IMG/VR virus record: IMGVR_UViG_3300005805_000408
Span: 1 to 26,353 of that record
Strand: one strand, 5' to 3'
DNA length: 26,353 nucleotides
Source: a virus
Lineage: Duplodnaviria > Caudoviricetes
The position numbers were made by a program, and so were the translations under genes. Each line of letters opens with the position of its first letter. Positions within the stretch are counted from its first letter, which is position 1. Under the pieces are notes generated by a model. It had not been told where the DNA came from. It made no database searches and saw only the letters and a list, made by a program, of their open reading frames with translations. Positions 1 through 26,353 of this stretch are shown here, piece after piece.

Positions 1-144
1 TTCGCACCACTCAAGCAGCCACTTCCATGAGACATCCTCTCTGCCAAGCTCAAAGTCTTCTCTTGCCCAAAGCATGAAGCAGATAACGTTTTTCTGCGCT
101 CCGAAAAAATCATTTAGGAGCAGAAGCAAATCACGGTCAGTCAT
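1..144 (-). CDS. hypothetical protein, runs off the window (MTDRDLLLLLNDFFGAQKNV...)
   Basis: Manual translation: open frame from ATG at 144, overlapping the stop of the upstream gene (ATGA). Not in the ORF track. Confidence 0.6.
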   Translation of the reverse strand, partial: MTDRDLLLLLNDFFGAQKNVICFMLWAREDFELGREDVSWKWLLEWCE

Positions 145-350
145 TCAATCCTCCAGCAACGAAAAGAACGGTCAGGCATCAGTCGCACAGTGAATTTCGT
201 TCCGTGCTCTTTACCGTGCCTATAGGCCGCAATACTGACAGCAATACGGCTAACGCCCTCCGGCACAGCAAAACTGTCTCCGACCTCCATCTGCGCGAAC
301 GGATAGCGCTTCGGCATCGGCACGTTTTTCTCAATACGGGGCTGGTTCAT
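141..350 (-). CDS. small phage protein, possibly DNA-binding (IEKNVPMP...YPFAQMEVGDSFAV motif)
   Basis: Start re-called to MNQPR at 350 behind an AAGGA RBS. The YPF.xMEVGDSF motif is typical of a widespread small phage protein family. Confidence 0.75.
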   Translation of the reverse strand: MNQPRIEKNVPMPKRYPFAQMEVGDSFAVPEGVSRIAVSIAAYRHGKEHGTKFTVRLMPDRSFRCWRIE

Positions 351-437
351 AGTTGTCCTTCGATGGGTTGAACTTGGCCGGCGCATCCGGTTGGCCGGGT
401 TTGTCAAGAGGGTTGGGAAAGGGAGGGAAAGGCCAGT

Positions 438-632
438 TCATGCTACCTCCGTTGCGAGGATGGCTTCCAGGGCCTTGACCAGATCCTTCGCCGACTCGCG
501 GCTCATGCTGGTGGAGCAGTGACCACCAATGATGTGGACAGACAAGAAGATCTCTTGCTTGTCATCATCGCCCTTGCCGCCCTCAACGAAGATGTTTGAG
601 TACTCTTTTGCTTTGATATGAATTGATTCCAT
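438..632 (-). CDS. hypothetical protein (MESIHIKAKEY...)
   Basis: AAGGAG RBS upstream of ATG at 632; lies downstream of the predicted promoter at 674-703. Confidence 0.7.
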   Translation of the reverse strand: MESIHIKAKEYSNIFVEGGKGDDDKQEIFLSVHIIGGHCSTSMSRESAKDLVKALEAILATEVA

Positions 633-647
633 TTTTAACTCCTTGTT

Positions 648-703
648 AAACCTGCTTGATTGCAGTGATTGGGATTCTAACTCTAAGTTACAAGTCAATG
701 CAA
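648..703 (-). promoter_or_regulatory. promoter (-10 TAGAAT at 674-679) with overlapping 17-bp palindrome (676-692) and leader hairpin
   Basis: TCTAAC-TCTAA-GTTACA at 676-692. The block 648-692 aligns without gaps to 2103-2147. Confidence 0.65.
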
Positions 704-988
704 GCGTTGGCACGTACTGCTACCAGCCTGCGCCCTGACATCCAGGGCGGCGCTGACCTTAGCGTCAATCACCCTGGACATAGTCTTCATGAATTTGTCG
801 GTGTCTCCATGGTCACGCATGATCATCAGCAAGCACATAGCCAGCATGCTGGTAGCCAGGTCGCTCGAGACACTGAGCGTTACCGTAGTTCCATGCTTGT
901 CCACCATCCTGTCCAAGTAGCGCTGCACGAAGGGCTCAATCCGAGCCAACAGCACTGCGATTTCTTTGATCTCCTTATCATGCTCCAT
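695..988 (-). CDS. hypothetical protein (MEHDKEIKE...)
   Basis: ORF track; start re-called to ATG 988 behind GGAGG. Confidence 0.7.
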   Translation of the reverse strand: MEHDKEIKEIAVLLARIEPFVQRYLDRMVDKHGTTVTLSVSSDLATSMLAMCLLMIMRDHGDTDKFMKTMSRVIDAKVSAALDVRAQAGSSTCQRLH

Positions 989-1082
989 ACAGCCTCCAGA
1001 AAAATAGATCAGCAATCAGCACAATGATTGCCAAGGCATAAATGGCCATGAATGCTTTGTCAAGTGCGCTGTATTTGCTCAT
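978..1082 (-). CDS. 34-aa single-TM peptide (MSKYSALDKAFMAIYALAIIVLIADLFFWRLYGA)
   Basis: Manual translation; ATGA overlap with the upstream stop; fills the gap between genes; hydrophobic core. Confidence 0.6.
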   Translation of the reverse strand: MSKYSALDKAFMAIYALAIIVLIADLFFWRLYGA

Positions 1083-1369
1083 GATGGCCTCTGGCTTGGG
1101 ATGCGGTTCAAAATCGCTTCTGAGGCGTTTTTCAGGGCTGTGGCTATTTCCCCCTCATCCTCCTGGTCTGCGAGGCTCCTGACCAGATCTGAGCAGGCTT
1201 GGCGCTCAATGAAGATGGCCTTCTTGCTGGTCTCAATTGCCACCGTCATGATTTCGGCCTTTGCGACCGCCAGGGCAGAGTCGAACTCCTGTTGGGTAAA
1301 GAACGTCACAGCGCCGCTGTTGCCTAAGATTTGGCGGGCCAGGCCGCTCAGTTCTTTCTTCTCGCTCAT
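1079..1369 (-). CDS. hypothetical protein
   Basis: 96-aa ORF coupled by ATGA overlaps at both ends. Confidence 0.75.
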   Translation of the reverse strand: MSEKKELSGLARQILGNSGAVTFFTQQEFDSALAVAKAEIMTVAIETSKKAIFIERQACSDLVRSLADQEDEGEIATALKNASEAILNRIPSQRPS

Positions 1370-1572
1370 TTGATCCTCGCTACGTTTGCCCGACGCAGGG
1401 CCTCTTCATACTTCTGCTTGCCGTGGTCATCCAACCGGCGCATCGGCAGTTCCTGGAAATACTTCCACTTCTGCTGGTACTCAGCCTGCTCGCTGGGCGG
1501 CACCCAGCCCAGCATGCGCCAGCGTATCGTGATGTCAGTGCCCGCGGGCGTCCATACGTATCCGTGATTCAT
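1366..1572 (-). CDS. hypothetical protein (MNHGYVWTPAGTDI...)
   Basis: Start re-called to ATG 1572 with AAGGAG RBS and ATGA overlap. Confidence 0.7.
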   Translation of the reverse strand: MNHGYVWTPAGTDITIRWRMLGWVPPSEQAEYQQKWKYFQELPMRRLDDHGKQKYEEALRRANVARIK

Positions 1573-1733
1573 GCTTGCTCCTTCTCGCCCTGCACGGGCT
1601 CCTCGTAAGTCACAACGCAAAAGTCAGAACGGTAAGTGTTGATCACCACCGTATTGAGTTCAACGGCAAACTTGCGCTGCACGTACTCCAAGATGATCTT
1701 CTCAACATCAGACTCTGTGAAACATACTTTCAT
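1569..1733 (-). CDS. 54-aa hypothetical protein (MKVCFTESDVEKIILEYV...)
   Basis: Manual translation; AGGAG RBS; stop overlaps the next start. Below the ORF-track cutoff. Confidence 0.65.
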   Translation of the reverse strand: MKVCFTESDVEKIILEYVQRKFAVELNTVVINTYRSDFCVVTYEEPVQGEKEQA

Positions 1734-1746
1734 GGTGTTCTCCTGA

Positions 1747-1764
1747 TGGGGGCCGAGGCCCCCA
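1747..1764 (-). other. GC-rich intergenic stem-loop without U-tract
   Basis: TGGGGGCC-GA-GGCCCCCA inverted repeat between two genes. Confidence 0.5.
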
Positions 1765-1769
1765 GTTGA

Positions 1770-2087
1770 TTAAGCAGTGGCTGCGACTTTGATGACAGCG
1801 ACAGTCTCGCCGCGGAACTGCTCGGCCTGCTCGGCGGTGATGCCGAAATGAGCGCACAGGGCCTCGAGGTCGATGGAACCCTTGCGGTTCTCAATGGTTA
1901 CGCGAACACCGTACTTCTCGCCGCGGTGCTTGCCTTCGCCATAAGTGTTGGCGATGGAGTCCTTGAGGGACTTGCACTTGGCGGTCAAATCCTTGACCTG
2001 CTTGTCGAGCACGGCCAGCGTGTCGATCTCGTTGGACAGGCTCTCAACAGTGGCGAGGGCCTGGATGGTGGCTTGAACTTCAGTCAT
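1770..2087 (-). CDS. hypothetical protein with N-terminal coiled coil
   Basis: 105-aa ORF, AGGAG RBS, directly downstream of a predicted promoter. Confidence 0.8.
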   Translation of the reverse strand: MTEVQATIQALATVESLSNEIDTLAVLDKQVKDLTAKCKSLKDSIANTYGEGKHRGEKYGVRVTIENRKGSIDLEALCAHFGITAEQAEQFRGETVAVIKVAATA

Positions 2088-2102
2088 TTGGATCTCCTAG
2101 AT

Positions 2103-2159
2103 AAACCTGCAACGCTGCAGTGAGAAGGATTCTAACACGAAGTTAGATTCTGTCGTCAA
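2103..2159 (-). promoter_or_regulatory. promoter (TTGACG-19-TAGAAT, extended TG) with perfect palindrome TCTAAC-N5-GTTAGA (2131-2147)
   Basis: Read directly; near-duplicate of 648-692. Confidence 0.7.
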
Positions 2160-2190
2160 CAGGCTTTTTCAAGGATTTGACTAGGGGTTT

Positions 2191-2466
2191 TCACCTACTA
2201 AACTGATTAGTATTGACCAGGTTGCAGATCGTCACGTTTAGGGCGTCGATCTCGGTCATCTTGGCTATAGTCCAGGCTCTCTTCTGGCCATGCCAGCCCA
2301 TCATGCTGCCCTGGTGGCAGGACTTGCACAGAGCCACCACCGTGTAGTGTGAGCCCTGCTTGATGTGATGGGCGTCCGAGGGGCCTGGCGTACCGCAGAC
2401 GCTGCAGGGCAGTTCTTTGACGAGCGCTACATGCCGGCGCTCCTGGGCGTCCATCTTGCTGTTCAC
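2191..2466 (-). CDS. Ref-like (recombination enhancement function) Zn-binding HNH-type nuclease
   Basis: LPCSVC...DAHHI...VALCKSCH..G..GWHG pattern; GTGA overlap start. Confidence 0.7.
   Translation of the reverse strand: MNSKMDAQERRHVALVKELPCSVCGTPGPSDAHHIKQGSHYTVVALCKSCHQGSMMGWHGQKRAWTIAKMTEIDALNVTICNLVNTNQFSR
2196..2212. repeat. 17-bp palindrome copy, 1 mismatch (TACTAAACTGATTAGTA)
   Basis: Matches the copies at 8912, 8954 and 23987 at 16/17 positions. Confidence 0.75.
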
Positions 2467-2804
2467 ATCACAGCCTTGTCCATAGCCCTGTTGGACGCCT
2501 CTGTAGACCTCCAGCAGTCAATTCGGGCCTGGGCTGATACCAACCCCCACCGCAATGATTCCTCGGCCTCTACAGCCGCCTGTAGGCCCTTGAGGATCTC
2601 GAGGTAAGCCGGGTCGGCGTATGCCTCAATCTCCGCGGCCACTGCGGTCTTGGCGCGACCGTCAGTCTGTGCCGCCTTCATCAGCATTGCCTTTTGGCTT
2701 TTGCGGAATTCCTCAAGATAGACCCGATGGGCCTTGGCCTCCGCATACTTGCGCCCATGGGTGTACAGGTAGTCCACCGCATCATTGATGTCTTTTTGGT
2801 TCAT
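2463..2804 (-). CDS. helical hypothetical protein (possibly UvsY-like recombination mediator)
   Basis: Start re-called to MNQKD at 2804 (ATGA overlap, AAGGAG). All-helical composition; the UvsY likeness is only an impression. Confidence 0.65.
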   Translation of the reverse strand: MNQKDINDAVDYLYTHGRKYAEAKAHRVYLEEFRKSQKAMLMKAAQTDGRAKTAVAAEIEAYADPAYLEILKGLQAAVEAEESLRWGLVSAQARIDCWRSTEASNRAMDKAVM

Positions 2805-3475
2805 GCCATCTCCTTGATTTTGTAGTCGTGAAACACTGCTCCGCGGGCCTTGTCTCCCACCTCGCAATTCTTGACCCATACCCGACTGCCGGTCTTCTTG
2901 ATAAACCTCCAGTGGCCCCGGCGCTCATGCCAGCGTGGGCTTGCGTGTGTGCCGCCCTGTGGGTCATTCTTGGGCTTGGAAGACTCAATCACCACCGTCG
3001 TCCAGTCATATGTAGGCACCTTGCCCTGCCGGATCTTTTTCTCCCAATTAGCCCGCTTGACTGGCAGGTGTCCGGTGGTCGGCTGGGTTTCCAATGATTC
3101 TAGGAAAGCCGCTAGGAATGCCAGAACTCCGGTAGCGTAGCTGGTGCGGTAGTCAAACGGTGTCCCGTCCTTGTGTTTGACCTTAATTCCCTCGTCGTCC
3201 ACAAAGAAAAAAAATCCGGGAATGTCATACGTTTTTTTCTTGTCCCACTGCAAGCCGGCTACGCCGGTGATCTTTCCTACGCAAGACACGAACAAAAGGG
3301 CCTTCTTGTCCTCGTAGGCGCACACAAGGGCTGTACTAGGAAAAGGCATGGGCCTGGACAAAATCTCGCCGCTGATGCTTTGCTCGCGCCTATAAGCGGC
3401 ACTCATGTCAAACCAGTGGTGATCGACCGCCTTCTCAGGATTGATGGAGACCATCTCTTGGATGAGCGGAGTCAC
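2801..3475 (-). CDS. conserved phage protein with C-terminal HASPRWHERRGHWR motif
   Basis: 224-aa ORF coupled on both sides; the basic His/Arg motif is common in phage proteins of unknown function. Confidence 0.8.
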   Translation of the reverse strand: MTPLIQEMVSINPEKAVDHHWFDMSAAYRREQSISGEILSRPMPFPSTALVCAYEDKKALLFVSCVGKITGVAGLQWDKKKTYDIPGFFFFVDDEGIKVKHKDGTPFDYRTSYATGVLAFLAAFLESLETQPTTGHLPVKRANWEKKIRQGKVPTYDWTTVVIESSKPKNDPQGGTHASPRWHERRGHWRFIKKTGSRVWVKNCEVGDKARGAVFHDYKIKEMA

Positions 3476-3921
3476 TTTCCATACCTCGCAATCAATGCTG
3501 CATCTGCTAGCGCCTGGCCGGCACCCTTCTTGTCCAACTCTCGCCAGTCAGGCCACAACTGAATTGCTCGAGCGCGGGCAGCGTCTTTGTCCATGCCGAT
3601 CAGCCCCGCGGCCTTCTTCCATGCCTGCGGCGTCACCATCGTGTGTGGGATAACCAGCGCAGCCACTACACCCATCACCGTCCCGCAGGAATGGCCAAAG
3701 TTGAACATGCTGGTGACCCCCTGTCCTGGCATGGCACCGACTTGCTCAATGAATGCATGCTCTGCATGAGAATCCTCAAACCACTTTGCCAGCGCTGCAG
3801 CGTTCACGCGGGTGGCGCTGCCAACTTTCATCGTCGGCATCAGTGTCCACTCAATCGGTACGCCGTCCTCAAGCAAAACAATCGCGCCTGATGCGCCTGG
3901 GTCTACGCCAATTACTCTCAT
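3472..3921 (-). CDS. RuvC-like Holliday junction resolvase
   Basis: RNase H-fold motifs VIGVDPG, FIEQV, SMFNFG, TPQAWKK, ADAALIA. Confidence 0.85.
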   Translation of the reverse strand: MRVIGVDPGASGAIVLLEDGVPIEWTLMPTMKVGSATRVNAAALAKWFEDSHAEHAFIEQVGAMPGQGVTSMFNFGHSCGTVMGVVAALVIPHTMVTPQAWKKAAGLIGMDKDAARARAIQLWPDWRELDKKGAGQALADAALIARYGK

Positions 3922-4238
3922 TCGTCTCTCCCCTGGTGTTGATTTGACGCATCAATCTGATGCAACTCTTCGTCCGTCAGCGCTTTCTTTCCCTTTAGGT
4001 CAAAGTACTCGCAGCGCTGCAGGACAAATCGCAGTGGCAGTGTCGGTCTGCCATCCTTGTCCAAAATCTTGACGCACTTGCGATTGATGTAGTTCGTGCA
4101 TTCAAAGCAAACCCGGCGATCATCCAGGCCATCTTCCTGATCCCGGATAAGCATCTGGTCTGCCAGGCTTCTGGCTTCCTTCTCGCACAGCCCATCGTTG
4201 ATGAAGATCTGCATCCGTCTTTGGTGTGTAGTGATCAT
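3918..4238 (-). CDS. hypothetical protein with Cys cluster (CFEC...C...C)
   Basis: 106-aa ORF with ATGA overlaps. Confidence 0.7.
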   Translation of the reverse strand: MITTHQRRMQIFINDGLCEKEARSLADQMLIRDQEDGLDDRRVCFECTNYINRKCVKILDKDGRPTLPLRFVLQRCEYFDLKGKKALTDEELHQIDASNQHQGRDE

Positions 4239-4660
4239 TTTTTGCCTTTCAGGATTTCCGCTACGCGCTTTTCTGCCTTGCGGTGGGCTGTGATCATGGT
4301 GCGGGCAGGGATCTGCTCCAAAACGCTTGCATAGTCCTCCAGGATGCCCCTCAGGAGGTTTATGGCAGGGCCATCAAGGCGCAAGGCACCGCCACTCATT
4401 GATCGGTATCCAGCCCTTCCCAGGGCGTCGAATGCGTCCTCAATGGCCCCTTCAGGGTCTTGGACGACATTCATGTCGCGCAGGGCCTGCATCAGCATCA
4501 CAGCATCGCTGACGCACTCCCAATCATCAGGCGTGGGGTTGGGCAGCTTCTCCAGGCTGTGCAAGCCCTCAAACATGCGTGTCAGTTGCCGGACACGCTT
4601 GCGCTCAACAAGAGGCTCTGTCGGGCTTGCCAACAGAACATCCAAATGGGTGTAAGTCAT
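4235..4660 (-). CDS. hypothetical protein (MTYTHLDVLLASPTEP...)
   Basis: Start re-called to ATG 4660, which overlaps the upstream stop (ATGA). Confidence 0.7.
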   Translation of the reverse strand: MTYTHLDVLLASPTEPLVERKRVRQLTRMFEGLHSLEKLPNPTPDDWECVSDAVMLMQALRDMNVVQDPEGAIEDAFDALGRAGYRSMSGGALRLDGPAINLLRGILEDYASVLEQIPARTMITAHRKAEKRVAEILKGKK

Positions 4661-4848
4661 TTTTGGGCTGGATGCGCTTGCCACTGAGTGAACTCCCTGG
4701 CTTCGTAGCCGTGCTGCTTGCAGTGATTGCAAAAACCAGACTGGTAACCGTTGGTCTTCGTGCCCAACCACTGTGCGGGCTTGCCGCACTCATGGCCAAA
4801 TGTTCCTGGCTGTGCGTTATGGCACTTGCCATCAGTTGCATAACTCAT
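4657..4848 (-). CDS. small Cys/His-rich, probably Zn-binding protein
   Basis: AAGGAG RBS 6 nt before ATG 4848; C..C..CxxC pattern. Confidence 0.65.
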   Translation of the reverse strand: MSYATDGKCHNAQPGTFGHECGKPAQWLGTKTNGYQSGFCNHCKQHGYEAREFTQWQAHPAQK

Positions 4849-4864
4849 CTTCATCTCCTTATCC

Positions 4865-4904
4865 CACAACAGCGTGGTGAAAGAGAGTCTAACACGAAAT
4901 TAGA
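4865..4904 (-). promoter_or_regulatory. extended -10 promoter (TGT-TAGACT) with palindrome TCTAAC-ACGAA-ATTAGA (4888-4904) and leader hairpin
   Basis: Same motif as 2131-2147 (16/17 identical), in an intergenic position. Confidence 0.65.
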
Positions 4905-4905
4905 G

Positions 4906-5133
4906 TCAGTTGAAGATTGTGATTGTTGATGTCTGGCGGTCGAGCGCCATCTGGCCTTCGCAGACAATGTTCCAGTCATCCGACAGTGCTTCCTTCTCTC
5001 CTCGAGATAACACATTGATCACGATGTTTTTGACGACATACTCTTTTTCGTCAACGAACACTCGCCAAGCGTGATCCATCGTTCCTCGTCCGGGCTGGCC
5101 CCTGGACTTGTTGAACCTGATTTTGAACTTCAT
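4906..5133 (-). CDS. conserved hypothetical phage protein (IRFNKSRGQPGRGT..HAWRVF)
   Basis: 75-aa ORF coupled to the oxygenase gene. Confidence 0.75.
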   Translation of the reverse strand: MKFKIRFNKSRGQPGRGTMDHAWRVFVDEKEYVVKNIVINVLSRGEKEALSDDWNIVCEGQMALDRQTSTITIFN

Positions 5134-5747
5134 ACCACCTCAACCGTGGTCTCTGGAGCAGGCGCTACCGCTATGTTCATGTGAATGAACCGGACAGGAT
5201 CCATGCTCTTGTTCTTTGTCAGGCTATGGGGCAACCAAGCATTGCAAAAGATCATCGTGCCGGCCTCCGGCGTAAACACGATTTGCTGCGATGCCAAAGA
5301 GATTGCAGTAGGACTTTTCTCCAGCAGATTGATCATCGCCTTAGCTGGCCGCGGATCATGGATAACAAATTTGCTGCTGTTAGCCGGAACATCAAGGAAA
5401 TAAAAGCAATTGATCTGCGCCCCCATCCCATGCACATGAGTCTCCATCGTCGAAAGATACCTGTGCTCCTGAGTCCACATCTCCGTGAAAAACGTCACCA
5501 ACTCATCCATCCTATACCCCTGCGACAACAAGATGTTCCAGGCAGTCTGAGACACATATTGAGCAAATTCAGCCACCTCAGGCTCATGCATAAAGTTGGC
5601 CGTCATCAACGGCTCTGCAGGATCTCCAGCCCTACTGGACTGCTGGATGTACCGATCAGAAACCCCCTTCATCGTCTCCAAAAAGTCCAGCTTCTTGACC
5701 GTGTACACAGGGCTTGCGAAATAGTGCATCTCTTCCAACGTGTCCAT
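5130..5747 (-). CDS. putative 2OG-Fe(II) oxygenase (TIGR02466-like)
   Basis: HVH motif, C/FYFL strand, DPRP, P.AG.MIF..WLPH.., R.IHMN: double-stranded beta-helix signature. Confidence 0.8.
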   Translation of the reverse strand: MDTLEEMHYFASPVYTVKKLDFLETMKGVSDRYIQQSSRAGDPAEPLMTANFMHEPEVAEFAQYVSQTAWNILLSQGYRMDELVTFFTEMWTQEHRYLSTMETHVHGMGAQINCFYFLDVPANSSKFVIHDPRPAKAMINLLEKSPTAISLASQQIVFTPEAGTMIFCNAWLPHSLTKNKSMDPVRFIHMNIAVAPAPETTVEVV

Positions 5748-5773
5748 TCTTTCCCCTTCTGGTTGATTGATTT

Positions 5774-5792
5774 AGTCTAACATTGAATTAGA
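5774..5792 (-). promoter_or_regulatory. extended -10 promoter (TGT-TAGACT) with palindrome TCTAAC-ATTGA-ATTAGA (5776-5792)
   Basis: Fourth copy of the motif, between a terminator and the oxygenase start. Confidence 0.65.
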
Positions 5793-5802
5793 TTTTCAAA
5801 CG

Positions 5803-5826
5803 AAAAAAATGGGCCCGGCCCGGCCC
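5803..5826 (-). terminator. intrinsic terminator
   Basis: Minus strand reads GGGCC-loop-GGCCC then A-T7. Confidence 0.6.
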
Positions 5827-5869
5827 TTATTGACTACTTACTGTATCCTTATTTCTTGTCCTTGCATCT

Positions 5870-6062
5870 CTTTTGGTGGGCAGACCCAGCCCTCCTGGAG
5901 GAGGATGAGCCTTCACATGTGATCTCTCCCGGAGCCGCATGACCCGACAGCCGTTCGATGCATGGGCGCTATCTTCGCCACCCATTCCCCTATCTCAGCA
6001 TCTTTCCCGTAGTAGGGGTGTCCCCGCAACGCTACTGCCAGTGCGCGTCCATTGCGGCGGGT
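5870..6062 (-). ncRNA. candidate structured non-coding RNA or origin region (tandem hairpins)
   Basis: Successive stems CCGCAAT/GTTGCGG, CCCCTA/TAGGGG, ATGGGTG/CGCCCAT, CCTCC/GGAGG; no credible ORF. Confidence 0.4.
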
Positions 6063-6075
6063 AAGCGGCTACAAA

Positions 6076-6180
6076 GCAAAAAACCCATTGGGGAACGAGC
6101 TTTGGGCTTGGTTGCCGCACACAAGTCTGCAGTGACAGGGTCTTGTAGCTTTGACGAAGCCCGCTCCCCAATGGGTTTGC
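6076..6180 (-). ncRNA. C4/CI-like antisense RNA (long basal stem plus two loop-presenting hairpins)
   Basis: ~22-bp stem 6157-6178/6081-6102 ending in a U-tract. Loops TCACTG (6130-6135) and AACCAA (6108-6113) are complementary to leader sites 6190-6195 and 6210-6217. Confidence 0.65.
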
Positions 6181-6229
6181 GGTTGCGTTTCACTGAACTA
6201 CGACGGGTTACCAAGCCGTCGATGCACGG

Positions 6230-6260
6230 ATTATACGGTCAATCCGCAAACCCGTGTCAA
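6230..6260 (-). promoter_or_regulatory. sigma70-type promoter TTGACA-N19-TATAAT
   Basis: Both hexamers are perfect consensus; spacer is 19 bp; the -35 overlaps the primase stop codon. Confidence 0.6.
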
Positions 6261-7126
6261 GACATCGCAAGAGATGCCATACGGCACTTCATGATTTTCC
6301 CAACAACCGCAAACAGGCCCCTGCTCTTGTGCAGGTCGTTGGCGTCCCAACCCACCTCATCGGCCATCGTCCAGGGCAAGCCAGTCTGCTCCGCGGCCTT
6401 CTGCCCCGTCTGGCTTTCGTCGTTATCCGCAAACACAAATCGCTGCCCAGGGATCTGATCGGCCACCTGCACCAGGTTTGACGCCGAAAAACACACCACC
6501 ACTGATGCTTTCATACCGCAGCTACGCAGGGCATTTCTCACGCTCAAGCCGGTCGCATAGCCCTCCACCAGCCAGCATTCGGGTAATTCCCTGTTGCCCA
6601 TGAACAACACAGCATTTTTGGCCCTCATGCCGAGCATCATCTTTTTATCGTACTTGCGCTGCTCCATGTCCCACCAGATCGCCTGATAGCCCTGAATGCG
6701 ATTAGTAACGACATTTCGCATTGGGATCAGCAGCCTGTCCTCGAGCACCAGGCCCTTTTCCTCAGGAAAGCCTTTGATCTCAAGGTAGGCATGCTCGGTC
6801 AGTTTGGCCTGTTTCAGGGTCTCCAGCGCCTTTTGAGCGGCCTGCTCATACTGATTGTCCTGCCTCTGCGCCGCCAAGGCCCTTTTTTGGGCCCAGGAGC
6901 GCTTTTCTTCGTCAGTCCAGGGCTTTGCCTTGGGGTCTTCGTACCAGACCGTCCTGGCCTCTCCAGACCAGTCAAACACCCAGCCACGCTGGCCGTCCCA
7001 GAAATAGGCCCCGTTGCCCGACTTTGGCTTACCCACAGTGCCGCAACGCTTGATCCGATCAGATGGGTACAGGCGGCTGGGGTCAATCTCCACTCCATGG
7101 GCTCGAGCGAAATCAATGAAACTCAT
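6257..7126 (-). CDS. TOPRIM-domain DNA primase (P4-alpha/TraC-like primase domain)
   Basis: LVEGYATGLS and FVFADND TOPRIM motifs, HAYLEIKG, LLIPMRN. Start re-called to MSFIDF at 7126 (ATGA overlap with helicase stop). Confidence 0.9.
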   Translation of the reverse strand: MSFIDFARAHGVEIDPSRLYPSDRIKRCGTVGKPKSGNGAYFWDGQRGWVFDWSGEARTVWYEDPKAKPWTDEEKRSWAQKRALAAQRQDNQYEQAAQKALETLKQAKLTEHAYLEIKGFPEEKGLVLEDRLLIPMRNVVTNRIQGYQAIWWDMEQRKYDKKMMLGMRAKNAVLFMGNRELPECWLVEGYATGLSVRNALRSCGMKASVVVCFSASNLVQVADQIPGQRFVFADNDESQTGQKAAEQTGLPWTMADEVGWDANDLHKSRGLFAVVGKIMKCRMASLAMS

Positions 7127-8646
7127 ATCTTTTTTCCTCGAGCAAAAGCAATATTCATCTGCTGGATTTTGTTGTACACATGCCGGCTGATCTCCACTGT
7201 AGGCGCTTTGGAAAAGGCCCACTTGGTCTCCTGGCCAGTGATCTGCTTAAACAGGTGCCAGGCCCGCCCGGACTGCTTCTCAGGCTTGCTGTGAAACCGT
7301 GCGTATGAACACACTTGATGCCATAAATGTTCGGCGTTATCGGCCAGCTTTTTCTTGTTCTTGCCCTCTCCGATGTAGATCTCCTGCATGTCGCCAGGCA
7401 GCGCCTCCTTGCGAGGAGCCTGCATCTTTTCATGCCCACAGGCCATGCACCGTTTGTGGAAAGGCGTATACCCGCATTTGGGACATCCATGAACCTCAAC
7501 GTCCTCGTCTTTGCGGATTTTCTTGTCCAGCTTGTCGCCGGCATCCAAGGCATCCAGGCCATTGAAAAAAACATCAGTGAAGTCTTCAGCAAATCGGATG
7601 ATGTTGCCGCTGAAGTCCAGCAAATAGCAGTCTTTCTTCCCGGTGTCCGGCGACGACCGCAGGCCCCGACCCCACATCTGGATAGCCGTGCTCAGTGACT
7701 TTCGCAGTGGCCGGGCATCGCAGACACAGCCCACATCAGGCACATCAAAACCCTTGGCAAGGGCTTCGACGCTAATTAGCACCCTCAATTGGCTGTCCGG
7801 CTTGCGGTACTCGTCGAGCAAAAGCTCGCGCTCTCTAGCGGTGGTTTCAGAGGTGAAGACCGCGGCCATCACGCCTTGATTGATGAACTGCTTGGCGATC
7901 TCCTCACAGTGCTTGATGGTGGCCCCGAACACAATGGTCTTGCGGTTATCACCAAACTTCATCCACTCTGTGACCACATCACCAATGATCGCCATACCGC
8001 GCTCTTCCGCGGCCTTGTCAGTCCACTCGCCGCCTGCAGTTGCTGCGCCCTGCATGTCCGGCTTGGTGCAGGAAAAAATCCGCATCGGCACCAACACGCC
8101 TGACTCGGTCAGATCGTGCATGGTGGTGGCATTGATCAGATTGGTGAAAATCTTGCCAAGGCCAGCGCTGAAGGGAGTAGCCGACAGACCGATCACCGCA
8201 GCGCCGCTATCCATGGCGTACTCAGTCCACACCTTCATCTGGGTGTGGCACTCATCGACCACCAGCACATCCAGCTTGGGCCAGAACCCGCGTTTAGCAA
8301 TCGTCTGAGCAGAGGCAATCTGCAGCAACTCATCTGGCCGGCGGCGGTGGTGATTTGCTTGAATCACACCATGGTTGTTCAACCCGTACCCATCTGCGAC
8401 TGCAGAAGTCTGGTTAATCAGCGTAGTGCGGTCGCACAGGAATACTGCTCGCTTTCCCTTTTGCATCGCTTCATTGCAGATGCGAAGGCCAAGGTAAGTC
8501 TTTCCCGCCCCCGTGGGGGCCATGATGATCTGATTCTTGTGGCCCTGACGAAACCCCTGTCTCAGGGCTTCGTGGGCATCAATTTGGAATTTTCGGGGTG
8601 CTGGGAATCCATCATCACGCTCAAGTGGCGCTAGGGCTTGGTTCAT
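7123..8646 (-). CDS. superfamily 2 DExH helicase with C-terminal Zn ribbon
   Basis: APTGAGKT (Walker A), VDECH, GLSATP, KGFDVPDV, QMWGRGLR, CPKC...CMAC. Confidence 0.95.
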   Translation of the reverse strand: MNQALAPLERDDGFPAPRKFQIDAHEALRQGFRQGHKNQIIMAPTGAGKTYLGLRICNEAMQKGKRAVFLCDRTTLINQTSAVADGYGLNNHGVIQANHHRRRPDELLQIASAQTIAKRGFWPKLDVLVVDECHTQMKVWTEYAMDSGAAVIGLSATPFSAGLGKIFTNLINATTMHDLTESGVLVPMRIFSCTKPDMQGAATAGGEWTDKAAEERGMAIIGDVVTEWMKFGDNRKTIVFGATIKHCEEIAKQFINQGVMAAVFTSETTARERELLLDEYRKPDSQLRVLISVEALAKGFDVPDVGCVCDARPLRKSLSTAIQMWGRGLRSSPDTGKKDCYLLDFSGNIIRFAEDFTDVFFNGLDALDAGDKLDKKIRKDEDVEVHGCPKCGYTPFHKRCMACGHEKMQAPRKEALPGDMQEIYIGEGKNKKKLADNAEHLWHQVCSYARFHSKPEKQSGRAWHLFKQITGQETKWAFSKAPTVEISRHVYNKIQQMNIAFARGKKI

Positions 8647-9452
8647 TTTTTCGCTTTCAATTTGTCAAGTTGGGCCTGGGCACGTTTTGCATCCTTAATC
8701 GCCTCGTTCTTTTCGACCATCAAAGCATCAATGCGGATCTTCAATTGAGCATTGAGGTGGTTCAGGCGCTTGATTTCTTCATGGGCTGTGGCCAGAGCAT
8801 CATCGGCATCAAGCAGCTTGTGCATAGCCTCCACATCAGCTTGGTGCGCCAGTTCATTGGCCTTCAACTCGTCGTCATCAGGGGTAGATCCATCCTGCGG
8901 ATTTGGCTCACTACTAATCTGATTAGTATTCGCAGGGGCCTGATCCTCGGATTTACTAATCTGATTAGTATCCTTGGCCTTCTTGGATGCTGATTTTTGC
9001 CGGTTTTCGTCTTGTCGTTTCTTAGCCTCAGGGTCGCGCACGGATGCGACAAATGGCTGACTGACTTTACAGATTTTGGCGATCTCGTAGTTGCTCAGGC
9101 CTTCATTTAATGGATTAGCAATCGCGCTCAGAACAGCCTTGCGCTTGTCTGCGTTAGACCTGGGCAGTCCATGCTTGTCATTGGCCCCACAGGCATAGTT
9201 CCTAGCCTCTTCCAGCGTACCGGGCTTGTAGTCAATCTCAATGTCCTTGACCCCCATCAACTTGTATGCATGGTAGCGATGGAATCCATCAACCAGCCAG
9301 TACGTTGAGCCATCAAAGTAGGTGGCCATCTTGGGGAAGATGTCACCGTTTTTCATGTCATCGACGTAGCGGTAAACAGTAGATTGATCAATCACCTCAC
9401 GCATCTGCGTATCGCCATCAATGCGAATTGAATCTAACTTGATTTTCTTCAT
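8643..9452 (-). CDS. ParB/Srx N-terminal domain protein with HTH and C-terminal coiled coil
   Basis: TQMR, WLVDGFHRYHAY (ParB GxxR motif), NDKHGLP, SNYEIAKICKVSQPFVASVR (HTH), low-complexity linker, coiled-coil tail. Confidence 0.85.
   Translation of the reverse strand: MKKIKLDSIRIDGDTQMREVIDQSTVYRYVDDMKNGDIFPKMATYFDGSTYWLVDGFHRYHAYKLMGVKDIEIDYKPGTLEEARNYACGANDKHGLPRSNADKRKAVLSAIANPLNEGLSNYEIAKICKVSQPFVASVRDPEAKKRQDENRQKSASKKAKDTNQISKSEDQAPANTNQISSEPNPQDGSTPDDDELKANELAHQADVEAMHKLLDADDALATAHEEIKRLNHLNAQLKIRIDALMVEKNEAIKDAKRAQAQLDKLKAKK
8912..8970. repeat. two identical perfect 17-bp palindromes TACTAATC-T-GATTAGTA (8912-8928, 8954-8970)
   Basis: Read directly; 42 bp start to start; encode TNQIS twice. 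Confidence 0.9.
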
Positions 9453-9486
9453 CTAACATCTCCTTTGTTAAAAACACAACAGCGTG

Positions 9487-9693
9487 TTACTTGTCGCCAA
9501 AGATATCGGGTCGCAGTTCTTTGGCTGGTACGAGGCCCTGTGTGGCCTTCTCAATCTTCTTTGCTAGTACCGCTGATGGCCTTCTGGACTTGCTGATCAG
9601 CAGTCCCAGCCATGTCTGGGTGATCCCTAGGTACTCTGCCATTTCTTTCTTCGCTCCATACGGTTCATCTTTGAAGTATTGTTTGAGGTTCAT
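9487..9693 (-). CDS. Cro/YdaS-like helix-turn-helix regulator
   Basis: 68 aa; MAEYLGITQTWL..L HTH; AKKIEKATQG.V..ELRPDIF C-terminal signature. Confidence 0.85.
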   Translation of the reverse strand: MNLKQYFKDEPYGAKKEMAEYLGITQTWLGLLISKSRRPSAVLAKKIEKATQGLVPAKELRPDIFGDK

Positions 9694-9712
9694 TGCACTC
9701 CTTTCTTAGGGC

Positions 9713-9782
9713 GGCCTACTCGCTGCGTCTGGTGGCGTGTCCGCTAACCCTGCATCCAGAGCACCAGCATCCGCTTTCGGCC
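9713..9782 (-). ncRNA. structured leader RNA with loop-E (GAA/AGUA) motif
   Basis: GGCC-GAAA-GC..UGC-UGGUG...CACCA..GCA-GC-GAGUA-GGCC irregular hairpin between the predicted TSS and the RBS of the Cro-like gene. Confidence 0.55.
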
Positions 9783-9790
9783 TTGACGCA

Positions 9791-9822
9791 ATGCTACCAC
9801 ACTTCTAATTCCATGTTATAGT
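9791..9822. promoter_or_regulatory. divergent extended -10 promoters sharing the palindrome TCTAAT-TCCAT-GTTATA (9804-9820)
   Basis: Plus strand TGT-TATAGT (9814-9822); minus strand TGG-TAGCAT (9791-9799); located where gene orientation switches. Confidence 0.6.
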
Positions 9823-9880
9823 CTTCTCACGGCCATGTGGTCGGGTTCGTGTCCTACGGGACGTTTTACAGGAGAAGACC

Positions 9881-10519
9881 GTGAGTTTTTACGTTGAAGA
9901 CAAGGGTGGCAATTTTGAGCGCTGCCCCTCTGGTATGCATCTGGCCCGATGCTACCGGATCGTCGATCTGGGCACCCAAAAGTCAGAGTACATGGGGCAG
10001 GTCAAGTACCTGCACAAGCTCATGATCGGCTGGGAAATCCATGGCACTGACGACAAGGGCAATCCCTTGAAGATGATGGACGGTCGCCCGTTTGCGATCT
10101 TCAAGAACTACACCCTCTCATGGTCTGAGAAGGCCAATCTGCGGCTTGATCTACAGTCCTGGCGCGGCAAACCCTTTACGCAGGAAGAGATGCGCCGGTT
10201 CGATCTGAAGAATGTGCTTGGTGCTTGGTGCATGATCAATGTGATTGAACGCGCCGGCCAGGATGGCAAGATGTACACCAATGTCAATGGTGTCACTCCA
10301 GTGCCTGCCATCATCAAGCAAAACGGTCTGCCCGCAGCCGTCAACAAGAACGAGTTGTTCAACATCTCTGAGCCAGACATGGCGATGTTCAACTCCTTCA
10401 GCGACCACCTCAAGAAAAAGATTGAGGCATCACCCGAGTGGCAAAAACGCACTCAATCTGAGCCAGCATCACAAGAGCCCGAGTACCTGGGCGAGCCGGC
10501 AGATGACATCCCTTTCTGA
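9881..10519 (+). CDS. SSB-like phage replication protein (NGO0469-like family)
   Basis: AGGAG RBS with GTG start; G.HLARCYRIVDLGTQ motif; acidic tail ending DDIPF as in SSBs. Confidence 0.8.
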   Translation: MSFYVEDKGGNFERCPSGMHLARCYRIVDLGTQKSEYMGQVKYLHKLMIGWEIHGTDDKGNPLKMMDGRPFAIFKNYTLSWSEKANLRLDLQSWRGKPFTQEEMRRFDLKNVLGAWCMINVIERAGQDGKMYTNVNGVTPVPAIIKQNGLPAAVNKNELFNISEPDMAMFNSFSDHLKKKIEASPEWQKRTQSEPASQEPEYLGEPADDIPF

Positions 10520-10531
10520 CAGGAGACAAAA

Positions 10532-10690
10532 ATGGGAGCAATTGTTTTCTGGGGATGGCTAGTCCTAGCGTGGCTTACTCACGTTGTTGTGTGCATCAGC
10601 ACTAGCAAGTGGATGTTCCTGCTAGCCGGCGCGATCTTCTTTCCTATCGGCTGTGTCCATGGCACAGGTGTTTGGTTCGGTATTTTTTGA
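10532..10690 (+). CDS. 52-aa membrane protein (MGAIVFWGWLVLAWLTHVVVCI...HGTGVWFGIF)
   Basis: Manual translation; AGGAG RBS; fills the gap between genes; two hydrophobic segments. Confidence 0.7.
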   Translation: MGAIVFWGWLVLAWLTHVVVCISTSKWMFLLAGAIFFPIGCVHGTGVWFGIF

Positions 10691-10698
10691 GGTGAGAC

Positions 10699-10917
10699 AT
10701 GTTTATTTCCAACGCAGAAAAATCTTATATTGATGCTCGTATCAGCTATCTGGAGGGCAAAGTCCGTCATCAGGCTGAGTTAATTCTTGGCATCAACAAC
10801 ATCCTGAAAAAACTCAGTGTCAGCGATGCCATCAAAAAGGGCTGGACTCCCGAAGTTCGCGCTGCTCAATCAGCACGGATGAAGAAGGCCTGGGCTGATA
10901 AAAAGGCCAAGAAGTGA
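10699..10917 (+). CDS. small coiled-coil protein with basic NUMOD3-like C-terminal helix
   Basis: GAGGTG RBS; WTPEVRAAQSARMKKAWADKK. Confidence 0.75.
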   Translation: MFISNAEKSYIDARISYLEGKVRHQAELILGINNILKKLSVSDAIKKGWTPEVRAAQSARMKKAWADKKAKK

Positions 10918-11207
10918 TGGACGACTTCGACACCCTACCCAAGATGGCCGGCTGGCATGAGAGCAAATTGCTGGTTCCCACTAGCAAGCTGGCAGTCTCT
11001 TCCATCACGCCAAACCACATGTTTCATTTCCACAATGGTGAAAACACTGTGGGTACGCTGAACTTCAATGGCGCTGAACTGGTATTCAACGGCAACGCTG
11101 ACGAGAGCGCCAAGGTGTTCTTTGACTTTGTCGCCAAGTACTTTGATCAGCGCCTGAAGGATGAGTACACCAAAGGCTACAACGATGCAAAGAAGGAAAA
11201 CACATGA
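10914..11207 (+). CDS. hypothetical protein
   Basis: 97-aa ORF with overlapping start and stop on both sides. Confidence 0.7.
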   Translation: MMDDFDTLPKMAGWHESKLLVPTSKLAVSSITPNHMFHFHNGENTVGTLNFNGAELVFNGNADESAKVFFDFVAKYFDQRLKDEYTKGYNDAKKENT

Positions 11208-11986
11208 GTACCATCATTGCTCGAGCCGCGGAATCCGTTCACTGGTATCGCCAGGACGGAGGCCCGCAATACACCGTGAAGGCAAAGGATGGCTCAGACC
11301 GTCCTACGACCCTCAGGGACGCACGGAAGATGAATCTGGTGCCATCGGTCACCACCGTGCTCAAAATCGCCGCCAAGCCCGGTTTAGAGGCTTGGAAGCA
11401 GGAGCAGATGCTTCTTGCCGCCATGACCTTGCCGCGGCGCGATGGAGAGAACGAGCAAGCATTCATCGCCCGTGTTGTGGCCGACTCCAAAGAGACCGGC
11501 AAACGAGCGGCAGAGCGCGGCACTCGAGTCCATGAGTCGATTGAGCGCTGGTTTGGCGGTCAAAAGACTGTCGAGCACGTAGCAATTGCCAAATCTTTTG
11601 AAGAGGCAATCTTCACTCACTTCAAGACGCACCCAATGCAGCCCTGGCAGATTGAAAGATCCTTCTCATCAAATCTCGGATATGGAGGAAAGATCGACCT
11701 GTATTGCGAGCCCGATGAGAGCGCACCCACCGGCATCGTCCTGGACGCCAAGACCAAAGAATTTGGCCCCGAAGACGAGGTGGTGGCATATGACGAACAC
11801 CTGATGCAGCTTGCAGCCTACAGGCATGGCCTGGGGCTCAATCACGCCCGCTGCGCCAACGTATTCGCATCGGTCACCCACCAGGGCCTGGTCAAGGTCG
11901 TCGAATGGTCTGAAGCAGATCTAGTGCGGGGCTGGGAGATGTTCCAGTGCCTGTTAAACTATTGGAGGTTAAAACATTCATTCTGA
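11204..11986 (+). CDS. PD-(D/E)XK exonuclease (RecB/Cas4-like)
   Basis: PSVTTVL, RGTRVH, E, YGGKIDL, LDAKT, QLAAY motifs. Confidence 0.85.
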   Translation: MSTIIARAAESVHWYRQDGGPQYTVKAKDGSDRPTTLRDARKMNLVPSVTTVLKIAAKPGLEAWKQEQMLLAAMTLPRRDGENEQAFIARVVADSKETGKRAAERGTRVHESIERWFGGQKTVEHVAIAKSFEEAIFTHFKTHPMQPWQIERSFSSNLGYGGKIDLYCEPDESAPTGIVLDAKTKEFGPEDEVVAYDEHLMQLAAYRHGLGLNHARCANVFASVTHQGLVKVVEWSEADLVRGWEMFQCLLNYWRLKHSF

Positions 11987-11993
11987 GGTGATC

Positions 11994-12578
11994 ATGCCGC
12001 GCACACGATTTTGTGATCTTGAAGGCCAAAAATTTGGAAGGCTTATTGTTCTTGGAAGAGCCTCAGAAGAAAAAAAAGGGCCTGTAATGTGGAGAGTTGT
12101 ATGCGATTGCGGAACAGAAAAATTGGTTGCATCAACGAACTTGGTAAATGGATCAACAAAATCTTGTGGTTGCTTTAGAAAAGAAAGCACATCAAAAAAA
12201 TTCAAGACACATGGATTACACGGATCGCCAACTTGGTATTCATGGACTTCTATGAAGACAAGATGCAAAAACCCAAAAGCAACTCAGTATGAACTTTACG
12301 GCGGAAGAGGAATTCAAGTCTGTGAACGATGGGAAAAATTTGAAAATTTTCTTGAGGACATGGGTGAGAGACCACCTGGAAAGTCGCTTGATCGTATTGA
12401 TGCGAATGGAAATTATGAGCTTTCAAATTGCAGATGGGCAACAAAAAAAGAACAAGGTCAAAACAAACGCAAGACCAGGATGGTTAACAAAGACAGTCTG
12501 ATGAAATTCCTGAAAACGCAAGAATATTTGATGGAATCTCAAAGAGAAAAAATCATCAACAATTTTTTTAACTTTTGA
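11994..12578 (+). CDS. free-standing HNH homing endonuclease
   Basis: GQKFGRL.V, CDCG, TKSCGC, SMKTRC, YGGRGIQVCERW, SLDRIDANGNY..SNCRWAT..EQ..N; visibly AT-richer than its flanks; alternative GTG start at 11988. Confidence 0.85.
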   Translation: MPRTRFCDLEGQKFGRLIVLGRASEEKKGPVMWRVVCDCGTEKLVASTNLVNGSTKSCGCFRKESTSKKFKTHGLHGSPTWYSWTSMKTRCKNPKATQYELYGGRGIQVCERWEKFENFLEDMGERPPGKSLDRIDANGNYELSNCRWATKKEQGQNKRKTRMVNKDSLMKFLKTQEYLMESQREKIINNFFNF

Positions 12579-12588
12579 AAGGATTACT

Positions 12589-12807
12589 ATGCTCACGAAA
12601 GAAGAAATCACCCAGGTGTTCATGAACACTCCTCTTGAAGAAAACTACAACTTTCTGCAAGAGGATCTGGTCAAGCTCGCCAATGCATTTGTGACCTGCG
12701 CTGAGCCGGCTATTGCTCGCAAAGAGCGGGCAGAGTGCCTCAAGTTCGTTCGCAGTCTAAACACCCATGTGGCTAAGGCGCTGGACGACTACAGGGGAAA
12801 GTTGTGA
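12589..12807 (+). CDS. hypothetical protein
   Basis: AAGGA RBS; 72-aa ORF. Confidence 0.75.
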   Translation: MLTKEEITQVFMNTPLEENYNFLQEDLVKLANAFVTCAEPAIARKERAECLKFVRSLNTHVAKALDDYRGKL

Positions 12808-12869
12808 TCTGGGCAGCGTTTATCTTGGGAATCAAGATAGCAATCGTGCTGTACATCTTTTCTCGTTAA
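12804..12869 (+). CDS. possible 21-aa hydrophobic peptide (MIWAAFILGIKIAIVLYIFSR)
   Basis: GTGA overlap, AGGGG upstream, ends just before the terminator; very short. Confidence 0.35.
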   Translation: MIWAAFILGIKIAIVLYIFSR

Positions 12870-12900
12870 AAAAAGGGCCCCCCCAACAAAGAGGGGGCCC
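12868..12900 (-). terminator. intrinsic terminator of the virion operon at the convergence point
   Basis: GGGCCCCC stem with a T7 tail on the minus strand. Confidence 0.8.
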
Positions 12901-12949
12901 GAACATGGGCAACTGCATTGCCCTCATGCTGGGGAGACAACCAACATGA

Positions 12950-14431
12950 TCAAGGATTTCTGCGCGGCAATGCCCTAGGAGATATGAATGCTGGCCTAGA
13001 TGCCTCTGCATCACTCATAACGGGTATTGCAGCATCCAAAGCAGATTGGTTTTTCAATCTGTCTTGAAAAATGTCATAGGCCGACCACGCTGTTTCAGGA
13101 GCTTGCAATCCCAGCCCTAAGCCTTGAGCTACAGGAACAGGGATCATGGATGCCAAGCCGCCAACTGTAGCCAATCCTTTTGTGCCAAGACGAGCAATGT
13201 CCTTCAAATCAATTTTTTCTTTTGCTTGGTACTGCTTCATCAAGCGATCAGCCAATTTTGAAGCATCGTAAGCACTTAAAGCAGCGGTTGCACCGCCCAA
13301 GCCGCCAATACCAATTCTTAAAGCAGGATTTGCAACAGTAGAAATGCCTCGCCCTAAGTTTGAAGCAACATTTTGTGCGGCAGCGCGAGCATTGCTAATA
13401 GCAAATGGAGAAACATCTATCCCTGGTGTGCCAGGCACAGTACGATAAATCTGTTTTGCAACTCCAGTCTTGGGATCAATTGACGTTGTCTTAGGAACCC
13501 GCGTTGCTGGAGTTGGTGCAATAGTTCTGTATGCCTCTCCCAACTCCGTCATAGTGTTAATTTTTTTACCAACAAGTTCTTCTAGTTTTTCTAGAGGAAA
13601 ATTTACTTTTTTCCCCTCATGAGACAACATGCTATTGAGCCAACTTTGCAGACCAACTCTTGTTTCTTGAGCGGCTGCAGCAGCAGTTTCTGGTCTTAAA
13701 ACACCATAAATGCGAGCGGCAGTTTCTGCTCCTGCAGTAACACCAGTACCCAAAACGGCACCAACCATTGCCGCCGGATCTCTTAAAGCCTGATCAACTT
13801 TTTCTTGAGTTGTTTCTTTTTTCTCATTGCCTATGATCGTGCCAGGAGGCTGGTCTGGTATTACATCACCAACATTTGGAACAGCGATTGTTGAAGGCCC
13901 TTTTCCTGAAGAGCCAGTAAATGCAAGTTCATTAACTCCGGGCACAACAAGTCCCGCAACTGGAGCCGATGTTTCTTGCGCTTTGTCAGTAGACGAAAGT
14001 GGTCTAGGATTTGGCAAATTACCACCAAATATTGTGGCAATCCTGTCAATGTAATTCAATGTCTCAGTCGGCAAATCCTTAATGTCACCTGTTTTGAAAA
14101 ACGATGTATTAGGGCCTGCGTTGTACCCCATCAATACTTTGTAAGGGTCATTGCCAATGTTTTTGTTCTCAATCAATTTTTTGAGAAAACTAATCCCGCC
14201 TTGAATATTTTGATCAAGATCATTAGGATCAACATTTAGCCCTTTTGCAGTGCTCGGCATCAACTGCATTACACCCAATGCGCCTTTAGATGAAACAGCT
14301 TTAGGATTAAACCCACTTTCTGCCATCACCATAGGCAAAACAAAATCTGGGTTTATCCCCTGTCTCTCAGCCTCTTTCGCAACTTTTTCTGCAATATTCA
14401 GTTGGTCACGACTAAGTTTTGTCAAATCCAT
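12950..14431 (-). CDS. internal virion protein with N-terminal lytic transglycosylase (SLT) domain
   Basis: AESGFNPKAVSSKGALGVMQLMPSTA, NIQGG, YNAGP, ET.NY motifs. Confidence 0.9.
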   Translation of the reverse strand: MDLTKLSRDQLNIAEKVAKEAERQGINPDFVLPMVMAESGFNPKAVSSKGALGVMQLMPSTAKGLNVDPNDLDQNIQGGISFLKKLIENKNIGNDPYKVLMGYNAGPNTSFFKTGDIKDLPTETLNYIDRIATIFGGNLPNPRPLSSTDKAQETSAPVAGLVVPGVNELAFTGSSGKGPSTIAVPNVGDVIPDQPPGTIIGNEKKETTQEKVDQALRDPAAMVGAVLGTGVTAGAETAARIYGVLRPETAAAAAQETRVGLQSWLNSMLSHEGKKVNFPLEKLEELVGKKINTMTELGEAYRTIAPTPATRVPKTTSIDPKTGVAKQIYRTVPGTPGIDVSPFAISNARAAAQNVASNLGRGISTVANPALRIGIGGLGGATAALSAYDASKLADRLMKQYQAKEKIDLKDIARLGTKGLATVGGLASMIPVPVAQGLGLGLQAPETAWSAYDIFQDRLKNQSALDAAIPVMSDAEASRPAFISPRALPRRNP

Positions 14432-14439
14432 GAATTACC

Positions 14440-15924
14440 TCACGGTTTGTTTTGTTGCTGGCGTTTTTCCCGCTCCATTCTGATCCTATCAAGAATTGAA
14501 GGAACAGCAGGCACAGGAGCAGGACTACTAGGCGAAGATCCAACAGCAGCACCCGCAGGAGCAGATTCAACTGCAGGCTCTTGCCGAATTGTTTGAATCC
14601 TTGTGTCATACCATGCTGGCATGCTGCTCAATGAGTAGTTAGACGCAAGTTGAGTTCGCAATTTGCGAGTTTCTGATCGAAATTTTTCCAGTTCCTCAGA
14701 ATAAGCTGCATCTTTTGCAGTCACCCCTTTGCGAAGTAATTGATTGTGCAATTTTCCAACGCCAATGTCCCGATATGCATTCAGTCCAAGCTGATCCAAA
14801 ATCCCAACAAATCCAGCTTGCGAATTGTCCAAACTTGGTGATCTTGCAGAACTCAAAGTTGATGCAGCATCAGTCGGATTGTTCAACCTACCGCGCAAGT
14901 TGACTTCAAGTTCTGCAATTCCTTTGATTAACTTGTCTGCTTTAGCCCTTGTTTCATTACTTGCATTTTTCAATTTGTCTCTAGCAGCAGCAATCATGCC
15001 CTCTGCTGCCGCAGACGTATTGCCGCCAAACTTTTCTACGAGCGCTCTAAATTGAGAAAAGAGATCACCACTACGTCCTATGGTAAACAATGGCTCCATA
15101 TCTTTGTCCACAGCAAGTGTGCGTAGACTTGCCAATTCATCAAGCGTGTCTTGCGCCTTGCCGGCTTCAAATGCAAACTTGTCGCCCTCTGACATGCCAG
15201 ATGTGGCTTTTTTGTTCGCATATGCAGCAAACGCTTCTGCCTTCTGAGGAATAGTCATCGTTGACCATTCAGTCGGAGTAAACCCAGGCGGCTTTGCTGC
15301 AGAGAGATTCTTAACGTACTCTTCAGATTCCTCTTTAGTTGCAGAACGAGCGCCCGTATAGGCTGGGTTGTTAATGATGAGTGCAGGATTGTCCAAAAGT
15401 TTTTGTTGGATACCCAAGCTGCCAGCAACAATGTCTTGTTCTTTTCCTTGTGCGCCAAGTGCCGCTTGTCTTTGATCCCAAAATTGTTTTGCTGCTTTTG
15501 CTACGTCGGTATCCACACCAAGAGAAGCAATCCGCGTATACGTGTTCTCATCCATCGGCTTGTTAGATGCCCGCCACTCCTGAAAGAGATCATTCTGTTT
15601 TTGCTTTTGGCCAAGCAGCATGTTGGCCTGCTCAATCTGGGCCTTCATCTGTGCAATGGGCAGTTGCTGCTCACGCTGCTGCTCAACGTTTTGACCTAGT
15701 GCCTCAGAAGCACTGCCAATAGACGCCAAAAAACCGCCCAATTGGGGCTTAGCAAAGCCGGCGGCTACCTTGAACCAGTTGGGCTGGTCATAGCGCCTCT
15801 CAAGGGCTCCAATCTGCTCCTGAAGGGTCGTCTTGTACTTCTCAATGGCCTCTGGAGCCTGCTCAGCAGGATTGATGTTGGCGAGACTGCCAGGAAACGA
15901 AAAATCTTGTTTCTGTGTCGCCAT
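14440..15924 (-). CDS. putative internal virion/ejection protein
   Basis: 494 aa, helical and Q/A-rich, situated between ejection-type genes. Confidence 0.65.
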   Translation of the reverse strand: MATQKQDFSFPGSLANINPAEQAPEAIEKYKTTLQEQIGALERRYDQPNWFKVAAGFAKPQLGGFLASIGSASEALGQNVEQQREQQLPIAQMKAQIEQANMLLGQKQKQNDLFQEWRASNKPMDENTYTRIASLGVDTDVAKAAKQFWDQRQAALGAQGKEQDIVAGSLGIQQKLLDNPALIINNPAYTGARSATKEESEEYVKNLSAAKPPGFTPTEWSTMTIPQKAEAFAAYANKKATSGMSEGDKFAFEAGKAQDTLDELASLRTLAVDKDMEPLFTIGRSGDLFSQFRALVEKFGGNTSAAAEGMIAAARDKLKNASNETRAKADKLIKGIAELEVNLRGRLNNPTDAASTLSSARSPSLDNSQAGFVGILDQLGLNAYRDIGVGKLHNQLLRKGVTAKDAAYSEELEKFRSETRKLRTQLASNYSLSSMPAWYDTRIQTIRQEPAVESAPAGAAVGSSPSSPAPVPAVPSILDRIRMEREKRQQQNKP

Positions 15925-15927
15925 GAA

Positions 15928-17241
15928 TTACCCCTTCTTGTAAGGCAAGCCGCCCAGAGATTTTGTAGAGGCGCAGCCGATGCGGCCACCAACAGCTTTA
16001 CGCTGCACAGAGCCGCCTTCAGCAAAAGTGTCTTCTGGATATGTCGTGTCATTAAAAATTGGCATACTACTGCTGAAATCACCAGTGATATTGCCAAAAT
16101 TACCAATGTTATCAAACCCAGATTGCCCAACTTGATCAGCAACATTGAGTGCTTCTCCAATGTTGCCAGCGCTGCTGCTGCCTGCTGAGGTTCCCCTGAT
16201 CATTTTAAGGATCTGATCAAGTTGACTGGAATTTGCAATTGGATTGCCAGATGTATCTAACTTTGGAGAAAGCAAACCAAGCGCTCCAGCACCAACTGCA
16301 CCAATCGCAGAGAACGGCGACATCTGCAGTTGAGTCTTCGTTGCAGTCGGGATGCTGTAGCCCTGCAGCAGGCTTGCCAGAGATGCCAATGTGGTCAGCG
16401 GATAGTTCTGCTGGTTCTGAGCAATTGTCTGCTGCTGACCGCCCAATGTAGACAGAGCATTGATGCAAGCCAGATTCATTGATTGCGCTGTTTGGCCAAG
16501 AGTGCCCATGCCTAAACCGGCTTTTTGCAATGCATCAGCCTGCTGTGCGGTCAACCCGCCAGCCGTCTGCGCTGCTTGCAAATTGGCTTGATTCTGAGCC
16601 TGTTGAGCAGCAGAAATCTGACCTGCAGCCTGGCCCAAAGCAGCCTGTTTCGCCTGCGCCGCCTGCAGAGCCTGACCAAATCCAGTATTTGCCATCTCAG
16701 ACAATTGCCTGTTGAGGTCTTGCTGAGCCTGCTGCTGCACTTGCCCAAGTACCTGAGCACCGCGCTGAGAACCAAATTGACCAGATCCCACAGCCGCAGC
16801 AGTTGCCTGAGGAGACAGGTTTTGAATGATGTTCCTCTGACCGATGTCAGAAACAGACTGCATGGCCTTTTGCAGATATGGGCTCATGTACTGGCCGGCC
16901 AAGCATGCAATGTTTAGATTTGCTGATTGGCAAATCATCGGCCTTGCAGCGCACAGAGGACTTGCGGTCGTTGCCGCTTGCAGATAAGGCGTGGCCGCGC
17001 CAGTGATATTCTGTCCTGCTGCTTGCCCCACATACTGCTGGCCAGTCGCCAGAGCCGGCTGAAACTGCCCTTGGCTGGCACATGCAGCCTCAAAGGCTTT
17101 TTGCTGTAGTGGCTGCGCTCCAACAAATTGAGCCGCTTGCTGTGCGGCCTGTCCCCGACTAGCAAGATTGCTGAGATAGTCGGTATAAAACCCAGGGGCA
17201 CATGTACTCTTTACTTGAGTCGATTGCAGCAGGTTTGCCAT
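15928..17241 (-). CDS. putative DNA-transfer/pilot (ejection) protein
   Basis: Q/A/G-rich; YMSPY...V, A..SGQFGSQR motif typical of podovirus ejection proteins. Confidence 0.7.
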   Translation of the reverse strand: MANLLQSTQVKSTCAPGFYTDYLSNLASRGQAAQQAAQFVGAQPLQQKAFEAACASQGQFQPALATGQQYVGQAAGQNITGAATPYLQAATTASPLCAARPMICQSANLNIACLAGQYMSPYLQKAMQSVSDIGQRNIIQNLSPQATAAAVGSGQFGSQRGAQVLGQVQQQAQQDLNRQLSEMANTGFGQALQAAQAKQAALGQAAGQISAAQQAQNQANLQAAQTAGGLTAQQADALQKAGLGMGTLGQTAQSMNLACINALSTLGGQQQTIAQNQQNYPLTTLASLASLLQGYSIPTATKTQLQMSPFSAIGAVGAGALGLLSPKLDTSGNPIANSSQLDQILKMIRGTSAGSSSAGNIGEALNVADQVGQSGFDNIGNFGNITGDFSSSMPIFNDTTYPEDTFAEGGSVQRKAVGGRIGCASTKSLGGLPYKKG

Positions 17242-17243
17242 TT

Positions 17244-19190
17244 TTATCCTTTCGCCTTCTCGATGTAGTCAAGAGGAGATTTTGCTTTCGGTGGAATCTT
17301 GTTCAGTGGAGCAGAACGCTTGTGTTCTCGCAACTTTTCTCGCAGACCATCAAGAATCGACGCACCCCTCTTATTGTCGCCTTGTCCGAGCGCTGTGACA
17401 AACGATTCCGGGAATACGTATTCCCCATCCGCAATCTTGGCCGGCACCACTGATCCACCCGATTTTGCACTATGGGGAACTTGCTGCCTAAAACCGTCCA
17501 GAACCTGCCTGCCGGCCTTGCTCGAGCCATCGCCCAGGGCAGATACGGTCTCAGCATCCATCACATAGTCCCCGTCATGCAGCATGGCCGGGATATCGTC
17601 CGACTGGCCGGTTCCGCGGCCATCAGCGTAGTACCCCGTCAACCCGGTCACAAACTCCGGCATATGGCCCTTTGGAGCAGCTTCCTGATACTTCTTTGGC
17701 AGACCGCCCTCGGCTAGGCTACCCATGTTGCCCAAAGGGGAGATGTTTTGCTGCAGATGACGCAATGATTTGAGCGCCAAGGGAGTGCGACGAGCCGATG
17801 CCACTGTCTGCAACATCTCCGGTTCTGACGGCGCAAACTTGGGCATCAGCTTGTCATCCAGTTCTGATCCAAACGTAGAGCCGCCAGATGCCATCAGTGT
17901 GGTCGGTTTAACTTGCTGTGCTTCTTGAGGCAGCAAACCCCTCTCTCGCAAAACGGCTGCAAGATCCTGATCAATGCCGGCAAACGGATTCATGGGCGCT
18001 CCTACGCTACGTCCTTGTAAAACATCTGCCGATGTGTCCAACCATGGGATTCCAACCGATGCCAACCCCCCAGCAACAGGGGCAGTACTAATTGAATTAG
18101 TAGTGGTCTTGGTCGGAGTGGTCGTCCCAGTGCCAGTTGTTGCACCAGATCCTACAGAAACTCCAGGTGTTTTTGTAGGCTCTGTGACAGGCAGAGTACC
18201 CTCTGTGGCTGCTAAATCAGCAATTGCTTGATCTTGTGGGATCGTATCAATCGCTGCTTGTTCACTTTCACCAACTTTTGCAGAAGACAGGCCTTCAAGA
18301 CTGCCAATGTTGCTTCCAGTATCAATCGCTGCTTGTTCGCCTTGGCCAACTTCAGCAGATGACAATCCCTCAAGATTGCCGACATTTTCTGCAGTATCAA
18401 TCGCGGCTTGCTCGCCCTGCCCTATGGCCACAAGATTAGGATCAAGCCCATAAACAGGCTCAATGTTTTTCGCTTCTTCAGTCAGAGGCTGGCCAAATAC
18501 ATCTAATGGAGATATATCAGAAACATTTGGTTTACTACTGTATCTATTAAGTGCAGATAATCCAGAATTGATTGCCGCATCAATTGCTGCTTGCGTTGGA
18601 TCTCTGTCAGATAACGATGCAGTGACAGCAGACTTGATTGATTGCTTTGCTACCTGAGGAAGATCAGCATATCCGGGAATTTCATTGGTAATGGCATCAA
18701 CGCCAGCAGACAATCCACCAGAAACAAGAATACTTAAAGGATCACCCTTACCAGTAACAGCAGAAAGAGCCGCCTGAGAAGTAATTTTTCCTGCAGTATT
18801 GGCAAGAGAATCACTTAAACCCAAATCGGAAAATTGTGATGCAGCCGCCCCAGCAATTTCACCACCAACTATAGGCAAAGCAGCAGAAATAATTCCGGCT
18901 TCAACATCACCACCGTTAAGTGCTGTGTTTATTGCGGCATTACCAACAACAGTTGCTGCCGTTCCGCTTAATCCAATTGCTTGCCCTATTGCAGTACCGG
19001 CTCCGGGTGCAACAATATTAATTGCCACTGCGGCCAAAAGCGCAGGATTATCCGCAACTTGTTCTATGGTGTTTACTACTGTTTCACCAACGTCTTCCAA
19101 GCCGCCTACTATAGCGCCACCAACATCTTCCGCAGTGTCAACTACATCGTCCCAAAGACTACCAACAAATCCACCACAGCATTTACCCAT
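17244..19190 (-). CDS. putative internal virion protein with G.GTG.SD.IPAML.DG.YV domain and internal repeats
   Basis: Gly/Ala-rich hydrophobic N-terminus, 25-aa tandem repeats, duplicated C-terminal PA...DG(D/E)YV motif. Confidence 0.7.
   Translation of the reverse strand: MGKCCGGFVGSLWDDVVDTAEDVGGAIVGGLEDVGETVVNTIEQVADNPALLAAVAINIVAPGAGTAIGQAIGLSGTAATVVGNAAINTALNGGDVEAGIISAALPIVGGEIAGAAASQFSDLGLSDSLANTAGKITSQAALSAVTGKGDPLSILVSGGLSAGVDAITNEIPGYADLPQVAKQSIKSAVTASLSDRDPTQAAIDAAINSGLSALNRYSSKPNVSDISPLDVFGQPLTEEAKNIEPVYGLDPNLVAIGQGEQAAIDTAENVGNLEGLSSAEVGQGEQAAIDTGSNIGSLEGLSSAKVGESEQAAIDTIPQDQAIADLAATEGTLPVTEPTKTPGVSVGSGATTGTGTTTPTKTTTNSISTAPVAGGLASVGIPWLDTSADVLQGRSVGAPMNPFAGIDQDLAAVLRERGLLPQEAQQVKPTTLMASGGSTFGSELDDKLMPKFAPSEPEMLQTVASARRTPLALKSLRHLQQNISPLGNMGSLAEGGLPKKYQEAAPKGHMPEFVTGLTGYYADGRGTGQSDDIPAMLHDGDYVMDAETVSALGDGSSKAGRQVLDGFRQQVPHSAKSGGSVVPAKIADGEYVFPESFVTALGQGDNKRGASILDGLREKLREHKRSAPLNKIPPKAKSPLDYIEKAKG
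18086..18102. repeat. perfect 17-bp palindrome TACTAATT-G-AATTAGTA
   Basis: Same 7-bp arms as the ParB-gene palindromes; encodes TNSIS. Confidence 0.75.
18244..18427 (-). repeat. 75-bp (25-aa) tandem repeat, ~2.5 copies
   Basis: GTATCAATCGC starts at 18244, 18319 and 18394; protein unit VGQGEQAAIDT...LEGLSSA. Confidence 0.85.
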
Positions 19191-19191
19191 A

Positions 19192-19569
19192 TCAAATCTC
19201 CATAATCATTAAATAAGGGTCAATGTTGCCGCCAACTTCTTGATATTTTGTAGATTTAACTCCTGCAGAAACTGCTATTTTTTGGGACTGCTGTTTATCT
19301 TGTACGCGCATTGCTATCTCTTGATAGCCCAACTTTTTCATAAAGATAACAAACATCCGTAGTGAGCGAATGTAGTTAGCAGCATTACCGCCATTGAAAA
19401 TATGAAAATACCCAATGTTGTCTTTTGATTGAATCAAAAATAAACAGTCGCCCTGTTGAACAATTTGCGTTCTAGGCTCACGCAAAAATTGTTTTACTTG
19501 AGAGCTTAATAACTCAGGATTTTGGCCTTGCCTAATCGCATGTGTCTCAATGATTTCACTAGGAGTCAT
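19192..19569 (-). CDS. small virion-assembly protein (position and size of P22 gp14/T7 gp13-type GNAT-like proteins)
   Basis: 125-aa alpha/beta ORF between nozzle and ejection genes; function inferred from synteny only. Confidence 0.55.
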   Translation of the reverse strand: MTPSEIIETHAIRQGQNPELLSSQVKQFLREPRTQIVQQGDCLFLIQSKDNIGYFHIFNGGNAANYIRSLRMFVIFMKKLGYQEIAMRVQDKQQSQKIAVSAGVKSTKYQEVGGNIDPYLMIMEI

Positions 19570-19578
19570 TGTTTTTCC

Positions 19579-19815
19579 TCAACTTTGAATAGACATGATG
19601 CCGCACATTGATTCAGCCCACTGCTGCCAAGTAGCAAAATTTCTGTGATCTGGAACGCCGGACTGCACAAAATACCCAATCCCGTTTAGACCGTCTACCC
19701 AAGTTCTCCATCTATCTTCAGGCACATGACCCAACTGGTTTGAGGCAAATTGCTCTTCAATCAGCTTGCAATACTGATCCCAGGTCATACCTCGAGGGTC
19801 ATACGTGATGGCCAT
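19579..19815 (-). CDS. conserved Trp-rich hypothetical virion-module protein
   Basis: 78-aa ORF overlapping the nozzle gene stop by 1 nt. Confidence 0.75.
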   Translation of the reverse strand: MAITYDPRGMTWDQYCKLIEEQFASNQLGHVPEDRWRTWVDGLNGIGYFVQSGVPDHRNFATWQQWAESMCGIMSIQS

Positions 19816-21833
19816 TATGGGTTCCCTGTGCCACGTACATCGCCAGTGTCTATGCTCATCAGAACACGACCCATGAAGTAGTTGCCGTTTTGCGTGTTGC
19901 TGCGGAAGATCAGGCGCATCTCGCGGCGCTGCTCTTTCATGTCAACTTTAAGCGTGTCAGGATTGAACATGTAGGGGTCAGACGGCTGCGGAATATCTTC
20001 TGCGTATCCATTACCCGTCACAATCACTTCCATTGCGCCAGACTGTACAAAATCAGGCTCAATGCGCTCAATGCGAGTCCAGACGTTGTCGCCAGGCTGC
20101 TCTGCAGCACCGACTAAGCCCATCCTGGCACCAATCACGCATGTCTCAAACGATGAATCAATTGCGTTGACTTGGTTTGTGTATACCTCGTTTGTGCCAG
20201 TCTCATGCTGCCATAAGGTGTACCCACCAGTGCCATTTTCGTCCCAGCCGCCCCAAATCGGGCGACGAAAAACTTCCGAGAACACGCCGGCAGACCGCCT
20301 TGAGCCCATGGCCTTGCCGGCGTCATACCAGATCTTCTCACGCACGTTGTAGATGATCGCATCGTTGCACTCAGTGCTATCACCGGACGGGAAAAACCAC
20401 CAGATTTCGCCAAACCGCGGCACCTTGCTAACCCAGACTTTTTGACGTTGAGAGTAGTTCAGATTGTCAAAAAAATAGTTGGCGTTCTGCTTGTTTTCTA
20501 CTTCCTGAACCACACCGTTGTACATCAGGAATCGGTCAGTACCAACCCAATAAAAGATGCCGTCATACTCAATCACGCACTGGCTGGACAGGATTGACGA
20601 TTGCTGTGTGATCAGGTCATAGCGCCAGTAGATCGTGGCACTTCCTACAGTCTGCGGTGAGTAAGTCACACGCACCACAGAGTCCAACGTCCAAAACAAG
20701 CCAGCAGGCGATGTTGTGCCACCACGAATCGGCAAACCCTTGACCACCTTAGTGGAAGAAATGTTGTTCTCGTTGGAATCTGCCGATGTCCAGTTATTGA
20801 AATCACCAGCAGCGCAGTTCTTTATCAGTCCATTGTTGCCATACGCAAACAGATACGGAAACAGCATCACAATGCCGCCAGAGACGCTGACGTTGTTGTC
20901 AAAGGTCAAGGTCACAGTGCCAGAGGCAGTCGCGTTCTGGCTCAATGTAGCCGTCCAGACACTACTGACAACAGATGCAGATACAACAGTAGTGCCGGCA
21001 GGAATGCCGGTGCCAGTCACACTTACGCCTGGGCCAATTGCCGCAATCGTGGTCGCAAACGTAACTGTGGGAGAACCATTCGTTGTCGTACCAGAGGCAG
21101 TGAACACCCCAACTGGAAGCAAAGTTGTTCCAGTAAAAGGCCCAAACATTGGCCTTGTGTTGTATGTTGATGAAATGTCTGCCAGGTTACGACCTGGATG
21201 AGCAATCAGATTGTTTTGACCATTACCCAGTGCATCGTAGCCAATGTCAAACTGCCACAGAGTGTTTGCATTCGGATCAAAAATCGTCAGTGACGCCACA
21301 TAGCCTGCAAAGCCTGATCCAGTGCCGCCAATGCTTGCCGCGCTGATGGTGACTGATTCATTGTGAACGTAGCCAACACCATTGGTGGTAATTGTGATGC
21401 TTGAGACACTATTGCCAGACACTACAACAGTAGCCAGAGCACCGGAACCACCAGTGGCAGTGATGGGCACAGATGTGTACGTGCCATTGGTGTACAACGA
21501 TCCAGGATTGGTGATTGCAACAGTTGCAAGTGGCCCAATAGCCGTGATTGGAGTCGGGCCAAAACCAACACCATTGTCGTTATCAGTTACCCAGCGCTCA
21601 ACTCCATCTGAATAGCCAGAAACAACATAGTTCAAACCATTGTCAGCACTCATGATCATGCCGCGGCTGATACCACTGGCATTGAGGAACACTCCAACAT
21701 AACCGCCAATTTTTCTAGGGCGAGCATACTGAAATCTCACCCACTTGCCGGATACATAACTGGGAGAGGCAAAGACTGTCCCGTCGCGCTGAATCCCAGC
21801 GCCCACTTGTAGTGTTACGACTTTGGCGGTCAC
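19815..21833 (-). CDS. tail nozzle / tail tubular protein B-like (P22 gp10-type) with inserted beta-rich domains
   Basis: GIQRDGT...WVRF...PRKIGG N-terminus, propeller-like repeats, F.EIWWFFP, IIYN..EK.WY, RIEPDF motifs. Confidence 0.75.
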   Translation of the reverse strand: MTAKVVTLQVGAGIQRDGTVFASPSYVSGKWVRFQYARPRKIGGYVGVFLNASGISRGMIMSADNGLNYVVSGYSDGVERWVTDNDNGVGFGPTPITAIGPLATVAITNPGSLYTNGTYTSVPITATGGSGALATVVVSGNSVSSITITTNGVGYVHNESVTISAASIGGTGSGFAGYVASLTIFDPNANTLWQFDIGYDALGNGQNNLIAHPGRNLADISSTYNTRPMFGPFTGTTLLPVGVFTASGTTTNGSPTVTFATTIAAIGPGVSVTGTGIPAGTTVVSASVVSSVWTATLSQNATASGTVTLTFDNNVSVSGGIVMLFPYLFAYGNNGLIKNCAAGDFNNWTSADSNENNISSTKVVKGLPIRGGTTSPAGLFWTLDSVVRVTYSPQTVGSATIYWRYDLITQQSSILSSQCVIEYDGIFYWVGTDRFLMYNGVVQEVENKQNANYFFDNLNYSQRQKVWVSKVPRFGEIWWFFPSGDSTECNDAIIYNVREKIWYDAGKAMGSRRSAGVFSEVFRRPIWGGWDENGTGGYTLWQHETGTNEVYTNQVNAIDSSFETCVIGARMGLVGAAEQPGDNVWTRIERIEPDFVQSGAMEVIVTGNGYAEDIPQPSDPYMFNPDTLKVDMKEQRREMRLIFRSNTQNGNYFMGRVLMSIDTGDVRGTGNP

Positions 21834-23054
21834 TCAGAAAGCCCCACCAACAATGCCAACCGGCACACGCAAACCAGTTGAAGCCAATGTTCCAGCATTC
21901 ACCCCATTGATCGCAAATCCCAACTGATTAGTTGCTGCGAGATACAAGCCAGTTGTCGCGCTCCCAGTAAAAGACAGAGATGGTGCTGCAGCAGATCCAT
22001 TGCCCAGCGTCAGAGCATTGATGAAACTGGATGTTGATGTCTGTGCGTTGTAAACGTTCGTGCCATCGCAAATTGCAATGATCGTCTGGTTTTGCGGCAA
22101 GATGACAGTCAAAGCTCCAACAGCGCCAGTGCTAAATGTGAGCGTGAACGCACCAGTGGTGTTATTCCTAAAAGAATACAACTGAACCGTAGGAGGCAAA
22201 ATTACCGTGCAGTTTGATGTCAAAACACCTTGATATTCCTGAATTATGTTTGCCGCTTCAGCAGCAGTTAAAGTAACTGTGCCACCAGTGACGTTTTTGG
22301 TAAGCTGAGTAAAGAAGAACTGAGCCGATTGCCCGTAGGCGTAGCTGTAATAAGTCGATCCACTAGATACGACAACAAACGACTCATTGATCTGCAGTTG
22401 TGCGCTGACCTGGCCATCAATGGTGTCAGACCCTTGAGGCAGCACATTCAAAATGCCTGTACCATCGTTTTTGATGATCACAAACCAGTTTTCGCCGGTT
22501 GATGCTGCAGATGGAAGAGTGACATTTCCTGCGCCACCAGTCCACACATACAAAGAAGATCGGTCATCCGATATCAATGTGTAGTCAGCAGAAAACGTTG
22601 TTACCGGCGTAGCCGTGTTCAGCGTTGTATTGATTGCCTTGAGACCATAGCCGGCCAAAGTGGCTGCATTGGCGGCAGATGTTCCTGCGCCAAATTGAAC
22701 CGTGCCCCAAGTTCCATCAATGGTGCTGTTGTCAGTGACATAAATGTACTGAGCAATACCAGATGAGACAGAAACAATTGTGTTTCCACTTGCATCAACT
22801 ACCGTAAATGTATTTGCACCGATGTTTCGGATTAAAGCGCTCTGACCAACAGACACCTGTGTGGCCGCGGGCATATACAACTTCAAACTAGCAACTGTCG
22901 CAGTCACTTCAACGATATTGGCTACAACATCTGTTGTATTTCCGTTGACAGGCCACTGCAACGTAGTATCAGTGGAAATCGTCAGTTCCTCATAGCCCAC
23001 TTGAGATGGGCTAATCGTCTGACCAGTATATGGGTTTGTATAACTTATAGGCAT
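21834..23054 (-). CDS. tail fibre / tail-associated structural protein
   Basis: Thr/Ser/Gly beta-rich; VTLPSAA...W..IIKN.G.G and GSAAAPSLSF..TGLY fibre-type motifs. Confidence 0.7.
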   Translation of the reverse strand: MPISYTNPYTGQTISPSQVGYEELTISTDTTLQWPVNGNTTDVVANIVEVTATVASLKLYMPAATQVSVGQSALIRNIGANTFTVVDASGNTIVSVSSGIAQYIYVTDNSTIDGTWGTVQFGAGTSAANAATLAGYGLKAINTTLNTATPVTTFSADYTLISDDRSSLYVWTGGAGNVTLPSAASTGENWFVIIKNDGTGILNVLPQGSDTIDGQVSAQLQINESFVVVSSGSTYYSYAYGQSAQFFFTQLTKNVTGGTVTLTAAEAANIIQEYQGVLTSNCTVILPPTVQLYSFRNNTTGAFTLTFSTGAVGALTVILPQNQTIIAICDGTNVYNAQTSTSSFINALTLGNGSAAAPSLSFTGSATTGLYLAATNQLGFAINGVNAGTLASTGLRVPVGIVGGAF

Positions 23055-23677
23055 AACTCTGCCTCCTTCTTGGCTTTTCTAATTGCCCAAATTGCTTTCA
23101 ACCGAGCACTCTGTTCAGCTTTCCATTTTGGATCGTTCAAGGCTTTTTTTGCGCTTTCACTGCGCTTTGCTTTTGACTCTGGAGTGTTTGATGACTCTTT
23201 AATTTTGGCAGCATGCTCTGGTGAATGAGGAATTCCCTTGCGGCCGCTTGGGATGCCCTTCTTGGCGCTTGGCTTTCCCTTATTCAAAACGCTGTTCATT
23301 TCACCAATGGCTTTTTTCAGATCGGGCCTGCTGTCCCAAGTCTTCTTGTTTGACTCTCTGATTTTCTGCTTATGCTCTTTGGTCTTTGCCATTCCCATGG
23401 TGCCATCACCACCGTCGGTCATGTTGTATCCATGGGGCATCTTTGTGTTGCGCTCCGCGATCAGCATGCGCTCAATCATCTTTGCAGATTCTGCATCAAA
23501 GGCGTCTGCAATATGCGTAAACACAAAAGCATCAATGCCATATTTTTTAATGGCTCGATGGATCAGTTGGTTATCACTGGCATTCCGGTGCCGCCGCCAA
23601 CGGCGCTCTAAGTGAACCGAAATGCCAACATATTGCTTAGCATTGACGGTGTTCGTGATGATGTAGATGGCGTACAT
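23045..23677 (-). CDS. GIY-YIG homing endonuclease with NUMOD3-type repeats
   Basis: AIYIITN..N.KQYVG, RRW..H, AIKKYG, E, GYNMTDGGDG, TKEHKQKI, HSPEHAAKI. Start re-called to ATG 23677, 1 nt after the adaptor stop. Confidence 0.9.
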   Translation of the reverse strand: MYAIYIITNTVNAKQYVGISVHLERRWRRHRNASDNQLIHRAIKKYGIDAFVFTHIADAFDAESAKMIERMLIAERNTKMPHGYNMTDGGDGTMGMAKTKEHKQKIRESNKKTWDSRPDLKKAIGEMNSVLNKGKPSAKKGIPSGRKGIPHSPEHAAKIKESSNTPESKAKRSESAKKALNDPKWKAEQSARLKAIWAIRKAKKEAELCL

Positions 23678-23678
23678 G

Positions 23679-24314
23679 TCAAGAATCCACTGCAACTGCT
23701 TGACGATCACCAACTCGAGCAATGTCCTCTACTTTGAGGGCTTGCATGGATTCGGTGTACTTCTGCTGAAAAATCTGCCGCTGATCATTCTTCAAGAAGG
23801 GCATAGCCTGAAGCAGCGTCCCAAACAGCATGGCATTGGGTGCATTTTGAGTCAACCAGTTGGTCTGATTGGTGGAACTAAGAGGGGCAATCCGCTCGTA
23901 GTACAGCACCTCAAAAGCATAATCCTGGTCTGGCGTTGGGGCCAGATACCAGTGATCCCAGTCGGTGTCTGCATAGTACAAGGGGATACTAATCTGATTA
24001 GTATCTGGCCAATAGTTCTTCAGGTACTCGTACTTGCGAAGAAACACCGGCTGCTTGACCCCATTGACAGTCACGCTCATGGAGACCGTCTTACGCCACC
24101 TGGCCGGCTTTTGCAGGATCGGGTTGCTTGCGGTCATGGCTGACTCAACAACCTGCAATTGACCCAGCGTTTTGATCTGCTCTGCGATCTCAAACTCGGC
24201 CAGAGTAATGAAAGTGGGAATGGCATCAACAACAGCCTTGTCCTTACGCTCCAAATACTCTTGGACGATGCTAGTCAGACTGTCATACGTTAAAACCCAA
24301 GATGGGGTGCTCAT
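23679..24314 (-). CDS. head-tail adaptor / tail tubular protein A-like
   Basis: TY..L...VQ.YL.R, IPTFI.LAE, LAPTPD..Y..EVLYY, TNWLT..AP...L.GTL..A.PFLKND pattern. Confidence 0.8.
   Translation of the reverse strand: MSTPSWVLTYDSLTSIVQEYLERKDKAVVDAIPTFITLAEFEIAEQIKTLGQLQVVESAMTASNPILQKPARWRKTVSMSVTVNGVKQPVFLRKYEYLKNYWPDTNQISIPLYYADTDWDHWYLAPTPDQDYAFEVLYYERIAPLSSTNQTNWLTQNAPNAMLFGTLLQAMPFLKNDQRQIFQQKYTESMQALKVEDIARVGDRQAVAVDS
23987..24003. repeat. perfect 17-bp palindrome TACTAATC-T-GATTAGTA (extends to 21 bp, GA...TC)
   Basis: Identical to the two copies in the ParB-like gene 15 kb away; encodes TNQIS. Confidence 0.9.
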
Positions 24315-24323
24315 GTCATTTCC

Positions 24324-24851
24324 TCAGTTTGTCTGGGAACTCAAAAATAAAGATTTTTCTTCTTTTCTGCGTTTATCTAACCCTGCCAGTACTTTACCGC
24401 CAGCCTTATTCCACAGCAAGAAGGCATCTGCTGCCTGTTCCCACTCACCACGATTGGCCTTGATGCGGATGGTGCTGCGCTGAAGATTGCCAACCCCTAC
24501 ATTGAAGGAAAAAGAAACCAAAGCGTCAAAGCTGTTTTGACGGCCAACACTGCCGGGAACAAGTCGAAGAACACCACGTTCAAAACTTGCGACATCAGCC
24601 GAGAATAATTCATCAATTTCTTGCTTTGTCCAAACACGATTGTCCTCCGGTTTGAGCGGATACTCGCTGCGGATCATCGGAATGTCGTCCTTTGTTTTCC
24701 CAAATGGCCGCACCATCGGAAGCCGGATTTGCTCTTGGTAAAGAACATGACCATAACCAATAGTCCATATGTGAGCCGGGCACAGATAGGGCCGATTCCG
24801 ATACCCCTCATATCGGTGCATCAGATCAGCGCCTGCCTTGCTCAACTTCAC
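24324..24851 (-). CDS. endolysin, GH24 phage lysozyme
   Basis: YEG..RPYLCPAHIWTIGYGH, FDALVSFSFNVG.G, WNKAGGKVL.GL..RR..E. Start re-called to GTG 24851 (GTGA overlap). Confidence 0.9.
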   Translation of the reverse strand: MKLSKAGADLMHRYEGYRNRPYLCPAHIWTIGYGHVLYQEQIRLPMVRPFGKTKDDIPMIRSEYPLKPEDNRVWTKQEIDELFSADVASFERGVLRLVPGSVGRQNSFDALVSFSFNVGVGNLQRSTIRIKANRGEWEQAADAFLLWNKAGGKVLAGLDKRRKEEKSLFLSSQTN

Positions 24852-25351
24852 TTCTTGCTCCACTGCCTTGATCCAAACCAAAAGCCAATGATGCCGCCCA
24901 GCATGGCCATTTCATCGCTACTGAAAATCAAGCCAGAGTATTTGACGACATCGTCAATGTTGGTGATCAGGGTGGGATGGTTCCACAAATAGACAGCCAT
25001 GAAGGCGTTGATAAGAACCAACTCCAGCACAAAAATGTATGTCACTGTCGGTCGCACAGTGCCGACATAGTTGGCAACCCACTGGCTGGCTTTCTCCAGC
25101 ACCTTCTCATCGTGCTTGAGCGCTGCCTCAGTCATCTGCGCCTCGGCTTGCATCATCACCTGGTCGGTGCGGATTTCCTCAATCTTTTGTTGGGCGGCAA
25201 AACCCTGCGCTGCTAAGGCCAACTCACGTTCGTTCTGCATGCGAGCTAGCGCAAGTTCATGCTTTTGATCTGCTTTGTTCTGGAAGAACTCAAGCAACTT
25301 TGGCAGGCCGCTGATCAGTAGACCGCCTAGGGTGGATATCAAAGACAACAT
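24848..25351 (-). CDS. putative holin (3TM-type family)
   Basis: N-terminal hydrophobic helix, DQKHELAL, SQWV...VRP..TY, IIGFWFGSR; directly upstream of the lysozyme. Confidence 0.7.
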   Translation of the reverse strand: MLSLISTLGGLLISGLPKLLEFFQNKADQKHELALARMQNERELALAAQGFAAQQKIEEIRTDQVMMQAEAQMTEAALKHDEKVLEKASQWVANYVGTVRPTVTYIFVLELVLINAFMAVYLWNHPTLITNIDDVVKYSGLIFSSDEMAMLGGIIGFWFGSRQWSKK

Positions 25352-25353
25352 AA

Positions 25354-25761
25354 CTACTCCTTCTTTGCCGTGACGACATCATCACCCTTACGGACAGTGA
25401 CTTTGTCGCCTTCCACATCAACCCGCATAGGCTGATCAAGCCGGTCAAGTCGCTCAATCAGCGCCCTGATGACCTCAAACTCTGGCTTTTCCTGCTTAGC
25501 AGATGCCCCAGCAATACCGTTGAGCATGGCAATCAGAGCAGTCAGGGCTGCGCTGACAAGACCGATAACGGCAGCAATCTTGGACTCCTCCAGCATCAAG
25601 CTGGCCCCAACACCGACGATCACAATGGCCGTGATGTAGGCAAGACCGTGCTTTCCAATGGCCTTACCGGCCACTTCCTTAGCGGTGCTTTGCGCCTCAA
25701 GACGGTTAAGTTCGGCCTTGGCTTGGGCTTTTAACAGTTTGAGGTCGTCTTTTTCCATCAT
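25354..25761 (-). CDS. membrane protein with two TM helices (lysis module)
   Basis: Two hydrophobic segments; ATGA overlap. Confidence 0.7.
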   Translation of the reverse strand: MMEKDDLKLLKAQAKAELNRLEAQSTAKEVAGKAIGKHGLAYITAIVIVGVGASLMLEESKIAAVIGLVSAALTALIAMLNGIAGASAKQEKPEFEVIRALIERLDRLDQPMRVDVEGDKVTVRKGDDVVTAKKE

Positions 25762-25979
25762 TTATCCATCTTGTTGTCGAGTTTGTTGAAAATCTGCTTG
25801 CAGATGTCCTTCAACTCATCAATGTCCCGATGATATTGATCTTGGGTGACGTAAGTGTGCGGCATATGACGAACGTCTTTATCAAGGCGCTCAATTGCCT
25901 TGGTGATGTTGTTCAAGACCCAGCCGCCAAAAAAGGCGGCGATCCCAACAATTACGTTGAAAATCGCCTGCGTTTCCAT
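25758..25979 (-). CDS. small N-terminally anchored coiled-coil protein
   Basis: TM segment followed by YVT...Y..DI..L...IF.KLD.K.DK. Confidence 0.75.
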   Translation of the reverse strand: METQAIFNVIVGIAAFFGGWVLNNITKAIERLDKDVRHMPHTYVTQDQYHRDIDELKDICKQIFNKLDNKMDK

Positions 25980-25983
25980 TTAC

Positions 25984-26199
25984 TTATTCCTTGCTCGGCG
26001 CCTCAAGAGAGTCTTTGAGCATTTTCAAAAATGCGTCCTTGCCGACCCTGAGTTGATCAAATTGGAATTGGCAAGATGCAATCTTCCTGTCCAAGTCCAC
26101 ACAGTGCTCAAGCATGATCTTTTGCTCCTGCGTAAAGTCGTCCAGTTGATACTCTTTGCCGTCGATGTTTACGATCTGGGGTTCTTTGTTATTGCCCAT
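25984..26199 (-). CDS. small hypothetical protein (tail-fibre-assembly-like position)
   Basis: TAAGGAG RBS; IDGKEY.LDDFT.EQK followed by a coiled coil. Confidence 0.75.
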   Translation of the reverse strand: MGNNKEPQIVNIDGKEYQLDDFTQEQKIMLEHCVDLDRKIASCQFQFDQLRVGKDAFLKMLKDSLEAPSKE

Positions 26200-26217
26200 T
26201 TCGTCACTCCTTACAGA

Positions 26218-26245
26218 CCACCATCAAGGGCTGGTGGGTTGCCCT
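26218..26245 (-). promoter_or_regulatory. candidate H-type RNA pseudoknot upstream of an RBS
   Basis: Minus strand AGGGC-aac-CCACCA-GCCCT-tga-TGGTGG: two interleaved stems. Confidence 0.45.
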
Positions 26246-26353
26246 AAAGATACGTGCAGTAAAACCCGGCTGCACCACCGGCAGATGTTGCAAGGAAGTC
26301 CAGAAACTCCACATGGCCCCTGCCAGTGGCATCCCATGCTTCCTTCGCCGCAG
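26244..26353 (-). CDS. 3' end of a small membrane-type protein (...AAKEAWDATGRGHVEFLDFLATSAGGAAGFYCTYL)
   Basis: Manual translation; KE.WD...G....DFLAT..GG pattern; start lies outside the window. Confidence 0.65.
   Translation of the reverse strand, partial: AAKEAWDATGRGHVEFLDFLATSAGGAAGFYCTYL

Follow-up and report, generated by a model that had tools for sequence, protein, structure and literature searches.

Downstream of a primase gene, the minus strand of the window carries a real, covarying switch of the C4/CI type, which lies outside the Rfam C4 family and is tied to a structured non-coding module, not to the primase. The window, i.e. the whole stretch of 26,353 nucleotides analysed here, is a 26.4-kb virus record with an estimated completeness of ~47%. 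We consider it probable that the switch acts as an antisense attenuator and put forward, as a tentative model with slightly less than even chances, that this attenuator gates a transcription-primed origin of replication.

On the minus strand, a Cro-like gene is followed by a ParB-like gene, an SF2 helicase, a Toprim primase, ~500 non-coding bases and a 2OG-Fe(II) oxygenase gene. Further upstream, at 9487-9881, the Cro-like gene and divergent early genes are separated by only ~190 nt, and no cI gene is present. Re-reading the sequence, we found all motif positions given by an earlier note on this DNA to be correct on the minus strand. The features are, in the direction of transcription:

9452-8643, minus strand: ParB-like gene, in the same replication block as the primase
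8646-7123, minus strand: SF2 helicase, in the same replication block as the primase
6257..7126, minus strand: Toprim primase gene (PF13362; PHROG DNA primase), upstream of the switch
6255..6260, minus strand: -35 hexamer TTGACA, overlapping the primase stop codon
6230..6235, minus strand: -10 hexamer TATAAT, after a 19-nt spacer
6201..6221, minus strand: leader hairpin, whose loop holds site 1, TTGGT (6214-6210)
6190..6195, minus strand: site 2 (CAGTGA), variable specificity word located in the linker
6157..6178, minus strand: 5' arm of the basal stem, 22 pairs, from folding and compensatory changes
6118..6149, minus strand: inner hairpin, whose loop TCACTG (6135-6130) complements site 2
6105..6116, minus strand: small hairpin GGC-AACCAA-GCC, whose loop complements site 1
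6081..6102, minus strand: 3' arm of the basal stem, from folding and compensatory changes
6073..6083, minus strand: U-tract behind the basal stem, predicted terminator tail
6060..6064, minus strand: TTACC, following the U-tract, a short sequence that again complements the leader loop
5875..6059, minus strand: class A module, in which a conserved 3' extension follows Betaproteobacteria-1 (6059-5942); candidate transcription-primed origin with its function taken from context
5803..5826, minus strand: intrinsic-terminator-like hairpin with T7, closing a ~420-nt unit
5774..5782, minus strand: TGTTAGACT, extended -10-like motif preceding the next operon

The TTGACA/TATAAT promoter motif is present as described. 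Its spacer measures 19 nt, which is why it was overlooked by a consensus scan allowing 16-18 nt. Among 70 close relatives, 55 have spacers of 18-19 nt and 58 have TTGACA with a -10 at 16-19 nt spacing, and a -10-like hexamer precedes 75 of 76 elements of the window's type (type I, see below). With its consensus hexamers and conserved long spacer of 18-19 nt, the promoter (6230-6260) may be sensitive to supercoiling. A promoter scan found no antisense promoter on the opposite strand. The proposed basal stem of ~22 bp with two inner hairpins is borne out by 22 pairs between 6178-6157 and 6102-6081, and the window element folds much better than shuffled sequences (z -6.9, 0/200). In an alignment of 65 elements, pairing holds in 94.8% of the cells, and two-sided changes are seen at 23 of the 44 pairs; all six stem pairs of the leader hairpin vary on both sides and are 100% paired in the 65 sequences.

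A pattern scan of IMG/VR gave 91 loci; together with the primase loci, 103 matches were reduced to 76 distinct type I elements, one truncated locus being left out. Covariation between loops and leader sites in related phages, which the earlier note had proposed as a check, was confirmed for the variable loop, which matches its own linker site over at least 6 bp in 69/76 cognate combinations compared with 212/5700 (3.7%) non-cognate ones. The best matches comprise 43 words, 40 of them at least 5 nt long; matches are interrupted in two loci (L098, L170) and lost in a third (L019). This last locus (L019:4060-4221) is the sole unmatched type I element, its module is also short and unusual, and it may be a recombinant or a decayed switch. 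Among 20 pairs with backbones at least 95% identical, 16 have different words, and in a second tally 53 of 60 close pairs do, as would be expected of a specificity code that is read in trans. Taken alone, the double complementarity in the window is modestly unlikely (43/5000 shuffled leaders); its reality follows from the covariation in relatives, not from the statistics of the window. Since the leader loop and the linker covary with the downstream loops, a role of the leader as mere protection of the 5' end was rejected.

Of the two loop-leader pairings described, the 6-bp one at site 2 stands, but the 8-bp one at site 1 gives way to a constant core of 4-5 bp. The TGGT/ACCA core is invariant in 65/65 aligned elements, while the four bases before it read GGCT in just 24/65, the only elements in which 8 bp can form; the 8-bp match in the window is partly incidental. 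The loop side of this core belonged to the search pattern but the leader side did not, and the leader side was found in all 76 elements. As the GGC-AACCAA-GCC hairpin was itself part of the pattern, its invariance is partly built in.

Every covariation result would also fit pairing in cis only, as a kissing interaction or pseudoknot inside one RNA and without trans regulation or exclusion, and a site 1 that is just a 4-5 bp constant core agrees with this. We nevertheless regard it as improbable, as the word changes far faster than the backbone, three different architectures occupy the slot (see below), and the known analogues C4 and CI act in trans (sections of PMC5320573 and PMC4825925).

The claimed likeness to C4 and CI was borne out as a matter of logic, but not of family membership. 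In direct comparison with the P1 and P4 records, leader sites are complementary to two RNA segments. As in P1/P7 C4 (AF234172), the leader contains a first site in a hairpin loop and a second site, both complementary to the downstream RNA in antiparallel order, with the complementary segments unpaired and the RNA closed by a basal stem. Site 1 is the positional equivalent of P1 a1 and P4 seqA, and site 2 that of P1 b1; in P1/P7 C4 one site carries the specificity (sections of PMC5320573). Unlike C4, the switch here comes without a2/b2 and icd-ant genes, lacks the first tetraloop hairpin, holds the partner of site 1 in a small hairpin loop, and ends its 22-pair stem in a U-tract instead of a CCA-like end; moreover, its leader abuts the RNA and its output is non-coding. 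Of the Rfam models that had been suggested for checking the assignment, C4 and c4-a1b1 do not recognise it. RF01695 (C4) gave no match at E<=10 (cut-off 45 bits), the controls P1 C4 and P4 CI scoring 68.8 and 74.9 bits, and RF03163 (c4-a1b1) gave none at the leader, the control P1 leader scoring 51 bits. RF02944 (c4-2) matched neither the window nor four relatives, in a search in which no positive control matched. While RF01695 also matches P4 CI, the P4 leader is matched by isrK (RF01394).

The absence of a second downstream target, another claim of the note, was upheld among the type I relatives, where direct repeats of the cognate word within 500 nt downstream occur near chance level (5/69 against 9.5%); the other three word matches in the window lie on the non-message strand of genes. 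Likewise, no icd/ant-type ORF is found: there is no conserved frame, and three short ORFs of the window have no Pfam match. It is the lack of a second target and of such an ORF, together with the non-coding module that follows, that sets this switch apart from the known C4/CI kind. No description of the cassette was found in the literature covered, a search that stops short of most subscription papers and of the supplement of Weinberg 2017 (Betaproteobacteria-1, c4-2).

The placement behind the primase, which had been pointed out as unusual, is true for the window but is not a defining trait, as a primase lies within 1.4 kb upstream of only 15/76 type I elements, a count that includes some elements with short flanks. 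In seven loci (L084, L087, L095, L121, L128, L135, L149) the cassette is seen behind the gene for the terminase large subunit, outside the replication block. Conversely, of 91 primase loci, 80 were kept, and in 65 of the 70 closest the profile models detect a switch following the primase; of the remaining five, four have switches seen by eye and one locus ends early. Among the ten most distant primase loci, no switch was found behind the primase (0/10).

Most switches behind primases belong to a second type (type II) with the fold of P4 CI, in which one unpaired segment matches the leader loop over at least 7 bp in 34/41 compared with 12.7%. Some of these loci share the P4 word GTGAGAA (compared with record X51522), and the CI fold (X51522) of this type, in the same slot of close relatives, is the clearest likeness to P4. 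P4 CI acts as a termination factor for replication genes, so that control at transcription termination upstream of replication functions is a further parallel (sections of PMC4825925), proposed here from folds. Unlike P4, type II has neither a seqC-like repeat (5/38 downstream repeats of the target word against 11% by chance) nor a kil ORF, RF01695 gives no match on type II genomes, and the switch is followed by a non-coding module where P4 gates protein genes. In a third type (L196:2056-2231, L197, L204 and 35 more loci), the leader loop reads GTGGCA and the second match is variable, with 9-12 bp (at least 9 bp in 30/38 compared with 56/1406); three type III loci scanned gave no Rfam match. 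The short stretch past the U-tract that again complements the leader loop follows the type of the switch, with TACY in 55/76 type I elements and TTCC in 20/27 type II elements with a GGAA loop compared with 4/76 of type I, although the energy signal is modest (14/41 in the top tenth).

The region behind the switch is indeed non-coding, as the earlier note had stated, but it holds a structured module that the note overlooked. Rfam Betaproteobacteria-1 (RF02932), which Rfam types as an sRNA, matches at 6059-5942 with 106.7 bits (cut-off 49.4), and the conserved block of the window runs ~65 nt past the model. The U-tract is followed by conserved blocks of 200-300 nt; 110 such sequences were sorted into 14 classes with several members each, leaving 10 singletons. 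The modules are swappable, with at least 14 interchangeable classes: switch types and module classes assort freely, class A standing behind four type I and 13 type II switches, and primases that are 98.6-99.3% identical carry different switches and modules. At least 13 further structured classes exist besides class A (e.g. in L011, L008, L057, L086, L095, L110 and L001), and several classes share 5' sub-blocks and look mosaic. In the loci scanned, modules other than A matched neither the C4 clan nor any other non-tRNA Rfam family.

A peptide output was rejected, as neither an ATG in the 3' arm nor any of the short ORFs at 5827-6214 shows conservation. Alignments of five module classes contain frame-breaking indels that are mostly not multiples of 3 (class A: 15/76), and the class A alignment shows compensatory pairs. 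Module and next gene are separated in the window by a hairpin resembling a terminator and by a conserved promoter-like motif; a motif like TGTTAGACT occurs in 36/48 loci, with a T5+ run just before it in 25/36. The conserved CTAAT..TGTTAGACT stretch (5774-5790, minus strand) looks promoter-like without a consensus -35 and is possibly activator-dependent.

The transcribed strand of the modules is G-skewed in 104/110, and triple G-runs number 41 in sense and 2 in antisense compared with 13.3 in shuffled sequences; this skew also follows from G-U pairs, and the 110 modules are not independent samples. G skew and G-runs, which favour R-loops (section of PMC4083084), count in support of an origin. 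Outside the phages, modules B, C and D gave no match in PLSDB, and module A gave one partial, remnant-like match on a Burkholderia megaplasmid without a switch, which counts against an origin. RF02932 was found in one of 151 genomes of the family, directly behind a primase. A loose-pattern genome scan for prophage copies of type I, covering 14 of 64 parts, gave 120 loci and no genuine element, and model R1 found nothing in 151 Burkholderiales genomes, in a search that included no positive control.

In the proposed mechanism, the attenuator would decide whether transcription runs on into the structured module. On a fresh transcript, the leader would pair with both loops before the 3' arm of the basal stem exists, the stem would be blocked and the U-tract read through. 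Read-through should be favoured because, once the leader is paired, the 3' strand, tethered to the polymerase, would have to be wound about twice through a closed loop to close the 22 pairs. In equilibrium folding, the leader is paired with both loops at a length of 125 nt, and the basal stem wins at 150 nt. Transcripts that close the stem would instead end at the U-tract, yielding an RNA of ~105-150 nt with both loops free. This short RNA would then bind new leaders in trans, whether these belong to its own phage or to an incoming one that shares the word, and promote further termination. RNA that has read through the module would form a primer or an R-loop and start DNA replication. The switch may stand in for the cI of temperate relatives, providing both copy-number feedback and word-specific exclusion; in those relatives, cI would have the same effect through repression of the operon leading into the module.

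RNA sequencing runs provide only contigs of relatives, without strand or transcript ends. In four lake runs, possibly from one campaign, a single contig spans 6078-6184, beginning 15-52 nt before the stem, which is at most a weak hint. Contigs of a relative reach 123-255 nt past the stem, which speaks weakly against the view that the U-tract is a near-constitutive terminator, the short RNA a stand-alone exclusion factor, and the module an element acting at the DNA level without read-through, such as a single-strand hairpin origin or a primase signal. Such an arrangement would agree with the completed basal stem being by far the most stable fold, with the module lying behind the primase in temperate relatives, and with the method of Weinberg 2017, which also finds single-stranded DNA structures (section of PMC5737381). 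The sole target found, however, is the element's own leader, which leaves the short RNA with nothing to switch off unless read-through matters, and the nearly identical primases with different modules argue against recognition by the primase. We hold the DNA-level view to be quite unlikely.

As to what the attenuator controls, the suggested link to replication finds indirect support in gene context. Lambdoid O genes carry their origin, and the P1 record places oriL inside repL. In a second group of phages, the protein encoded behind some type I cassettes resembles phage initiators over their C-terminal part only (phrog_9474, 177-257 of 288). Among the best 80 of 570 relatives of this fragment, 59 distinct loci have enough flank, and the switch lies upstream of the fragment in 52 of these; in 65 loci from the same best 80, the open frame upstream of the fragment is at most 63 codons long. 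A cro-like gene precedes the cassette in the loci read, which corresponds to the place of the lambdoid O genes with their origin. As judged from these sequences, the cassette takes the position expected of the initiator half that bears the origin. The fold prediction for the fragment reached a pLDDT of 66, gave no Foldseek match and a best VIA Z of 5.5; an assignment as SPP1 G39P was rejected, with a Z of 4.2 that lies within noise. In the complete 34.7-kb genome G021, no primase, helicase, polymerase or full initiator was found among the 42 of 48 ORFs scanned.

One switch locus per genome was counted in 21/21 whole non-temperate records (19 by model, two by eye), a count that tests only for second copies since the records were chosen for having a switch. 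The neighbourhood varies among these genomes: G002 has an extra partial module match upstream, the module of G024 lies outside the module library used, G011-G013 have a relocated cassette with no known module left behind the primase, and in G019 and G020 the cassette is not adjacent to the initiator fragment. No tyrosine integrase and no S24 repressor was found in any of 28 switch-bearing records (23 of them at least 90% complete), and both are present in 4/4 temperate relatives tested; this contrast represents one lineage split (primases 47-54% identical) with only four temperate records. Three of the four temperate relatives have Betaproteobacteria-1 behind the primase without a switch, as do phage AP1 and L432.

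Other marks of an origin brought out no replication signature. Cumulative GC skew at the cassette is confounded by the nearby gene divergence, skew at four-fold sites does not track the orientation of the cassette, and DnaA boxes are not enriched in the modules (1/110 perfect compared with 1.5 shuffled).

The arrangement of a promoter followed by a structured non-coding transcript, known from ColE1 and Ceduovirus origins, is found here at the level of motifs and covariation. In ColE1, RNA I is made from the opposite strand, binds the 5' end of the structured pre-primer RNA II, and thereby controls replication and incompatibility. Similarly, an RNA binding the 5' end of a structured pre-primer would here control replication and define incompatibility; unlike ColE1, the regulator would come from the same transcript. 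In the lactococcal Ceduovirus phages c2, bIL67 and 923, replication by host functions only has been shown, and a promoter upstream of a second one gives a non-coding transcript; the origins are of three unrelated sequence types that are interchangeable, resembling the modules (sections of PMC7150918). These phages differ in having a host of another phylum, and the sections of PMC7150918 used here mention no antisense switch.

Alternatively, the attenuator may hold but the module may not be an origin and may be required for the expression of delayed-early or late genes, either as a regulatory leader, e.g. an antiterminator RNA of the put kind, or as a free non-coding RNA. Operons do begin with the cassette, which follows cro in small phages and the terminase in other phages. 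Genes downstream are what CI controls in P4 (sections of PMC4825925), and both the sRNA typing of Betaproteobacteria-1 and the intricate folds of the modules would suit such a role. Yet the downstream genes differ widely, and in the family of the window the module is followed by a terminator and a separate promoter-like motif. As the missing origin-bearing half of the initiator and the replication start of G021 would also stay unexplained, we rate a non-origin role as rather unlikely.

Taking the origin model one step further, a large group of freshwater phages may have given up the repressor as well as the origin-binding initiator in favour of a cassette made of RNA alone, in which a switch derived from C4/CI, with dozens of specificity words, gates interchangeable RNA-primed origins; we see this as possible, if somewhat doubtful. 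Such phages could be maintained as unintegrated replicons under copy control, shutting out only those rivals that share their word. If the model is true, a function would be found for one orphan Rfam motif and for over a dozen structured RNAs not listed so far, phages without detectable repressor or integrase would control their replication and exclude rivals by RNA alone, and the words would represent a natural set of ~40 candidate orthogonal switch codes. The cassette is smaller than 500 nt, so that each step can be tested on plasmids without phage culture.

Several insertions were observed around the cassette. Just upstream of the switch promoter, 1-6 tRNA genes are inserted in six loci (L029, L032, L035, L044, L082, L095). 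Two recurring small hairpin cassettes lie between primase and promoter in 13/80 and 10/80 loci (first group: L009, L010, L028, L030, L039, L044, L065-L068; second group: L023, L025, L032, L034, L040), and neither Rfam nor ARAGORN gave a match in those loci that were scanned. In L012 and L061, module B has an insertion of ~110 nt with its own closing stem, which looks tRNA-like by eye but is not called by ARAGORN. Directly behind the module, a gene for an HNH endonuclease (160-200 aa) is present in eight loci (L019, L104, L109, L115, L117, L133, L144, L145), and this endonuclease could drive the exchange of modules by homing.
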